A stretch of 64,000 bases of DNA. It comes from Promethearchaeia archaeon (lineage in GTDB: Archaea; Asgardarchaeota; Lokiarchaeia; Sigyniarchaeales; SOKP01). The notes under the pieces are model-generated. The model was not told where the DNA came from. It saw only the letters and a list, made by a program, of their open reading frames with translations, and did no database searches. Shown here in pieces: positions 1 to 64,000 of this stretch (positions are counted from its first letter, which is position 1; each line of letters begins with the position of its first letter). The position numbers and the translations under genes were made by a program. The stretch lies in assembly GCA_029856125.1 (NCBI GenBank), contig JAHQWJ010000138.1, forward strand, positions 20,521-84,520, written 5' to 3'.

Positions 1-1
1 A

Positions 2-1087
2 GTGTATTCTATCTTGCGCATCGAAAATTTAAATGAGTTTGAAAATTTCGTTAATGATTTGCTTGATTTTAGTGAATCTATTCACGAAGAGAAATTAGCT
101 AATGGGGACATTTCAAGAGATTTTTTAGGTTCTTTAGCAGATTTCTGGATAAAATGGATAAGGTGTTATCTACTGGAAAATTATTTCTTTTGTTATAATA
201 TCAAGAAGATTAAAGGGAAATCTACCATCTCTATAGAAATAGTTGCATTAGATCCTCGAGAAATTGCTATTCCTATTTTGAAAGAATGCTATACCAGCTT
301 ACATCTTTCAGGAACCGTAAATCCGTACGTATATAATAATTTGATGGGTTTACAACAGAGTGGAAAAAGTTACAAGGGCATAATAGCGGATTCTCCATTT
401 CAAAGACAACATATTAAGGCTATTATAACTGAAGGTGTTGATACTCGTAGAAAAAATCGAAATCCTCCAATGTTTAAAAAGATGCTCTCTAAAATTGAAG
501 AAGTTATATGTAGCACCCCAGCAAATGTAGGCATATTTTGTGCATCGTATAAAATTCTAAATGCTTTAGCTAATAACGGTATTGAATCCATTGCTATGAA
601 TTACGACAAGAAATTATTTATAGAGGAACCTGGTCTTTCTGCCTCTGAAAACGCTTATTTAATAAATGATTTTAAATCAACAGCTTCTAAGCCCCGAAAT
701 GGAGCAATTTTGTTAGGCGTGTGTGGCGGACGAAATTCAGAAGGAGAAGATTATCCTGGTGACCATATGAACTCTGTAATCATCGCTGGCTTCCCTTATC
801 ACTTACCTACACCTCGTGTTGACGCTAAGATTAAATATTACGATAAGGTTTTTAACGATCAAGGATGGAATTTTGCATATCTTTATCCCGCTATTCAACG
901 GGCAAATCAAGCTGCTGGGCGCCCGATAAGGAAGTTAAAAGATAAAGGGGCTATAATTTTTATGGATTTTCGCTTTAAACAAAAATCCAAATGGATTGCT
1001 GAGTGGATAAGAAAGGAGTTAGAAATTATTCCAGATAAACCTAAAATTCTCTTCCAAAATCTAAAAGTCTTCTGGAAATCTAATTAG
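2..1087 (+). CDS. XPD/Rad3/DinG-family helicase, C-terminal part (5' truncated by window edge)
   Basis: Helicase motifs HLSGT (III), GIFCASY (IV), GRNSEGEDY (V), QAAGRPIR (VI), FMDFRF. Confidence 0.9.
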   Translation: MYSILRIENLNEFENFVNDLLDFSESIHEEKLANGDISRDFLGSLADFWIKWIRCYLLENYFFCYNIKKIKGKSTISIEIVALDPREIAIPILKECYTSLHLSGTVNPYVYNNLMGLQQSGKSYKGIIADSPFQRQHIKAIITEGVDTRRKNRNPPMFKKMLSKIEEVICSTPANVGIFCASYKILNALANNGIESIAMNYDKKLFIEEPGLSASENAYLINDFKSTASKPRNGAILLGVCGGRNSEGEDYPGDHMNSVIIAGFPYHLPTPRVDAKIKYYDKVFNDQGWNFAYLYPAIQRANQAAGRPIRKLKDKGAIIFMDFRFKQKSKWIAEWIRKELEIIPDKPKILFQNLKVFWKSN

Positions 1088-1192
1088 TTTTTTCTCACCA
1101 TTAAAAGATTGAGGGGTAAAGAATTGGAGAGAGAAGTTTATTATTGATTATCTTTACATATACTCCTTTTCTGTTCAAATAACAGTTAAAGC

Positions 1193-2986
1193 TTAGGAAT
1201 TTAAATTTTCGTATAAAAGAGCTAATTTTTTGGAAACCAAACTCCATGTAAAGTGTTCTTTCACCCTTTTATAACAATTTTCTTTTAGAGTATAAAAAAA
1301 TTGAGGATTTAGAAGAACGTGTGATTTTATAACCTCGTCAGGAATTTGATTAACGATCTCAAGCGTATCTGTGTCAAATATTGTGTGATTTTCAGAAATA
1401 TTAACCAAATGAGCGACTTCTTGAGATTTAAACAATGATATTAGAGCTTTTGCGAATTGATCAGGATTATCTTTATCAATTAAAATTCCCGTACCCGTTT
1501 TTGGATTCATTACAGCATCAACCATAGTTTCTTGCAAACCTCCTACCTTTGTGGCGATAATCGGAATTTTGCATGCCATCGCTTCTAGCGCCATAATACC
1601 AAAAGGTTCCCATCTCGATAGAGCACAATAAACATCCGCAGATAAATGTGCTAATAAAAAAATGTCTGAAGCTACACCAAAAATGATTCTGATGTTCTGA
1701 GGATATTGTTTTACGAATTGTGAATAAGCTTTAATTTCATTTATACTATAATCCGTAGGTAGTATCAAAAAAAGAAATTTAGCGTTAGGTAGTACTTTCA
1801 AAACTTCTGGAACAGCTTCAAAAATAGTATCAAATCCCTTTTGGGGTGAAATTCGGCCTGTTGTTAAAACTAATGGGCCCGAATCCAAAAAAGCTTTAAT
1901 GTTACCGTTTTTGACGAGTGGGTTTCCATTCGAAATTTCATTTATAGTGTTTAACACGTTTTGGGAACTAATTAGTGGACTTTGGCTGAGATTTCCGATT
2001 TTATATTCCAACAGAAATCTCTTCATATTCTGTTGATTAATTTCAGTATTGTCGGTAATTTGCAGAAAACTACGAATCTCTTTCCCATGAATCTCAATAA
2101 CCTGATTAAAAATTTCATAATAATCCCAATCGCAACCATCCCAAATAAAATCCGCTTTAAATTCTATTAATCCCTTTCCACATTTTGGAATGATATCCGA
2201 ATTTAAATACGACTCGCTTACAGTAGTCACCATATCCGAAATAATCGCTCCGATTTTTTCAACAATAGGCATTCGAAATTCTGTTCCTTTATTTTCGTCG
2301 AATTGAGATATTTGTAGAATCTGGTTCAAGTTTAACATTTTAAATCCGCTGCTAAGCAGTACCCTGATTGAAGTGTCATCTATCGCACAAATTTTGTAAA
2401 AATTATATTCAAACCTAGGCCTTGTCATTAAGTGTATAGTTAGTATTGATGCAACTTTCAACCCATTTCTTGCTAACACTTGTTTCATTCCGAAAAAGGG
2501 CAATACTACGTGATAATCGTGTAAATGTACTATGTTTGGTATTCTTTCTTCTTTATTTTCAATGAAATAGCGTACCAAACAACGAATTCCTAGACTAAAT
2601 AGCGCAATTTTCCCCATTATGGTATTTGGATTATATACCGTGTTGTCATCTAAAAATTTTGAGGTAAATGAATTTTCGCCGGATAATAAAATTATTTCAA
2701 CGTTTTCTTTTTTAAATTTATAAAACGAGATGTTATAACTCGCTACTCTTTCTTCCATTCCAAACAACGTAGGGTTTATAGTTCCAACACAGGTGAAGGG
2801 TAGTTTTTCTAAAGCGTATTTATTCTTTAAATCCTCAACCTTTCCATGTGAGGGCATAAATACGGTAATATTGAACTGTTTAGATAAATGTTTAGCCTGA
2901 TTTGCTGGTACTTCTGCAAGTCCTCCAACTTTTGCTACACCGGCATACTCAAATGAGAAAATCCACACGCTTTTCTTATTTTCCAT
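1193..2986 (-). CDS. glgA: Glycogen/starch synthase (GT5)
   Basis: KVGGL nucleotide-sugar motif near N-terminus, HLHDYH, GRISPQKG, SRWEPFGIMALEAM. Confidence 0.85.
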   Translation of the reverse strand: MENKKSVWIFSFEYAGVAKVGGLAEVPANQAKHLSKQFNITVFMPSHGKVEDLKNKYALEKLPFTCVGTINPTLFGMEERVASYNISFYKFKKENVEIILLSGENSFTSKFLDDNTVYNPNTIMGKIALFSLGIRCLVRYFIENKEERIPNIVHLHDYHVVLPFFGMKQVLARNGLKVASILTIHLMTRPRFEYNFYKICAIDDTSIRVLLSSGFKMLNLNQILQISQFDENKGTEFRMPIVEKIGAIISDMVTTVSESYLNSDIIPKCGKGLIEFKADFIWDGCDWDYYEIFNQVIEIHGKEIRSFLQITDNTEINQQNMKRFLLEYKIGNLSQSPLISSQNVLNTINEISNGNPLVKNGNIKAFLDSGPLVLTTGRISPQKGFDTIFEAVPEVLKVLPNAKFLFLILPTDYSINEIKAYSQFVKQYPQNIRIIFGVASDIFLLAHLSADVYCALSRWEPFGIMALEAMACKIPIIATKVGGLQETMVDAVMNPKTGTGILIDKDNPDQFAKALISLFKSQEVAHLVNISENHTIFDTDTLEIVNQIPDEVIKSHVLLNPQFFYTLKENCYKRVKEHFTWSLVSKKLALLYENLNS

Positions 2987-3181
2987 CAATTTAACTCATT
3001 TTTTTTGAAACATGAATTACAGAAAAAAGCCTATGTAATCAATAATTGTATTCATCTAATTATTTGACTTAAAATGTTATTTTTATAAAAGGTTAATCAA
3101 AAGTGATTATTGTTTGAAACAATAACATGAATAAAAAGATCAATGTAAAAATCAGATTGAATAGATATCCTTTACTTATTT

Positions 3182-4576
3182 CTAAGATTTATCGTTAATT
3201 TCTTTTAGTAATTTCTTCGCATTATTTTCGATATAAGCTCCACACAGAGGACTAAAGCACATAAATGGTTCATACCCGCCTTCCTTAATATACATTTCTA
3301 GTGGGAATAAATAACCTATCCAATCTTGAGTATTCTGGAAAATTAGCGTGTTTTCCTTTTTAGTTGGGGCATGAGAAATTAGAGTTTTTCCAATATCTTC
3401 AAATAATTCGCCGGGAATTGTTATTATTCCAAAAGTATTACCATTACCAGCTGTAAATTTAATAAAATGAATTACTGTTTTTCCATAATTCTTTAAATTT
3501 TTGCGTTCAACCGTAAAAAATGGAAAGTTAACAGACTTGTAATCAAACTTGGCTATTTTAAACAAGAAATATTTTTTTAATACCCACTTTGCTTTATTTG
3601 AAAACCATACTTTTGAATAATATTTCGCATCTTTCTGGGGAATTAAAAATCTCTTCGTATTTATATCAACTTCTGTCAACGTAGAGTAATCCTTTTTAGG
3701 AATAGACTTAGCAACTTTTAAAGCTTCTTCTCCAATCGAATAACCTATTTTTTTAGTATGTTTGTAGGTTCCAAGCTGATCATAGGATATTGTCTTGTCT
3801 TTTTCTATTTTTTCTAGGTTAGTCCCTGAGGTTGTTATTGGATTTAAATCTCCTGACGGACCGTTAAAATAAATAGCTTTAATGCTTCCGCTGGTTAAAT
3901 CATCAATTATAGAAATTACCCTCCCTGGAAAATCAGCAGATAACTTATCATTTTTATATGAAAGCGTGGTCGGATGACAAGAATAATTAATTATAATCCC
4001 TATTATCTTATTGTCTTCTAATTTTTTAAAAGCAATAACCCCTAAATCAGGTAAGACTTTCCGAGTTGGCCATCTTCGATTAAGTACAATATCAGGGTTA
4101 AAACTTTCTTTTTTCCAAGCTATTGTACATGGCTCTAGATCCTCAAATAATTTACTAACCATTCTCACAATTCTATTTGTTATCCGTACGATAAATCTAT
4201 CATTTTTGTTATCGGCAAACATCACCCCTTTTATGAATCCTAATGCTCCACCGGGATAATAAAACTCACCCGTAAGATCAAATGAGGAATGGGTGTGAGT
4301 GGCATGCAGAAATATTTCATCTGGATTTAACGACTTAAATTTTAAAATCAATCTCTTTTTAATATACTCAACAATCGAAAGGGGTAATTTTAATATATCA
4401 ACCGAAATCATTAATAAATAATTATTATTATTACCATTATTTATGTTTAGTAAAACACCATAAGCATGAATATCGTCCAACTTTCCTAAGCAAGGGTCTT
4501 TACGAGAATAACCTGCCATGGGTTTTCCTATAAAATCCTTTGGTGTAATTTTTGTACTATTAAACGCAACTTTCAT
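3182..4576 (-). CDS. Neutral/alkaline ceramidase-like hydrolase
   Basis: KITP...PMAGY, ATHTHS, NYSCHPT, LSADFPG, GPSGDLNP, IPGELF, GGYE motifs. Confidence 0.75.
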   Translation of the reverse strand: MKVAFNSTKITPKDFIGKPMAGYSRKDPCLGKLDDIHAYGVLLNINNGNNNNYLLMISVDILKLPLSIVEYIKKRLILKFKSLNPDEIFLHATHTHSSFDLTGEFYYPGGALGFIKGVMFADNKNDRFIVRITNRIVRMVSKLFEDLEPCTIAWKKESFNPDIVLNRRWPTRKVLPDLGVIAFKKLEDNKIIGIIINYSCHPTTLSYKNDKLSADFPGRVISIIDDLTSGSIKAIYFNGPSGDLNPITTSGTNLEKIEKDKTISYDQLGTYKHTKKIGYSIGEEALKVAKSIPKKDYSTLTEVDINTKRFLIPQKDAKYYSKVWFSNKAKWVLKKYFLFKIAKFDYKSVNFPFFTVERKNLKNYGKTVIHFIKFTAGNGNTFGIITIPGELFEDIGKTLISHAPTKKENTLIFQNTQDWIGYLFPLEMYIKEGGYEPFMCFSPLCGAYIENNAKKLLKEINDKS

Positions 4577-4711
4577 TGGATTATATTAAATGGGTTTTGC
4601 TCAAAAAGTTTTCTTTTTTAAAATCTACGATAAAAAGAACTGCATTTACGAAAATTTTTATCTTTTCAAATATTTTTTTCTAGTAATTCAAATATAACAA
4701 ATGGTTTTTTT

Positions 4712-5005
4712 ATGGCTTTGAATAAATTAGATTTACTAGGACTTGAAGGGGTCATTTCCAATTACAAACAAGGTCGTCACACAATTCACCTAAAGCACTG
4801 TATAATCGTATTTCCAAATATTATTAACAGAAAAGAGGCTAATAAATTAATTGGAAGGACCGTTGTATGGGAAAGTTCTACGGGAAAGCAATTGAAAGGA
4901 ATAATTACACGAGCACATGGTAATAATGGTGCTATTAGAGCTCATTTCAAAAAAGCCGGCGTTCCTGGGCAGGCGTTAGGCACAAAAATTAAAATAATTA
5001 AATAG
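4712..5005 (+). CDS. rpl35ae: 50S ribosomal protein L35Ae
   Basis: GIITRAHGNNGAIRAHF and PGQALG signature. Confidence 0.92.
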   Translation: MALNKLDLLGLEGVISNYKQGRHTIHLKHCIIVFPNIINRKEANKLIGRTVVWESSTGKQLKGIITRAHGNNGAIRAHFKKAGVPGQALGTKIKIIK

Positions 5006-5169
5006 TTCTTATTCAATCGATTCTTATTTTTCTTCTTAGTTATATCTGAATATTACATGATACGGGAATAATATAGCTTTTTTTATGTTTTAGAATTTCT
5101 TATTCTTCTGATAAAGCGATCAAAAATTGGTTGTTTTTAAATTTAAATAATTCGGGTTTAAAACTTATT

Positions 5170-7260
5170 ATGTCGGAGCCACACTTCCAAATTTGCCGTT
5201 TCTGTCAAAGAAATGTTAAATTAGCGTATTATTGTGAAAGTTGTGGGACCAGCTGTTGTTCGGACTGTCTTCACGAAGAAAAAATTAAAACATTTGTTTG
5301 TCAAGATTGTGACTCAACAGATATAACTATTTCTGAATCAGGAGATAAGAAGATATGTAAAGATTGCGGTGCTGAGAACATAGAAAGTTCCAATCAGCTC
5401 CTAAAATCATGTCCAAAATGCCATTCGAACCAAATTATTAATATCTATGAAAAAAAAGAAGATTTAGAAAAACATTTTTTGGAGCTAATTAAAAACTCAA
5501 GAGGTTTCATAACTCCCTTAAGAGATTTATTAGGGTCTTTGTATCGATTAAAACAAAAAGTTATAGATGCAAGAGCTCCCCCTGTTAGGTGTTTTCACTA
5601 CCCTACTATGGAATTAGATCTATTAGCTCTCTTCAAGTTATTTATATATGCGAAAGAAAATCTTATAGAAAAAATTCGTAATTTTCTTCAACATCTATCG
5701 CTTAATAAAGAATATTTTTTTGATATTTACACGCAACAAAATTCGAATATAAAGATTATTGAAGATATTTTAGAGAATTTAACGAGAAGCTATAATTCAA
5801 TAAATTCTTTTATAGCCAATAATGTAAAAACAATTAGTACGAGCGTCGAGACTCTTTCAAAAAATCTCAATTTTATTGATAAGATAACATTTTATTTCAT
5901 AAATTATCTAAAGTTTCTGAATCTAGCCGACGAAGAAAAACCCGTATATGCAATATATGCAAAACTATCTAACGGCCTTAATACTCAAGATAAATTCAAA
6001 AAAGATAAAGGAATTCTTTTTATAACTAATTTTGACCTTTCTTTTGTTCGTGAATATGGGAAGCGAAAGAAGAAGCAAGAGGGTATCTTTAAAGCTCCCG
6101 TAAAGGATTTAACCAAAGTTCAAATCAGAGGAAAAATTTTCAAGAAACTTTATATTGAGTTTCCTTACGGTAGATATGAATTTTCTCTTCCTCCCAACTC
6201 TGCTTCTAGAGTATTAGATTATATTTTACTCGCAAGAAGTTTTGACGAGACAATCGTTTACGATAAAGAGGCTGCTCAAAAACTTTTTAATATTGAGGTT
6301 GATTTGAGTGATCTAACGAACTTTATTGAGGAAGCCATCAATTCTTTCTTCAGTTTGAAATGTAAATATAATAATGTTAATCCAAATAATGGATTGGCTA
6401 ATCACAGTCAGGTATCGCAGGCATTTAATCAAAACCCGAATTATTTGTCTAATATCACAGCAAGTCAGCCTTTGTATAATCCTTATCAAAATAGAAATCC
6501 CAATGATCCAAACTTTTCCTATTATTCTAATCCGAATTATCAAAATTTACCCGGAAATCCATTATTCCATCCTGGAAACATAAAAAACCCTGGAAATTCA
6601 AATTACAATTACAATAACGTACCGATTAATCCTCCACCGATTTATAATCAGGACGAATTTTTCTTACAAAACTTAATCGATAACAATAGGATTCAAAATT
6701 ACAAACCCACAAGTTTTAACAATGGTTTCGGAAATCGCATTACAAACGCGGAGGAAAAAAATTTATTGATGAGAAAATTAGAACAATTACAAAAATATGG
6801 CAGAATTTTTCCTAACACACCACCCAATAACTCATATAACTTTGATGTTTTGAAAAACAATCCGGCATACTATGAGCCAATAGAAAGGGGTAGACGAATG
6901 CCGCAATATGACGATTATTCAAAAAATCACCTATCTGAATTATTCAATCGTGATTCTATTTCAAATTATCCAGATGAAAGGTCAAAACATTACTCAAAAA
7001 AGCATAGTAAAACAAGACGTAAAAAAATGTTTGACCTACAAAAAGAGAAATACAGCCTTGAAGAAACGCTAAAAGCTTTAGACTCTAAATTTGAATCCGG
7101 AAATATCTCCGAAATAGATTTCTTTAAAAACTTTAAGAATTTACAAAAGGAAATTTATATAATCGAGAAAAACCTTGAAGTTTTAGATGATGACATGGAA
7201 AATGACGAGTTTTTAAGGAATACACCAAAAGAAATTGACAGAAAAAGATATTACTCTTAA
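5170..7260 (+). CDS. Multidomain protein: multi-CxxC Zn fingers, coiled coil, PH/GRAM-like domain, Asn/Pro/Gln/Tyr-rich linker, C-terminal steadiness-box (Vps23/TSG101 core)-like segment
   Basis: Several CxxC pairs in the first ~100 aa; KGILFITNFDLSF...KAPVKDLTKVQIRGKIFKKLYIEF PH-like pattern; SLEETLKALDSKFESGNISEIDFFKNFKNLQKEIYII. ATG 5170 preferred over TTG 5131. Confidence 0.6.
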   Translation: MSEPHFQICRFCQRNVKLAYYCESCGTSCCSDCLHEEKIKTFVCQDCDSTDITISESGDKKICKDCGAENIESSNQLLKSCPKCHSNQIINIYEKKEDLEKHFLELIKNSRGFITPLRDLLGSLYRLKQKVIDARAPPVRCFHYPTMELDLLALFKLFIYAKENLIEKIRNFLQHLSLNKEYFFDIYTQQNSNIKIIEDILENLTRSYNSINSFIANNVKTISTSVETLSKNLNFIDKITFYFINYLKFLNLADEEKPVYAIYAKLSNGLNTQDKFKKDKGILFITNFDLSFVREYGKRKKKQEGIFKAPVKDLTKVQIRGKIFKKLYIEFPYGRYEFSLPPNSASRVLDYILLARSFDETIVYDKEAAQKLFNIEVDLSDLTNFIEEAINSFFSLKCKYNNVNPNNGLANHSQVSQAFNQNPNYLSNITASQPLYNPYQNRNPNDPNFSYYSNPNYQNLPGNPLFHPGNIKNPGNSNYNYNNVPINPPPIYNQDEFFLQNLIDNNRIQNYKPTSFNNGFGNRITNAEEKNLLMRKLEQLQKYGRIFPNTPPNNSYNFDVLKNNPAYYEPIERGRRMPQYDDYSKNHLSELFNRDSISNYPDERSKHYSKKHSKTRRKKMFDLQKEKYSLEETLKALDSKFESGNISEIDFFKNFKNLQKEIYIIEKNLEVLDDDMENDEFLRNTPKEIDRKRYYS

Positions 7261-7296
7261 GTTCTACTTATACAATTCAATATGGCTATATTGAAT

Positions 7297-7950
7297 CTAG
7301 CTCCCTTCCAACTCTTTTCGCAATTTATCTATCTCATCTTCAAGTTTTGCCTTTGTTTTTACTCCCGGTTCTTCTTCTATTTCTTCAAAATCTGAAATAT
7401 AGGCAAGTTCATCGTCAGGGACCTCTGGCATTTGACCACCTTGTTCTAAAAGCATTTCAGTTTCAAGTTGGTTTAACTCGTCAGTTATATCAATTGCTAA
7501 ATCAATTTCAGGATCACCAGCAAGAATTTCCGCAGACTCTTCTATTTCCGACACATATAGTTCAGAGTCCTCTGCGATTTCAGCAATCTTTTCGGGGGCA
7601 ACTGTAGTAGCTATAGTCTGTAGTTCGTCCCTAATCCCGCCCATTAAGTCTCCCGTCATGGAAATCATCCTGCCCTCAGAAATTGCTTCGATTTGGCGTT
7701 CTATCTTAGATCGAATATTGTTTTGACGATCCACCTTCATTTGATACTGTTTATGGTGAATAAGGTAATTCTTAGCCCTGGTTCTCTCTCCTCTCTTTAT
7801 CGCAATTTTAGCGTTCTTTCTGGCGATTTCTGCTCTTTTGTTGTAGGTTTTATTTGATAATGCAATTTTTCTGATATGTGCTTTAGCTTGAATAACAAGC
7901 TCAGTCTTTTCTTTACCTTTTCTAGGAAAAAGTTTTTTTTTAATTGCCAT
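7297..7950 (-). CDS. ESCRT-III Snf7-family protein (Vps20/32/60-like)
   Basis: Basic helical N-half (AKIAIKRGERTRAKNYL), acidic C-half, MPEVP MIM2-like motif, terminal amphipathic helix. Confidence 0.85.
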   Translation of the reverse strand: MAIKKKLFPRKGKEKTELVIQAKAHIRKIALSNKTYNKRAEIARKNAKIAIKRGERTRAKNYLIHHKQYQMKVDRQNNIRSKIERQIEAISEGRMISMTGDLMGGIRDELQTIATTVAPEKIAEIAEDSELYVSEIEESAEILAGDPEIDLAIDITDELNQLETEMLLEQGGQMPEVPDDELAYISDFEEIEEEPGVKTKAKLEDEIDKLRKELEGS

Positions 7951-8084
7951 TTTTTTTAGTGCTAGAATCTCTTTTATATTTAATATAAATTTTTTACCTT
8001 AAATATTTAATAGAATTTAACTTAGTTTAATAATTCCTATCAATGAAACTTTAATCTTAAAGGTTTAATAGTCCAAAGATTGAG

Positions 8085-9197
8085 ATGTTACAAGTGAAAA
8101 AAATAATTTTAAATTTCGCTGAAAAATCGGAAATTTTTAACGAGTTAGTGCAAGAAGCATTTAACATGAATTTCCTTGATTTTTTAGTTTCGAGAGATAC
8201 TTATTCAGATTTCAAGAATGTTGAACGTATAACTACTTATAGCAGAGATTTGAGTATTAAAACGCAGAATTTAATATTAAATAATGTAGGTGAGCAGCCA
8301 TTGGGAGTTGATAAAGGAGTAAAAATTGGGCTCATTTACGAGTTGAAATCAAAACAGGATGAAGAATTTATTGTAGAAGAATCAAAAAAAGGTATTTTTG
8401 CCTTCATTATAGTTAAAGCGCAGGACTGGAAGGTCATCCCATTTGAAAATCTTATCGCAAAAATGCATAAAAATGAGACAGAATTAATTGCTTCAGTCGA
8501 AAGCATAAAGGAGGCAGAATTGATGTTAAAAACCCTTGAAGTCGGCACCGATGGAATATTAATTACTCCCAAAGAAGTAAATGATATCATAGAACTAAAA
8601 AAATTAATAGTAACCGAATTTAAGGTTGGATTAACAAGCGCAGAAGTTATTGCCTTACAAAATGTCCCCGAAAGCGAAAGAGTGTGCGTCGATACTACAT
8701 CCTTATTGAAACCTGGAGAGGGAATGCTTGTTGGAAGCACTGCAAAAGGATTTGTGTTAGTACATGCTGAAGTCTTTGAAACTCAATTTGTTTCCTCAAG
8801 ACCTTTCAGAGTAAATGCCGGCGACGTTTCCGCGTATATTCTAGTTCCGAGCGATGACTCTGAGGAAGGATATCGGACGAAATACTTAAGTGAATTGAAA
8901 GGGGGCGATCAAGTTCTAGTGGTAAATACTAGTGGTGAAGCCAAAAGGGTAACAGTGGGTCGAGTTAAAATTGAAACGCGTCCTATGTTAAGATTAGAAT
9001 TAGAAATTGATAAACGAGGAAAGAAGATCAGATTTAATTACATTGGTCAAAATGCAGAAACGATTCGATTAGTTAACTCAATTGGAGCACCTGTATCCAT
9101 AGTAGATATTAAGGTTGGAGACAAAGTTTTGACTCATATTGGTCCCGAAGCAACTCACTTTGGTATAAAAATTAAAGAAAAAATAATTGAAAAATAA
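8085..9197 (+). CDS. 3-dehydroquinate synthase II (archaeal AroB')
   Basis: DWKVIPFENLIA, RVCVDT, GEGMLVGS, RPFRVNAG, YLSELKGG, GRVKIETRP, QNAETIRLV. Confidence 0.92.
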   Translation: MLQVKKIILNFAEKSEIFNELVQEAFNMNFLDFLVSRDTYSDFKNVERITTYSRDLSIKTQNLILNNVGEQPLGVDKGVKIGLIYELKSKQDEEFIVEESKKGIFAFIIVKAQDWKVIPFENLIAKMHKNETELIASVESIKEAELMLKTLEVGTDGILITPKEVNDIIELKKLIVTEFKVGLTSAEVIALQNVPESERVCVDTTSLLKPGEGMLVGSTAKGFVLVHAEVFETQFVSSRPFRVNAGDVSAYILVPSDDSEEGYRTKYLSELKGGDQVLVVNTSGEAKRVTVGRVKIETRPMLRLELEIDKRGKKIRFNYIGQNAETIRLVNSIGAPVSIVDIKVGDKVLTHIGPEATHFGIKIKEKIIEK

Positions 9198-9268
9198 AAT
9201 GCTCTCTTTATTTAATTCCATTTTATAAATTGTAAAAATAATATAAATATTAAATGTTGGATGTAAAA

Positions 9269-10510
9269 ATGATATATTGGGCTCCATTGTTACATATGTA
9301 TCAACCCGCTTTTCAGGATATTAGAGTATTGCGGCAAATTGATAAAGAATGCTATAAACCTTTGTTAAAAATGTTTGAGGAGCATGATAATGTTAAGATC
9401 AGTCTTAATATCAATGCAGTTCTCCTAGAAATGTTACATGAATTTGATCTAAGTGATACAATAGAAATTTTACATAATTTAGAATCGAATAGTAAAATTG
9501 AAATTACGGGTACCGCAAAATTCCATCCGATCCTTCCACTTATTCCACAAAATGAAGCTGAACATCAGATAAAAATCAACGAACAAGTAATTAAAAAAGA
9601 ATTTGAACAGTGGGAAAGATTGGGATTTTTCCCTCCTGAAATGTCAATCAGTTCTCAAGTTGCAAAGTATATCCGAGAAATAGGGTATAAATGGGTAATT
9701 GTAAGCGGTATAGCCTGTCCTGTAGATTGGCCTACTGATCAAATTTATTGCTCCCCCAATGGATTACAGTTATTTTTTAGAGACGATATTTTGAGTAATA
9801 AAGTATCTTTCAACACTATTAATGCTAAAGAATTTGTTGAAAGTTTAAAAGAATTATCGAATTTTCAAGAGAACGGTAGCGATGAAAAATATGTTATTAC
9901 AGCCCAAGATGGGGAGACTTTCGGGTGGCACCACAAAAAGTTTGAACGAAAATTTCTTAGTAAAACTCTTGAACTTATTAACGATCAGAGTGAAATAAAA
10001 TTAGAGTTTATTTCCGAATTAGATAAGCATTTTCCAATTCATAAAGAAAGAATAGTTCCAAGAGATTCAAGTTGGAGCACTTCTAACAATGATATGGAGG
10101 CAGAAATCCCGTATCCTTTGTGGGATCATCCCGATAATAGAGTTCATACATTATATTGGAAAATTGTGAAAAGTTTAAACAACCTAATGAACTTATTAGA
10201 TAATTTAGATCTGAATCAAAATTGGGACGCAGAGAGACACTATAATACTTCCCGGTGGTTTTATGATAGAGGAATATGTTCCGATACAACTTGGTGGGGG
10301 AATCCTAACCGAGGGACTTGGAGTCCAAATTTAATTTACAAAGGAATAGAATTACTTATGAAATCTGCCCTAAACGCCCAACTTGCGTTAGTACATGCTA
10401 ATCAATCCGATATAGCAGAGGGTTACTTCGATTCTATTTCTTTTTACCATAATCTATTGCTCATGGAACTTTATTCAAAAACTAAAGAACTTAAGAGAAG
10501 AAAGAAATAA
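9269..10510 (+). CDS. Glycoside hydrolase family 57
   Basis: LHMYQP, FHPILPLI, FFPPEM (nucleophile), QDGETFGWH (acid/base), SSWS. Confidence 0.88.
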   Translation: MIYWAPLLHMYQPAFQDIRVLRQIDKECYKPLLKMFEEHDNVKISLNINAVLLEMLHEFDLSDTIEILHNLESNSKIEITGTAKFHPILPLIPQNEAEHQIKINEQVIKKEFEQWERLGFFPPEMSISSQVAKYIREIGYKWVIVSGIACPVDWPTDQIYCSPNGLQLFFRDDILSNKVSFNTINAKEFVESLKELSNFQENGSDEKYVITAQDGETFGWHHKKFERKFLSKTLELINDQSEIKLEFISELDKHFPIHKERIVPRDSSWSTSNNDMEAEIPYPLWDHPDNRVHTLYWKIVKSLNNLMNLLDNLDLNQNWDAERHYNTSRWFYDRGICSDTTWWGNPNRGTWSPNLIYKGIELLMKSALNAQLALVHANQSDIAEGYFDSISFYHNLLLMELYSKTKELKRRKK

Positions 10511-10681
10511 AAAGATTCAATCGTAATCGATAAAAGTAATGGTAAAGCGCGCTTAAAGTTTCCCTATTGTCAATATATTGTTTTAGTTGTACAAAATAAC
10601 AATAAAATATATAATTTTAAATTTAATATATTAAACTAAGTACGCTTTAGCACAATTAAATTTCTTATTTTATTGAGAGTA

Positions 10682-11800
10682 ATGTCAAAAGAAACTGAAA
10701 AACCTCAGGTAACAAAATTTTGCGTGTATTGTGGAACTACAATCCAAGAGGACTTAGCTTATTGCCCAAATCCTAAATGTGGGAAATCAGTAGTCAATAT
10801 TAAACCAAGTAAGGATAAAATCGATCAAGCGAAACCTATGCCAAAACCAATTAAAAAAGAACCTATATCGCGCAAATGTTCGAATTGTGGATCGATTATA
10901 ACTTCTATGGTATTAGAACAGTGTCCTATATGTGATTCAAAATTAGAAAAAATTCCTGAACAAGAAATCGCAATCCAAAGCAAAAAACATCAAAGTAGAA
11001 TAGGGTATGTATTTAAAAATAAAAAATTGGTTCCAGAACAAAAGTTTGTATTGAAAAAAAGCGAATGGAATTTCAGAGAGGGGGTAAGGGTATTTAGTAA
11101 TGCTCTTATGGTATATATCACAGTTCGATTAGTAATTACTATGTTGTTAACTTTACAACTAGGTCCATCTGAAACATTAGATTTAAACATGACAACAATT
11201 CTCTTAAGTCAAGCTCCGGATATCGTTTTAGGAATCTATCCCTTGTATTATATTTATTCAAAAAGACATAATCTCAAAAAATTAGGGGTGATCTTTAATA
11301 AAAAATCGTTAGTAATTGCCACTATAGTTGGCATCGCCGGAAGTATTGGATTAGTTTTAATTGATAATTTTTCGTCCCTATTAATCGATTTTATGTACAA
11401 ATCGGGTATAAGTTTCTACGATATCGTTGCCTATTTAGACGAAGAATATCTTGTCCTTCAAAACTCGAATATAATTCAGGTAATAATACTTATCCTTCTT
11501 TTAAGTTTATCAGTAATTTCCACTGAACTAGTATTTAGAGGTGTATTACACAGAACTTTAAAAGCGCATTTTGACAGCAAATTTCTGGGAAAATTTTCAG
11601 TAATTGTTATCGTAGCCTTGATTTACTCATTTCTGTTTCTATTTTTTACATTACCCGTTGGGATATATTTCTTTTTAGCAAACTTCATGGTTTCTATATT
11701 CTTGGGGGTAGTCTATGAAATTAATAAGAACCTAGTAAGTACAATAATGGCTAGCTTGATTTACAACATTACTCTCATTATCTTAATTATCTATTTCTAA
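10682..11800 (+). CDS. Double zinc-ribbon + CPBP (Abi/CAAX protease-like) membrane protein, catalytic motif degenerate
   Basis: CVYC/CPNPKC and CSNC/CPIC at N-terminus; STELVFRG (EExxFRG variant); multiple TM helices; canonical His residues not evident. Confidence 0.7.
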   Translation: MSKETEKPQVTKFCVYCGTTIQEDLAYCPNPKCGKSVVNIKPSKDKIDQAKPMPKPIKKEPISRKCSNCGSIITSMVLEQCPICDSKLEKIPEQEIAIQSKKHQSRIGYVFKNKKLVPEQKFVLKKSEWNFREGVRVFSNALMVYITVRLVITMLLTLQLGPSETLDLNMTTILLSQAPDIVLGIYPLYYIYSKRHNLKKLGVIFNKKSLVIATIVGIAGSIGLVLIDNFSSLLIDFMYKSGISFYDIVAYLDEEYLVLQNSNIIQVIILILLLSLSVISTELVFRGVLHRTLKAHFDSKFLGKFSVIVIVALIYSFLFLFFTLPVGIYFFLANFMVSIFLGVVYEINKNLVSTIMASLIYNITLIILIIYF

Positions 11801-11918
11801 TTTAAACATAAATCTCCATTATCTTTTAATATATAAATTTAATAATAAGAAAAATCAAATATCTCTAGAGTTATTATTAGTAACTTATTTTTTTTAAAAT
11901 ACGATAAGAGTCTACAAC

Positions 11919-12650
11919 GTGGAGAAAGAGAGATTGGGTAAAAAATATTATACAAACAAGGGTAGCAAAGATAATATAATTATTTCTATTGCAGGAGTAC
12001 ACGGAATTGGAAAAACCACAATCTTTAATCTTTTAAAAAAAAAATTGGGAGATAATAATAAGTTTAAGTTTTTTTCCGAAAGATACATCAAAATTCCTCC
12101 TTTTCCATTTGGTTCCAACGACAAACAAATCGCCTTTCGAAGCGAAATTCACTTTCTCCAACAGCTAATTCGGAGAAACAAAAATATCACTAATTTTAAT
12201 AATAATTACAACGGGAGAGTTATTTTTCTAGATCGTACGCCAATCTGCGTGCTAATTTACTCTAAAAGTCTTTACCTTAAAGAAAAAGACTATAATCTAA
12301 TCCTTGATATGTATAAGTCAGTTAAGTGGAAAGAAGATTGCATTATATATCTTACTGCTGAAACAGATACTATTTTAAAAAGAATAATTCAACGAGGTTC
12401 AATTGATAATACCAGAAAGGATTGGAATGAAGACGACAAGAAATACCTATTAGAAATTCTCTCCTATTATAATCAATTTCTGTTTCCTAAAACTCAAACT
12501 AAAAAAGTATTTACAATCGATACTAATGATTCAACTGCTGAAAATGTGATAGAGGAGATTAAAAACATAGTTATTGAATTGTCTGGATACTCCTTCAATA
12601 AATATGATATTTCTTCCTCTACACAGAAGATATTAAAAGAATTTATGTAA
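11919..12650 (+). CDS. Deoxynucleoside/thymidylate kinase family P-loop kinase
   Basis: ISIAGVHGIGKTT Walker A, FLDRT, IIYLTA...KRIIQRG lid. Confidence 0.8.
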   Translation: MEKERLGKKYYTNKGSKDNIIISIAGVHGIGKTTIFNLLKKKLGDNNKFKFFSERYIKIPPFPFGSNDKQIAFRSEIHFLQQLIRRNKNITNFNNNYNGRVIFLDRTPICVLIYSKSLYLKEKDYNLILDMYKSVKWKEDCIIYLTAETDTILKRIIQRGSIDNTRKDWNEDDKKYLLEILSYYNQFLFPKTQTKKVFTIDTNDSTAENVIEEIKNIVIELSGYSFNKYDISSSTQKILKEFM

Positions 12651-12758
12651 GTAATTATGATAAAATATATTAATGTAAATTTTATGATATACATTAAGAG
12701 AATTAATATTGTATTGATTCTAATTAATTTTAATATAAAAAAGATTTTGGTGTGAAAT

Positions 12759-13730
12759 GTGTCTCTTGCGCAAGGTATTCGAGATAATATGATGAAGATT
12801 TTAAAATTCGAAGAAGATAAAACAGATTTAGAAAATCTAGCAGTACTTTCGAGAGTTGGTATGAAAGTTGCGTCTGCTTCTTCTTCTGAGCTCGATGCTG
12901 ATGCAACATCCGCTTCAAGTACTGCGCTAATTGATTTAGGATTGAGATTAAGCGTAGCGACTGCACACGGCGCCCTAAAAGAGATAATTCTTCACAATAC
13001 TTCTGGTTATAGTATAATTCTAGCAATCAACGACGAATATCTAGTGTTTGGTGGGTTAAAAAATGTATATCGAATTGGATATTACCTTGGATATATACGA
13101 GAATTAGCTAAAAAATTGAGTCAATTAATTTCAGGAGATGAAATTACTAACATGACACTTTCTTTAGATGATGCTGAAAAAGCTAAGCTAAATATTGAAG
13201 AAGAGGAAGTGACATCAATTATGAAACCTAGCATTGAAGAAGATAAAGCAGCGTTAGATGATTTGCTAGGTTTTTTAGACGATTGGGAAAGCGAAGGTGG
13301 GGATTTAGAAGATGCCGAAACGGAAGTACAAAATAACATTGTTGCAATTCCAAAATCTGTTGGTTTAGAATACGAAAAACAAATGGAAAAAGGTATTGAG
13401 GCCTCAGAAACTTCATTAAAGTCAGAAGAGCCATCCCCGATTATTGAGTCGCATTTTAAAGTATACGATGACGAAATACCTCCTGTTCCGCTTGAGGATT
13501 ATACTCCTATGGAGATCGAGGAAGACGAAAGCATACATGAGCCTCAAATCGTCCAAGAACAACCTTTACAGGGATCTATTCCATCGCTCGAGGATCTACC
13601 TCCTCCAGATTTTAATATTGATTTTGAAGAAACCGCCACCGAGTACGATACTGAATTTGTACTCGATAAGGAATCCGAAGCTTTTGAATCCGTTCTAAAA
13701 GATTTAGGATGGGACGAGGAAGAAGATTAA
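12759..13730 (+). CDS. Roadblock/LC7 domain protein with long acidic disordered C-terminal tail
   Basis: AVLSRVGMKVAS, HGALKEIILHNTSGYSIILAINDEYLV roadblock pattern; D/E/P-rich tail. Confidence 0.78.
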   Translation: MSLAQGIRDNMMKILKFEEDKTDLENLAVLSRVGMKVASASSSELDADATSASSTALIDLGLRLSVATAHGALKEIILHNTSGYSIILAINDEYLVFGGLKNVYRIGYYLGYIRELAKKLSQLISGDEITNMTLSLDDAEKAKLNIEEEEVTSIMKPSIEEDKAALDDLLGFLDDWESEGGDLEDAETEVQNNIVAIPKSVGLEYEKQMEKGIEASETSLKSEEPSPIIESHFKVYDDEIPPVPLEDYTPMEIEEDESIHEPQIVQEQPLQGSIPSLEDLPPPDFNIDFEETATEYDTEFVLDKESEAFESVLKDLGWDEEED

Positions 13731-13895
13731 ATTGATTTTTCCAGCAAATCTGTTTAGTAGCTTCTAATTTTCACTATTTAAATCATCTGTTCTTCTATCA
13801 TTTTCATCTTTTCAATAAAAATTAAATAGATTTTTATCTAATCTTAATTAACTTTAAATTTATTTAAAAAATAAAAATAAAAATAGTGAAACGAA

Positions 13896-15260
13896 ATGAA
13901 TGAAACGGCAAGATTCCAAAGAAACGAGACTACTACTATTAGAAAAATTAATTATGGAGCACCTAGAATTTCAAGCTCCATTGTTCTTGGAATTGAACAA
14001 TTTGCTTTATTTGCGCTGTATTATCTTGGATATGGAGTACCACCACTTCAAGTTGGTTTTGCTCAGTCGATGGGATATCTTAGCATTGCAGTCTCTCAAT
14101 TTTTTTTTGGATGGGTAAGTGATGCAAAATATACAAAGTTGGGCAGAAGAAAACCATATATTTTGATATTAGCTCCATTGCTTGGAATTTCTTTCATATT
14201 TCTTTTATTACCTGGCTTCTTTTTACCAGATCTTAGCGATAAAACTGCTCTTTTTGGATGGTTATTAGTTTGGGATATTATTTTTAGAATATCATATGCG
14301 GTAACAACTCCTTATCAAGCATGGATGGCAGAACAATTTCCTGTGGGGGAGCGGCCAAAGGTTTCTCAATTTCAAAATATCTTTGGGTACCTTGGAAATG
14401 CAATTATGATTGTTTTTACATTATTGATTTTAACACCTGCATTTGAAGATATTGCTTTAACACCCGAAGTAACACCCATCCTAGTTTCAGTACCAGTTCT
14501 GATATTTGGCCTACTTGTAATTATATTCTACTTATATATCGCCTTAACGATGCCCACAGAGCCAGATTTTAAGAAGGAATCAACCGAATCTACGAATTTA
14601 ATTACAAATTTAAAAATAATAATAAAAAATAAAAATTATTTCTTTATATTATTAATGGCCGGAATATCTAGTTTTGCATGGTCAATAATTACTACTGTAA
14701 TGTTAACATTCGTAGAAATCGTATTAGGGTTGAGAGGATTAATATATTATATTGTTGCAGTATTTCTAATAATTGGGTTTATCATTTTCTTGTACGTGTG
14801 GAGAAGACTTATCCAAACTAAAGGCAAAAAGCAAACGCTTCTGTATTTGTTTATTTTTGCAATAGTTCTTCTACCAACGACGTTAATAGGGATGATCCCT
14901 CTTGCAGCGAATGCTATTTTTGGAACTATCTTTATTCTTATTATAGCGGCAGTTTTAAGTGGATGGAACCTATTTCCATATATATATATGGCAGATTTAG
15001 CGGAAGACGACGAAAAACGAACTGGACAGTTAAAAGCAGGAATATATGCTGGGTTCCCCAGTATACTTCTTAATATATTTCAAGCCTTTGGTCCGCTGGT
15101 TATAGGAGTTATTTTATCGTTACAAGATATTACGGTTGGGTCTTCAACTTATTCTTTCGGTTTAGTTTTATGGGGACCAATTTGTTCTTTAATACTTATT
15201 GTAGCATATTTCTTTACGAAAAAGTTCGTAAAACTTGATTTTGACTGGGAAAAAAAATAA
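13896..15260 (+). CDS. MFS transporter, GPH (glycoside-pentoside-hexuronide) family
   Basis: GWVSDAKYTKLGRRKPYI; ADLAEDDEKRTG..AGIYAG; about 12 TM helices. Confidence 0.85.
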   Translation: MNETARFQRNETTTIRKINYGAPRISSSIVLGIEQFALFALYYLGYGVPPLQVGFAQSMGYLSIAVSQFFFGWVSDAKYTKLGRRKPYILILAPLLGISFIFLLLPGFFLPDLSDKTALFGWLLVWDIIFRISYAVTTPYQAWMAEQFPVGERPKVSQFQNIFGYLGNAIMIVFTLLILTPAFEDIALTPEVTPILVSVPVLIFGLLVIIFYLYIALTMPTEPDFKKESTESTNLITNLKIIIKNKNYFFILLMAGISSFAWSIITTVMLTFVEIVLGLRGLIYYIVAVFLIIGFIIFLYVWRRLIQTKGKKQTLLYLFIFAIVLLPTTLIGMIPLAANAIFGTIFILIIAAVLSGWNLFPYIYMADLAEDDEKRTGQLKAGIYAGFPSILLNIFQAFGPLVIGVILSLQDITVGSSTYSFGLVLWGPICSLILIVAYFFTKKFVKLDFDWEKK

Positions 15261-15347
15261 TCTATTACTTAAAATCTATATTCCTTTTTTTTCATTATCT
15301 GAAAGACCAATAAAAACAAAAGTAATACTCAATTATTTTACTAAAGT

Positions 15348-16703
15348 ATGACTATTTTTGACAAAGTTATAGAGATTTACCAAGATAAGTATATTTGCTT
15401 TCACTGTTTAGGTAGGATGTTTTCCTTATTAGGAACAGACACTACCAATCACGATAGGGGTAATTCTCTTTTACTCGCAATCACCATGGATAAACACCGT
15501 GCCTATTTATCCCAACAAGACAACCATGATAATGCTAGTCAAATATTAAAATTATTAGCTGAAAAAGCAAAGTATACACCCGCTCAAAGCGTATTAGAAA
15601 AGGAGGGTATTGAATATAGCAAACCTGATTTTGCAGAAAAATGTTATTTGTGTAATGATCTTTTTAACGACATAGGTGTTTATGCTAAAGGAGCAGAAAA
15701 ATACTTAAAAGGTATTGAATTCACTAATTTCCTCATAGGTACTGCCCTCGACGCGCAAATTATTAATAAAGAAGATAATTTCAAAGCCATTCATAATCTT
15801 TTGGAAGCTGAATCGTTTAAGAATCATTTTAACCGAGAAGTGGGTAAAGAGTTATCTTTAATATTGAGTAAACCCGCAGAGTTTAGGATGCCGGATATAA
15901 CTATTATTTATTCAGTAAAATTTGGCTCCTTCGATATTACTTTACTCTTAAGATCTCTTTTTATCTACAGTAGATATAACAAATTTGCTAGAGGAATTCC
16001 TCAAACTCATTGGGATTGTCGGTTATGCAGGGGAAAAGGGTGCGAATCCTGTAAATTTACAGGAAAGCAATACAAAACTAGTGTAGAAGAACTTATCAGC
16101 CCGGAATTTGTTAATAAAGCTAAAGCAGATGGCTCAAAGTTTCATGGCGCTGGGAGAGAAGATATTGATGTGAGAATGTTAGGCACAGGAAGGCCCTTTG
16201 TCCTAGAATTAAAAAACCCCAAAATCAGAACTCTGAATTTGAAAAAAATTCAAAATAAAGTAAATAAAAGTAATAAGAAAAAAATTAAAGTATCAGATTT
16301 AATATATAGTAGTAAGGAACGAGTTAAAAATTTGAAACTTAGTGCTGAAAACACAAAGAAAGTCTACGAAGCCATAGTAATCTCTAAAGAAAAGATTTCA
16401 AAAGACACTTTCGATGTTCTTTTAAAAAAATTGAAGACTGTTTACGAAAAACAAAAACTTCAACAAAGAACACCAATAAGGGTATCCCATCGTCGTGCAG
16501 ATAAGATAAGAGAAAAAAAGATTTTTCGAGTAGAAGGCAAATTCATTAAACCAAATGTTTCAGAATTCATCGTAGAAGCTCAAGGTGGAACATATATTAA
16601 AGAACTTATAAGTGGTGATAATGGAAGAACAACACCCTCTTTCTCTGATGTATACGGATTCTCTTTAGAATGTAAAAAATTAGATGTTCTTGAAATATAT
16701 TAA
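15348..16703 (+). CDS. pus10: tRNA pseudouridine(54/55) synthase Pus10
   Basis: GIPQTHW, FHGAGREDIDVRMLGTGRPF, QRTPIRVSHRR, GGTYIKELISGD. Confidence 0.95.
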   Translation: MTIFDKVIEIYQDKYICFHCLGRMFSLLGTDTTNHDRGNSLLLAITMDKHRAYLSQQDNHDNASQILKLLAEKAKYTPAQSVLEKEGIEYSKPDFAEKCYLCNDLFNDIGVYAKGAEKYLKGIEFTNFLIGTALDAQIINKEDNFKAIHNLLEAESFKNHFNREVGKELSLILSKPAEFRMPDITIIYSVKFGSFDITLLLRSLFIYSRYNKFARGIPQTHWDCRLCRGKGCESCKFTGKQYKTSVEELISPEFVNKAKADGSKFHGAGREDIDVRMLGTGRPFVLELKNPKIRTLNLKKIQNKVNKSNKKKIKVSDLIYSSKERVKNLKLSAENTKKVYEAIVISKEKISKDTFDVLLKKLKTVYEKQKLQQRTPIRVSHRRADKIREKKIFRVEGKFIKPNVSEFIVEAQGGTYIKELISGDNGRTTPSFSDVYGFSLECKKLDVLEIY

Positions 16704-16796
16704 TTCTCTTGTTAAAGAAGTGAAATCAAAAAATAAATAAATTATTATAAATTAAATAAATTATCAATACAATTCAAAATAGTTTAGGGAATTAAT

Positions 16797-17102
16797 TTGA
16801 CATTACATAAAGGTTACCGGAACAAGTCTCGCCAAAGACACCGAAAAAACGTAAGAGACCGGGGCTTAGGTTCCATTGAGAAATATTTAATTGATTATGA
16901 AATAAATGATAAAGTAGACGTTATTACCGATCCTTCTCAGCATAAAAGAGGATTTCCTCACAGGAGATATCATGGAAAAACCGGAACCGTTAAGGGTATA
17001 CGAGGAAGGTGCTACGAAGTTGAAGTTAAATTAGGCAATTCAAAGAAACTTCTTATCATTGGCAAAGAACACTTACGTTCTAATAAAGGTTCAGCCCAAT
17101 AA
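16797..17102 (+). CDS. rpl21e: 50S ribosomal protein L21e
   Basis: GFPHRRYHGKTGTV signature; pus10-rpl21e-rpoF synteny; TTG start. Confidence 0.95.
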   Translation: MTLHKGYRNKSRQRHRKNVRDRGLGSIEKYLIDYEINDKVDVITDPSQHKRGFPHRRYHGKTGTVKGIRGRCYEVEVKLGNSKKLLIIGKEHLRSNKGSAQ

Positions 17103-17134
17103 CGCATTTATCAATTTGAGGGGAGAAAAAATAT

Positions 17135-17500
17135 ATGTCTGGACGCAAAATTAATGAAAAAACTGTTTCTATACCAGAAGTAAAAAAAATTATGGAAGCT
17201 GTCAAGGAGAAAATCGAAAAAATTGACAGTGAAGAAGGTTTATCTCACTTTCAAGAAATTACTTATAATTATGTTAACAAATTTTCTAAAATGAGTGAAA
17301 AAGATGCGATAAAAGTTCAGAAATTGTTAATTGAGAAGTACGAAATCGAAGAAAATTACGCAATAACCATTGTAAACATTGATCCACACACAGTTCCGGA
17401 ACTTAGAATGATCTTAGAGAAAAGTTTTACTGGAAAATCGTTAAATGACGAACAATTACAAGATCTTTTAGCGCAAATAGAAGAACTTAAATCTTCTTAA
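17135..17500 (+). CDS. rpoF: RNA polymerase subunit Rpo4/RpoF
   Basis: VSIPEVKKIM, YVNKFSK, IVNIDPHTVPELRMIL; conserved position after rpl21e. Confidence 0.9.
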   Translation: MSGRKINEKTVSIPEVKKIMEAVKEKIEKIDSEEGLSHFQEITYNYVNKFSKMSEKDAIKVQKLLIEKYEIEENYAITIVNIDPHTVPELRMILEKSFTGKSLNDEQLQDLLAQIEELKSS

Positions 17501-17664
17501 AAAAAAATAAGTTATAAATTTTTTTAAAAGCGTATTAAACAACGAAGAATTTATAAATTCTTATTGTTTTAAATTTTAATGAGCAATCCTTGTTAAAAAA
17601 GGAATATATTAAAAATAATATATTATGCACTTCAGGATAGTAAATAATTATAAGAGTGGTTGGT

Positions 17665-18321
17665 ATGGACAGGAATCGGGATCGAGATCGATACAGAAGG
17701 CCTCCTCAAAGACCCAGATATCAAAGAAGAGACCCAAGAAAAAAGAAACAATTCATCAAGAAGTTTCGAGAACTTGTCGTCTTAGATTTATTACTCCATG
17801 GTCATCCTGAAGAAGATAAACCAAGCTGGTCAAAAACTCCAATTGCACAAGTACTTACTTTTCCAGATTTTGTATTATATGAAGTTAAATGCAACAGAGA
17901 TTCAGATATAAAGATACAAGAAAAAGGATTGTATGAGGGCTTTCAGCAACAAAATAAGTTGAGGGAAGTTTTAAAAAAAATTAATTATCAAGACCTTACA
18001 AATACAGCAAAAGCCCTAATTCAACCGATACTTGAAAAAGAAATATTAAATTATGAGGAGGAATTCATAAACTTCTTTAATAACTCCACTTCTATAACTC
18101 CCCGAATGCATTCTCTTAAATTATTGCCTGGAATAGGACAGAAACATATGTGGGATATACTAGAATCTAGACAAAGACAAAAATTCACTACTTTTCAAGA
18201 TATTTCTGATCGGACGAGCTTATCGCATCCAGCAAAACAACTTACTTTAAGAATCATTAAAGAACTGAAACGTGAGGGAATAAAGTACTACTTGTTCTCG
18301 AAGACTCAAAAATACGAATGA
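17665..18321 (+). CDS. DUF655 family putative RNA-binding HhH protein with Arg/Asp-rich N-terminal extension
   Basis: VVLDLL, PIAQVL, FINFFN..SITPRMHSLKLLPGIGQKHMW; rpoF-DUF655-rsmA synteny. Confidence 0.85.
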   Translation: MDRNRDRDRYRRPPQRPRYQRRDPRKKKQFIKKFRELVVLDLLLHGHPEEDKPSWSKTPIAQVLTFPDFVLYEVKCNRDSDIKIQEKGLYEGFQQQNKLREVLKKINYQDLTNTAKALIQPILEKEILNYEEEFINFFNNSTSITPRMHSLKLLPGIGQKHMWDILESRQRQKFTTFQDISDRTSLSHPAKQLTLRIIKELKREGIKYYLFSKTQKYE

Positions 18322-19175
18322 ATAATATGAATAAAAGCGAAGTTTTACTTATTTTAAAACAATTAGGAATTAGACCAAAAAAAAATCTAGGTCAAAACTT
18401 TCTCATCAATAAAAATACTGTTTCTAAAATAATCTTAGAATCACACATTAAAATAACACAATCAATTTTAGAAATAGGACCCGGTTTAGGGGCACTGACT
18501 GAAGATTTGGTCAAAAAATCAAACCAAATCTATGCTTATGAAATAGATTCTGTTTTGTTTTCTTATCTTTCAAATAAGTTTTCCAGCTATGAAAATTTAA
18601 AGCTATTTAACGAAGATATTCTAAAAGCGAAAATTCCTTTGCACGATCTTATAATTTCAAATATACCTTATTCTATTACAGGTCCTATATTTGAAAAAGT
18701 TTTTTATAACGCACAACCTCCGCGTGGTGCTTTAGTAATTGAAAATAGTATTGCCGAAAGACTTTTTAATAAAAAAAGTTATAAATCCTTCTCAAGAATA
18801 ACTGTTACCTTTAACGCTTTCATGAAACCAGTGAGAAAATTTAAGATTTCTAGATTTGATTTTTTTCCCCCTCCTAAAATTGAATTAGCTTTAGTTATTG
18901 TCGAGCCTAGAAAGGATATCGATAAATTGTTATTATCCGATGATGGGAGGACCTTCTTCTTAAAGTTTGTTGCTGGAATAATGCCCTATAAAAATAAAAA
19001 TATGGCAAATACATTATATTATTTCATAAAAAATGATAAAAATTTTACATACTCAAAACAACATATCGAAGATTTTTTGCATGAAAATCAAATAAAAAAT
19101 GATAAACTAGCTAGTTTTAGTGTGGATGAAATCGTTGAATTAAGTAGCAAGTTTTTTACATTCATAAACAACTAA
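18318..19175 (+). CDS. rsmA: 16S rRNA m6,6A dimethyltransferase
   Basis: PKKNLGQNFL, LEIGPGLGALT, ISNIPYSIT, FFPPPKI. Confidence 0.93.
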   Translation: MNNMNKSEVLLILKQLGIRPKKNLGQNFLINKNTVSKIILESHIKITQSILEIGPGLGALTEDLVKKSNQIYAYEIDSVLFSYLSNKFSSYENLKLFNEDILKAKIPLHDLIISNIPYSITGPIFEKVFYNAQPPRGALVIENSIAERLFNKKSYKSFSRITVTFNAFMKPVRKFKISRFDFFPPPKIELALVIVEPRKDIDKLLLSDDGRTFFLKFVAGIMPYKNKNMANTLYYFIKNDKNFTYSKQHIEDFLHENQIKNDKLASFSVDEIVELSSKFFTFINN

Positions 19176-19185
19176 TTCTATTCAG

Positions 19186-19878
19186 ATGGTGAAAAATATT
19201 AATTCTTTTCCAGATCCAAGTATTCTTTATACTTTTGATGAAGTATATCCTCCTTCCGATGATACATATTTAATTATTGATTATTTTAAAAAAGAAATTA
19301 ACGAAAACTTCTTTGATGGCTTACCAATCAATAGTATTAAAAAGATCTTAGATATGGGAACTGGAACTGGGATAATCGCTTTATTCTTTCAAGAAATTAA
19401 AAAATATTTATCAAATTTCACATCCAAAATATATGCATCAGACATATCAGATGCAGCTATTAGATGTGCTACGTTAAATGAAAAAACAATTAATTACAAA
19501 AATAATATTAACTTTATCAAATCTGATCTATTTAGAAAATTTCCGCCAAATCTTCAACAATCGTTTGATATTATTGTTTTTAATCCACCTTATTTACCCT
19601 CTATTAGTGATAAAGAAAATAATATCATTCGTAGGCGTAGTGATTCTAATTGGGATGGAGGAGAGCGTGGTTTTGAAGTTTTCCTTGAATTTTTAAGACA
19701 AGTAAAAGATTTTCTAAATTCAGAACAGAAATATTATATTTATTATATCAGTTCAAGTTCAACGGATTTAAGTGAGTTAAACGAAGAACTGGAAATACTA
19801 GGGTTTCAGAATAGTGTTTTAAATAAAAGGCATATATTTTTCGAAGATATAATATTGAATCGACTGGAAGAACTCTAA
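19186..19878 (+). CDS. HemK2/PrmC-like methyltransferase
   Basis: VYPPSDDTYL, LDMGTGTG, FNPPYLP, WDGGERG. Confidence 0.88.
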   Translation: MVKNINSFPDPSILYTFDEVYPPSDDTYLIIDYFKKEINENFFDGLPINSIKKILDMGTGTGIIALFFQEIKKYLSNFTSKIYASDISDAAIRCATLNEKTINYKNNINFIKSDLFRKFPPNLQQSFDIIVFNPPYLPSISDKENNIIRRRSDSNWDGGERGFEVFLEFLRQVKDFLNSEQKYYIYYISSSSTDLSELNEELEILGFQNSVLNKRHIFFEDIILNRLEEL

Positions 19879-19881
19879 AGT

Positions 19882-21165
19882 TTACTTAAAAGGTCTCCTC
19901 GTTCTACGCTTTTCTAACAAAGAAACTCCATGAACTTTCAAAGTTCTAGATAAACTATTAAACAGTAGATCGATCTCTTGAGGCTTAAATACTGCTCTTT
20001 TATGTGCTTCGATTTGCGGTATTGGCAATCCGTAAAATTCATTAAGGCTTGAGATCGGAAGGAGGATTGAAGATATTAAATCAGCTTTTTCGGAAGCTTC
20101 TTTTAAATCACAATTTTCATCCATAAAAAACTCAATTCTACATGGCGTATCGTAAGTCGCAGTTTTTAAGTAGAAAGCATAAAAATTAAAAGGAAAATAG
20201 TATGGAATCTCTTTTTTTATCCCGGTATCCCTTATTTTGTCTACTTCTTTTTTACAATTGAAAATACAACTTCTCTCTGTTTTCCGCAATACTCTATTGT
20301 ATAAATCTAAATCAGAAAAGTAGTCTAAAATCTGACGATAATTAATTTTTATGAAATCAGATAGATTCGTAACATTCGGTTTTAACATCTGTATGGTTCT
20401 TCTTAAGAGATTAGTTAACGCTGATGTCCGCGTATCTTTTATCGAACCGATCAAAATTATTCCCTTCTCAATGCAAGTAGAATATAGCTTTTGATATTCC
20501 TTTAACAATTTATCGTATCTCTTAGAAATTTCTAAATCCTTAGTAAATATCAGATTTATGGGCATTATTACTACTGACCCATCTAAAATAATTAAGTCTA
20601 CTTCGCTCTTCTTTTCGATTAAATTATTTAAAAGATTAATTTCCATAAAAGTCATGTCCATCGAAGTCTTGGCTTCTACCACATTTTCCTTCCGATTCAA
20701 ATAATTTCCTTGGACATTATAATTATTAAACCCTGCTAAGTCAGGAAAGTACTCAATTCGAGATGATTGGTTTTCATAAAAATAGTACTTCACAGCAATA
20801 GCCTTTAAGAAAGAAAAATCTACATTCATGAATTTTTTTACAACAGAACTTCCATCCACACTTACTATGTTTAAACCTCTTATGTTAGATGCCGAAGTTA
20901 GTTTTCTAATAAAATTTTCTTTAATATCATAATTTGGATATTTCAGTAATTCTTTAAAATCCAGACTTTCAAGATTACCTAAAAGTATTTCTACAAATTT
21001 TTTTTTCATTCGTTCGATTCCAATATATTCTTGAGCGAGATTCTTTAAATTTGTTAATAAAATCTGTTCTTTGGTAAAACCGGAGTCACCGGAGCTAGTG
21101 GAGTTAAAGGAACTAGAATTTAGATTTATGTTCCTCTGATTTGATGTATTATTTCTAACTGTCAT
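19882..21165 (-). CDS. nurA: NurA-family nuclease
   Basis: VSVDGS, IILDGS, GSIKDTRT, YGLPIPQIEAHKRAV, C-terminal RRTRRPF. Confidence 0.82.
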   Translation of the reverse strand: MTVRNNTSNQRNINLNSSSFNSTSSGDSGFTKEQILLTNLKNLAQEYIGIERMKKKFVEILLGNLESLDFKELLKYPNYDIKENFIRKLTSASNIRGLNIVSVDGSSVVKKFMNVDFSFLKAIAVKYYFYENQSSRIEYFPDLAGFNNYNVQGNYLNRKENVVEAKTSMDMTFMEINLLNNLIEKKSEVDLIILDGSVVIMPINLIFTKDLEISKRYDKLLKEYQKLYSTCIEKGIILIGSIKDTRTSALTNLLRRTIQMLKPNVTNLSDFIKINYRQILDYFSDLDLYNRVLRKTERSCIFNCKKEVDKIRDTGIKKEIPYYFPFNFYAFYLKTATYDTPCRIEFFMDENCDLKEASEKADLISSILLPISSLNEFYGLPIPQIEAHKRAVFKPQEIDLLFNSLSRTLKVHGVSLLEKRRTRRPFK

Positions 21166-21259
21166 CAAGATTTGAAATGAAGAGAGGTAATTATAATAAT
21201 GAAGAGAGATTAAAATTAATAATTTTTATAATTAGAATCAGCAGATAATTACTTTAAAA

Positions 21260-21913
21260 ATGGCTATCAATTTAGGAAACGATCCGAATATATTGATATT
21301 AATATCTTTTGCTGAAATTTTGTTCGTTCTTGTTCCTTCATTAATTGCCGCAAAAATAGAAAAAACTCCATTCATCGTAGAAGTTAAAAAACTTGGTTTT
21401 AATGTAAAAAATCCAAAACTCAAGAATATCCTATTAAAAATTTGTGCGGGAATATTTATTGGATTTTTATTCTTTTTCATTAGTGATTTACTATTAACCT
21501 TTTATATGAGCTTTATAATTCAAAATCTGTTTGGAGCACATTTTATTGAAGAGGCTATAGGTAACGCGATTTCTACATCACCTGTGAATCCTAATTTTAT
21601 TCAATTATCACTTCTTATAGCGATTCAAATCGCTATTATCGGGCCATGTGAAGAGGCGTTTTTTAGGGGTTTTATTATCAATAAAAGCAAAAATAAGGTG
21701 AAGTTAATCTACTCTATCATTCTTTCTTCATTTTTATTCACATTATATCATGTTCCTCCTTTTCTCGTACCTTTGACTACAATCATAACTTTTTTTGGAT
21801 ATTACTTCACTTTTGGAATTTTATTATCTTTAGTTTTCGTCGCGTTTAAAAGCTCTCTTCTCCCAAGCTCAATTGCTCATTCTAGTTTAAACATATTACT
21901 TCTAATATTTTGA
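21260..21913 (+). CDS. CPBP family intramembrane glutamic endopeptidase
   Basis: GPCEEAFFRG, LFTLYH, SIAHSSLN. Confidence 0.88.
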   Translation: MAINLGNDPNILILISFAEILFVLVPSLIAAKIEKTPFIVEVKKLGFNVKNPKLKNILLKICAGIFIGFLFFFISDLLLTFYMSFIIQNLFGAHFIEEAIGNAISTSPVNPNFIQLSLLIAIQIAIIGPCEEAFFRGFIINKSKNKVKLIYSIILSSFLFTLYHVPPFLVPLTTIITFFGYYFTFGILLSLVFVAFKSSLLPSSIAHSSLNILLLIF

Positions 21914-22081
21914 GGAAAAGAGGTTCGTTGGGATAGAAGGTTTAAAAGTATTGAAAAATAAATAAAAACATACATTTAAAAAATCTTACAAAGATAAATA
22001 TAATTAAGTCAAACCTATCAATATTAAATATTGGAGTACAGAAAAATAATTAGTACCATCTATCAATAAGGGTAAAGAATT

Positions 22082-22612
22082 TTGGCAGGCTACGATTACA
22101 CTTGGAAAATAATGATGTTAGGGGACGCGGCTGTTGGGAAGACTTCCTTAACATTAAGGTATATTTCGGGCTTTTTCCTACAAGATTTGAAACTCACGAT
22201 TGGAGTAGATTTTTATTCAAAAACTACCACCCATAGAGAGAAAAAAGTAAAACTACAAATTTGGGATTTTGGTGGAGAAGAACGATTTAGATTTCTCTTA
22301 CATCAATATTGTAAAGGAGCTAACGCTGCCTTCTTCTTATATGACATTACTAATAGGTTATCTTTGGACCATTTACCTGATTGGACTCAAATCATCCGAG
22401 AACATGCTGGAGATATCCCCATTATGCTAATTGGTTCTAAAGTAGATTTAAAGGAATTCCGAGCTGTTACAAGGGAGGAAGGGATTTTAGCTGCTAAAAA
22501 ATATAATTTATCTTCATTTATAGAATTGTCTTCTAAGACGGGTCAAAATGTTGAGAAAGCATTTGATGTAATAACTGAAACTCTTTTTGAAAGATATAAA
22601 CCTAGTTTATAG
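22082..22612 (+). CDS. Rab-like small GTPase
   Basis: GDAAVGKTS, TIGVDF, LQIWDFGGEERF, GSKVDL, ELSSKTGQNV; no C-terminal Cys motif. Confidence 0.92.
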   Translation: MAGYDYTWKIMMLGDAAVGKTSLTLRYISGFFLQDLKLTIGVDFYSKTTTHREKKVKLQIWDFGGEERFRFLLHQYCKGANAAFFLYDITNRLSLDHLPDWTQIIREHAGDIPIMLIGSKVDLKEFRAVTREEGILAAKKYNLSSFIELSSKTGQNVEKAFDVITETLFERYKPSL

Positions 22613-22670
22613 CGGAAAAAAATTTGAATCTTTGTTAACATTTTTTCATAAAGAAAGGAATTAAAACTAA

Positions 22671-24647
22671 TCAAATTGCTAGATGCCAAACTTGCATATT
22701 ATTAGCACCTCTATTATTCCATGCAAAATATGGAATTGCGGTAAATTTACTGGCACTGTTAGTTGTCCCGGTAATGAGATTGACACCCCCTAACAATTCT
22801 GTTTCGAACTTAACACGTAAATCCTGATTTTTAGAGATAACAATATTAAAAATATCACTATTTTTATTATCTTTTTGCTCAAGACAATAGATTAACGGCC
22901 CATTAGATATAGATACTCTTTTTCTGTTTCCTTTGATTCTCGGATCACTTTCAACAAGAATTGGTATCATTTTAAAAGTTAAATCAATTTCGTCATTATC
23001 TAACCATTTTCTTAAAATTTCAACGTATTTTCCTTTATTTATTATATTTGAGTGCCTTTGGCCATTGATATTAATGTCCGTGCCATAACTCCAATCTGGA
23101 ATTCTAAGGAATAAAGAAAATTTTTGGCTTTTAGACAATACAAATTTAATGGTAATCTCCCCTTTCCAAGGGAATTCACTTTTTTGGATAATTTTGACTA
23201 CGTTTGAGCCCAATTCAATATTTGCTTTATTTCCAATGTACTGGTGAATCCAAATTCCTTCTTTCGAAGTGCTGTAGATATAATCTCCTAAGGAAGCGAT
23301 GGTTCTGGCTACATTAGGAGGACAACAAGCACATCTAAACCATTCGCTTCTTTTATCCTTAGCATATGAAACTAAAGGATTATCGTATGTGTATTCTTTA
23401 CCATCAATGGATTGGCCAACCAACATCGCGTTATATAACACCCTTTCTATCAAATCTGCATATTTACTGTTGGCGGTTATTTGGAGCATTCGCAAGTTCC
23501 ACATCATATTTCCAATCGCGGAACAAGTTTCAGAATATGAATCTTCATTCTTTAAAGCAAAATCTTTTTTAAAACCTTCTGTGCCTTTTTCAGATCCAGT
23601 CCCACCAGTAATATACATTCTGGCTTTAACCATTTTCAACCATACTCTACGAAGGGCTTTTAATAATGTTTTATCTCCTATTTCAGAATATAAATCAGCC
23701 ATCCCACAAAATAAATACATTGCTCTAACAGCGTGTCCAACGGGTTCGAAAATTTTTCTTACTGGAACATTTGATTGAATATAAGCTCCGTTCAAGTTTT
23801 CTTTGTAGAGTATTAATTGACTTTTTAGTGTAAGATTCGTAGCCCATTCTGATACTTCGCTCTCCTGTTCTTTAATAATATTTTCTTTTCCTACTGACAA
23901 AAAAAATTCTTTATTTTTCTTTTTTGCTATTCCTAGGGTAGCTAGCATGTTTATATATTGATTAGCAACATAAGTTTTAAAGTTCGACACATTTCCTCTT
24001 CGGTTAACAAATTCTTCCGCTAAATTTAAGTAATTTGAGTTCTCAGTGATTCTATACAACGCGATTAAAGCCATTTCGATTTCCTCGTGACCGGGAACGC
24101 CCTTCCTTTTTCCTCCCAAATATTGAGACACTAACAAATTTGCAAACTTAATGGCTACATTTATCATTACTTGTTTCTTAGTAGCATGATGGTGGGCTAT
24201 AGCTGCTTGGATCAAATGACCCGCACAATACAATTCATGCATTAGGTATATATTTGTGAACCTTTTTTCTATAAACCTGGTCGAATAGAATGTATTAACA
24301 TATCCATCTATAGTTTGAGATTTCTTTATTAAATCAACAACCTCATTCACTTTTGCTTCTAAGCCAGGATCACTATAAATATTAAGGATGTAACATGCTG
24401 CTTCAAGCCATTTATAAAGATCCGAATCAAAGTAGAATTCTCCTATTTGAACTCCTTTTTTAAGACCTGAAGCAACTCTAAAATTATCTATGTGAAAATC
24501 ACCTTCTAGCATTTGATGTTGATGGTGAATTGATATTTCTCGATTGATCTGCTGTCTTTTTGACCAAAAACTATCGTTAATATTAACATCTACAAACGAA
24601 ACGGGCTTTAGCTTATTAAAAGGTCGTTTATTAGTGTTATACGTCAT
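22671..24647 (-). CDS. Glycoside hydrolase family 127 (beta-L-arabinofuranosidase-like)
   Basis: DSDLYKWLEA, HELYCAGH, GHEEIE, GHAVRAMY, YSETC, CACCPPN, GPLIYCLE, IPYFAWNNRG. Confidence 0.92.
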   Translation of the reverse strand: MTYNTNKRPFNKLKPVSFVDVNINDSFWSKRQQINREISIHHQHQMLEGDFHIDNFRVASGLKKGVQIGEFYFDSDLYKWLEAACYILNIYSDPGLEAKVNEVVDLIKKSQTIDGYVNTFYSTRFIEKRFTNIYLMHELYCAGHLIQAAIAHHHATKKQVMINVAIKFANLLVSQYLGGKRKGVPGHEEIEMALIALYRITENSNYLNLAEEFVNRRGNVSNFKTYVANQYINMLATLGIAKKKNKEFFLSVGKENIIKEQESEVSEWATNLTLKSQLILYKENLNGAYIQSNVPVRKIFEPVGHAVRAMYLFCGMADLYSEIGDKTLLKALRRVWLKMVKARMYITGGTGSEKGTEGFKKDFALKNEDSYSETCSAIGNMMWNLRMLQITANSKYADLIERVLYNAMLVGQSIDGKEYTYDNPLVSYAKDKRSEWFRCACCPPNVARTIASLGDYIYSTSKEGIWIHQYIGNKANIELGSNVVKIIQKSEFPWKGEITIKFVLSKSQKFSLFLRIPDWSYGTDININGQRHSNIINKGKYVEILRKWLDNDEIDLTFKMIPILVESDPRIKGNRKRVSISNGPLIYCLEQKDNKNSDIFNIVISKNQDLRVKFETELLGGVNLITGTTNSASKFTAIPYFAWNNRGANNMQVWHLAI

Positions 24648-24745
24648 CTTTAAAAAACTACGTTTTTAAAAAAATATAGAAAAAATAATTAAGAATAGAA
24701 AATAAAATATTTTAATTATTCAATCCAATAAAGTGAAAATAAAAC

Positions 24746-25648
24746 ACGTCTGATTTAACTTATTTTATAGGAATTATTTTCGCACTCCTTGCGGGAATTG
24801 TGGTCTATATTGGAGCTCTTATTCAAAAGTCTGTTATCAATAAACACTCTAATGACCCAAAGTTTATCAGAAGTCTTGTTAAAAGCCCAGTATGGTTCCT
24901 GGGGCTTCTACTACAAATTATTATCGGAGGGCTTATTTTTTACTTTATAGCGATTATTTTTATAGGACCTGCCTTGGTTCCAGGTCTAATGTCTGCAGGA
25001 TTAATTGTTCTTGCGTTAGGTTCTGTTAAAATTTTAAAAGAAACATTAGGAAAAGTGGAGATTTTTGGTATAATCTTAATGATTATTGGCGTTACCTTGC
25101 TTGGCTTAAGCCAATTATCAATTGATGTTTCTACATTTATTATCCTTGATTATGATTTCATTTTTAGAATTATTTTGTTCACGATTGTTATTCTTTCTTT
25201 AGCAATTTTGTTTGAAATTTTGCGTCGAAAACACAAAAAGTTTAAAGGCTTATTAATGGCAATCGAGGCGGGATTAATCCTCTCTCTGAATACTGTTTGG
25301 GCGAGTCCGGGAACTACAGTTGTAACTCACGTAGTTGAAGGAATTATAATTGAAGAAGAAATAATATTTGGAATTATAATTGGCATAATCCTCCTCCTAA
25401 TTGTAGCTATTGGAATCACTATAGGACAAATTTCGCTTAAATACGGGCAAGCTAATATTTTGATCCCATTAACAAGCGTCCCGATTCAGATAATACCAGT
25501 ATTTGCTTTTTTTATTGTATTTCTATCTACGCCCTCTAATATTCTTTCAGTAATCTATTTGATAATTGGATTTATTCTCATTATAAGTAGCTCTTTTTTA
25601 CTCTCTAAACGGCAAGCTAAGCTTGAAAAAGTAAAGAAAGATCAATAA
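24746..25648 (+). CDS. DMT superfamily (NIPA/Mg2+ transporter-like) membrane protein; frame open upstream of track GTG 24800 to ACG 24746
   Basis: In-frame SDLTYFIGIIFALLAGIVVYIGALIQK first TM helix; WFLGLLL; KETLGKVEIFGI. Confidence 0.7.
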   Translation, partial: TSDLTYFIGIIFALLAGIVVYIGALIQKSVINKHSNDPKFIRSLVKSPVWFLGLLLQIIIGGLIFYFIAIIFIGPALVPGLMSAGLIVLALGSVKILKETLGKVEIFGIILMIIGVTLLGLSQLSIDVSTFIILDYDFIFRIILFTIVILSLAILFEILRRKHKKFKGLLMAIEAGLILSLNTVWASPGTTVVTHVVEGIIIEEEIIFGIIIGIILLLIVAIGITIGQISLKYGQANILIPLTSVPIQIIPVFAFFIVFLSTPSNILSVIYLIIGFILIISSSFLLSKRQAKLEKVKKDQ

Positions 25649-25665
25649 ATAAAAAAAAGGAGAAT

Positions 25666-26175
25666 TTATTTTTTTGTAGTAAGATAAGCTATTATACCGT
25701 AGATTAATCCATTTACCAAACTCCCAAAGATCACATTCATTAAAGCCGCAGTTTGGTAAAATTCCCCTGCAAGCAATACTTGATAAGCAAATCCTTGATA
25801 TAGTATTATAATACTAACAAGCATACATATTATTGCAGATAGGAAAAATCCTGCGAACGCATGAACCCGCTTTTCGCTAAGTCTTCCAGTTATCACAGCA
25901 GCAATTAATGGAGCAATTATAAATCCAAGATTAAGGAAGAAAAAATTCCAACTAATAGGATCAGTCCCGATTGAGTAAGCTAAAAGATCTACTAAATACC
26001 AAATAGCATGGGCAGTTGAGGAGAACAACACGTAGAGAAGATAGGGCACATTTGGTAATATACCTGTTATGAAATTATCAAAACCATAGCCGATAGCATA
26101 GATTATGGTAAAAACTACAGCATTTAAGACTACTAATGCTACGAAACTAACTATAAAAGATTTTCCAAAACTCAT
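25666..26175 (-). CDS. Hypothetical multi-TM membrane protein, paralog 1
   Basis: 169 aa, hydrophobic; shares HAIW, APLIAA..GR..EKR.H.F.G.FL, GSL.NGLI.G motifs with the next gene. Confidence 0.8.
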   Translation of the reverse strand: MSFGKSFIVSFVALVVLNAVVFTIIYAIGYGFDNFITGILPNVPYLLYVLFSSTAHAIWYLVDLLAYSIGTDPISWNFFFLNLGFIIAPLIAAVITGRLSEKRVHAFAGFFLSAIICMLVSIIILYQGFAYQVLLAGEFYQTAALMNVIFGSLVNGLIYGIIAYLTTKK

Positions 26176-26426
26176 ATCCTTTCCTTCTGATTTTATGTAT
26201 AAACTAGATTAAATTTCTTAGTTGTGTATTATTAGAATGCCTTTTTTATATAAATTTTACCTCTTGAGATGACTATTTTAGATACATTAAGGAATGTCTC
26301 CATCTTATTAGAATCTTAAAAGAATTCATTCCTCAATTTTTGACTAGATATCTCCGGAATATATTAAATATTTTTGGATACTTATATGAATTTATTTTGT
26401 AATTAAAAGAAAAAAGATGTAAAAAT

Positions 26427-26936
26427 TTATTTTCTTTTTGTTGTAAAGAAAGCTAAAAGTCCAAAAATTAGGCCGTTAAGGAGACTTCCTCCAACAACAA
26501 TAAACAACGCACCACTACCGAGAAATTCACTAGTGATAATTATTTGATAAGAAACACTGTTAAATATTAGTATCAATGAAACAGTCATGCTGACTAAAGA
26601 AGTCAAAAAGACTCCGAAAAACGAATGTATCCTTTTCTCCCCAACTCTTCCGGCAACTATAGCCGCAATCAAAGGAGCAACAAGTATTATAAGAATCGAA
26701 AATAAGCTAAATAGATTATCATTAACAATTTGGTATGCTATTCTATCTACAGTTAACCAAATCGCATGTCCCATCGAACAGAAGAGATTATAAATGAGAC
26801 TTGTCGTAGCTCCTGCTGTAAATATGCTAATTATATCGTCAAATCTACCAAAACTAACATAAAGTATGATTACTAATAATAGATTGCAGACCATCAATGT
26901 TAGTAGACTAAACAAAAACGCTTTTAGTAAACTCAT
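26427..26936 (-). CDS. Hypothetical multi-TM membrane protein, paralog 2
   Basis: 169 aa, tandem paralog of 25666-26175. Confidence 0.8.
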   Translation of the reverse strand: MSLLKAFLFSLLTLMVCNLLLVIILYVSFGRFDDIISIFTAGATTSLIYNLFCSMGHAIWLTVDRIAYQIVNDNLFSLFSILIILVAPLIAAIVAGRVGEKRIHSFFGVFLTSLVSMTVSLILIFNSVSYQIIITSEFLGSGALFIVVGGSLLNGLIFGLLAFFTTKRK

Positions 26937-27363
26937 ATTTATTATCTTTTCATATTTTTATATACAAATTGATTATTCATCAAATGAATTATATTCCTAT
27001 TTAAACCTTCTCTGATTTTGTTTGAATTAAATTGAGATTTTTCACACATACAAATTTCAATTAATGTTGTCTTTGATAGATTAGATCGGATTGAAATTAT
27101 TCTAACAAAACTAGGCTGTTGACTTTGAATTTTGACTCCTTCAAGTAAATTTATAATTACAGACCTATCTTGTAAAGAAGCACCGTTTCTAAAGAATAAT
27201 TACTAAAAAGGCGACTACCGATTATTCATTTTGAGATATGTTAAAGTCTAACGATTCAATACAACAAGAATTTTCAGTACAATTGGATATATAAAAAAAA
27301 AGAAAAAAAAGTTTTTATTTTTTGCTAAACAATCTGGTTCAAACAGAAAATCGGTTAGATCAA

Positions 27364-27570
27364 TCAAATTAAGTTGATAGCGATTTTCATATCATTTTGT
27401 GTAACCTTCTTACGACCTGAATGTTTTGCTATGTCTAGCGCGCAGCCAGTTAAAGTTTTTGCGTATTCTTCTAAATAGTCCATTAACTTATCTACTGCGG
27501 CTCTACTAACGATTTCGGCTCCCGCTTTTTTCATTAAAGCTCTAAGCGGACTCCATGCGAACGCGGCCAT
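27364..27570 (-). CDS. Archaeal histone, copy 1 (uninterrupted, 68 aa)
   Basis: Histone fold: PLRALMKKAGAEIVSRAAV...AKHSGRKKVTQNDMKIA; SD GTGGAGGA upstream. Confidence 0.95.
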   Translation of the reverse strand: MAAFAWSPLRALMKKAGAEIVSRAAVDKLMDYLEEYAKTLTGCALDIAKHSGRKKVTQNDMKIAINLI

Positions 27571-27696
27571 GATTTTATTCCTCCACTAATTATTTTTGTT
27601 TAATTTCCCGCACTTTTTACAAGTTTGGGTTAAATTCTTTAATTTTTAATTTTTTAAAAAAATTTAAAGTATTTAAATTAAAATTGGTATTATTCC

Positions 27697-27704
27697 TATA
27701 TAAA
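27697..27704 (-). promoter_or_regulatory. TATA box of histone copy 1 (TTTATATA)
   Basis: Conserved with flanks at the equivalent position in copy 2 (28754-28761). Confidence 0.65.
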
Positions 27705-28034
27705 TGTGTTGGTTGATCATAGTTTATCCGAGTAATTTTATCATCCAATTATGGTCGACAAAAAGAATCATTGTTGCTGAGAAAAAAAAAATTTAATAGC
27801 AAAATCAGATCGTAAAAAATGATCAAATGTTGACTTCGGTTGTAAATTTGGATTTGAAGTTGAACTTAAGACCTATTAATATTGTTGAGATCCTTGACGA
27901 GTTTTCAGAAAATATTCTTGTTAGTAAAAGATAGAGTAGGCTATAATATGAGAATTCAAATATTCAGTATTTTTGAGCCACATATTCTAACCTACTTTTT
28001 TATTACTTCTAATCTATAGAAGTTCAAAAAATAT

Positions 28035-28317
28035 TCAAAAAAAATTGTCCATCCTTTTGTATTTTGATTCGTCTATAACTTCTCTCCCCTCAACGAAGAG
28101 GGCGAACTATCGCCTTTTGTTAAACTTCTTAACGAGATTAATTCCAATCCAAAAGTTATTCTATCGAAAGAAAAACTTACCAACGTCATTTACTAATGAA
28201 CTTCTTTCTCTAGATGACAAGGAAAAATTGTCGGATATAGCAGTTAATCAATATATCAACTCATATAAGACAGTTAAGGCAGATTATCTAGATTATTGTA
28301 AGGGAAAAGGTATTTAA
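28035..28317 (+). pseudogene. Probable degraded gene fragment between the histone copies
   Basis: Protein-like reading IVHPFVF*FVYNFSPLNEEGELSPFVKLLNEINSNPKVILSKEKLTNV in one frame, continuing as NELLSLDDKEKLSDIAVNQY...KGKGI* in another (internal TGA plus frameshift). Confidence 0.4.
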
Positions 28318-28382
28318 AAAAAGAAAAAAAAGTATTTTTTTTTTTTGCTAAACAAACAAGTCCAAACAGATAAATCGATCAA

Positions 28383-28618
28383 TTAAATTAAGTTGATTGC
28401 GATTTTCATATCTGCTTGAGTCTAAAGGCATTCTAGATACTAGAACAGCATACTTTCTTACGACGTGAGTGTTTTGCTATATCTAGCGCGCAACCTGTAA
28501 GTTCTTTGGCGTATTCTTCCAAATAATCCATTAACTTATCAACTGCGGCTCGACTAACGATTTCGGCTCCCGCTTTTTTCATTAAAGCTCTAAGCGGACT
28601 CCATGCGAATGCTGCCAT
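28383..28618 (-). CDS. Archaeal histone, copy 2, split: exon 1 28618-28451, exon 2 28421-28383; spliced product 68 aa
   Basis: Exon 1 reads MAAFAWSP...AKHSRRKKV and exon 2 reads TQADMKIAINLI*. Joined, it is colinear with copy 1 (65/68 identical residues). The track start at 28669 lies in the leader. Confidence 0.85.
28422..28450 (-). other. Candidate 29-nt bulge-helix-bulge (archaeal tRNA-type) intron in histone mRNA
   Basis: Insert TGCTGTTCTAGTATCTAGAATGCCTTTAG is absent from copy 1; 4-bp helix AAAG/CUUU flanked by 3-nt bulges UA^U and AG^A; internal hairpin UUCUAG-UAU-CUAGAA. Confidence 0.75.
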
Positions 28619-28753
28619 AATTTTTTTAATTTCCTCCACGGATGTATAATTTTGGTTATTTTCCCGCACTTTTTACAAGTTTGGGTTAAACTCTTTAATT
28701 TTTAATTTTTGTTTAAAAATGTAAAGTATTTAATGTTAAATTGGCATTACTCC

Positions 28754-28761
28754 TATATAAA
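28754..28761 (-). promoter_or_regulatory. TATA box of histone copy 2 (TTTATATA)
   Basis: Same motif and context as copy 1. Confidence 0.65.
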
Positions 28762-29060
28762 TGTGTTGGTAGATGATGCGCATCCGAGTAATTTTATCAT
28801 CCCATTTTGGTCGACAAAAAAAATTTGAATTTTTATAGCACGATTTTTTTAGTAGTGAATTCCGATCTCCAAAAATGATCAATTATTGGCATCGATTGGC
28901 AATGTTTACCCAAAGTCAAATTAAGTTTCATACTAATCTGGCTAACATCCTTAGCGTAGGAGATTAAAATATTCTTGTTAATAAAAAATAGAGTAGAGTA
29001 TAATATGAGATTTTAAATATTTAATGTTTTAAAGCCTTGTTTCTGATATTATGCTTTATA

Positions 29061-29528
29061 TCATGTGATTTCAAAATTAGATACCTTAATAATTTTTGTG
29101 ATAGGTTTAACAATTGGTATTAACTTATCAAATTCAAAATAAAAAGCGTTCCAGCATTTTTCAAACCTAATTTCAATTACTTTTATAAGAGAAAATACGA
29201 TTTCTTCTTTATAATATTTTAATTCGCTTATTGATTTCGCTAATCGACCTCTTGCGAGGTGTAAAAAATGTCTAGAATTATCTACATGCTTTAATTTTCC
29301 TTTTGCAACCATGTTATATAATAGTTCCCACGCAGACACGGTACTAGAGTAAATACCGTTTACATCTGAAATCCATAATTTTTTAGTTACATCGTCCAAT
29401 TTCTTACGGGAGTTTAAAAAATCTACGATACCATCTTTTATATCCTCGAGTTCTTGGATATAATCTCTAATCTTCCAAATCCTCTTTATATCATCTTTTC
29501 TATCAATTAATTTTTCTTCGTCACTTAT
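29061..29528 (-). CDS. Hypothetical helical protein; probable ATA start at 29528
   Basis: Frame is open 43 codons upstream of track TTG (SDEEKLIDRKDDIKRIWKIRDYIQELEDIKDGIVDFL); GGTGAT SD lies 6 nt before ATA. Confidence 0.65.
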   Translation of the reverse strand: MSDEEKLIDRKDDIKRIWKIRDYIQELEDIKDGIVDFLNSRKKLDDVTKKLWISDVNGIYSSTVSAWELLYNMVAKGKLKHVDNSRHFLHLARGRLAKSISELKYYKEEIVFSLIKVIEIRFEKCWNAFYFEFDKLIPIVKPITKIIKVSNFEIT

Positions 29529-29572
29529 AATTAAATCACCAAGTCTCGGTCAATCAAGAAAAATCCAATGTT

Positions 29573-30034
29573 TTACAATTCAATTTTTGTTTCGGTAGTA
29601 GCTTTTTCTGCGTAAAAGAAACGTCCTGATCCCATAACATCTACATGTCTAAATGTTATCTCGTGATATGTAAACTGTTGAGACTTAATCTGGTGTCTTA
29701 ATTTTAATGTTCTCATTTGCTGTTTGGAGTAAGACTCAGTAACTTGTATTATTAATTTTCCTAGCTCTGAAACTAACAATTCGTCTTCCGAAGGATAGTA
29801 TTGGTCAGCATCTGCTCCAATCGCAACATTTCCCGTTCGAATTTCTCCAGGATTATTTTCAGCGGCATTCTTATATTTTATAAGATGAGTTACAATAGTT
29901 TTTAGATTATTGATACTAGGTTCTCCGATTTCTCCAAGGATTTTATATACTTTGCTTGGCTTTCTAAGGTAATCTTCAAGTGAGTCCGGAGAAATCTTTG
30001 GTCGATAATCAGGAAACATATTTTTTTCGTTCAT
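29573..30034 (-). CDS. Hypothetical protein
   Basis: 153 aa ORF with typical composition, co-oriented with the downstream gene. Confidence 0.7.
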   Translation of the reverse strand: MNEKNMFPDYRPKISPDSLEDYLRKPSKVYKILGEIGEPSINNLKTIVTHLIKYKNAAENNPGEIRTGNVAIGADADQYYPSEDELLVSELGKLIIQVTESYSKQQMRTLKLRHQIKSQQFTYHEITFRHVDVMGSGRFFYAEKATTETKIEL

Positions 30035-30164
30035 AATTTCTATATTTCAATTCGATAATAAAAATTTCTCTCTATTTATTACATAAAGATTTAAAACCAA
30101 TCGTGATGTATATTCCTAGAATCTAATAGATTTTTAAAGCAATTTAAATAGCAGTTGAAAATCA

Positions 30165-30743
30165 ATGTCATTTGAACAAGAAAAACAACCACATTATATC
30201 TTCAAGATATGTCTGCTGGGTCAAGGAGGTGTAGGAAAAACTTGTATAGCGAGAAGGTTATGCTTTGATACGTTCGATGCAAACACACGATTAACGATAG
30301 GGATTGATTTTTACACCTATGACCTCCCGATTATTGTTGACGGAAAGGAAACATATGTCCGCTTATCTCTTTGGGACTTCGGTGGACAGGAACAGTTCAA
30401 GCAAATGTTTAGTTATTATATTCATGGCGCAAACGGAATATTTATGATTTTTAGCTTGTTCAACCTAAATAGCACTCTAATTGGTTTGGATTGGTGGTAT
30501 GAACATCTCATAAAACAGAAGCAAAGCAAAACTCCAAAGTTACTAGTTGGATGTAAAAGTGATTTAACAAAAAAACTGGAAAAAGTTGACGAGTTAGTTA
30601 TAGAAAGCTTTAGGAAAAAACATAATAATGTTGATTTTTTTAAAACTTCTGCTAAGAAAAACTATAACATAAGGGAAATTTTCGTAGAGATGACCAAGAA
30701 CATCTTGGATACTCATGGTTTTAAATACGATAAACTGCTCTAA
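30165..30743 (+). CDS. Rab-like small GTPase
   Basis: GQGGVGKT, TIGIDF, LWDFGGQEQF, GCKSDL, KTSAK. Confidence 0.92.
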   Translation: MSFEQEKQPHYIFKICLLGQGGVGKTCIARRLCFDTFDANTRLTIGIDFYTYDLPIIVDGKETYVRLSLWDFGGQEQFKQMFSYYIHGANGIFMIFSLFNLNSTLIGLDWWYEHLIKQKQSKTPKLLVGCKSDLTKKLEKVDELVIESFRKKHNNVDFFKTSAKKNYNIREIFVEMTKNILDTHGFKYDKLL

Positions 30744-30759
30744 AAAAACTTCTTAATTT

Positions 30760-31716
30760 TTATATTATAACCACAATTACTCCTAAGATCGTAGTAAGTA
30801 CTCCCAAAAAACCGTATTTAGTAATCTTCTCTTTATTCAACCAATATGTTAGTGGAAGTGAAAATAATGGGCTTGCACTAGCTAATAATGACATCACAAT
30901 GGCTCCAGCCGTGTGAGCCGCCTCAGTGTATAAATATGCTCCTAAAGAAGTACCAATAATAGATGCTATAAGCAGAATAAACCATGTTTTAGAAGGCTTT
31001 CTAAATGAGTAAATGTTTTGTTTACTATTCCCAAAATTGTTTTCTCTCCAAACCATTAACAATAAAATCAACAGAGCAAATGGAAAGCGAATGACATTAC
31101 TAATAATCGAACTTATTCCGTTTGTAACTAAGATTTGATCAATTTGATTCGTCACATAATCAATTATGACAAGACCAATAGCCCATCCAAGCGAAGCAAT
31201 TAAAGCGTAAACAATCGGGATAAAAGAAGTGTGATAACTTAATTTTTGAGGGTGAATTTCCGAGTCTAGTGGGTTTTTGTTTTCAGCTTTCATTTTGGAT
31301 TTCCCTATCACTATGATCCCTAACCCAATAAGAACAATCGATAGAATTATCTTAGATTCAAAAGCACGATTTAGAAAAATTAGTGATAGAATAACGGTAA
31401 ATATAGGAAATGTCATTGATATCGCTAAAGCAAGCGTAGTACCAAGTTCTTTTTGCGCTTTAAAATACGCTGTGTCTCCAATTACTTGTCCAAAAAGAAA
31501 ACTTAGGAAAGTTATTACCCATAAATTCCATGGCAATAAGAATATATACGTAAAAATACCTAAAATAACAGCTAATACTATAAATGTTAAAGTTCCAATA
31601 GCTGTTCGAAAAAAGTTAATAAAAACAGGGCTAGCATACCGCTCAGTTTTTCGAAAGAGGACATTTGATACTACAAAAGTTAAGACTGCGAGAATTGCGA
31701 TTAATTCTCCAGTCAT
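30760..31716 (-). CDS. EamA/DMT family transporter
   Basis: Two EamA repeats, about 10 TM helices, SPLFSLPL..LNKEKIT. Confidence 0.85.
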   Translation of the reverse strand: MTGELIAILAVLTFVVSNVLFRKTERYASPVFINFFRTAIGTLTFIVLAVILGIFTYIFLLPWNLWVITFLSFLFGQVIGDTAYFKAQKELGTTLALAISMTFPIFTVILSLIFLNRAFESKIILSIVLIGLGIIVIGKSKMKAENKNPLDSEIHPQKLSYHTSFIPIVYALIASLGWAIGLVIIDYVTNQIDQILVTNGISSIISNVIRFPFALLILLLMVWRENNFGNSKQNIYSFRKPSKTWFILLIASIIGTSLGAYLYTEAAHTAGAIVMSLLASASPLFSLPLTYWLNKEKITKYGFLGVLTTILGVIVVII

Positions 31717-33149
31717 AAAATTACTTTCCTCTTTTTAGCATATTCGTACAACTTCAAAAACGATCTAGCTGCGCGTTCTATTGATTCGTATACCAAAAAT
31801 CCATCACTTTTTAGTTTATTGGATAAAATCTCCCGGGATTCGCTAGGATACTGTGGCAATATAATCACAAATATTTTATCTAAAGATTCTGCATGCTTCC
31901 TAATTCCAAGTAAATTGATATAAAAATTCTTAAATTTATCATCCTCCAAATCCCTCCAAGCATCAGTTACTATCATTACTAAATCGATCGTATCATCTAT
32001 TGCTGCCTTACAGACTTCCAAATAGACCTTACTTGAAATAATCCAAGGCATATCTAAAGGATTAGATAAACTCCCAACCCTAATAGGGTATATCTGTTTT
32101 AGTGCCTCTAACTTTTTTCCTGATATAATCGGTAGGCTCAAACCTAATTCAGTTAAAATATCAGTAGCTAAAATTCCAAAACCTCCAGACCATAAAACTA
32201 CTAAAACATTTTTATATTTAGGATACTCTATCTCTTTTTTTCTTTCTTTATAATTTTGTATATTCGTGGAAAATAAGTAAGTATAATCAATTAGCTCATC
32301 TAAAGATGGTGGAACGTCAATAATTGGTGTCTGTTTGAATATTGCTTTCCAAATATTAGCTTTTGAAGCCAAGGAGCCCGTGTGAGTTAAAACTGCTGCC
32401 TGACCTCTCTCAGTTCTTCCTCCGCGCATAAAGAGTACGGGTTTCTTCATATTTTTTAAAACTTCTAAGAGCCTTCTTCCCTCATTTTTTTGTAAAACAG
32501 GCAAACCCTCGAAGTAAACGCAAATCACTTGCGTTTCATTGTCATTATTTAAGTATTGTAAGAATTCAGAAACTTGAATATCAACGCAGTTTCCTACGCT
32601 TGCCCCTTTCGAAAATCTTAAATTGTATCTTCGAGTACCAAATTTAACCATCTTAGAATGTAAATCTCCGGACTGAAAGATTAATCCTACATCCCCATTT
32701 TCTGTAGGAAAAGAGGAGTAATATGCTATTTTTCCTCGTGGGCAATACAAACCCATACAATTTGGACCTATGCTTCTCGTAGAGGGATAGGCATTAAGGA
32801 TTTCTTTAATTTTCCTTTCAATAATAGCACCTTTTTCGTCAAATTCTCCAGTGCCCGCTGTAAAAATATGAATAAACTTAATTGTCTTACGGGATAATAT
32901 ATATGATAATTCCTTAATCAAATTGTCTCTTCTAACGGATAAAATAACGAGATCGATCGAATCAACAGGAACATCATCAACAGATTTTAAACATTTTAAG
33001 CCTAAAATTTCTTCAACTTTAGTAGAAACGAGATAGAGATTTTCCAAATTGTATCCTTGTCTAATAAATCCATCTACAAAAAAAGAAATTTTGGGCTTTG
33101 CATCATATATTAGGACATTTTTTGGTTTAAACAATCGTTCAAATGACAT
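31713..33149 (-). CDS. Acyl-CoA synthetase (NDP-forming) alpha-subunit-like CoA-binding protein
   Basis: LFKPKNV, IFTAGTGE, IGPNCMG, FQSG, GRTERGQAAVLTHTGSLA (phospho-His), SGGFG, NPLD. Confidence 0.85.
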   Translation of the reverse strand: MSFERLFKPKNVLIYDAKPKISFFVDGFIRQGYNLENLYLVSTKVEEILGLKCLKSVDDVPVDSIDLVILSVRRDNLIKELSYILSRKTIKFIHIFTAGTGEFDEKGAIIERKIKEILNAYPSTRSIGPNCMGLYCPRGKIAYYSSFPTENGDVGLIFQSGDLHSKMVKFGTRRYNLRFSKGASVGNCVDIQVSEFLQYLNNDNETQVICVYFEGLPVLQKNEGRRLLEVLKNMKKPVLFMRGGRTERGQAAVLTHTGSLASKANIWKAIFKQTPIIDVPPSLDELIDYTYLFSTNIQNYKERKKEIEYPKYKNVLVVLWSGGFGILATDILTELGLSLPIISGKKLEALKQIYPIRVGSLSNPLDMPWIISSKVYLEVCKAAIDDTIDLVMIVTDAWRDLEDDKFKNFYINLLGIRKHAESLDKIFVIILPQYPSESREILSNKLKSDGFLVYESIERAARSFLKLYEYAKKRKVIL

Positions 33150-33153
33150 TTCT

Positions 33154-33765
33154 TCATTTCTTACTTCCAATTATTTCCCCTAATTCTTCTTTTAAATAAG
33201 TATTACAGTTATAACAATATTTTGGTTTTGAATCGAATTTAGCTCCACATTGAGGGCATTCTGATCTATTTTTTAATTCGATATCCATTATATCTACTTT
33301 CTTCTCTTCATTTCTAATTAATTTTAAGAGTAAAGATAATCCTATGGAAACTATTACGAGTGTAATCGCTAGCGCGATAGTTTCGACTAAAAAAGTTGGG
33401 AAAATAGAGTTAAATGATGTTATTGAATACCTCCAATAGAAAACATAAAAAAAGAAATTAGGAAAAAAGAACGTTGTTAAATTCATTGAATAAACTTTTC
33501 TGAAATTGTTAAAAATTAGAATAGGTAATAACGATACAATTACCCATGTAATGTTTATGAATAAAAAACCATGAATTGTGTTATATAAAATAATGTTTGC
33601 AAGAAATTGGATAATAAATTGTTGTTCCCCTGCTCTAGGGTCAATACTCAAATCAAAATTAATTTGAATCCGATAGTTGAATATCGCGCTAGATATCAGT
33701 AAAATCAATATTTGAATGCAGAATACCATTAATTTACTTTTAAATAGCGACTTTATCTTCATCAT
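33154..33765 (-). CDS. Membrane protein with C-terminal zinc ribbon
   Basis: TM segments followed by CPQCG..SKPKYCYNC. Confidence 0.75.
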   Translation of the reverse strand: MMKIKSLFKSKLMVFCIQILILLISSAIFNYRIQINFDLSIDPRAGEQQFIIQFLANIILYNTIHGFLFINITWVIVSLLPILIFNNFRKVYSMNLTTFFFPNFFFYVFYWRYSITSFNSIFPTFLVETIALAITLVIVSIGLSLLLKLIRNEEKKVDIMDIELKNRSECPQCGAKFDSKPKYCYNCNTYLKEELGEIIGSKK

Positions 33766-33773
33766 TGCTTGAG

Positions 33774-33824
33774 CTATAAAATAAACTACTTGATATACAT
33801 CTATAAAATAAACTACTTGATATA
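33774..33824. repeat. Perfect 24-bp direct repeat CTATAAAATAAACTACTTGATATA (33774-33797, 33801-33824) in the divergent promoter region
   Basis: Read directly from sequence. Confidence 0.9.
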
Positions 33825-33942
33825 AAGTAAATAGAAAAATTTTTAATATTTGTTTATTTATTCTCTTTATAGTGCAGAACTTGTTAACTTATTCTTTATT
33901 GTTTTATTGTATTAATTCAAAAATTGAGGTTATTTTAGATTT

Positions 33943-36915
33943 ATGAGTTATTCATTCAGTCGAACTAAATTAGTTGAAAAAATTAAATTCGGATTATTAA
34001 GTCCCGATGAAATTAGAAAAATGTCTGCTGCCAGGATAATTACAGCAGATACTTACGATGAAGATGGTTTACCTATTCCCAGTGGCCTTATGGATCAACG
34101 GTTAGGGACTATAGAGCCGGGACAGAGGTGTCAGACTTGTGGTAACCTTGTTAGTAATTGTATGGGGCACTTTGGTCATATAGAATTAGCAAGGCCCGTT
34201 ATTCATGTCGGCTATTCGAAAAAAGTCCTTAAAGTCCTAAGAAGCATCTGTCCTGAATGTTCAAGGTTAATGTTAACAGATGAAGAAATGGAAACATTTC
34301 GGCAAGGACAAATGAAGCACCGTAGAATTTTCTTTGAAGATGATGAAGAAGCTACAAAGAATGTGTTTAAACAGGCAAGAAAAAGTAAAATTTGTCCGTA
34401 TTGTGGTGCAAAAAAGAAAAAAATTGTAATAGAAAAACCTACTACTTTTTATGAAGAAGAAGAAACTAAGGGCTCTCGAAGGATTACTCCTATTGAAATA
34501 CTAGAACGTCTTAAAAAAATGACAGACAACGACCTTAGGATTTTAGGAGTATCCCCTGAAAATGCGAGACTTGAATGGGTAATATTTACAGTATTACCAA
34601 TTCCACCTGTTTGTGCTCGACCTTCTATTACGTTAGATAGTGGAATTAGATCTGAAGATGATTTAACTCACAAGTTAGTTGATGTTATTCGTATTAACCA
34701 AAGACTTAGAGAAAATATTGATGCAGGCGCACCTCATCTAATCGTTGAGGATTTATGGGAATTACTTCAGTATCATATTACAACTTATTTCGATAATCAG
34801 GTTTCTGGAATTCCACCAGCGAGACATCGATCAGGGAGAGCGTTAAGAACTCTTACACAAAGATTAAAAGGGAAGGAAGGAAGGTTTAGAAGCAACTTAA
34901 GTGGAAAAAGAGTTGATTTTTCCGCACGCTCTGTAATTTCTCCAAACCCTTTCATTAGCATTAATGATGTAGGTGTACCAATGGAAATTGCTAAAATTTT
35001 AACTATACCTACAAATATAAACGATTGGAACATCGAAGAAATGAAACAACTCGTTCTTAATGGACCCTTTCATCATCCAGGAGCAAATTACATAATTAGA
35101 AGCGATCGTAGAAGGATAGATTTACGATACGTCAAGAATCGTAAAATAATTTCAGAAATGCTTGCTCCAGGATATACCGTTGAACGGCATTTAGCTGATG
35201 GTGATTTGGTTTTGTTTAATCGACAACCATCCCTTCATAGAATGTCTATTATGGCTCACGAGGTTAAAATAATGGATGGTCGAACTTTTAGGTTAAATTT
35301 AACGGTTTGCCCACCTTATAACGCCGACTTTGATGGTGATGAGATGAACTTGCATGTCCCACAAAGCGAAGAGGCTCGAACTGAAGCCGAACTGCTACTG
35401 AAAGTGCAAAATCATATATTATCTCCGAGATTTGGCGGTCCAATTCTGGGAGGAATTCAAGACTTTATTTCCTCTGTTTTCCAATTTACTAGTTTAGACT
35501 CACTTTATAACAGAAAAGACGCGTTAAAATTACTTTATATGGGGGATGTCTTTACTACTAAACCAGAATTTAGTTTAGACGATGTTACTCCAATTAAAAC
35601 CGATCCTGAGAAATATTACTCGGGAAAGCAAATTTTTAGCACTCTTTTTCCGAACGATTTGAATATAAAAGTAAAATCGAAATTTTGTAAAAAATGTGAA
35701 GTTTGTAAGGAAGAAGGTTGTGAATACGATGCTTATGTGGTAATTAAAAACGGTATTCTTATAACGGGAACTATTGACGAAAACTCATTCGGTGCTATGC
35801 AATCTAATAGTATTCTACAGCGTGTAATTAAGGATCATGGAAACGCGCGAGGAAGAGAATTTTTAGACAACGCCACAAAAATGTTATTGTACGTTATTCG
35901 TCAGAATGGAATGACTATGGGATTGGATGAAGTTTATGTCTATGGTGAAGCTTATGACAAAATTCTGAAAATTTTAAAAGATGTTGATATTGAAGCAAAA
36001 AAACTTATCAAAGCGTATAGAGAAGATGACACAACGGTTTTGAGAAGAGCCCCCGGACGTTCTATGCGCGAAACACTTGAACTTAGAATACGACAAATAT
36101 TAGCAGAAGCGAGAAAAATGGCAGAAGAAACCGCAGCTCACCATATTGGAGACGAAGCTCATTCAGTAATTATGACAAAGTCGGGAGCAAGAGGAAACAT
36201 CTTAAATTTAGGACAAATGTCCGCTGTAGTAGGCCAACAGGCAATAAGAGGTGAAAGAATCAATAGAGGATATAGTTCAAGAACTCTTCCACATTTTAAA
36301 CAAGACGACTTAACACCTAAAGCAAGAGGTTTTGTTGAGAGTTCTTACCGAAAAGGACTAAATCCCGAAGAATTCTTTTTTCATGCTATGGGTGGTCGAG
36401 AAGGTTTAGTAGATACTGCTGTTCGTACCTCTACTAGTGGGTATATGCAAAGACGGTTGGTAAACGCTTTACAAGACATGATTGTCGAAAATGATGGGAC
36501 TGTAAGAAATAGTGATAAAAATATTATCCAATTCCACTATGGTGACGATGGTATAGATCCTATGCATACCGATCATTCTGATGCGGTAAACCTTGATGTT
36601 CTTCTGCTCAAAGCTAAAGCACTTGATTTAAACGAAATTCGTGAGGAAATCAAAAAAAATCCAAAACCTAAAGTTACATCTAAAACAACAACAACCAAAA
36701 AACCTTCCGCTAAAAAACCTCCCGCTAAAAAACCTACACCTAAAAAACCTATCAAGAATTCACCTGAAAAACAAGAAAAAGCAGATAAGAAAGATCAAGC
36801 GCTCAGTGAAGAAGAATTGAGGGAATTGTATAACACAGAGACAGGTAAAAACGCAGAATGGAGAGGGAAGCTCACAAAAGGATATTTAGAGTGGAAAAAA
36901 GAAAGATTAGGATAA
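33943..36915 (+). CDS. rpoA1: RNA polymerase subunit A' (Rpo1N) with Lys/Pro-rich C-terminal extension
   Basis: CQTCG..CMGHFGHIEL, GKRVDFSARSVI, YNADFDGDEMN catalytic motif, DTAVRTSTSGYMQRRL. Confidence 0.98.
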   Translation: MSYSFSRTKLVEKIKFGLLSPDEIRKMSAARIITADTYDEDGLPIPSGLMDQRLGTIEPGQRCQTCGNLVSNCMGHFGHIELARPVIHVGYSKKVLKVLRSICPECSRLMLTDEEMETFRQGQMKHRRIFFEDDEEATKNVFKQARKSKICPYCGAKKKKIVIEKPTTFYEEEETKGSRRITPIEILERLKKMTDNDLRILGVSPENARLEWVIFTVLPIPPVCARPSITLDSGIRSEDDLTHKLVDVIRINQRLRENIDAGAPHLIVEDLWELLQYHITTYFDNQVSGIPPARHRSGRALRTLTQRLKGKEGRFRSNLSGKRVDFSARSVISPNPFISINDVGVPMEIAKILTIPTNINDWNIEEMKQLVLNGPFHHPGANYIIRSDRRRIDLRYVKNRKIISEMLAPGYTVERHLADGDLVLFNRQPSLHRMSIMAHEVKIMDGRTFRLNLTVCPPYNADFDGDEMNLHVPQSEEARTEAELLLKVQNHILSPRFGGPILGGIQDFISSVFQFTSLDSLYNRKDALKLLYMGDVFTTKPEFSLDDVTPIKTDPEKYYSGKQIFSTLFPNDLNIKVKSKFCKKCEVCKEEGCEYDAYVVIKNGILITGTIDENSFGAMQSNSILQRVIKDHGNARGREFLDNATKMLLYVIRQNGMTMGLDEVYVYGEAYDKILKILKDVDIEAKKLIKAYREDDTTVLRRAPGRSMRETLELRIRQILAEARKMAEETAAHHIGDEAHSVIMTKSGARGNILNLGQMSAVVGQQAIRGERINRGYSSRTLPHFKQDDLTPKARGFVESSYRKGLNPEEFFFHAMGGREGLVDTAVRTSTSGYMQRRLVNALQDMIVENDGTVRNSDKNIIQFHYGDDGIDPMHTDHSDAVNLDVLLLKAKALDLNEIREEIKKNPKPKVTSKTTTTKKPSAKKPPAKKPTPKKPIKNSPEKQEKADKKDQALSEEELRELYNTETGKNAEWRGKLTKGYLEWKKERLG

Positions 36916-36944
36916 TTTATTAAATTTTATAAAGGTCAAATGAA

Positions 36945-38153
36945 ATGGCAAAAGTAACTCAAGAAATTTTAGAGGAAAACTTAGAAATACTCAAAGAAGA
37001 TGGTATTCCCAACGATCTCATTAACAGAATCAGAAACCGCGTCAAAGATGAAGATCTTGAAGAAGAACAGCTAGAATACCTCTTAAACAAGATTTATATT
37101 AATTTTAATAATGCTATTGTCGAAACTCATGAACCTGTTGGAACAGTAGCAGCTCAAAGTATTGGAGAACCCGGAACACAAATGACTTTAAGAACATTTC
37201 ACTACGCGGGCGTAGAAGAATTCTCAGTAACCCAAGGTCTTCCTAGACTCATAGAAATCGTAGATGCTCGACGTTTTCCAAGTACACCTCAACAAACAAT
37301 TTATTTAGAAGAACCGTATAATCAAAGCGAAGAAAAGGCTATTGAAGTTCACAAAAGAATCGAACAAATTCGCATTGAACAAATAACTCATGATGTCGAC
37401 TTAGACTTTGTCAACTGGAACATCATCATCAACTTAATACCCGAAATCTGTGAGAAACGCGGTATCGATATTGAAGCTATTCCTGAAATATTGAAACGTT
37501 ACAAAAAGAAGGGAACAATCAAACGCGAAGGTAATTCTATAATTATTGATCCTCAGATTGAAGATATTCAAAATCTGCAAAAATTAAGAGAAAAGATACT
37601 TAAAAAAGTAGTTAAAGGTGTACGTGGTATTAAAAGAGGTTTACTAACACCAACAGACGATAAAAAGGAATGGGTTATTAAAACTGAAGGGACAAATATG
37701 CACGGCGTCGTTCAAATCGAAGGAGTAGATACTACTAGGACTGTGTCAAATCATATTCATGAAATCGAAAAACTCTATGGAATCGAGGCAGCTCGAAACA
37801 TGATAATTAAAGAGGCTCAAAAAGTTTTAGAACAACAAGGTTTAGATGTTGATAAAAGGCACCTCCTTATTTTATCCGATTTAATGTGCGTAGAAGGCTC
37901 AATTCAATCAATTGGAAGGCATGGAATTTCAGGTTCTAAATCAAGTGTATTTGCCAGAGCAGCGTTTGAGGTCACAGTAAATCAATTACTAGATGCAGGA
38001 CTGTATGGCGAAGAAGAGAAATTACTTGGAATTCCCGAAAATGTTATCATAGGTCAGATATCTCCCATAGGCACGGGTCGTGTAAATGTCATGTTCGACT
38101 TGGATGCTAACCTCGAAATATTAAATCAATTAAAAAAACCCGAGAATACATAA
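36945..38153 (+). CDS. rpoA2: RNA polymerase subunit A'' (Rpo1C)
   Basis: [43 protein letters not shown]. Confidence 0.97.
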
Positions 38154-38357
38154 AATAGGCATACAGCACGGATTACAATCCTAACCAATGGTTTTAACGC
38201 TTTTTAAACCCAATACTAAAAAAAGATAAGTTAAATGGCAATACTAATTTGAAGTTGCTTGAAAACAAGAAATAGGAGAACATGCGATAAAAATTTAAAT
38301 TATTGTGTATTTTTTTTATTACATTATTTTTGATTTTTAAAACTGACACAACAAGTT

Positions 38358-38738
38358 ATGACGATGGCAAGGAAAAACAAAAAGATAAGCGATACAATCG
38401 ACTTATCCCGAAAGAAAGTAAAAGAATTCGATATTGATACGAATATAAAAGTTGCTTATAAGACCGGTAAAATGATTTTTGGTAAAACCCAAGTCTTAAG
38501 GCAACTAAGACAAGATCCTTTTAAGATGATTATTATCGCAAATAACTGTCCAGCCGAATTGGAAGCCCAATTAAGTTATTATAATTCTCTTATAAAAAGC
38601 AACATATATATACACAAATATAAAGGTTCTTCGTGGGATCTAGGGTTAGCGATGGGCAAACCTTACATGATCTCCGTTATCGGAATCAACGATTTTGGAG
38701 ATTCGGATCTAATAACTTTGAAGGATAAAAATAATTAA
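38358..38738 (+). CDS. rpl30e: 50S ribosomal protein L30e
   Basis: KTGKMIFG, IIANNCP, GSSWDLGLAMGKPY, DFGDSDLI. Confidence 0.95.
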   Translation: MTMARKNKKISDTIDLSRKKVKEFDIDTNIKVAYKTGKMIFGKTQVLRQLRQDPFKMIIIANNCPAELEAQLSYYNSLIKSNIYIHKYKGSSWDLGLAMGKPYMISVIGINDFGDSDLITLKDKNN

Positions 38739-38745
38739 AGACTAA

Positions 38746-39234
38746 ATGGAACCGTTAATGATGTTACATAGAAATATCAAACTCGACAGAAAATCAATGG
38801 AATTAATATCGCTTTTCAATAATATTTCTGGAGCTATTATTAAAGATTGTTTAATATTTGAATCTCCTGAAAATAACTCTGAAATAATTATATTCTTAGT
38901 TAAAAAAGAAGATGTTGGGAAAGCAATTGGTAAAGCAGGGGAACATGTGAAAGATCTTATGAATAAGCTTCAAAAGAAGATCGATGTGATTCCTTGGTCA
39001 GAAGATCTTGGACAATTCATTCAATTCATATTAAATACTACTAAGAATTCAATCCAAGTTCAAAACATAGAAGTAAAAGAAAGTAGAAATGAGAAAAAAA
39101 CCGTGATTATTTCTGTACGACCTCAAGATCGTGGAAAAGCTATCGGTAAAGAGGGTTCAATGATTAGGAAGATAAAAGAACTCGTTTTACGTCATTTTGA
39201 AGTTGATAACGTAATAATTAACACAAAAAATTAG
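38746..39234 (+). CDS. nusA: Archaeal NusA
   Basis: Two KH motifs GKAIGKAG / GKAIGKEG; synteny. Confidence 0.92.
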   Translation: MEPLMMLHRNIKLDRKSMELISLFNNISGAIIKDCLIFESPENNSEIIIFLVKKEDVGKAIGKAGEHVKDLMNKLQKKIDVIPWSEDLGQFIQFILNTTKNSIQVQNIEVKESRNEKKTVIISVRPQDRGKAIGKEGSMIRKIKELVLRHFEVDNVIINTKN

Positions 39235-39334
39235 TTCATATTTTTCTCAATTCAAAAATTTTAAGTTTTAAGGTAGATGTTAAGTTATATCTCATTAAGT
39301 AAGATTTTAAAAATAAAGAATAAATTGATTTTTC

Positions 39335-39769
39335 ATGGCAAAACCTAAAGGTCTTTACGCAGCAAGACAACTGAAAAATAACCGAAAGAAGCTTAGATGG
39401 AGTAAAACTAAATATAAAAGAACCAAGCTTAAACTAAAGCAGAAAGTTGACCCCATGGAGGGATCTCCTCAAGCATTGGGTATCGTGCTTCAAAAGGTAG
39501 GGAGAGAAAGTAAACAACCTAACTCTGCTATTCGAAAGTGCGTCCGTGTTCAGTTAAAAAAGAATGGAAAAACTATCACTGCTTTTCTTCCAGGAGACGG
39601 TGCTCTTAATTTCATTGAAGAACATGATAGAGTACTTGTGGAAGGGATTGGAGGAGCTAAGGGTCGAGCAGTAGGTGATCTTCCTGGTGTGCGATGGCGC
39701 GTAGTTATGGTAAACGGTGTAAGCTTACAAGCGTTAATCTCAGGCAAGAAAGAAAAACCATTGAGATAG
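39335..39769 (+). CDS. rps12: 30S ribosomal protein S12 (uS12)
   Basis: [30 protein letters not shown]. Confidence 0.97.
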
Positions 39770-39778
39770 GTGTAAAAT

Positions 39779-40396
39779 ATGAGTAAAGTGAAAAAAGACA
39801 TTAAACTTTTTAACAAGTGGTCATTTGAAAAAATTGAAGTTAGAGATTGGACCTTGGAAAATTATATTAATCTAAAACCGGTTATAATTCCTCATACCGC
39901 AGGAAGGCACGAGCATAAGCGCTTTTGGAAAACTACTAAAATATCTATTATTGAGCGTTTTGTAAATAGATTACTAGCACCCGGTTTTATTGGCAGTAAA
40001 ATTAAAGGACATAAAAGTTCATACAGTTCTGGCAAAAAAAGTAAACTCTTAAGGAATCTAGAAAATGCTTTTACTTTATTGGAATTAAACACGGGTCATA
40101 ATCCAATTCAAGTGCTAGTTGACGCAATTTGTAATTCAGCGCCTAGAGAAGAAACGACACGTATCGCGATGGGTGGAATCTCCTATGCTTCTGCTGTAGA
40201 TATTTCGCCACAGCGTCGAGTAGATTTAGCGATTAAGTATTTGATCCAAGCAATTGGCTCAAGTTCTCACTCAAACGAAAGAGCTTTTGCTGCGAACATC
40301 TCTAAGGAGGTAGTATTAGCTTCTCAAGATTCTCAAGAATCTAAAGCAATAAAAAGGAAAGACGAGGTAGAAAGAATAGCCGTTTCAGCTCGTTAA
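39779..40396 (+). CDS. rps7: 30S ribosomal protein S7 (uS7)
   Basis: NPIQVLVDAI.NSAPREETTRI, VDISPQRRVDLA, ERIAVSAR. Confidence 0.97.
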   Translation: MSKVKKDIKLFNKWSFEKIEVRDWTLENYINLKPVIIPHTAGRHEHKRFWKTTKISIIERFVNRLLAPGFIGSKIKGHKSSYSSGKKSKLLRNLENAFTLLELNTGHNPIQVLVDAICNSAPREETTRIAMGGISYASAVDISPQRRVDLAIKYLIQAIGSSSHSNERAFAANISKEVVLASQDSQESKAIKRKDEVERIAVSAR

Positions 40397-40621
40397 GAAA
40401 GATATAATTTAGGAATCTAATTCAACCCTCTTTATTAATTTTCTTTGTCTTCTTTAATTATTAACCTAACTAGGCTAGATTATCAAAAAAAATCGTCCGA
40501 TATCACCCACATAATATCTAATCTTACTTTGGATTAATAAAATTCCTAATTTTTATATATCTCTTAAGTATATTATTTAGTTAAGCAGAATTAATGATAT
40601 TTATGAAGATTTAAACTTAAC

Positions 40622-42619
40622 TTGAATTCCGACAAAAATCACGATGTTTTAGAAAAGCAGCTTAAAACATTAGGTCAAAAGATTAGGATTGACATTTTAA
40701 AGAAATTAAGTCTTACTAGTAATCCTTTACCCTATTCTATACTTCAAAAGGAAGTTTTAGGAACTAATCCAAATTCCGTTAATTTTTCATTTCACTTAAA
40801 GGCGTTGAAAAACAGCGACTTAATGTATATCACCGACGATGGATATGCTTTGAGTGCCTTAGGGGGTCAGATTCTAAAGAATATTGTCTCTATTGAAAAA
40901 ATTCTAAATGAAAAGAACAAAACAATAATGATTAGGACCTCTAAATATTCCAAAGAGCCATTTGATTCAAGTAAAATCGAAAATTATCTAATTAAGGAAG
41001 GTCAAGTAGATGGTCATTTAGCAAAACAGATTGCAAAAGAAGTTGAAGAACGCTTATCTAAAACGAACATAGTATATTTAACGGCTCCTTTAATGAGGGA
41101 ATATATAAACGGAATTCTATTGGAAAATGGTCAAGAAGAGATTAGACATAGGTTGACTCGATTAGGTACTCCTCCTTATGAAGTTTCTCGATATTTTGAT
41201 AACGACAGAATTAATCCTGAACAGCTTCTTTCTAAACTCGGATCAGAAGTTTCAGAGCAATTTCTATTGTTAAACTTGCTACCGAAGAATTTAGCAGACA
41301 TGTATTTGTCTGGAGAATTAGTTTTACTGAACTTAAATTACTGGAGTCTAAGACCATTGGGCTTCTATATAGACTCAAATTCAATCGTATCTTATCTTTC
41401 AGAACGAAAATTAGTGAATTTTAATAATTCAGACAAGCCAATTGAATTGATTAAACTATATTCTAATTTTTTTGATGTCCTGGGCAAGATAAAGCCTTTT
41501 TTCTCTGAAGATATTCTGCTAGGTAATTTTTCTGACTTTTTATTCAAGAGCATTAGTTCCAACGAGAATTCAGAAACTCTTATTAATTTCCTAAATTCAA
41601 AGATTATGAATCATTCAAATAGAATCTATGACCAAAAGTCTCATCTCTCTTTAGAACTCTCTTCTTCTGACATATTTAGAGATTCTGACGACTTGAATTC
41701 GAAAACACCCTCTATTTCTTACTTTTTGGGCAGATTATTTAACCAAATTGATCAAAATGATGGATTTAGTTGTCCTCAGATTGTATTTGATTACTCTTTA
41801 TTGCCTGATAATAAGTCTGGATATGAATTCTTAAGGGAAACCATAAATTCACGTCATTCTAACGATGTAATATTCTCTTTAAATAATGATCTAAGTTTAC
41901 TAAATTCTACTTTAATAAATGTGAATAAGAATAATACTAAAGAAGAACAAAAAAGTAGGGTTGTTTTAGATAAAATTTTAATAAATTTACATAATATTGC
42001 CGATAATTCTAAGCAGAACGATTCTTTATTTTTAGAAAATGTTCAAGAAAAGCTTAATTCAGTATTTGAAATTTTTGCTCATAAAAAAGATTTAATAAAT
42101 AGAAGGTTGTCTACTTCAAAAGAATGGAATAGAATTATATCTGATTTCATTAAACCAGAATCCCTTAGTTGGATAGATAACTCATTAAAATCAGTTAGTT
42201 TTTTCGGATTAAATGAAGCCATAAAGACTCATTGCGGTATTGAAATCGATAGGATAGAAAACAGCGAATCGTTTGCTTACAATCTCCTAATGTTTATGAA
42301 AGATATGATTAACGAAATTAACAAAGACCAAAACGAAAATTATATCCTTACTCAGCCCCATAATGACAGTTATCTTTCTAAACATTGGTGCAGTAATATG
42401 GGCGAAGTAGGTACTGGTCCTAACAAATATTGCATAGATATGGTACGAGGGAATTCAAAGTTATCACTAGAGAAAAGAGTTCAGATTTATAAAAATTTTG
42501 AAAGCATTATTGATGGAGGTAGTGTTTTTATATTTAATGTAAATAACAAACCCATAAAAGAATTAATGGCACAATTATCTTATTCAAAAGTAAACACATT
42601 TCAATTAAAAATAGAATAA
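40622..42619 (+). CDS. ArsR-type winged HTH + ATP-cone + degenerate class III ribonucleotide reductase (NrdD)-like domain
   Basis: RIDILKKL...FSFHLKALKNSDLM HTH; IRTSKYSKEPFDSSKIENYLIKE...YLTAPLMREYIN ATP-cone; RHRLTRLG, SVSFFGLNEAI, IDGGSVF; no terminal glycyl-radical motif. Confidence 0.7.
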   Translation: MNSDKNHDVLEKQLKTLGQKIRIDILKKLSLTSNPLPYSILQKEVLGTNPNSVNFSFHLKALKNSDLMYITDDGYALSALGGQILKNIVSIEKILNEKNKTIMIRTSKYSKEPFDSSKIENYLIKEGQVDGHLAKQIAKEVEERLSKTNIVYLTAPLMREYINGILLENGQEEIRHRLTRLGTPPYEVSRYFDNDRINPEQLLSKLGSEVSEQFLLLNLLPKNLADMYLSGELVLLNLNYWSLRPLGFYIDSNSIVSYLSERKLVNFNNSDKPIELIKLYSNFFDVLGKIKPFFSEDILLGNFSDFLFKSISSNENSETLINFLNSKIMNHSNRIYDQKSHLSLELSSSDIFRDSDDLNSKTPSISYFLGRLFNQIDQNDGFSCPQIVFDYSLLPDNKSGYEFLRETINSRHSNDVIFSLNNDLSLLNSTLINVNKNNTKEEQKSRVVLDKILINLHNIADNSKQNDSLFLENVQEKLNSVFEIFAHKKDLINRRLSTSKEWNRIISDFIKPESLSWIDNSLKSVSFFGLNEAIKTHCGIEIDRIENSESFAYNLLMFMKDMINEINKDQNENYILTQPHNDSYLSKHWCSNMGEVGTGPNKYCIDMVRGNSKLSLEKRVQIYKNFESIIDGGSVFIFNVNNKPIKELMAQLSYSKVNTFQLKIE

Positions 42620-42626
42620 CGAAAGA

Positions 42627-43550
42627 TTAATCAGATAATAACTCCGCTAAGATTGCCATCCTCATAGGTATTCCATAATATGCTTGTTTGAAATAAATTG
42701 ATTTAGGAGAACCATCGATTTCAGGTGAAATTTCTATAATCCTTGGTAGAGGATGCATAATTTTAAAATCGTCTTTTGTTTCCTCCAAGTCTTTTTTCCC
42801 GAATACATAGAAATCTTTTACTTTTTCATATTCTTCAACATCAGCAAACCTTTCTTTCTGAATTCTCGTGACATAGAGAACATCTAAAATACTTAATATT
42901 TCTCTATATTTTTCTATTTCTTTGTATTTGGTTTGTCGTTGTTGTAAGAAGTCCTTGTCTCTTTTACGCAGCATCAAGTCTCTAGGGCTAATAAAATAGA
43001 TATTTGCATCGTAATTTGAAAGCAATATCGACAAAGAATGTACCGTCCTTCCGTATTTAAGATCCCCCATTATCCCGATATTTAAACCGTCTAAACTATG
43101 ACCCTCTTCAGTAATTGTTAATAAATCTAATAACGCTTGAGTTGGGTGTTCGCCACTTCCAGAACCTGCATTTACAACAGGTATTTTTGAGAATTTTGCT
43201 GCCAACCTGGCTGCTCCCTCTAAATTGTGCCTCATTACGATGCCGTCGCTGTAGTTTTCTACAGTACGAATTGTGTCAGCAATACTTTCTCCTTTTTTTA
43301 TAGAAGAAACATCACCAGTATGAAAACCTATCACATTTCCACCTAAGCGATACATCGCGGATTCAAAACTTAAGCGGGTTCTAGTGGAGGGTTCAAAGAA
43401 TAGAGTAGCTAAAATCTTACCCTTTAAGATTTCTGTGCCCTTTTTGTTAAGTATCATACCCTTAGCTTTTTTTAAGATATAATCTATATCCTCTCGCGAA
43501 AAGTCCTTTGCGGATATGACACCCTCTCTAAATTTCTCTTTAAAAGACAT
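42627..43550 (-). CDS. pyrB: Aspartate carbamoyltransferase catalytic subunit
   Basis: FFEPSTRTRLSFE, HPTQALLD, GDLKYGRTVHSL, RIQKERF, MHPLPR; ATG 43550 preferred. Confidence 0.96.
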   Translation of the reverse strand: MSFKEKFREGVISAKDFSREDIDYILKKAKGMILNKKGTEILKGKILATLFFEPSTRTRLSFESAMYRLGGNVIGFHTGDVSSIKKGESIADTIRTVENYSDGIVMRHNLEGAARLAAKFSKIPVVNAGSGSGEHPTQALLDLLTITEEGHSLDGLNIGIMGDLKYGRTVHSLSILLSNYDANIYFISPRDLMLRKRDKDFLQQRQTKYKEIEKYREILSILDVLYVTRIQKERFADVEEYEKVKDFYVFGKKDLEETKDDFKIMHPLPRIIEISPEIDGSPKSIYFKQAYYGIPMRMAILAELLSD

Positions 43551-43707
43551 ATTTCTAAATAAAACTTTTAATAAAATTATGTTAATACCATTTAAATTAT
43601 TTTTTATTAAATTTTGCTTTTCCAATTAAGAATAAAGCAGAACTAATAAAATTTAAAATTTATAAATAACTTATTAAGTTAAATTCTAAATTGAAGTTGT
43701 GTGAAAA

Positions 43708-43989
43708 ATGAAATACCCTAAAACCATCAATAGATATTGTCCTTCCTGTAGATCTCATACTCAGCACAGTGTTTCGCTTTATAAAAAGGGAAAAGAGCGA
43801 TCACTCAATCACGGAAGAAGAAGATTAGAAAGAAAAAAAAGGGGTTACGGGTCTTTTCCTAAAGAAATTTTTCACAAGAACTCAAAGGTAAATAAACGGT
43901 CATTACCCATATTAGAATGCCCAAAGTGTAATAAAAAACATTATTCTAAATCATATAGAGTAAAAAAATTCGAACTTCAAGAAGTTTAA
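43708..43989 (+). CDS. rpl44e: 50S ribosomal protein L44e (eL42)
   Basis: PKTINRYCPSCRSHTQHSV, RGYGS, LECPKC. Confidence 0.95.
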   Translation: MKYPKTINRYCPSCRSHTQHSVSLYKKGKERSLNHGRRRLERKKRGYGSFPKEIFHKNSKVNKRSLPILECPKCNKKHYSKSYRVKKFELQEV

Positions 43990-44001
43990 AGGTGTCATAT
44001 T

Positions 44002-44208
44002 ATACCAAAAAAAAAAGCAAATAAGGAATTAATCCCTCAACCCCAAAGTAGGTTTTTAAGAGTTAAATGCTTAAATTGTGGAAACCAGCAAATAATTTTC
44101 GGTTGTTCCGCTACAGATGTAGAATGTTTAGTATGTGGAAAGACTCTGCTTCAATCTACTGGTGGTAAGGCGCGAATTTTAACTAAAATTTTAGAAGTCC
44201 TTTCTTAA
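44002..44208 (+). CDS. rps27e: 30S ribosomal protein S27e (missing from ORF track; no in-frame ATG/GTG/TTG, probable ATA start)
   Basis: (M)[67 protein letters not shown]; follows rpl44e. Confidence 0.93.
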
Positions 44209-44243
44209 AAAATAGCTACGCGCTAAATTTTTAATGATTTCAG

Positions 44244-44267
44244 ATCGTGAAACCACTCTTTCACGAT
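44244..44267. terminator. 9-bp perfect inverted repeat between convergent genes (ATCGTGAAA-CCACTC-TTTCACGAT)
   Basis: Repeat read directly; terminator or stabiliser role is inference. Confidence 0.45.
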
Positions 44268-44365
44268 TATACATATATAGCAAGATATTTTTAGCATATT
44301 ATATCATAAATAATCAAATTAGTTATCCTTGATTCTGGGATTATCTAGATAAAATAGTATAATCT

Positions 44366-45577
44366 TTAGAATGTTATGGGATATGTTCCATAATTATGAA
44401 CAGCTTCATTATAGGCTATAAAATTTTCTAATTTACACCATTTTGTTACAGAATGAGATGACGAAAAAATATGACCTCCATCTTTAGATACATTTTTTAA
44501 TAAATACCTCACGTATTCTGTAACCTCTTCTGGAGTTCCATGAGATAACAAGGGAATAGGTACATTTCCAATGAAAATAATGTCTTTTCCAAATTTTTCC
44601 TTTAATTCAACTATATCGTTCCCAGATGCTTTTTCTATTGGATGAAGAGCATCTAATCCCATATCTACAAAATCAGGTAGTAACTCTGAAACATATCCAC
44701 AAGAATGCATAATTACTTTACCTCCAAGACTGTGTACTTTGTTACAGAATTTTTTAATGCTTGGTTTAAAAAATTCCCTAAACATTTGAGGTGATATTAT
44801 ACTAGTTCCCTTAATACCGAGATCATTAGACATGTAGATATATTTTCCTCCCTTTTCAATAACTTTTTCTACTAAAGCAATACTATAATCACTCATTTGC
44901 GTAACTATATCTTTAACGAAGCTTTTATCCTTTACCAACAGTTTAAACATAGTTTCAAACCCAAACATACCGCATAACTCTTCAAAAAATCCACTTCCGA
45001 ATAAGAAGAAAGTTGGAACAAGATCAATCTTCTTACAAGTATTTAGTGTTCTTTTAACCAAAATACTGTTTCCAGGGTGATCAACATCAAATTCTATATA
45101 TTTTTCCCAATCATCGGGTGATTGTATAAAACCATGTCTTGTGTGAGCGCCATCAGGACTAGTTCGCCAAACAAGTCTCCCGTCTGGACCTCTTACAACT
45201 TTGTTATCCTCTTCAGTATGGAAATCCTCAAAGATTTTATTTTTGAAAATCATTGGAACGCCAGGAAAGGTTAGGAACATGTCATAATTAAACTCCACAT
45301 GAATTCGAGCAGTTTTTTTGGGAGATCCACCAAGTATGGTCTCAAGAGTACGGGGATTTGTTACAATTTGTTCCATTTGCGATATTAATGATGGTTTTTC
45401 ATGAAACATTTCAATTAATTGTGGAGGAAAAAATAAAATACCGGAGCCTACCTCTTGACCATCTACAAGCGGATTTAATTCCGGAATTTCTATTGAAATT
45501 TCAAATATAGGTACCCTATCAGGGATTTCCGCGTTAAAAACCGATTCAATACGTTTAAAAGAATTCCATACAGCCAT
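44366..45577 (-). CDS. Uroporphyrinogen decarboxylase / MtaA-CmuA family protein
   Basis: PDRVPIFE, NDLG..IISPQMFREFFKP, IMHSCG, LHPIE, GGHIFSSSHSV. Confidence 0.85.
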   Translation of the reverse strand: MAVWNSFKRIESVFNAEIPDRVPIFEISIEIPELNPLVDGQEVGSGILFFPPQLIEMFHEKPSLISQMEQIVTNPRTLETILGGSPKKTARIHVEFNYDMFLTFPGVPMIFKNKIFEDFHTEEDNKVVRGPDGRLVWRTSPDGAHTRHGFIQSPDDWEKYIEFDVDHPGNSILVKRTLNTCKKIDLVPTFFLFGSGFFEELCGMFGFETMFKLLVKDKSFVKDIVTQMSDYSIALVEKVIEKGGKYIYMSNDLGIKGTSIISPQMFREFFKPSIKKFCNKVHSLGGKVIMHSCGYVSELLPDFVDMGLDALHPIEKASGNDIVELKEKFGKDIIFIGNVPIPLLSHGTPEEVTEYVRYLLKNVSKDGGHIFSSSHSVTKWCKLENFIAYNEAVHNYGTYPITF

Positions 45578-45758
45578 GGTATCTTCTTTAATTACTCCTA
45601 GATTGATAGTTTAAATTAATTAATTTGATTATTCAAACATAAAATAAATTATTCTTTTTTCTTTTTATGGTTTTTAGTCCAATTTCTTAAAGATCTATTA
45701 AAGATTAATTTCATTCATTAATATTAATAAAAAGTAATTTGTAAATAAAAATGTATTT

Positions 45759-46097
45759 TTAATATTCTCTCCAGGTGAATTTACACTCAACACACCTAAA
45801 AAAAGAAGTACTTGGTTCGTCCGCACTTCGAGTTTGTTCTTGCCAAGCCTCAGCTTCTTTGCTGGTGCATTTAGGACAATATTTTTTTACGATCGGGTGA
45901 ACGGATATTTTATCTGCTTGAGAGACTATAATAAGATTCTTATTTAAAGCCTCTTCTTTCAATTTAGCATTATTTTTTATGTCTTCTGCATTTGTGGATA
46001 AATCCTTTTGAAAGCCGCACCTACAAACTAATGTTTTGTTTTCGCCAATAACTTGCCTTCGTAAGAGATTTGAGCATTCTGGGCAAAATTCAACCAT
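45759..46097 (-). CDS. tfs: Transcription factor S (TFS/RpoM)
   Basis: FCPECSNLL, CPKC, QTRSADEP.TSFFRCVECKFTWREY. Confidence 0.95.
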   Translation of the reverse strand: MVEFCPECSNLLRRQVIGENKTLVCRCGFQKDLSTNAEDIKNNAKLKEEALNKNLIIVSQADKISVHPIVKKYCPKCTSKEAEAWQEQTRSADEPSTSFFRCVECKFTWREY

Positions 46098-46278
46098 TTT
46101 TAAAACTTTAGAATATAGTATTTTTCCTTAACAGTAAAAAATAAGCGTGTCTAATAAATTTTTTCGTTATATTTAATATAGTTTTCATTATTTCAAGAAA
46201 CCGCATAATCTACTAAATCAGATTAAGTTAAGAGAGCAAGTTTATAATAAAATTAGGATAATGAGCTTGTTTTTGCCT

Positions 46279-46602
46279 CTAAATTAACTTTAACTCTTTT
46301 TTAATCTCGTACAATTTCAAGTAATAATCAAAGTTCAGATTCTTTTTATCCTGTATAATTTCTGCTTCTATTTCCTTCTCACCTTCCATACTGATGTTTA
46401 ATTCACCAATAACATTAATTAAATCTTCTTTTTGAAAGGTAAAATCAACTTTTTTAATGTCAACACTTATATTAGTAGACTTATCTTTGAGAATTATATG
46501 GTCATTATCAACGATATCCTTGATAAAACCTATAATTTGAACTCGACTGTCGGAACTTTTTATATCCTGAATAATTCTTTGGGTTGCGTGTTCGCGAGAC
46601 AT
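46279..46602 (-). CDS. Small OB-fold protein, RPA14/RPA3-like
   Basis: RIIQDI..DSRVQIIGFI...ILKDKS...DLINVIG...IEAEIIQ..LNFDYY; next to the PCNA cluster. Confidence 0.65.
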   Translation of the reverse strand: MSREHATQRIIQDIKSSDSRVQIIGFIKDIVDNDHIILKDKSTNISVDIKKVDFTFQKEDLINVIGELNISMEGEKEIEAEIIQDKKNLNFDYYLKLYEIKKELKLI

Positions 46603-46772
46603 AATAATAATTTTTTTTTATTTATATAGTTTAAAAAATTTAAGATGACTATAAATATTTAATTCAAAAATTACAAATAGGTATTATTAAACCTCTAATA
46701 CTGAATTTTATAAATATTGCTAATAAAACAATATTAATATAAATTAGTAATCAATTAAAGTGCTGATAAATA

Positions 46773-47573
46773 ATGAGCTTTACACTTAAGCTGGATAATA
46801 GTAGGATATTAAAGGGTATAGTCGAAACTCTTTCAAGCATCATCGATGAGACAGAATTCAAAGTATCTCCTAAAGAATTTGTCATTACTGCAATGGACCC
46901 AAGTCGAATTTGCTTATTAAAATTGTCGATTAAAAAAGAGAATTTTGACGACTACAAGTGTAGTAAAGAATCAAAAATCGGTTTAAACTTGGACGATTTG
47001 GACAAAATACTTAGAAGAAGCGCCACGAACGACAATATTGAAATTGACTTTAAAGAATCGGAACAAAAAATCAAAATCACTATGCAAAGAGAAGGAAACA
47101 CTCGTAAACGGACGTTTAGTTTAGCTTTGATCGATCTGGAAAGAGAAGAAATTCCAATGGATAATCTGTTAAAAATTGAATATCCTTCAAATTGGGTGAT
47201 CGATACCGACTTTCTAGTAGAGGCTATAAAGGACGCAGAAATATATTCTGAAATCCTGAACATGAAGGCGGCTGCTAACGAAGGATTAGTCTTTAGTTCT
47301 ACGGGACAAATTGGTGAGATGGAATACGACTTAAGCATCGATGATCTAATTGAGAGCGATATTAAGGAAACATGTACAGGTGCTTATAGTCTGACGTTTC
47401 TAAAGGCTATATTAAAAATCGCTTCAATCACCGAAAAGTTAGAAATTTCACTAAAGACGGATCACCCTCTTAAAATGATATTTAACTTACTAGAGGGCGG
47501 CGAATTAAACTACTTTTTAGCTCCTCGGGTTGAAGAAGCTGAATTTGACGACGAAGATATGGACGAATTCTAA
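46773..47573 (+). CDS. pcn: DNA sliding clamp PCNA
   Basis: AMDPSRICL, IGLNLDDLDKIL, YSLTFLKAI, PLKM, YFLAPRVE. Confidence 0.96.
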   Translation: MSFTLKLDNSRILKGIVETLSSIIDETEFKVSPKEFVITAMDPSRICLLKLSIKKENFDDYKCSKESKIGLNLDDLDKILRRSATNDNIEIDFKESEQKIKITMQREGNTRKRTFSLALIDLEREEIPMDNLLKIEYPSNWVIDTDFLVEAIKDAEIYSEILNMKAAANEGLVFSSTGQIGEMEYDLSIDDLIESDIKETCTGAYSLTFLKAILKIASITEKLEISLKTDHPLKMIFNLLEGGELNYFLAPRVEEAEFDDEDMDEF

Positions 47574-47698
47574 GAATTTTCCACCAACTTTTTTAAAAAC
47601 AAGTATAAACCAATTAACTCTTTGCGGTTAAATCCGAACAATTCTTGTTTCAATTATATGAACTTATTTTAAATCTAAAATGTAGGGTAAGAGAAGCT

Positions 47699-48913
47699 TT
47701 GAGCATACCAACTGATTTAGTAAACCGTTATCCATGGCTTCCTTCTTTGAAAGTTCAGTATTCTGAGATTGCTGATAAACAACCTTCTGAATTTATTACT
47801 GATATTTTTTCTAGGAGCAATACTAAGCAAATTTCTGAGCGTGTTCGTCTAATTTTTGAATCTGCTTTCAATAATTTGGAAGACATTCCTAATCCAAAGG
47901 GTGAAAATTTATCTATTCAAGTATATCTTTTGCTCAAAATTTTAACTTACGCCCTAAATAATAAGATGATAACGAATAGAATCGCTAATTTGTATTCTAA
48001 GGATGCATATAGCAAGATGGAAAGAGATAACAGTGAATCAGATCTTTACAATATATGTTTAGATTTGGATTTGGAAGTAAAATTTTATGATCCCCCCATT
48101 AAATATGGGAATAAAATGATAAAAGATCATCGTGAAAAACTAGAAACTAACTTTACTATTTACTATATTGATTATCTTAAGCTTGCCTCAAATTTAAGAG
48201 ATGATTACAGAAAACTAGTACACAATTCATTACAAAATGGTTTTGTTTACATTCAAAATAGAAATTTAATGCGGTTGATTCAAGAGTATGTTAGAAATAA
48301 AATCCTAACTGAAGAAACGGAAGATAAAGCCTCTTTAAAGTCATTCCTTGATAAAGCATTTAAAATTCAAGAATTTAAAGAATTATACGATCATATTTTA
48401 AGTATTTGGGCAAAAAAAGAAGATGATTTTGATTTTACTTTTAAATTCGATATTACTAGTAAAACAGATATTTTGAAGCTTTTTCCCCCCTGTGTGCTTG
48501 AAATTTTAAAAAAGGCTAAAGAAGGACAAAATTTAGTGCATCATGAACGACTCTTCATAGTTTGGTTTTTGCTCGCCTTGGATTATCCAGTTGAAAAGGT
48601 TGTAGATGTTTTTGCTACTTTACCAGATTTTGATCGAGATAAAACTAATTATCAAGTAGAATACGCCAAAAAAAAAAAATATGTTCCTTATCAGTGTTCT
48701 ACTCTACAATCAATTAATCTTTGCATGAAAGAAAAATATAAAGATGAACTGTGTCAAGATGGGTATGGTTCAAAAGAATTAACTGAAAGAAAAAAATTAA
48801 AACATCCATTATCTTACATTAGGATAAAACAATACAGAGATGAGAAACTAGAAGAGTACCTAAAAAACAAGGCAAAAAGAGAACGGGAGGATTCACAGAA
48901 GCAAAATGAATGA
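47699..48913 (+). CDS. priL: DNA primase large subunit
   Basis: RYPWLP, FPPCV..G.NL.HHER, LPDFDRDKTNYQV, PYQC..LC, HPLSY; TTG 47699 preferred. Confidence 0.92.
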   Translation: MSIPTDLVNRYPWLPSLKVQYSEIADKQPSEFITDIFSRSNTKQISERVRLIFESAFNNLEDIPNPKGENLSIQVYLLLKILTYALNNKMITNRIANLYSKDAYSKMERDNSESDLYNICLDLDLEVKFYDPPIKYGNKMIKDHREKLETNFTIYYIDYLKLASNLRDDYRKLVHNSLQNGFVYIQNRNLMRLIQEYVRNKILTEETEDKASLKSFLDKAFKIQEFKELYDHILSIWAKKEDDFDFTFKFDITSKTDILKLFPPCVLEILKKAKEGQNLVHHERLFIVWFLLALDYPVEKVVDVFATLPDFDRDKTNYQVEYAKKKKYVPYQCSTLQSINLCMKEKYKDELCQDGYGSKELTERKKLKHPLSYIRIKQYRDEKLEEYLKNKAKREREDSQKQNE

Positions 48914-50189
48914 ATACACGTATCTAAAAAGGTTATTCCAAGCATATTATCAAGAAAAACAATTTGAATTCCCGAAAGTAAGCTCGTTCAACTTACGAGA
49001 ATTTGGCTTAATCCCCTGGGAAAAAAAAGTTTATATGAAGAGGCATATGAGTTTTGATGACCCAAGTGTTTTAAGAAGTTACTTGATAACTGATGCTCCG
49101 AGACATTTGTATTCCAGTGGTTCTCTTTATCTAAAACCTGATGCACCAGACATGAATAAAAAAGAATACCAAGGGTGTGATTTTATTATTGATATTGATG
49201 TTGATCACTTCTATACTCCATGTAAAGAAGAGCACGATCTGTGGATTTGCAAAGAATGTGGAAATGAGGGGGCAGGTATGCCCCAAACCTGCCCAAACTG
49301 TAAGGGATCAAAGTTTACTACAGTCAGCTGGGTATGCGATCAATGTTTAGATGTTGCGAAAAATGAGATCAATAAGTTAGTATTTAATTTTCTTATCCCC
49401 GATTTTGGAATTGACGAAAAACATTTGAAAATTGCTTTTTCAGGACACAGGGGATATCACCTGAAAATTGAAAGTGAAGACCTTAGAAAGCTCAACAGTG
49501 AGGAAAGAAGAGAAATTGTAGATTATGTTAGTGGAAAAAATGTAAATTTTGAAATTTTAGGATTAAATGAAAGATTTAATGGAATCTATGGATTGCTGGA
49601 GGAAAACATTGGGTGGTCTCAAAAAATAATGAAAAAAATTATCGAAGTATTAAATAAACCGAGACATGAAATCGAAACTTTACTTCTAGACAAAAATCAC
49701 TTTGACTTTAATATTAGTGTAGTTACAAGTTTTTTAAAATATAAGAATGATTTCTTAGAGGTAATCACTAAAGGAGAAAGAAATGTTTGGTCTATTGAAG
49801 GCTTCGGTTTAATTAATTGGAAAAAACTTCTAAGAGGAATTGTTGCATTAATAGGAATTGAATTAGATGAACCCGTGTCTATAGATATACATAGACTCAT
49901 ACGATACCCTGGATCATTACATGGAAAAACGGGATTTAAAGTTCAAGAACTTGAATTAAATGAACTTGACGACTTTAACCCTTTAGATGAACCTAACGAG
50001 AAGTTAGATCCGATAGTGTTTAAAAGTAAGAAAAATTTGATCTATAAATTAGAAATAGTGGAAAATAAATTACCAATCACTACAATCAAGGGCGAATCGT
50101 TTGGCCCCTATATCAAAGGTGAAAAGATAGACGTTCCGCACCACTTTGCAGTTTTTTTATTGTGTAAAGAAGTTGCTAAAACGATTTAG
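48906..50189 (+). CDS. priS: DNA primase small subunit with Zn-ribbon insertion and GINS-B-like C-terminal domain
   Basis: REFG, DFIIDIDVDH, FSGHRGYH, DEPVSIDIHRLIRYPGSLHGKTG. Confidence 0.95.
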   Translation: MNEYTYLKRLFQAYYQEKQFEFPKVSSFNLREFGLIPWEKKVYMKRHMSFDDPSVLRSYLITDAPRHLYSSGSLYLKPDAPDMNKKEYQGCDFIIDIDVDHFYTPCKEEHDLWICKECGNEGAGMPQTCPNCKGSKFTTVSWVCDQCLDVAKNEINKLVFNFLIPDFGIDEKHLKIAFSGHRGYHLKIESEDLRKLNSEERREIVDYVSGKNVNFEILGLNERFNGIYGLLEENIGWSQKIMKKIIEVLNKPRHEIETLLLDKNHFDFNISVVTSFLKYKNDFLEVITKGERNVWSIEGFGLINWKKLLRGIVALIGIELDEPVSIDIHRLIRYPGSLHGKTGFKVQELELNELDDFNPLDEPNEKLDPIVFKSKKNLIYKLEIVENKLPITTIKGESFGPYIKGEKIDVPHHFAVFLLCKEVAKTI

Positions 50190-50250
50190 GATAAAATAAT
50201 ATTTGGTCCTATCCTTCATTATTATAACATATTTCAATTGTCTGAGACTT

Positions 50251-50940
50251 ATGGATTTAAAAAAAGATTACGATAAACTTTATCAACATTGGCTTAAAGA
50301 ATTTGAGCAACCCGAGTTGACTCATCTAACCCAAGAAATATTTGACAATTACAAAAAAAGTTCAAGTTATATCACTCAATATCAGATAGAGGAAAAACCC
50401 AAAGTCGAAAACTCATTATTTAACTCATACAAGAAACGTTTCATTTATTTATTTAACGATTTCTTAAAAATCCGGGAAGTAAAAATACTTAATTCAGCAT
50501 TATCTCTTAAAGATATTGATCTAAACGATGTAATTGAGGCAGAGAGATTATTCTTTCAAAATTTAGTAAGCACGATTAAAGGATATAAAAAACTTAAAAA
50601 GCTTGCTCTCTACGATGATAAAAAACCAATTGAGCTAGAAGAGATTTTATTGGACGAAGAAAAACCGGATAAAATTCCCCTTACAGAGGAATCCACCGAG
50701 GAATATTCAATTGAAACAAGTGATAACGCTCAACTTAAAAAAGTGGAAGAGGATCAACCTAACCAAAAGGCTGAATACAATTATATGCTTATTCGATTTA
50801 ACGAGCCTTCTCCACCTTTAGTAGGGATTGATCTTATTAATTATGGGCCCTTTCAAGTAAATGATATCACTAATATGCCCTATAAGAATGCGAAAATCCT
50901 AATTTACGAAAAAATAGCAGAAAAGATTGAGCTATCTTAA
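50251..50940 (+). CDS. GINS15 (Psf1/Sld5-like) subunit
   Basis: Helical A domain then B domain IRF..PLVGIDLINYGPFQVNDITNMPYKNAKILI; follows priS. Confidence 0.85.
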   Translation: MDLKKDYDKLYQHWLKEFEQPELTHLTQEIFDNYKKSSSYITQYQIEEKPKVENSLFNSYKKRFIYLFNDFLKIREVKILNSALSLKDIDLNDVIEAERLFFQNLVSTIKGYKKLKKLALYDDKKPIELEEILLDEEKPDKIPLTEESTEEYSIETSDNAQLKKVEEDQPNQKAEYNYMLIRFNEPSPPLVGIDLINYGPFQVNDITNMPYKNAKILIYEKIAEKIELS

Positions 50941-51128
50941 TTATCTTTAAACTTTTTTTTAAACTCCTCTTTAAAGTAGACCATTCGATATTTTGAATAT
51001 TTATCAATAGGAGAGTATTTTGGAGGAAATGGGTTAATTAAAGTACCTCCGCAGTGTTTACACACAGATTTTTCATTAATCAATCCATATTCTCCACATT
51101 TACTACATTTTTGAAGGTATTTCGTCAT
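50937..51128 (-). CDS. nop10: H/ACA RNP protein Nop10
   Basis: KCSKCGEY..CKHCGG..PPKYSPIDKYSKYR; follows aIF2alpha. Confidence 0.93.
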   Translation of the reverse strand: MTKYLQKCSKCGEYGLINEKSVCKHCGGTLINPFPPKYSPIDKYSKYRMVYFKEEFKKKFKDN

Positions 51129-51157
51129 CGTCCTAGTTATAAAAAAATTGTTAAGTT

Positions 51158-51982
51158 TTAATCCCTAATAAATTCAAATGAACCATCAGTTTTTTGAGTG
51201 GACGATTCAAGGACTTCAAGAGCATCTGATAGAATACTTTCTGCGTCGAGATAATCTTTGGTAACAATTTCTAATCTATAATAGGGCGCACCCAGATATA
51301 ATAAACTTATTTTTCGCGTTTCTACTGGTTTATCGATTATGTTAACAACTTCATCCAAAGTTTCTTTTAGTTTAGTAATTCCATCTCCGCTTTTATTAAT
51401 AAGTTTTATTTTACCGATTATGCTTACTGTAGAAATCTCAACATTTTCGTCTACTGTTTTCAAAAAAGCATCTTTAACATGATCTGGAATGTCTGTAAGT
51501 TCATTTAAAAGTTCTTCTCCCTCTTCTTTAAGCGCTTCAATTGCTTCTTGATAAAAATCAAATTGTTCTTTTATAGGCCAACCTATTAACTCGTAAGCTT
51601 GATCTAAGGTAAGATCAATTCCCTCTGTTTCCGTTAAAAACTGCAGGAGAATCTCAAATTTATTTGCATATTTATGTTCTTTTGCTATCAAAGCTTTCTG
51701 GGCAGAATTGACGCGTCTCAAAGAGAGATCAATTTGTCCTTTATCAGGAACAACTTTCACAACTCTCAATACTACTCTCTGACCAACCCTCACAATACTT
51801 CTAATATTCCTAACCCATCTACTTGAAATTTCACTAATATGAATCATTCCTCTGGCAGTTTCTTCTGATGGGAGGCCATTATAATCCGGTAAGTCCACAT
51901 AAATATATTGTTTTTGGATATCGACAACGCGCGCCATGATAAACGCACCTTCTTTAGGAAACGGATTTCTATTCTTGACCAT
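51158..51982 (-). CDS. eif2a: Translation initiation factor 2 alpha
   Basis: S1 domain GMIHISEISSRWVRNIR, KGQIDLSLRRV, GAPYYRL. Confidence 0.95.
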   Translation of the reverse strand: MVKNRNPFPKEGAFIMARVVDIQKQYIYVDLPDYNGLPSEETARGMIHISEISSRWVRNIRSIVRVGQRVVLRVVKVVPDKGQIDLSLRRVNSAQKALIAKEHKYANKFEILLQFLTETEGIDLTLDQAYELIGWPIKEQFDFYQEAIEALKEEGEELLNELTDIPDHVKDAFLKTVDENVEISTVSIIGKIKLINKSGDGITKLKETLDEVVNIIDKPVETRKISLLYLGAPYYRLEIVTKDYLDAESILSDALEVLESSTQKTDGSFEFIRD

Positions 51983-52134
51983 GATATCTACAAGCTTTTT
52001 ATTTTTTTTTTATTACTATGTAATTTAACAAACAATAACTTTTTACTTTTATTATGAAAATAGTAGAAAAAGGTTTTTTTTTACTATTCTTTATCAAATT
52101 TATAGTATAGAACCAAATAAAAAGTGATCTAAAA

Positions 52135-52590
52135 ATACCAAACTGGATCGTGCATAGTAAATGGGCAAAAAAAGCGGGAATTGACAAAATTATCGCTGAT
52201 TTTGTAAATAGAAACATTGATTATGGAACCTCTTGGGCATTTACCAAAAACGAAAACGATTTTCCCGTAGAGGAATTCGAAAGTACTAAAACAAAGCAGT
52301 TGAATTTTTTTTATCAGAAAGACTTAGAAAAAGAAAATGGCCACAAGTCATATGTCAAAGCATATTACTTGCATCACTTATTAGATTACTTTAGAGAAAC
52401 GCGAATAAACATATATGAGATAAAAACTGTCTTCGATCAATTTTTAAAAGAAAAAATTGAAACTGAAATCATAAATGCTGAAGGGAATAAAGTTAATTTC
52501 TTGGAAGAAATTCATCAAATTTTCGATGTTCTAAGAAAAAATAAAGAAGAATTATACTCAGATCTTAAAGGGGGATATTTTACTAATTAG
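52135..52590 (+). CDS. Hypothetical protein, possibly metal-dependent hydrolase-like; probable ATA start at 52135
   Basis: (M)PNWIVHSKWA N-terminus, NRNID, YYLHHLLDY; AAGTGAT 6 nt before ATA. Confidence 0.6.
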   Translation: MPNWIVHSKWAKKAGIDKIIADFVNRNIDYGTSWAFTKNENDFPVEEFESTKTKQLNFFYQKDLEKENGHKSYVKAYYLHHLLDYFRETRINIYEIKTVFDQFLKEKIETEIINAEGNKVNFLEEIHQIFDVLRKNKEELYSDLKGGYFTN

Positions 52591-52676
52591 AATATTGGAA
52601 AAGATAAATCAATCTTTACTCAACAAATTTATCTAGTGCTTCCTTTCGAACTAATGCTAGAAATTATAGTAAAAAA

Positions 52677-52720
52677 TATATATTTGATATCATTAAGGAT
52701 TATATATTTGATATCATTAA
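52677..52720. repeat. Perfect 20-bp direct repeat TATATATTTGATATCATTAA (52677-52696, 52701-52720) upstream of EF-1alpha
   Basis: Read directly; each unit contains the palindrome TGATATCA. Confidence 0.9.
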
Positions 52721-52791
52721 TCTAAAATTATATTTTATAATTTCATATTAAATTATCAAACCTAATAATAAGTAGAGGAAATTGATTTAAA

Positions 52792-54102
52792 ATGCCAACT
52801 GATAAAGAACATTTAAATCTTGTTATAATAGGTCATATAGATCACGGCAAATCCACCATGATGGGTGCAATGCTCATTAAAACTGGAGCAGTAACCGACA
52901 GAGAAGCACGAGAACTTGAGAAATTAGCAAAAGAATACGATAGAGAATCTTGGTCATACGCTTATGTCTTTGACAGATTAAAAGAGGAGCGAGCACGCGG
53001 TATTACTATTGATTTAGCATTCCGAAAATTCGAAACGAGTAAAAAATACTTTACCATTATTGACGCTCCTGGTCATGCTGACTTCGTAAAGAACATGATC
53101 ACTGGTGCCTCTCAAGCTGACGCCGCAATTTTAGTAGTTTCTGGAAAGAAAGGTGAAATGGAAGTCGGTATCGCAGCAAATGGACAAACTCGAGAACACG
53201 CTTACTTAGCCCAAACTTTAGGTGTTAAGCAATTAGTTGTTGCTGTTAATAAAGCAGATGCCTATGATTATAGCGAACAGCGTTATAATGAAGTAAAAGA
53301 CGCAGTCTCTGATCTCCTAAAAAATATCGGTTTTCCAGTCAAAAAAATTCCGTTTGTACCCGTTAGTGGTATTAAAGCAGAGAATTTGACGGAAAAAGAT
53401 GATAAACTTTCATGGTACGAAGGTCCAACCTTAATTGAAGCGATTGATGCCTTTGATCTCCCTCCAAAACCTACTGGCAAACCATTACGAGTTCCTATTC
53501 AAGACGCATATAGTATTAAAGGTACCGGAGTTGTCCCTGTTGGAAGAGTTGAAACAGGCGTATTGAAGCAGAATGATAAAATTGTTATCATGCCAACCGG
53601 CTTTGAAGGCGAAATAAGAAGCATCGAAATGCACCACGAAGAACAAGCTTCTGCTGAACCTGGCGATAACATCGGTTTTAGCATCAGAGGAATTACTCTG
53701 GCGGATGTTGGTCGTGGCGATGTCATGGGTCATCCTACTAATCCTCCGACTGTAATCACTCCAAAGGGGAACTGGACTGGACAAATAATTGTTATTTGGC
53801 ATCCAACAGCAATTGCTCAAGGATACACTCCTGTAGTTCACGCTCATACAGCTCAAGTAGCCGCTAAATTTATCGAGTTAAACAAAAAGTTAGATCAGAA
53901 GACTGGTGCCGTAATCGAGGACAATCCGAAATTTCTCAAAAAGAATGAAGCAGCGATCGTCAAACTACAGCCAATTAAAAAGCTTTGTATTGAAAAGTAC
54001 GAAGATTTTCCTGAGCTCGGGCGATTTGCGGTAAGGGATATGTCCAGAACATCCTGCGTGGGAATTGTAAAAGACCTTGAGATAGGAGAAGAAGAAGAAT
54101 AA
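52792..54102 (+). CDS. tuf: Translation elongation factor EF-1alpha
   Basis: GHIDHGKST, ERARGITID, DAPGHADFVKNMITGASQAD, NKAD, LGRFAVRDM. Confidence 0.97.
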   Translation: MPTDKEHLNLVIIGHIDHGKSTMMGAMLIKTGAVTDREARELEKLAKEYDRESWSYAYVFDRLKEERARGITIDLAFRKFETSKKYFTIIDAPGHADFVKNMITGASQADAAILVVSGKKGEMEVGIAANGQTREHAYLAQTLGVKQLVVAVNKADAYDYSEQRYNEVKDAVSDLLKNIGFPVKKIPFVPVSGIKAENLTEKDDKLSWYEGPTLIEAIDAFDLPPKPTGKPLRVPIQDAYSIKGTGVVPVGRVETGVLKQNDKIVIMPTGFEGEIRSIEMHHEEQASAEPGDNIGFSIRGITLADVGRGDVMGHPTNPPTVITPKGNWTGQIIVIWHPTAIAQGYTPVVHAHTAQVAAKFIELNKKLDQKTGAVIEDNPKFLKKNEAAIVKLQPIKKLCIEKYEDFPELGRFAVRDMSRTSCVGIVKDLEIGEEEE

Positions 54103-54264
54103 AGACACAATCTTTCTTTGATTTTTTTAATTAATTTTTAATTTATTTTTATTTGCTATTTTCTATTAGTTTTATAATTTCATATTATGTGAATATTATT
54201 TTCATTTTTGTAAGATTATTTGCCTTTTCTAATTATCATAAATCGTAGTTAGAAAGGGTTAATT

Positions 54265-54741
54265 TTGTTAACAACTAAAAAAAAGATTTGTTTTATTGGA
54301 GAGCAATCGGTGGGAAAAAGTTCACTGCTATCCTTATTACAGGGAAGGGAAGTCCAAGAAGAAAGAGTTCCTACGGTGGGATTAGAAGTGGAAGATTCCG
54401 TTTTGAACGGTCAAAATTGTTCAGTTTGGGACTTAGGAGGTCAGAAAAGGTTTAAGTTTATGTGGCAGGATTTTCTCAGAGGTGCTGGTTTAGCAGTGAT
54501 CGTGTGTGATTCTACTGAAAAAAATGTAGAGCAAACAAAGGAAATCTACAATAGATTTGAACGTAGTTTAGGAACTAAAATCATCGCAATCGCGAATAAG
54601 CAAGATCTACCTGGTGCTTTAAGTGCTAAAAAAATCCAGAAAAAATTAGGCGGTGTTAAAACGTACGGAATGTCAGCTATTAGACCTGAGTTACAACAAA
54701 GGATGAGAGAAATATTAGAGTATGAGATTCATACCAAATAA
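54265..54741 (+). CDS. Arf/Arl-like small GTPase
   Basis: GEQSVGKSS, PTVG, WDLGGQ..F..MW, ANKQDLPGAL, MSA. Confidence 0.9.
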   Translation: MLTTKKKICFIGEQSVGKSSLLSLLQGREVQEERVPTVGLEVEDSVLNGQNCSVWDLGGQKRFKFMWQDFLRGAGLAVIVCDSTEKNVEQTKEIYNRFERSLGTKIIAIANKQDLPGALSAKKIQKKLGGVKTYGMSAIRPELQQRMREILEYEIHTK

Positions 54742-54748
54742 AACTCTA

Positions 54749-55309
54749 CTATAACGCTTTTCCTATTATATGAGCAAGGCGTACGGGTTCTGGGATTTTA
54801 GAATCGATGCACACCTTTTGAAATAAAGCATTAACATCTGCATATGAAATTCCTTTAGAATGAAAAAACACTTTTGAAAGACCTCCCGCTGTTTCAGTAA
54901 CAGTTTCATATAAATTGCCTGCTTTTACAATTTTTCGTAATTTAGCTATGTTATTTTGTGGGAATTTTTTTAAAATCGCTTTTCTAACTGCATCAAGATC
55001 CACTTCTTTTTCAGTTACAGCAATAATTGGTTTATTCGTAGCTTTGTAGATTTCTTCTAAATCAATTATGTTAAAACCACCAAAAGTAATAGTATCTGTA
55101 AGTATGAATTGCACATGTTTTTCATTTTGCCTTATAAGTTCGATTAAAACTTCTGTAGCATCATCTCCATCAATAGTAATTTCTTTTTTGACCATACGAA
55201 CCATTCTCGTGCCTTGACAAACTATTCCAATTAGATCGGTCGTGAGTGATTCAGAATCAAATTTAAATTTCGCATCGTCTACTCCAATTGTTATTGGGAA
55301 TTCTTTCAT
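54749..55309 (-). CDS. DUF99 family (endonuclease V-like) protein
   Basis: IGVDDA, ITIDGDDAT, ITFGGFNIID, IPEPVRLAHII. Confidence 0.88.
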   Translation of the reverse strand: MKEFPITIGVDDAKFKFDSESLTTDLIGIVCQGTRMVRMVKKEITIDGDDATEVLIELIRQNEKHVQFILTDTITFGGFNIIDLEEIYKATNKPIIAVTEKEVDLDAVRKAILKKFPQNNIAKLRKIVKAGNLYETVTETAGGLSKVFFHSKGISYADVNALFQKVCIDSKIPEPVRLAHIIGKAL

Positions 55310-55311
55310 GT

Positions 55312-55764
55312 TCAGCTCTCGGGTAGAAACTTTTTAATGTGTATCAGGAGTTTAGTGAAAGCAATCGTTGCGTTTTGAATTTCCTCGCTTCTATTGTATA
55401 GGTCACCACTTAAAGAATCGGCGAGAAAATTAACCATATCTTCTATAGTCATTTTATCACAAAACCATATGTAAGCAATAAGAGCCTCAACGGTGTCAGC
55501 AAGATCGTGTGCGTCTGCCCTACTTTTTGAAAATTTTTTCATATCGGCCTTTTTTAGAGCTTCGGCCAGAATTTTTTTACTTACTTTTAATCCTGTTCTT
55601 ATGCTCTTATTGTTTTTGTTAACTTTAGTTAAAAAAATAGATTTTGCTATTGAGTAAGTAAGATTAACTACACCATCTCCTATTTTCGCTAATCCTTTAT
55701 CTGTCCCTATCGACTTACAAGTTAGAGTGGAATTTATATCCTTTAGCAAAAATTCATACGGCAT
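55312..55764 (-). CDS. Archaeal ribonuclease III-like (mini-III) protein
   Basis: DKGLAKIGDGVVNL, ADTVEALIAYIW. Confidence 0.8.
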   Translation of the reverse strand: MPYEFLLKDINSTLTCKSIGTDKGLAKIGDGVVNLTYSIAKSIFLTKVNKNNKSIRTGLKVSKKILAEALKKADMKKFSKSRADAHDLADTVEALIAYIWFCDKMTIEDMVNFLADSLSGDLYNRSEEIQNATIAFTKLLIHIKKFLPES

Positions 55765-55824
55765 TAAGAATAGAAGAGCAGTAATTTCTTATAAAGTTTT
55801 CATACAAATACAAAAAAGAGAGGT

Positions 55825-56316
55825 TTACATGAGTTTTTTAAATACTTTTTCAACTTTTCCAACTTCTGTTCTTAAGGTTTCTATCGTATTGTAAAGAATT
55901 TTTTTTATTTCATAGCCATCTTCCAACCTAATGAATATTTCTGGAGGAACAAGTTTGGTGATTTTATACGCTGCTGAATTAACACCTTCAGTTTCTAATA
56001 GAAGTTGTACAAAAATGTTACAAAATCCGTGCGATTGCCCTTCTACGGATAACGTGTAATCATCGTCCCTAAAACCTTTTTTTAAGCCTAATGTTAGAAA
56101 TTTATAAGTTGGTTCGGGTTCGGGTTCAATTTCAAAACCTTCTTCTTCTTCCTCTTCATCCTCATCGTCAACTACATCTATAGAGACTGATTCTTCTTTT
56201 GGTTTTGAATCATCTGATACATCTGGATAGTGACTTTCTATCTTTTCATCATCAAATAGGTCTTTATCATCAGTATCTAAATTTTCTTCTTTCGGTTCAG
56301 CTTTTTTTTTTGCCAA
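55825..56316 (-). CDS. rpoL: RNA polymerase subunit Rpo11/RpoL with acidic N-terminal extension
   Basis: LSVEGQSHGFCNI...GVNSAAYKI..P.IFIR; csl4-X-rpoL synteny. Confidence 0.8.
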   Translation of the reverse strand: MAKKKAEPKEENLDTDDKDLFDDEKIESHYPDVSDDSKPKEESVSIDVVDDEDEEEEEEGFEIEPEPEPTYKFLTLGLKKGFRDDDYTLSVEGQSHGFCNIFVQLLLETEGVNSAAYKITKLVPPEIFIRLEDGYEIKKILYNTIETLRTEVGKVEKVFKKLM

Positions 56317-56398
56317 AATAATCCACCAAAACTAAGTTCTCTAATCTAAAATTAAATAAATGTTTTTTGGTTTTAAAACAATAACAAGATAAGCATCT

Positions 56399-56620
56399 TT
56401 ATAAATATTGGTTAGCTAGCTCTCTTAATCTTTCACTTGCTAAATATTGAAGGTCTCTTGGTCCAAATAATGTGATTTTAATTACATTTCCATCCACTTT
56501 ACAATTTAGATTAAGATAATTTATTTTTTTTTGAACTTCTTCAAGAAATTTTACAATATTCGTTAACTCTCCGCTTGAATTATTGAAATTTATAACTTTT
56601 CTGCCTCCACGGTTACCCAA
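56399..56620 (-). CDS. Small protein resembling the DUF2067 N-terminal domain
   Basis: Position between csl4 and rpoL; KFLEEV..CKVDGNVIKITLFG pattern. Confidence 0.55.
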   Translation of the reverse strand: MGNRGGRKVINFNNSSGELTNIVKFLEEVQKKINYLNLNCKVDGNVIKITLFGPRDLQYLASERLRELANQYL

Positions 56621-56683
56621 AATAAATCCTCTTCATAATTATTTATATTAATCTAAACATGTGTTAAAAAGAAGTTAACAGAT

Positions 56684-57280
56684 TCAGTATCTTAGATTTT
56701 CAGTAACATTTCCATAATCGCTAGCTAATTTCCTATTTTCAGTGTTTCCACATCGTGAACACTTCAACTTATTTTGTCCTATTTTCTCAAGAGTTGATCC
56801 ACATATGCTACAATCAGCATGGATAACACCTAGATTATTACCTACGGTGCTCAAGCTGTATTCATTTTGTTCTTGTTTAATAACTTTAGCTCTGACAATA
56901 TCGGTAATTTGAAATGCATCTGCGATTTTTTCAATAAATTTATGGGATATATGAGATACATGGATATTGCCAAAGTAAGAACTATTAAAGTGAATTTTAT
57001 TATTGATGGTAGCAAAACTAATGCCAACGGAATAAAGTCTTAGAAATTGAATCGTTCCTATTATAATATCATTAATTTTTATTATTTTTCGATCTTCGTC
57101 TTGGTGACCTTTAATTTCTATAGCTCTTCGTTCTTTATCGATACTGACTATTCCTGTTTTAGTGGCAAAAATTTGACCATCTCTTACGAAAGTTGACTTT
57201 TTATCCGGTAAGTATTCTTCTACAACGCCTAAATATTGACCCGTAAGAGCTATTTCATTATTTTTCTTAGATTCTTTCAT
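56684..57280 (-). CDS. csl4: Exosome RNA-binding subunit Csl4
   Basis: LGVVEEYLP, S1 domain IHVSHI..FQITDIVRAKV, LGVIHADCSICG, CSRCGNTENRKLA. Confidence 0.93.
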   Translation of the reverse strand: MKESKKNNEIALTGQYLGVVEEYLPDKKSTFVRDGQIFATKTGIVSIDKERRAIEIKGHQDEDRKIIKINDIIIGTIQFLRLYSVGISFATINNKIHFNSSYFGNIHVSHISHKFIEKIADAFQITDIVRAKVIKQEQNEYSLSTVGNNLGVIHADCSICGSTLEKIGQNKLKCSRCGNTENRKLASDYGNVTENLRY

Positions 57281-57396
57281 AAATTTCAACAAAAATCTTT
57301 TAATTTCTCTATTTAATTATTATTAATTAAAATAATTAAATTTTTTCATAATTTTTCATAAAATAAATTATGGAGAACAGATTTTAGGCGATTAAG

Positions 57397-58044
57397 ATAA
57401 ACAAGAGAGATTTAATATCGTTACTTCAGCAAACTGAAGGATTTTCGAATCCAAATATTAAGTTAGAACAATATTGTATTGATGCAAAAAGTGCTGTTGA
57501 CATTGTTTTCTTCGCAGGAGTCGAATTTAATGATGTTAAAAAACGGTTGATTTTGGATTTAGGCGCTGGAACCGGAAGATTATCAATAGCGTGTGCGTAT
57601 CTCCAAGCTCATTATGTATTAAGTGTAGACATAGATTTCAACGCTTTGAAGATATTAAAAAATAATGTCCATAAATACGGTTTAGAAGCTGTTATCTTCC
57701 CTATCTGTTCGGATATAAATCAATTTGAACTTTTTCGAAATGTGAATCCCGAGGGGCTTTCTATTACTACTATTATGAATCCTCCTTTTGGAGTCCAAAA
57801 AAAAACTGCTGATCGCTTTTTTTTAGCGAAAGCGTTTAACATCTCACATGTTGTATACTCAATACATCTCGCAAATCCAAAAGTACACCAATTTATCTCG
57901 ACATTTATAAAAAAATATAATTGGGAGATCGATTATGTATTTCCTTATCACTTGAAACTTAGTAAGACATATGAATTTCACAAACAAAAAACTAAATCAA
58001 TTAATGTAAATATTTACAGATTTAAAAGAAAAAGAGAGAGTTAA
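57397..58044 (+). CDS. METTL5-family methyltransferase; probable ATA start at 57397 (track TTG 57547 omits the conserved N-terminus)
   Basis: In-frame NKRDLISLLQQTEGFSNPNIKLEQY upstream of LDLGAGTGRL; IMNPPFG; VVYSIH. Confidence 0.85.
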   Translation: MNKRDLISLLQQTEGFSNPNIKLEQYCIDAKSAVDIVFFAGVEFNDVKKRLILDLGAGTGRLSIACAYLQAHYVLSVDIDFNALKILKNNVHKYGLEAVIFPICSDINQFELFRNVNPEGLSITTIMNPPFGVQKKTADRFFLAKAFNISHVVYSIHLANPKVHQFISTFIKKYNWEIDYVFPYHLKLSKTYEFHKQKTKSINVNIYRFKRKRES

Positions 58045-58050
58045 GAAAAA

Positions 58051-59355
58051 TTACATGTAATTCTTCCACGAATCAAAATTTTTGGGGTATTTTGCTTTAG
58101 AACCTAGTGCTTCTTCTATACGGAGTAGTTGATTAAATTTACAGGTTCTATCGCTCCTGCATGTGGCACCTGATTTCATTTGTCCCGTACAAAGACCTGT
58201 AGCTAAATCAGCAATAAAACTGTCTTCAGTTTCCCCAGAACGGTGCGATACCATTACGTTGAACCTACTATTAAATGCCATTTTAGCCGCTTTTATTGCT
58301 TCCGTTAGGGATCCTATTTGATTAACTTTAAGTAATAGGGCGTTACCTGCTTTTTCATCTATCGCTTTTTTCAATATTTTTATATTCGTAACGGTAAGAT
58401 CGTCGTCGACAATTTGGATCGATCTATCAACCTTAGCTGTTAGGTTTGAAAAAGACCTAAAATCTTTCTCATCAAATGGATCTTCAATGGATTTAAATGG
58501 GTATTCGTGTATTAAATTCAAGTAATATTCCATTAGTTCCTCACTCGTGAGCTTTTTCCCGTCAATGTTATACATTTCATCTTCGTAAAATTCACTTGCT
58601 GCTGCGTCCATTCCAAGTACGAAATCGGCGCCCATCATAAAACCTGCCGCTTCGATAGCTTCTATGATTATATCTACCGCCTCCGTAGTTGTCGATAAAT
58701 TTGGAGCGAATCCCCCTTCATCACCTACGTTAATTGCGGAAGGGCCATAATTCTGTTTCAGTAGTTTTTTTAAGTTTTGATAAACTTCCGCGACATGTTG
58801 TATTGCGTTTGAAAATGAATCAGCACCTATAGGTAATATCATAAATTCTTGTATAGCTAAGTCATTTCCAGCGTGTTCTCCCCCGTTAATTATATTACAT
58901 GACGGTATAGGTAATAAGAAATCTTCCCTTGATTTTCCATATGCTAATTCGTAGAGATATTGATATAATGGTTTCTCAGATAGAAGCGCAGCTAACTTTG
59001 AAACAGCTAAAGATACTGAAAGTATTGCATTGGCACCTAAGTTGCTTTTGTTTTCCGTGCCATCAATTGCAATCATCTCCTCGTCAATATTGGTTTGTTC
59101 TCGAACATCAAAACCTTGTAGTTTATTGCCTATTGTAGTGTTTACATTAGATACTGCATTAGTAACATGCTTACCTAAGAAAGCATCTCCTCCGTCTCGT
59201 AATTCTAAAGCTTCCATAATTCCCGTCGATGCTCCTGAAGGAACTGCTGCTCTTGCGTAAACTTTCCCCGCAAACACGTCAGACTCTACGGTAGGGTTTC
59301 CCCTTGAATCTAAAATCCATCGAGATTTAATTTTCGTGATTTTATAATCTGTCAT
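58051..59355 (-). CDS. eno: Enolase
   Basis: ILDSRGNPTVE, VPSGASTG, VGDEGGFAP, LLKVNQIG, SHRSGETED. Confidence 0.98.
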   Translation of the reverse strand: MTDYKITKIKSRWILDSRGNPTVESDVFAGKVYARAAVPSGASTGIMEALELRDGGDAFLGKHVTNAVSNVNTTIGNKLQGFDVREQTNIDEEMIAIDGTENKSNLGANAILSVSLAVSKLAALLSEKPLYQYLYELAYGKSREDFLLPIPSCNIINGGEHAGNDLAIQEFMILPIGADSFSNAIQHVAEVYQNLKKLLKQNYGPSAINVGDEGGFAPNLSTTTEAVDIIIEAIEAAGFMMGADFVLGMDAAASEFYEDEMYNIDGKKLTSEELMEYYLNLIHEYPFKSIEDPFDEKDFRSFSNLTAKVDRSIQIVDDDLTVTNIKILKKAIDEKAGNALLLKVNQIGSLTEAIKAAKMAFNSRFNVMVSHRSGETEDSFIADLATGLCTGQMKSGATCRSDRTCKFNQLLRIEEALGSKAKYPKNFDSWKNYM

Positions 59356-59472
59356 CGTATCGTTTCTTTGTCCATTTTTTAAAGTTGTATAATAATAATA
59401 AATAAAGAAACTTTAATTCTTAATAGTATTTTTTATTTATTATTAGCAAATCTATTTATATTTGGTGTTAGA

Positions 59473-60444
59473 ATGTCAGCTGAAAACAAACCATGGGTGG
59501 AAAAATATAGACCTCGCTTATTAGATGATGTGGTTAACCAAGAAGGAATTATTAAACGATTGAAGCAATTCGTAAAGGATAAATCAATGCCACACATTAT
59601 ATTCGCTGGTCCCGCCGGTACTGGTAAAACTACTTCTGCATTAGCAATGGTCAGAGAATTATACGGTAATAAAAAGGCAATTAATATTACATATTTGGAA
59701 TTGAATGCAAGTGATGCCAGAGGTATAGATGTTATAAGAACTTATATCAAGGATTTTGCCAGAGCTAAACCTCCATCCGATATATTCTTTAAAATTCTAA
59801 TTTTAGACGAAGCAGATAATATGACAGCACCAGCCCAACAAGCTTTAAGGAGAACAATGGAAAAATATACGCGTAACTGTAGAATGATATTAATTTGTAA
59901 CTATTCTAATAAAATTATTCCACCTATTCAATCTAGATGCGTGGTTTTCCGTTTTTCATCTTTGAGAAACGAAGATATTAAAAACCGTGTCAAATTCGTT
60001 GCAAACAAAGAAGACATAAGCGTTAGTCCTGATGGTTTAAACGCTTTAGTCGATGTATCTAAGGGAGATTGCCGCAGAGCAATAAATTACTTGCAATCAT
60101 GCGGAACAATCTCGAAAAATATTGACCAAGATGTGGTTTTCCGGGTTGCTGGAGAAGTCCCACCTGAACGGATTAGAGAGGTCCTTAAAACAGCTCTTAA
60201 GGGGCAATTACAATTTTCACTAAAATTGTTAAACGATATAACAAGAGAGTATGGATTGTCTGGCATAAACATCGTTAAGAATTTACATCGAGAAATTTAC
60301 GACTTGGATGTGTCAGAAGATGTAAAAATAGAGCTAACGAAAATCCTTGCGGAGTTCGAGTACCGCTTAAGTCAAGGAGGCACGGAAGAAATTCAATTAC
60401 AAGCCCTTCTCGCTAATATTGTTACGCTGCATGATACTGAATAA
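59473..60444 (+). CDS. rfcS: Replication factor C small subunit
   Basis: PWVEKYRP, GPAGTGKTT, ELNASDARG, LDEADNM, QSRC; no intein. Confidence 0.96.
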   Translation: MSAENKPWVEKYRPRLLDDVVNQEGIIKRLKQFVKDKSMPHIIFAGPAGTGKTTSALAMVRELYGNKKAINITYLELNASDARGIDVIRTYIKDFARAKPPSDIFFKILILDEADNMTAPAQQALRRTMEKYTRNCRMILICNYSNKIIPPIQSRCVVFRFSSLRNEDIKNRVKFVANKEDISVSPDGLNALVDVSKGDCRRAINYLQSCGTISKNIDQDVVFRVAGEVPPERIREVLKTALKGQLQFSLKLLNDITREYGLSGINIVKNLHREIYDLDVSEDVKIELTKILAEFEYRLSQGGTEEIQLQALLANIVTLHDTE

Positions 60445-61254
60445 TTTCTGTTTGGTCGAAAATTTTATTTCCTGTAGCAGGAAGAATTTATTCATTCTCT
60501 CTTTTGATTTGGCATCAATTGTAAATTGAGTTTTTTTTCCGTAGTTAATATCCCATAAAATTAATCCTAATGGATCAGCAGGTTGATAGGAGTAAGTTCT
60601 GGAGGGATTAAATAAATCTAAAAACTCTTCAAATGTAATTATTTCTAAACCAAGTTCAAAGATTTTAGCAACCATTCTTCTAATTTGTTGCCTTAAAAAA
60701 GCCCGACTCTTGAAATCGAAAATTAGGAAATCACCGTCTAATCTCAAGGATGCTAATATAATATCTCTAATAGTTTTTTCTTTATCTTTCTCTGGTTTGA
60801 AAAAGTTTTTAAAATCGTGTCTTCCCTCAAATGTTTTACACGCTTTGATCATTTCGTTTAGGTTATTTGAGCCTATTTTTCTACGAAAGTTAATTGAATA
60901 GGGCACTATATACTTGTAATGTCGATACAATGCATTGTATCTTGAAAAAAAATCTTTTGGTACCTCGGAATACCCCCAGATTCCAATATTTTTTGGGAGT
61001 GCTGTATTGATCTCCATTAAAATAGGTTTTTTTTCAGTTTCAAAAGAAAAAGTAGATCCGCGGGCTGAAACGTATTTATCAGTTCTGCTTGCTACTTCGA
61101 AACCCGATGACTTATCATCTTTTATATATTTTCGCTCCTTTAAGGCGCTCAATAGACATTCTTCAACAGTTAGATAATCAGGTTGGCGTTGAGAACCATG
61201 GTATTTTTTCGACCCAATGTAATAGAATTTAAAGATATACCTCGTTTTTTCCAT
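60397..61254 (-). CDS. truA: tRNA pseudouridine(38-40) synthase
   Basis: YHGSQRQPD, ASRTDKYVSA, GRHDFKNF, FLRQQIRRMV. Confidence 0.93.
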   Translation of the reverse strand: MEKTRYIFKFYYIGSKKYHGSQRQPDYLTVEECLLSALKERKYIKDDKSSGFEVASRTDKYVSARGSTFSFETEKKPILMEINTALPKNIGIWGYSEVPKDFFSRYNALYRHYKYIVPYSINFRRKIGSNNLNEMIKACKTFEGRHDFKNFFKPEKDKEKTIRDIILASLRLDGDFLIFDFKSRAFLRQQIRRMVAKIFELGLEIITFEEFLDLFNPSRTYSYQPADPLGLILWDINYGKKTQFTIDAKSKERMNKFFLLQEIKFSTKQKLFSIMQRNNISEKGL

Positions 61255-61442
61255 TCCTATTAATTACAGCATTAAAATTTTAATAATTTTATGTTTGAAA
61301 TAGGATTTTTATAATAAGTGAATTTTGTTTGTGTTATAATATTAAGATTAATTGAATTGTTAAAAAACAATCTTTTAATGTTTTAAAATCTTTTAAATTT
61401 CATAACGATTATACCGTCAAACAATAATATAGAAGAAAAAAT

Positions 61443-64000
61443 ATGTCCTTTATTTACTCATCTTTAAAAAATTTCAGAGATCGCGCAAGAGCAACAATAA
61501 CAGTAAAAACGTTTAACATCGTGTTTTTCTTTGCTCTCTTTTTAGTTGTGTTTTTAGCCATCTTCATAAGACTTTCACCAATTATATCTGGTAATTACCT
61601 TATTAAAGCATTTGACCCATGGATTCAATATTACAACGCAGAATATTTATCAACGCATTCTGTATTTGAATACTTTAATTGGCACGACATAAAAAGTTGG
61701 TTTCCTGAAGGAATTACTCGTGGAAATCTCAGACCTGGACTGACTTTCACTGTAGTAGCAATTTATCAAGCTATTAATTTTATAGGGATTCCAATATCAT
61801 TATATGATATATGCTACTTTTTTCCAGCGATTATGGGGGGAGCATCTGTGTATGCTATTTATCTGGTAGGGAAAGAAGCGCTCGATCGAAGATGCGGATT
61901 ACTTGCTGCATTCTTTTTGGCTTTTAACCCTGGTTTCATGCAACGAACTACGGCAGGATTTTTCGATAATGAAACTATCGGTGTTTTTGCTGCTTTAATG
62001 GCTTTTTATTTCTTTATTAAAACAGTAAGAACAGGGAAATTATATCACTCGATTTTAGGTGGACTCTTTTCTGGTTATTTAGCTTTAAGTTGGGGTGGAT
62101 TTAACTTCGTTTTTTTAATTCTTCCTATTGTGGTTTTCATTATGATTTTACTAAAGAAATACGATTCTAATCTTTTAATCGCCTATGCGGGAATCGAAGG
62201 AGTTGGATTACTTGTCTATGCTTTGAGTTCTAAGTTCCCATATAGTTCTTTCTTTACTAGTGTGGAGCTTGGAGCAATTTTTTATTTTACTATTTTTCTA
62301 AGCATATTTCATATTTTATATACAAATAGGAACAAGCTTTCTCGTCTATATAATGGTTTAATAAATACCATAAAGTGGGGATTGATACCCGTAATCGCCA
62401 TCTTAGGCGTAATTATATGGGTTGCTCCAGATTTAATTCCTTTTGGGTTCGGTGGACGATTAGTAAGTGTATTAAGTCCTTTAATTAGAGAATCTTTGAG
62501 TGTTACAGCTTCCGTGGCTGAACATATGCCAAGTTCTTGGAGTGTGTTTTACTATAATACTTTGATTCCTCTGACTCTTTTACCTCTTGGATTATTTTTC
62601 TTATTTAAACGAGCTAATGCCGCTGATATCCTATTACTCGCTTTCTTACTTTTAATTTTTTATTTTACTGGCAGCATGATTCGAATAATATTATTATTTG
62701 CGCCAGCAGCATGCTTAGTGGGTGCGTATGGATTAGTTAATGTTTTAAAAATTTTTGGCAGTTTTTATGGAGAAAAAAGAACAGGTGTTAGTAGAAAACG
62801 AAAGCGCCAAGTCAAACGGATGGTTGGAAAATCTGAAATTGGTGCTGTTTATTTCATTGTTGGGATTATGTGTATGGCTCAAGTTATGCACGCTTCTAAC
62901 ATTGCTTTAACTCAACTATCGCAAAGTCAATTGGCACCAGGAGGACAAATACACGATTGGGAAGAAACTCTAACATGGATGAAAACAAATCTGCCTGGTA
63001 CATCCGTTGTAGTCTCGTGGTGGGATTATGGTTATTGGATAACCCCCATAGGAAACATGACTTCGGTTAACGATAATGGAACTATCAATCAAACTCGAAT
63101 GGGTCTGACAGGAATGGCGATGATGCAAACAAACGAGATTTATAGTGCAAAAGTGTTTAGAGCATTACAAGCAGACTATGTCTTAGTCTATTTTGGAATG
63201 CTGTATCCTAACTTAGGAGGTGACGAAGGTAAATGGCCTTGGATGGTAAGGATCTGCAACGATAACTACCAAAGCTATAAGAATTTTGGCATGGAAGAGG
63301 ATAATTGGGCTCCGAATTCTGTATTTGTAGAAGAAGAATATTTTAACTCAACTACGGGAAGACCCACTCCAAAATGGTTCCAAAGTCAGTTAGTTAAATT
63401 AATGCTCTATGGAAATCCAACAGCTCCTCCACCAAATCCTAATAACCTACAAACATTTACTGAATACTACCAAAATCAAGTTAATACATTAACAGACGAC
63501 CAAGGAAACCCGTATACCACACATATACCCCCTGATGGATTATATGAATTCAATGTTTTTAAGTACGCATATATCTCGACAAATGGAATGGTAAAATTGT
63601 TTAAACTTGATTATACTGCTTTAGAATCTAGTTTTCAAATACAAAATCCAGAAGTATTCGATACTGGTTATGCTACTTTCAAATTGAAAAACACAGGTTC
63701 GAAAGATTTAACGATTAGCGATATTAAGATAAACGGTGAGAGTTACGATTTTAACCTGGGTAAAGGCATCGAGACAAATAAATTAAACTCTAACGAAGAA
63801 GATTTAGTTTGGGTAGACATTAAATCTAGTGGAAAATCTTTTGAAATAAATGATGTGGTAAACATTGAAGTAGAGGCTCAATCAGTTGCGGTTGATTCTT
63901 CACCTTTCACTTTCACGAACGATACAAGCAATCTGTTTGTAAAAGAAGCTAAGGAAGGAGATATTAGGATAAATAAAATCAGTAGTAATGTCGTTCAAAT
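61443..64000 (+). CDS. aglB: Oligosaccharyltransferase STT3/AglB (runs off window end; absent from ORF track)
   Basis: ATG 61443; AFDPW, GFFDNE, SWGG, SVAEHMP, SWWDYGYW (about 63015), GGDEGKWPWMVRI; Ig-like C-terminal extension LKNTGSKDLTISDIKING. Confidence 0.93.
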   Translation, partial: MSFIYSSLKNFRDRARATITVKTFNIVFFFALFLVVFLAIFIRLSPIISGNYLIKAFDPWIQYYNAEYLSTHSVFEYFNWHDIKSWFPEGITRGNLRPGLTFTVVAIYQAINFIGIPISLYDICYFFPAIMGGASVYAIYLVGKEALDRRCGLLAAFFLAFNPGFMQRTTAGFFDNETIGVFAALMAFYFFIKTVRTGKLYHSILGGLFSGYLALSWGGFNFVFLILPIVVFIMILLKKYDSNLLIAYAGIEGVGLLVYALSSKFPYSSFFTSVELGAIFYFTIFLSIFHILYTNRNKLSRLYNGLINTIKWGLIPVIAILGVIIWVAPDLIPFGFGGRLVSVLSPLIRESLSVTASVAEHMPSSWSVFYYNTLIPLTLLPLGLFFLFKRANAADILLLAFLLLIFYFTGSMIRIILLFAPAACLVGAYGLVNVLKIFGSFYGEKRTGVSRKRKRQVKRMVGKSEIGAVYFIVGIMCMAQVMHASNIALTQLSQSQLAPGGQIHDWEETLTWMKTNLPGTSVVVSWWDYGYWITPIGNMTSVNDNGTINQTRMGLTGMAMMQTNEIYSAKVFRALQADYVLVYFGMLYPNLGGDEGKWPWMVRICNDNYQSYKNFGMEEDNWAPNSVFVEEEYFNSTTGRPTPKWFQSQLVKLMLYGNPTAPPPNPNNLQTFTEYYQNQVNTLTDDQGNPYTTHIPPDGLYEFNVFKYAYISTNGMVKLFKLDYTALESSFQIQNPEVFDTGYATFKLKNTGSKDLTISDIKINGESYDFNLGKGIETNKLNSNEEDLVWVDIKSSGKSFEINDVVNIEVEAQSVAVDSSPFTFTNDTSNLFVKEAKEGDIRINKISSNVVQ

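Follow-up and report, generated by a model that had tools for sequence, protein, structure and literature searches.

Accounts of the origin of eukaryotic membrane trafficking leave open how Asgard archaea recruit their ESCRT machinery to membranes. In a MAG of a Lokiarchaeial archaeon (Promethearchaeota), a gene that converges tail-to-tail on an ESCRT-III gene raises the question of what its product might contribute to this step. An initial annotation of the 64,000-nucleotide stretch of DNA analyzed here (the window) had read the product as a putative ESCRT-I-like adaptor of unusual architecture. Our comparison of its domain order and gene order with published descriptions made it nearly certain that the protein belongs to Znr_CC_PH_SB (asCOG cog.011556), a family specific to Asgard archaea. 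Makarova et al. 2024 (mBio, PMC10936438) describe this family, also written Znr_PH_CC_SB, as consisting of three Zn ribbons, a coiled coil, a PH domain, and a steadiness box, and consider it likely to be part of Asgard ESCRT-I; Lu et al. 2023 (bioRxiv 10.1101/2023.07.25.550441) give it under the name 'Steadiness/Vps23 box'. Domain order, gene neighborhood, and phylum are all shared with the published family and nothing essential differs, although the linker of the window protein is longer than that of the 650-aa member from Lokiarchaeum GC14_75. The architecture regarded as unusual is thus, for Asgard archaea, that of a described phylum-wide family. Because the family, the domain reading, and the ESCRT-I assignment were already published in 2024, the window gene is a further copy and no new kind of system. 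A literature search for experiments on the family found none.

The open reading frame spans 5131..7260 on the forward strand, and the ATG at 5170 is the likely translation start, since the homologues share the same MSE... beginning. Full-length homologues of the 696-aa product show 49-99% identity, and our profile scan found matches to the family in 313 of 400 Asgard genomes, where distant matches can be hairpin-only. The counterpart of the window gene in Lokiarchaeum GC14_75 is probably Lokiarch_16740, judging by gene position. A publication of 2018 (PMC5840170) gives that locus tag as a homologue of Vps23, two locus tags apart from Lokiarch_16760 of the B-type Vps60/Vps20 rows, and cog.011556 stands two genes ahead of Vps20 in GC14_75. 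The features of the locus are collected in the table.

Table. Features of the Znr_CC_PH_SB locus, with positions in the window and residues of the window protein.
Feature	Residues	Position	Strand	Basis or remark
Ribosomal protein L35Ae gene		4712..5005	+	Pfam E 5e-14; conserved upstream neighbor within the order
Znr_CC_PH_SB gene		5170..7260	+	696 aa plus stop; ATG at 5170
N-terminal Zn module	1-91	5170..5442	+	Six CxxC pairs; three Cys4 sites predicted
Helical stalk	92-250	5443..5919	+	Three long helices, 92-135, 147-178, and 191-245 (AF2)
PH/GRAM-like domain	255-360	5932..6249	+	AF2 model, VIA-align
Short post-PH helices	361-402	6250..6375	+	AF2 helices 358-361, 366-374, and 380-401; conserved EEAINSFFSLKC motif
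N/P/Q/Y-rich disordered linker	403-605	6376..6984	+	AF2 pLDDT below 50
Linker island FFLQN...NRIQNYKP	497-513	6658..6708	+	Alignment
Short linker helix EEKNLLMRKLEQLQK	527-543	6748..6798	+	AF2; kept in most, not all, homologues
NHLSELF motif	586-592	6925..6945	+	H587 and F592 invariant
Steadiness-box-like C-terminal helical hairpin	606-683	6985..7218	+	AF2 helices 606-642 and 648-683
Extreme C-terminal tail (F/I)D+K+Y(Y/F)(S/T)		7231..7257	+	Conserved in Lokiarchaeial homologues
Gap between convergent stop codons		7261..7296	.	36 nt
Convergent ESCRT-III gene, Vps20/32/60 (B-type) class		7297..7950	-	217 aa; Pfam Snf7 E 2.5e-9

The domain layout proposed in the initial annotation agreed closely with our models, from the Cys-rich Zn modules and the coiled coil to a PH/GRAM-like domain that had been placed at about 5930-6240, a linker of about 190 residues (about 203 here, and predicted to be disordered), and a C-terminal motif at about 7050-7170, which falls inside the predicted hairpin. 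The Zn module carries its CxxC pairs at C9, 12, 22, 25, 30, 33, 44, 47, 63, 66, 81, and 84. None of these 12 cysteines varies among 40 close homologues or among 21 phylum-wide ones, and in the latter set they are, together with S86, the sole invariant positions of the N-terminal 97 residues. Such a pattern supports the prediction of three Cys4 sites, and the AF2 model of the module alone (pLDDT 84) predicted beta-hairpin knuckles. The helices of the stalk were modeled with a pLDDT of about 80-93.

The PH/GRAM-like domain superposed on known structures with VIA-align Z-scores of 11-13.4 and rmsd values of 2.1-3.0 A over about 100-126 residues, the tied best matches including Trio PH, Lam6 PH-like, MTMR2 PH-GRAM, EAP45 GLUE (2hth_B), and bacterial PH structures. 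The domain contains two conserved basic loops, KFKKDKG and GKRKKKQ, as well as the GILFITNFDLSF motif, and in distant homologues Pfam bPH_3 scored above its cut-off while the GRAM cut-off was nearly reached. DH-PH (RhoGEF) proteins were the top Foldseek matches, but this homology was rejected, as the rmsd was 10-17 A once the helices were included and the PH part alone superposed in VIA-align. The linker that follows varies among homologues in both length and sequence and is shorter in the distant ones, whose proteins measure 508-533 aa, and its FFLQN...NRIQNYKP island retains F497, Q500, Q509, N510, and Y511 without change in 40 Lokiarchaeial homologues.

The C-terminal hairpin (AF2 pLDDT 73-88) carries the suggested relationship to ESCRT-I. 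Vps23_core was the top Pfam match of the C-terminus, covering aa 618-664 when the whole protein was searched (E 0.0015, 18.9 bits) and reaching E 1.3e-4 and 22.3 bits with the C-terminal domain alone, both below the curated gathering cut-off of 26.8 bits, which is to be expected of so divergent a family, and it recurred in 34 of 40 homologues. Generic coiled-coil profiles scored equally or better in parts of the family, with APG6_N matching 21 of 22 C-terminal domains, and prefoldin profiles likewise matched the C-terminus. The steadiness-box ending claimed earlier was borne out as far as the best-matching Pfam family is concerned, but not at the level of the Pfam cut-off, and coiled-coil profiles compete with it. 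Since the whole-protein profile returned only noise-level Zn-ribbon matches from the PDB, the C-terminal profile was run separately against 177,635 PDB sequences. Yeast Vps28 N-terminal and Vps23 core chains appeared in its top 18 with the whole hairpin aligned, at E-values of 0.08-0.4, and Get1 and tektin matched as well. A six-frame search of the genome (14,896 ORFs) with the same profile found the N-terminal hairpin of Vps28 at E 0.0094, and hhalign aligned the hairpin to Vps28 residues 13-58 with a probability of 5%. These profile comparisons point weakly to a reciprocal link between the hairpin and the genome's own Vps28. The hairpin thus resembles the ESCRT-I steadiness box, every match being sub-threshold.

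Comparison with the known ESCRT components places the protein beside them without equating it with any. As in Vps23/TSG101 (PF09454; 2F66, 2P22, 2CAZ), a C-terminal hairpin with a steadiness-box-like pattern follows a low-complexity region and the gene lies in an ESCRT context, whereas the UEV domain is absent, the stalk helices are N-terminal, the Zn and PH modules have no place in Vps23, and the Pfam score is sub-gathering. Pfam gave no UEV or UQ_con match on the window protein, whose N-terminus was modeled as Zn modules. An identity with Vps23 was accordingly rejected, as the protein lacks a UEV and has the PH domain and 200 disordered residues between its main stalk (92-245) and the hairpin. 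In the AF2 model the opening helix of the hairpin (606-642) is long and might itself contribute a short stalk. The likeness to the Vps36/EAP45 GLUE domain (2HTH) lies in a GRAM-like PH fold combined with zinc fingers in one chain, for which membrane binding is the published analogy. EAP45 GLUE (2hth_B) matched with Z 11.7 and an rmsd of 3.4 A over 106 residues, a score at which GLUE is indistinguishable from other PH/GRAM folds. An identity with Vps36 was also rejected, because the winged-helix/EAP30 part is missing (no Pfam match to EAP30 on the window protein and no fold of two winged-helix domains in the AF2 model) and the Zn sites lie at the N-terminus instead of within the PH fold. With crenarchaeal CdvA the protein shares the character of a membrane-proximal coiled-coil/hairpin protein encoded beside ESCRT-III, but it lacks a PRC barrel, and no E3B-type peptide is known from it. 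These sequence comparisons make it reasonable to describe the protein as an ESCRT-I-like adaptor whose membrane sensing is GLUE-like, and the combination in one chain proposed in the initial annotation coincides with the in-silico interpretation already in print (PMC10936438).

The gene neighborhood provides the second line of evidence. The convergent neighbor matched the 'Vps20/32/60-like protein (ESCRT-III)' of PDB 9fn1_U at E 1.8e-87, and the two genes end 36 nt apart, exactly as annotated. Of 41 informative Lokiarchaeial loci, 40 have a convergent ESCRT-III gene downstream, as do six of the eight other families sampled (f3, f11, f19, f20, f21, and f31), with convergent gaps of 4-100 nt in several families, while the other two (f18 and f7) showed no ESCRT-III near the Znr_CC_PH_SB gene. 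Linkage to ESCRT-III, for which a check of synteny across Asgard had been proposed, is thus kept across the phylum, and the adjoining gene is B-type in most lineages sampled. The recurrence of Vps23_core together with this phylum-wide pairing exceeds chance, and the possibility raised earlier that the C-terminus matches only SHOCT or coiled-coil profiles and that the linkage is not conserved did not materialize. Upstream, L35Ae was found in 48 of 50 related loci, in genome G135, and in the published Lokiarchaeum locus. The order in GC14_75 is L35Ae - cog.011556 - MetE - Vps20, the last convergent (PMC10936438 supplement); the window has the same order without MetE, and loci of 51% identity such as L028 carry a MetE-like gene. 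Convergent genes cannot share a transcript, and the linkage is therefore no operon. The earlier statement that the gene lies outside the classical ESCRT operon is correct for this genome but not for at least two families (f31 and f11), in which the gene lies within the canonical Vps25-Vps4-ESCRT-III cluster. For this reason, the Lokiarchaeial position looks lineage-specific, a split of the ESCRT cluster that other families keep.

The best overall explanation, to which we assign a probability of roughly 60%, is that the window protein, as a Znr_CC_PH_SB member, acts as an early ESCRT adaptor. The head formed by the Zn module, stalk, and PH domain would dock on the membrane through anionic lipid and possibly cargo or ubiquitin, and the flexible linker would leave the hairpin at the C-terminus free to pack against that at the N-terminus of Vps28 in an ESCRT-I-like headpiece, which may include another steadiness-box protein. 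The headpiece could then pass the signal via ESCRT-II (Vps22/Vps25), or directly, to the adjoining B-type ESCRT-III. B-type Asgard ESCRT-III initiates membrane remodeling (PMC11804906). Elsewhere, the genome encodes Vps28 (C33:6388-7035, minus strand), Vps4, an A-type ESCRT-III, EAP30/Vps22, and Vps25 (C126), together with a second steadiness-box protein, P0257 (C21:6944-8383, minus strand). Against the adaptor reading speak the simplicity of the helical hairpin as a fold and the fact that PH folds bind proteins as well as lipids.

A rather unlikely alternative to the adaptor is a direct recruiter of ESCRT-III resembling CdvA or Bro1/ALIX, which would sit on the membrane with its PH head, use the hairpin as a CdvA-like element, and nucleate the neighboring ESCRT-III while bypassing ESCRT-I and ESCRT-II. 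The neighbor conserved across the phylum is indeed an ESCRT-III gene, not Vps28 or Vps22, and the Vps28 and ESCRT-II genes of this genome sit on contigs other than that of the Znr_CC_PH_SB gene. Pfam CdvA matched 4 of 22 C-terminal domains weakly (best E 0.001), the CdvA hairpin and the steadiness box have been proposed as related (PMC10936438; Lu et al. preprint), and Asgard ESCRT-IIIB faces a barrier to nucleation on membranes, which factors acting upstream of it are expected to reduce (PMC11804906). Vps23_core, however, scored above CdvA on the window protein, the hairpin profile does find the Vps28 hairpin in the genome, and the ESCRT-III neighbor in f31 is A-type, not of the initiator type. 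Asgard ESCRT-III is not known to have a CdvB-type winged helix for CdvA-style docking. Slightly more doubtful is the proposal that the family supplies what the Asgard ESCRT-III initiator is missing, a nucleator that targets it to membranes and would be a functional counterpart of CdvA/Bro1 independent of ESCRT-I and ESCRT-II. In that case, the PH head would pick the membrane site, the hairpin or tail would seed polymerization of the ESCRT-III encoded tail-to-tail, and the convergent layout might couple both genes by way of overlapping 3' ends.

Much less probable is a TRIM-like scaffold of the ubiquitin system, in which a cross-braced RING/B-box Zn module and a coiled coil (RBCC/TRIM) would define the protein and its ESCRT linkage would be secondary. 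The long helical stalk directly after the Zn module fits such a plan, source records name homologues 'B-box zinc finger protein', and Pfam zf-B_box matched 2 of 40 close homologues and 2 distant ones at sub-threshold E-values of 0.006-0.02. Zn-ribbon, RING, and B-box folds each resembled the module weakly in Foldseek and VIA-wide searches with the domain-only AF2 model, which returned nothing significant for a FYVE, RING, or B-box identity. B-box, RING, and ZZ chains were among the best VIA-align matches at Z 3-4, but these are at noise level (best Z 4.0, with none of 48,161 chains at Z 5) and tied with Zn ribbons, those of Rpb2, MCM, and TFIIE matching equally well; moreover, Pfam Zn-ribbon families were matched more often than zf-B_box among homologues, and the published annotation is of three Zn ribbons (PMC10936438). 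The least probable reading, by a little, is that the protein is no ESCRT component, its C-terminus being a generic coiled-coil or SHOCT-like hairpin and the ESCRT-III neighborhood an inherited order without functional meaning. The sub-threshold steadiness-box scores and the competing APG6_N, prefoldin, and SHOCT profiles would allow this, and Lokiarchaeia keep L35Ae - gene - Snf7 - DHQS together as one syntenic block, so that the linkage there could be inertia. The pairing is nevertheless kept in six other families where L35Ae and DHQS are no longer neighbors, f31 and f11 hold the gene inside the core ESCRT cluster, and the hairpin profile singles out Vps28 among the six-frame ORFs. SHOCT (PF09851) itself was not supported: just 3 of 22 C-terminal domains matched it, with E-values no better than 0.022, no match at or below E 0.1 was found among the 40 full-length proteins, and it was absent from the matches of the window protein's own C-terminal domain up to E 10.

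With matches in most sampled Asgard genomes and a gene order tied to ESCRT-III, Znr_CC_PH_SB is a good experimental target for the early ESCRT adaptor reading. What the present analysis adds to the published description is modest, namely the count of the convergent ESCRT-III pairing, the apparent split of the cluster in Lokiarchaeia, and the weak link between the hairpin and Vps28. Distant families do not carry the (F/I)D+K+Y(Y/F)(S/T) tail. Two E2-like genes (UQ_con) were located on other contigs of the genome, and the Znr_CC_PH_SB protein was the sole PH-bearing, ESCRT-linked candidate noticed in it.

The gene is one more orthologue of an already published family, Znr_CC_PH_SB (asCOG cog.011556), and its 696-aa protein carries every testable feature of that family. 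The ATG at 5170 is most likely its start, as homologues share the same MSE... beginning. The feature is real and the initial annotation described it well: all the domain elements it had named were found in the ORF, the alignment and the structural model, at about the coordinates it gave. Makarova et al. (PMC10936438) described Znr_CC_PH_SB as "a likely ESCRT-I component", likely ancestral in Asgardarchaeota and absent in eukaryotes, and their supplement gives, for Lokiarchaeum GC14_75, the order L35Ae, cog.011556, MetE and then a Vps20 gene that is convergent. Lu et al. (10.1101/2023.07.25.550441) named cog.011556 "Steadiness/Vps23 box", and a 2018 review (PMC5840170) gave Lokiarch_16740 as the Asgard Vps23 homologue, with Lokiarch_16760 in the B-type Vps60/Vps20 rows. 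By gene position, Lokiarch_16740 is probably the cog.011556 protein, because its two-locus-tag spacing to 16760 fits the supplement's gene order. Our literature searches turned up no experiments on Znr_CC_PH_SB; the family is still worthwhile as an experimental target, while as a discovery this orthologue adds little.

Coordinates of the Znr_CC_PH_SB gene, its neighbours (window positions) and its predicted domains (residues)
Feature	Position	Strand	Remark
Ribosomal protein L35Ae gene	4712..5005	+	Upstream of Znr_CC_PH_SB gene
ORF of Znr_CC_PH_SB gene	5131..7260	+	
Snf7-family gene	7297..7950	-	Convergent, downstream, exactly 36 nt from Znr_CC_PH_SB gene
Beta-hairpin zinc knuckles	aa 1-91		AlphaFold2
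Three long helices	aa 92-245 (92-135, 147-178, 191-245)		AlphaFold2
Seven-stranded sandwich and capping helix (PH)	aa 255-360		AlphaFold2
Short helices	aa 358-401		AlphaFold2
Disordered linker with one helix at 527-543	aa 403-605		AlphaFold2
Helical hairpin	aa 606-683 (606-642 and 648-683)		AlphaFold2

The AlphaFold2 model, built from an alignment of 40 full-length homologues (50-86% identity), had a mean pLDDT of 65.6, with ordered parts at 78-93. All 12 cysteines of the six CxxC pairs in the Zn module are invariant, which supports a prediction of three Cys4 sites; when homologues of six additional Asgard families are compared, these cysteines and one serine are the only invariant positions in the N-terminal 97 residues. 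For the Zn module modeled alone (pLDDT 84), Foldseek returned no match at E < 0.2 and VIA-align none with Z > 4.0; Zn ribbons, RING, B-box and ZZ domains all matched it about equally. That the head of Zn module and coiled coil is TRIM-like is unlikely. The predicted PH fold is solid in the model (VIA-align Z 11-13.4, rmsd 2.1-3.0 Å over ~100-126 residues), its tied matches ranging over GRAM-type Lam6 and MTMR2, bacterial PH domains and the EAP45 GLUE domain (2hth_B, Z 11.7), and distant homologues pass the Pfam bPH_3 cut-off and nearly reach that of GRAM. Foldseek matches to DH-PH proteins were rejected, as the helical parts fail to superpose and the likeness is merely one of helices followed by PH. 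Short motifs conserved within Lokiarchaeia, FFLQN..NRIQNY (6658-6708), EEKNLLMRKLEQLQK (6748-6798) and NHLSELF (6925-6945), sit inside the otherwise variable linker, and the terminal tail FD+K+YY(S/T) (7231-7257) is absent from distant Asgard families; these conserved motifs are possible docking peptides.

The sequence evidence for a steadiness box in the C-terminal hairpin is sub-threshold taken alone, yet consistent and reciprocal. Pfam Vps23_core matched aa 618-664 of the whole protein (E 0.0015) and was the top family for the isolated C-terminus (E 1.3e-4; 22.3 bits, below the 26.8-bit cut-off), and it recurred in 34 of the 40 homologues and in distant members. In a search of 177,635 PDB sequences with a profile built from just the last 96 residues, N-terminal chains of yeast Vps28 (E 0.08-0.17) and core chains of Vps23/Stp22 (E 0.14-0.41) fell in the top 18, with alignments spanning the entire hairpin, although Get1 and tektin coiled coils scored equally well or better. 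Against all six-frame ORFs of the genome, the same profile recovered the gene itself at 1.4e-34 and the N-terminal hairpin of the genome's own Vps28 at E 0.0094; hhalign paired it with Vps28 residues 13-58 (30% identity, E 0.0075, probability just 5%). SHOCT, which the initial annotation had set against its own reading, matched three of 22 C-termini, with E-values no better than 0.022, and was not seen in any of the 40 homologues searched at full length. Two further hairpin proteins scored near 3e-6 and are candidate extra headpiece partners: P0257 (C21:6944-8383, minus strand; L060:3945-5366, minus strand), with 474 mostly disordered residues ending in a steadiness-box-like hairpin (E 3.4e-6), and an incomplete 93-aa ORF at the edge of its contig (C46:1-279; 2.6e-6). 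Identity with Vps23 itself was rejected (no UEV domain, a score under the Pfam cut-off and a different domain order), as was identity with Vps36, since the protein lacks winged helices and has its Zn sites outside the PH fold.

The convergent neighbor is a B-type (Vps20/32/60) ESCRT-III, matching PDB chain 9fn1_U, deposited as "Vps20/32/60-like protein (ESCRT-III)", over its whole length (E 1.8e-87); a close structural template therefore exists. The only other ESCRT-III in the genome, CHMP2A/CHMP1B-like and thus A-type, lies on contig C126 in the order EAP30(+)-Vps25(-)-Vps4(-)-ESCRT-IIIA(+), and Vps28 is on C33; the pair in the window thus stands apart from the core cluster. A Vps28 C-terminal-domain match (C147:20504-20776, plus strand; locus L003; 28.4 bits, above cut-off) lies within an 816-aa open frame, which appears to encode a multidomain Vps28_C protein of the kind known from Lokiarchaeia. 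Among 50 species-level Lokiarchaeial loci, 41 had enough downstream sequence, and 40 of these kept the block L35Ae-gene-convergent Snf7-DHQS, with nothing or a ~1-kb MetE-like gene between gene and Snf7.

Because this block could be mere synteny, other Asgard families were sampled. The gene follows EAP30-Vps25-Vps4-ESCRT-III in family f31 (A-type, convergent, 4-nt gap), Vps25-Vps4-IIIA-IIIB in f11 (convergent) and IIIA-IIIB in f19 (convergent, 14-nt gap); it is convergent with IIIB in f20 and, 2.2 kb away, in f21, lies 7.7 kb from ESCRT-III in f3, and is unlinked to it in f18 and f7. Tail-to-tail pairing with ESCRT-III looks ancient. The claim that the gene stands outside the operon held for the detached Lokiarchaeial pair but not for f31 and f11, where the gene is inside the cluster; the Lokiarchaeial position appears to have arisen when an ESCRT cluster, kept together by at least these two families, was split. 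In the f31 locus (L063:4136-6335, genome G312), the convergent ESCRT-III is CHMP1/3-like and last in the EAP30-Vps25-Vps4 cluster. Directly 3' of the f21 homologue (genome G117) lies an 80-aa ORF (L062:6317-6559, minus strand) with partial B-type ESCRT-III similarity (E 4.6e-6), perhaps a remnant or else a mini-ESCRT-III; the B-type gene 2.2 kb downstream is the full-length one. Profile matches occurred in 313/400 Asgard genomes, a count that overstates full-length members because weak matches in distant genomes (e.g., G002 and G303) can be hairpin-only.

Domain set, conservation pattern and gene linkage are established here directly. The Zn-stalk-PH head would bind the membrane, and perhaps also cargo or ubiquitin; the parallel with Vps36 led Makarova et al. 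(PMC10936438) to describe its PH domain as "expected to be membrane associated". The disordered linker would provide reach, and the hairpin, together with that of Vps28, may form an ESCRT-I-like headpiece acting on B-type ESCRT-III via ESCRT-II or directly. In Asgard reconstitutions, remodeling is initiated by B-type ESCRT-III (PMC11804906). The main rival is a CdvA/Bro1-like protein recruiting ESCRT-III directly, and it is favored by the conserved neighbor being ESCRT-III, not Vps28; the Vps23_core and Vps28 matches of the hairpin point to the ESCRT-I-like reading. A role unrelated to ESCRT is unlikely, given that recurrent linkage.

Two other ORFs of the window were observed. One, of 464 aa (3182-4576, minus strand) and conserved upstream of the gene in many related loci, matches the N-terminal domain of neutral/alkaline ceramidases below threshold (E 9.7e-6; 24.9 versus a 32.1-bit cut-off). 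The other, of 375 aa (10673-11800, plus strand), has double zinc-ribbon-like motifs at its N-terminus and a CAAX (Rce1-like) protease domain at its C-terminus.

What the first reader, a model, noticed from the sequence alone, without database searches (positions are those of the whole stretch)
28410..28465. Candidate bulge-helix-bulge intron inside an Asgard histone mRNA
Seen: histone copy 2 matches copy 1 except for a 29-nt insert (28422-28450) between KKV and TQADMKIAINLI*. On the transcript the junction reads ...CGUAAG-AAAG-UA^U-GC-U-G-UUCUAG-UAU-CUAGAA-U-GC-CUUU-AG^A-CUCAAG. AAAG (28453-28456) pairs with CUUU (28424-28427) as a 4-bp helix. It is flanked by 3-nt bulges UAU and AGA, an inner GC/GC helix continuing into a 6-bp hairpin, and a short outer AG/CU helix (only 2 firm bp, the weakest part of the model). 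Established: archaeal splicing endonuclease EndA cuts BHB motifs after the second nucleotide of each bulge and RtcB ligates; the well-known mRNA example is crenarchaeal cbf5. Those two cuts remove exactly the 29 nt and restore a 68-aa histone. The paralogs differ at 16 synonymous but only 3 non-synonymous codons, with synonymous changes also downstream of the insert, and promoter and SD are intact. The synonymous changes AAG GTT to AAA GTA are what create the helix and bulge. Inference: a spliced histone gene. The unspliced mRNA encodes a histone ending KKVCCSSI* without helix alpha3, so splicing could act as a switch on chromatin protein supply.
Basis: partly seen in the sequence, partly recalled or inferred. 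Interest (0 to 1): 0.95.

Follow-up and report, generated by a model that had tools for sequence, protein, structure and literature searches.

The report
tRNA-type mini-intron in Asgard histone gene
One of two neighbouring histone genes of a Loki-type (Asgard) archaeon is broken by a 29-base hairpin shaped like the introns archaea cut out of tRNAs, so its messenger RNA very probably has to be cut and rejoined to make the histone; the papers I could search confirm this kind of splicing inside only one other archaeal coding gene (cbf5).

Summary
The insert is real (28422-28450). It is present in many independent assemblies, and removing it restores a 68-aa histone. It folds as a relaxed bulge-helix-bulge motif (4-bp helix, 3-nt bulges, 9-bp intron stem), but the outer helix is barely formed. 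Three variants of the insert keep the fold, and the exons of carrier alleles are under purifying selection (40 synonymous vs 3 replacement states). Two other histone genes of this genome carry unrelated 30-nt inserts in the same loop. The genus shows six such sites, with exon-intron covariation at three of them. A two-subunit, broad-specificity-type EndA and RtcB are encoded. Splicing is inferred (about 85%), not seen: the RNA contigs were uninformative. Two first-reader claims fail. The flanking codons AAA GTA are the commonest state in intron-less alleles, so they did not arise to build the helix. A regulatory switch is unsupported, because the intron comes and goes among near-identical alleles by short conversion tracts, next to an intact copy. 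This scan has already reported such introns, including in histone genes, on other DNA.

The parts
28451..28618 (-). Exon 1 of histone copy 2 (codons 1-56: helices 1-2 and most of loop L2)
   Evidence: PF00808
28422..28450 (-). 29-nt insert, inferred BHB-type (HBh') mRNA intron; frameshifts and carries an in-frame stop at 28433-28435
   Evidence: same insert in G003 and many contigs
28383..28421 (-). Exon 2 (codons 57-68 + stop: Thr57, Asp60 equivalent to HMfB D59, helix 3)
   Evidence: intact in all 9 intron-bearing haplotypes
28453..28456 (-). Exon-side strand of the central 4-bp helix
   Evidence: pair probability 0.44-0.54 at 37 C, 0.73-0.82 at 20 C in the full pre-mRNA
28424..28427 (-). 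Intron-side strand of the central 4-bp helix
   Evidence: invariant in the three insert variants
28450..28452 (-). 5' 3-nt bulge; predicted cut between 28451 and 28450
   Evidence: sequence; cut rule from PMC2738675
28421..28423 (-). 3' bulge/loop; predicted cut between 28422 and 28421
   Evidence: sequence; outer helix weak
28428..28449 (-). Intron hairpin, 9 bp with one bulged base, about -5.8 kcal/mol
   Evidence: all 5 variable insert positions are unpaired or keep pairing
28633..28637 (-). Shine-Dalgarno GGAGG of copy 2 (14 nt before ATG; 9 nt in copy 1)
   Evidence: sequence
28754..28761 (-). TATA-box-like element of copy 2, conserved upstream of orthologues across the genus
   Evidence: alignment; function inferred
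27364..27570 (-). Histone copy 1, intact tandem paralogue (68 aa) and likely gene-conversion donor
   Evidence: covered without mismatch by an RNA-library contig 27325-27627

Best explanation
The 29-nt insert is a small bulge-helix-bulge-type intron in a functional histone gene. The pre-mRNA folds so that the last exon-1 bases pair with the intron end (4-bp helix) between two 3-nt bulges, closed by a 9-bp intron hairpin (predicted). The two-subunit splicing endonuclease cuts after the second base of each bulge and RtcB joins the exons (inferred from the cbf5/tRNA pathway). This restores codons 56-57 and helix 3. The intron is most likely a tolerated, nearly neutral passenger. It sits in an A-rich Lys-Lys-Val site that already supplied helix and bulge, and it is gained or erased among tandem histone alleles by short gene-conversion tracts (inferred from haplotypes). 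Shown: the insert, the frame restoration, the fold prediction, the conservation pattern and the enzymes. Inferred: cleavage, ligation and neutrality.
For: Homology-defined boundaries coincide with the BHB cut rule; shuffle probability 1.1% for the geometry and 3.3e-4 with the hairpin. Three insert variants differ at 5 positions, all unpaired or pairing-preserving, with the helix strand invariant. Nine carrier haplotypes show 40 synonymous vs 3 replacement codon states, no disabling change, and all three replacements also occur in intact alleles. The same genome has unrelated 30-nt inserts with 4/4 helices in two other histone genes, each the only copy of its class found there. A motif-free census of 132 genus-level histone genes found frame-disrupting or core-splitting inserts only of 29-34 nt with an inner hairpin, at six sites, helix 4/4 or 3/4. 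Exon and intron strands change together at three paralogous sites. A second, unrelated 31-nt insert at one site fits in only 1 of 7 equivalent placements. Two EndA paralogues are present; the catalytic one is closest to PDB 3p1z/3ajv and has a loop aligning to the one described for broad specificity. RtcB is intact.
Against: No spliced transcript or excised intron was observed. The outer helix is not formed (P<=0.03) and a competing register is the MFE of the short junction piece. No compensatory double change exists at this very site, because the exon side is fixed by Lys-Lys-Val. An intact paralogue is adjacent, so copy 2 need not work, and gene conversion can make a dead copy look conserved. 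Exon 2 has only about 7 synonymous sites, so selection on it alone is weakly tested.
Confidence: 0.85

Rival explanations
1. Pseudogene: a small hairpin insertion inactivated a redundant duplicate. It is not spliced (or hardly), and the exons look conserved only because of conversion from intact copies.
For: Intact near-identical copy 1 kb away; clear conversion/recombination among copies; weak outer helix; longer SD spacing.
Against: Boundaries match the BHB cut rule beyond chance. Equivalent inserts break paralogue classes that have no spare copy in their genomes. Covariation at paralogous sites. No disabling exon change in 9 haplotypes that differ at up to about 30 positions.
Confidence: 0.08
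2. Regulatory switch: the intron is spliced, and its splicing rate is used to control histone supply, or to make an alpha3-less isoform on purpose.
For: Three of six histone genes here carry an insert, against very few in several hundred other genes compared. Five of six sites lie at the L2/helix-3 border, so retention removes or splits helix 3. The insert is better conserved than synonymous sites.
Against: Presence is polymorphic among nearly identical alleles. An unregulated intact copy is adjacent. Read-through tails are unrelated between sites and vary at this site. They lack the Thr/Asp motif kept by genuine short histones of the genus (L061/L062). One insert is in frame without a stop (G053). 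Structure alone explains the conservation.
Confidence: 0.12
3. Recoding or a genuine truncated histone: the 61-aa read-through product is the real protein, or ribosomes bypass the 29 nt.
For: Gene callers deposit the 61/78-aa product in many records. A C-terminally truncated Loki histone is discussed as real in PMC6136690.
Against: Exon 2 stays intact after the stop in every haplotype. The product lacks Asp60 of the conserved Arg-Asp salt bridge. There are no matched take-off/landing codons. BHB geometry recurs at unrelated inserts.
Confidence: 0.04
4. Assembly or sequencing artefact.
For: Near-identical tandem copies do cause probable chimeras nearby (L279/L289).
Against: Identical insert in dozens of contigs from ENA, JGI and NCBI assemblies, and diverged versions in G003 and L085.
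Confidence: 0.01

Closest known systems
BHB intron in cbf5 pre-mRNA of Desulfurococcales/Sulfolobales (Watanabe 2002; Yokobori 2009, PMC2738675)
   Same: Small intron inside a coding sequence, often with a relaxed BHB; cut between the 2nd and 3rd bulge base; host has a hetero-oligomeric EndA; intron gained and lost among lineages.
   Different: Different phylum and gene. cbf5 has one ancient site, whereas histones here show six sites in four paralogue classes within one genus, and presence varies between nearly identical alleles. cbf5 splicing is shown by cDNA; this one is not.
Non-canonical tRNA introns of Asgard archaea (PMC11291895; bioRxiv 10.64898/2026.10.13.758758)
   Same: Same motif, similar size, same enzymes, repeated independent gains; about 30-nt inserts also seen here in tRNA-like contexts.
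   Different: Host is an mRNA with no tRNA body. The bioRxiv paper has no occurrence of 'mRNA', 'histone' or 'cbf5', and states that none of its newly identified intervening sequences has been shown spliced in an Asgard cell.
BHB intron in the 5' UTR of Haloferax HVO_1309 (PMC7714728)
   Same: EndA substrate in a messenger RNA.
   Different: Lies in the UTR and does not break the reading frame; cleavage shown in vitro.
alpha3-truncated histones, and the 'truncated' Loki histone HLkE (PMC6136690)
   Same: The unspliced message would encode a histone without helix 3.
   Different: Short histones of this genus keep the R-K-T...D motif; the read-through product does not. HLkE itself may be such a read-through (lead, not verified).

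Membership tests
Archaeal BHB (EndA/RtcB) intron | 4-bp central helix between exon-1 end and intron end | tested here: met
   4/4 Watson-Crick pairs in all three variants; P 0.44-0.86 depending on temperature
Archaeal BHB (EndA/RtcB) intron | Two 3-nt bulges, with cuts after the 2nd base coinciding with the insert boundaries | tested here: met
   One of the two homology-equivalent placements matches exactly; shuffle 1.1%
Archaeal BHB (EndA/RtcB) intron | Inner (intron) helix h' | tested here: met
   9-bp stem, terminal G-C pairs P 0.86-0.96
Strict hBHBh' motif | Outer (exon-exon) helix h closing the 3' bulge | tested here: not met
   2 possible pairs, P<=0.03; 1 pair in G003. Fits the relaxed HBh' class instead (PMC6379350).
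Archaeal BHB (EndA/RtcB) intron | Host encodes an EndA able to cut relaxed motifs, and RtcB | tested here: met
   Two PF01974 genes; catalytic one matches 3p1z/3ajv at E 1e-33 including the loop region; one intact PF01139. Substrate range inferred from sequence, not assayed.
Archaeal BHB (EndA/RtcB) intron | Structure conserved while sequence changes (covariation) | tested here: inconclusive
   At this site only structure-neutral changes; compensatory changes seen at three paralogous histone sites
Archaeal BHB (EndA/RtcB) intron | Spliced RNA or excised circular intron observed | tested here: inconclusive
   Four RNA runs (contigs only): none spans the junction
Archaeal BHB (EndA/RtcB) intron | Cleavage by EndA in vitro or in vivo | not testable with these tools
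   needs bench work
Canonical (nucleosomal) archaeal histone, spliced product | Histone fold with L2 Arg and helix-3 Asp salt bridge (HMfB R52-D59) | tested here: met
   PF00808 on copy 1; Arg53 in exon 1 and Asp60 in exon 2 by sequence alignment; absent from the read-through product
MITE / mobile repeat | Multiple copies, terminal inverted repeats, target-site duplication | tested here: not met
   No second copy in the genome beyond 12-16-nt chance hits; boundary ambiguity only 1 nt

The most novel reading that the evidence does not exclude
Loki-type Asgard archaea use tRNA-endonuclease splicing of histone mRNAs as a working layer of gene expression. Introns repeatedly colonise the L2/helix-3 border of several histone paralogues, and partial retention either tunes the histone mix or yields helix-3-less isoforms. 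This would be a pre-spliceosomal link between RNA processing and chromatin in the closest relatives of eukaryotes.
Probability: 0.12. Interest if true: 0.9.

Novelty: new variant of a known kind. Interest (0 to 1): 0.7.

Why it matters
Papers in the searchable library document endonuclease-type splicing inside an archaeal coding sequence only for cbf5 (plus one Haloferax UTR). If these inserts are spliced, Asgard archaea process mRNAs for core chromatin proteins, and intron gain and loss can be watched between nearly identical alleles. It also means that Asgard histone catalogues contain false 'truncated' variants and miss real proteins: the read-through products are already deposited in databases, and the published truncated histone HLkE may be one. 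The claim is cheap to test by RT-PCR or an EndA assay.

Tried and rejected
RNA evidence: only contigs were available. X15 covers copy 1 only. X17 gave nothing. The X18 and X19 contigs match copy 2 exon 1 and both end at 28455. That is the last base shared by the intron-bearing allele and the intron-less G007-type allele, and both types occur with that same 5' leader (L281 vs G007). It is best read as an allele branch and says nothing on splicing. Lack of cover on copy 2 in X15 is not evidence either. Contigs with both tandem copies interrupted (L279/L289, one assembly): the second copy switches from copy 1 to copy 2 sequence inside their identical stretch near the contig end, so it is probably a chimera and was not used. 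Ab initio genome-wide BHB-in-ORF scans: lenient filters gave thousands of chance hits with no length peak. A strict filter left 24, including this insert and C82, but missed two others, so it cannot count introns. The tblastn scan with a third of a distant genome (one search timed out) recovered only the C8 histone insert among about 730 loci, was noisy, and has low sensitivity. Sigma-70 promoter scan not applicable. Rfam: nothing. An exact look-up of the spliced protein was left out because it has no sequence reference. I could not retrieve accession KKK41979.1 (HLkE). Literature searches found no report of Asgard mRNA or histone introns; subscription journals are not covered.

Full report
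Observation. The window holds two tandem histone genes on the minus strand, 27364-27570 and 28383-28618, inside a duplicated unit of about 1.05 kb. Copy 2 carries 29 extra bases. Deleting 28422-28450 (or, equivalently, 28423-28451) gives a 68-aa histone that differs from copy 1 at 16 synonymous codons, the stop codon and three residues. Unspliced, the frame stops five codons into the insert. Named cluster members label this histone family as Promethearchaeota.

Fold and chance. The 4-bp helix, the 5' bulge and a 9-bp intron stem are the MFE of a 49-nt junction piece in all three insert variants. In the whole predicted pre-mRNA the helix pairs have probability 0.44-0.54 at 37 C and 0.73-0.82 at 20 C, but the outer exon-exon helix at most 0.03. 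It is therefore a relaxed HBh' motif, not a strict one. A slightly different 53-nt piece prefers another register, and its energy is not unusual (z -0.8). Shuffling the insert reproduces the geometry at the homology-defined boundary in 1.1% of trials, and geometry plus hairpin stability in 0.03%.

Not an artefact. The same insert at the same junction occurs in congener G003 (2 differences), in JGI contig L085 (5 differences) and unchanged in dozens of ENA, JGI and NCBI contigs. The five variable insert positions are in the loop, the bulged base, the 3' bulge, or are absorbed by a G-U pair. Across nine distinct intron-bearing haplotypes the exons show 40 synonymous and 3 replacement codon states, with no stop or frameshift, and exon 2 always completes helix 3. 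At this junction the pattern search found the insert in only 2 of 154 genomes of the order, so it is a recent, lineage-restricted element.

It is not alone. Of six histone-fold genes in this genome, two more (C8 near 64407, C82 17966-17995) carry unrelated 30-nt stop-containing inserts in the same Arg-Lys-Lys loop. Each has a 4/4 helix, and each gene is the only copy of its paralogue class found here. A census that placed inserts by homology alone in 132 genus-level histone genes found six sites in four paralogue classes (copy-1 numbering, codon.phase: 3.2, 54.2, 55.1, 55.2, 57.0, 61.0). All were 29-34 nt with an inner hairpin and a 4/4 or 3/4 helix; the only other insert was an in-frame tail repeat without the motif (one gene was mis-aligned there and is taken, and G020 is read by hand). 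At three sites the exon and intron strands change together between genomes: GAGA/UCUU vs GCGC/GUGC, GAAA/UUUC vs GUAA/UUAU, and GCUG/CAGU vs GCAG/CUGA. At the C8 site a second, unrelated 31-nt insert forms the motif in one of seven equivalent placements only. Comparing 744 kb with congener G007 found one more coding case in this genome, a 31-nt insert splitting a CxxC motif on C149. A low-sensitivity scan of about 730 loci found only the C8 histone. Histone genes therefore look enriched, though I could not measure this well.

Machinery. The genome encodes two EndA paralogues. One carries the catalytic-type motifs and is closest to the structures 3p1z/3ajv (E 1e-33), including a segment aligning to the loop that PMC6379350 links to broad specificity; the other looks like the structural subunit. 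RtcB is intact. PMC2738675 ties relaxed-motif cleavage outside tRNA to this hetero-oligomeric enzyme type and gives the cut rule.

AAA GTA at codons 55-56 is the commonest state among intron-less orthologues (14 of 30), so the site predates the intron. G007's upstream copy is identical to copy 2 over nt 1-164 and after nt 177, but differs at six positions within 13 nt around the junction, lacks the intron, and there matches its own tandem paralogue. This is the signature of a short conversion tract that erased (or, less parsimoniously, imported) the intron. Carrier alleles also sit in different tandem positions in different genomes. An element that comes and goes next to an intact copy, whose read-through tail is not conserved, is more simply a tolerated passenger than a switch. 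The unspliced product would lose Asp60 of the conserved Arg-Asp salt bridge (PMC6136690) and is probably unstable (inference).

RNA. The four RNA runs were contigs only. One covers copy 1 exactly from 27325 to 27627, and none spans the copy 2 junction. Splicing is therefore inferred, not shown.

Comparison with what is known. It works like the cbf5 pre-mRNA intron and like non-canonical tRNA introns. It meets the sequence and structure features of the relaxed BHB class, fails the strict class on the outer helix, and is untested on actual cleavage. PMC7714728 (2020) names cbf5 as the only earlier mRNA case besides a Haloferax UTR. The 2026 preprints on Asgard tRNA introns and on Asgard chromatin do not mention mRNA introns. 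The residues given for the 'truncated' Loki histone HLkE (D14, K34, E45, R48, D59S) match the C8 paralogue class, and one read-through product of that class has Ser at exactly that position. This suggests, unverified, that HLkE is an unspliced intron-containing gene. Earlier notes of this scan report the same phenomenon on other DNA, including histone genes and one RNA-supported case. I formed my reading before opening them and do not count them as evidence.

Verdict. The insert is a real feature and very probably a spliced mini-intron (0.85). A regulatory role is unlikely on present evidence (0.12). It is a new variant of a known kind; interest 0.7.

Noticed in passing
G000:C8:64407-64436 (+) (L309) and G000:C82:17966-17995 (-): Two further histone genes of this genome carry unrelated 30-nt BHB-bounded inserts in the same loop; orthologous inserts in G014, G042 and G020.
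   Followed up: yes
G000:C149 about 3272-3302 (-): 31-nt BHB-bounded insert (helix 4/4, inner 5, outer 3) splitting a CxxC zinc motif; absent in G007.
   Followed up: partly
L312, L313 (histones of the C8 class); PMC6136690: Read-through of a 31-nt insert gives a 66-aa product with Ser at the HMfB-59 position; the published truncated histone HLkE (KKK41979.1) has matching diagnostic residues and may be an unspliced intron-containing gene.
   Followed up: partly
L060 (G042:C25), L080 (G003:C283), L076, L224: A further histone class carries a 29-nt insert near codon 7 and, in two genomes, a second unrelated insert (30 and 34 nt) in loop L2: two-intron histone genes.
   Followed up: partly
L078 (G053:C3) and L037 (G021:C317): Orthologues of the window's histone carry 30- and 32-nt inserts after codon 60; the G053 one is in frame with no stop, so it would be annotated as a longer histone.
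   Followed up: partly
window 28663-28685 and 27607-27629 (-): Small hairpin with an internal loop in the 5' leader of both copies, present only in a subclade of alleles; folding z only -1.2 and -1.8.
   Followed up: partly
L292, L295, L296 vs window 27290-29036: In some contigs the second histone copy is inverted relative to the first, and leaders, CDS halves and 3' ends are shuffled among alleles: an actively recombining histone locus.
   Followed up: partly
L061 (G024:C48), L062 (G014:C111): Short (about 65 aa) histone-fold proteins ending just after an R-K-T...D motif, resembling genuine helix-3-truncated histones.
   Followed up: no
G000 whole genome; C123:5582, C49:3706: ARAGORN finds only 17 tRNA genes in a 99% complete genome; two 30-nt inserts in T-arm-like tRNA sequence differ between G000 and G007.
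   Followed up: no
window 25666-26175 and 26427-26936 (-): Two tandem 169-aa hydrophobic proteins without a Pfam match directly downstream of the histones.
   Followed up: no
window 33943-36915 (+): RNA-polymerase-A'-like ORF (990 aa, by eye) ends in a Lys/Pro-rich low-complexity stretch followed by a short extra C-terminal segment.
   Followed up: no
window 22082-22612 and 30165-30743 (+): Two Ras/Rab-like small GTPases flank the histone region (PF00071).
   Followed up: no
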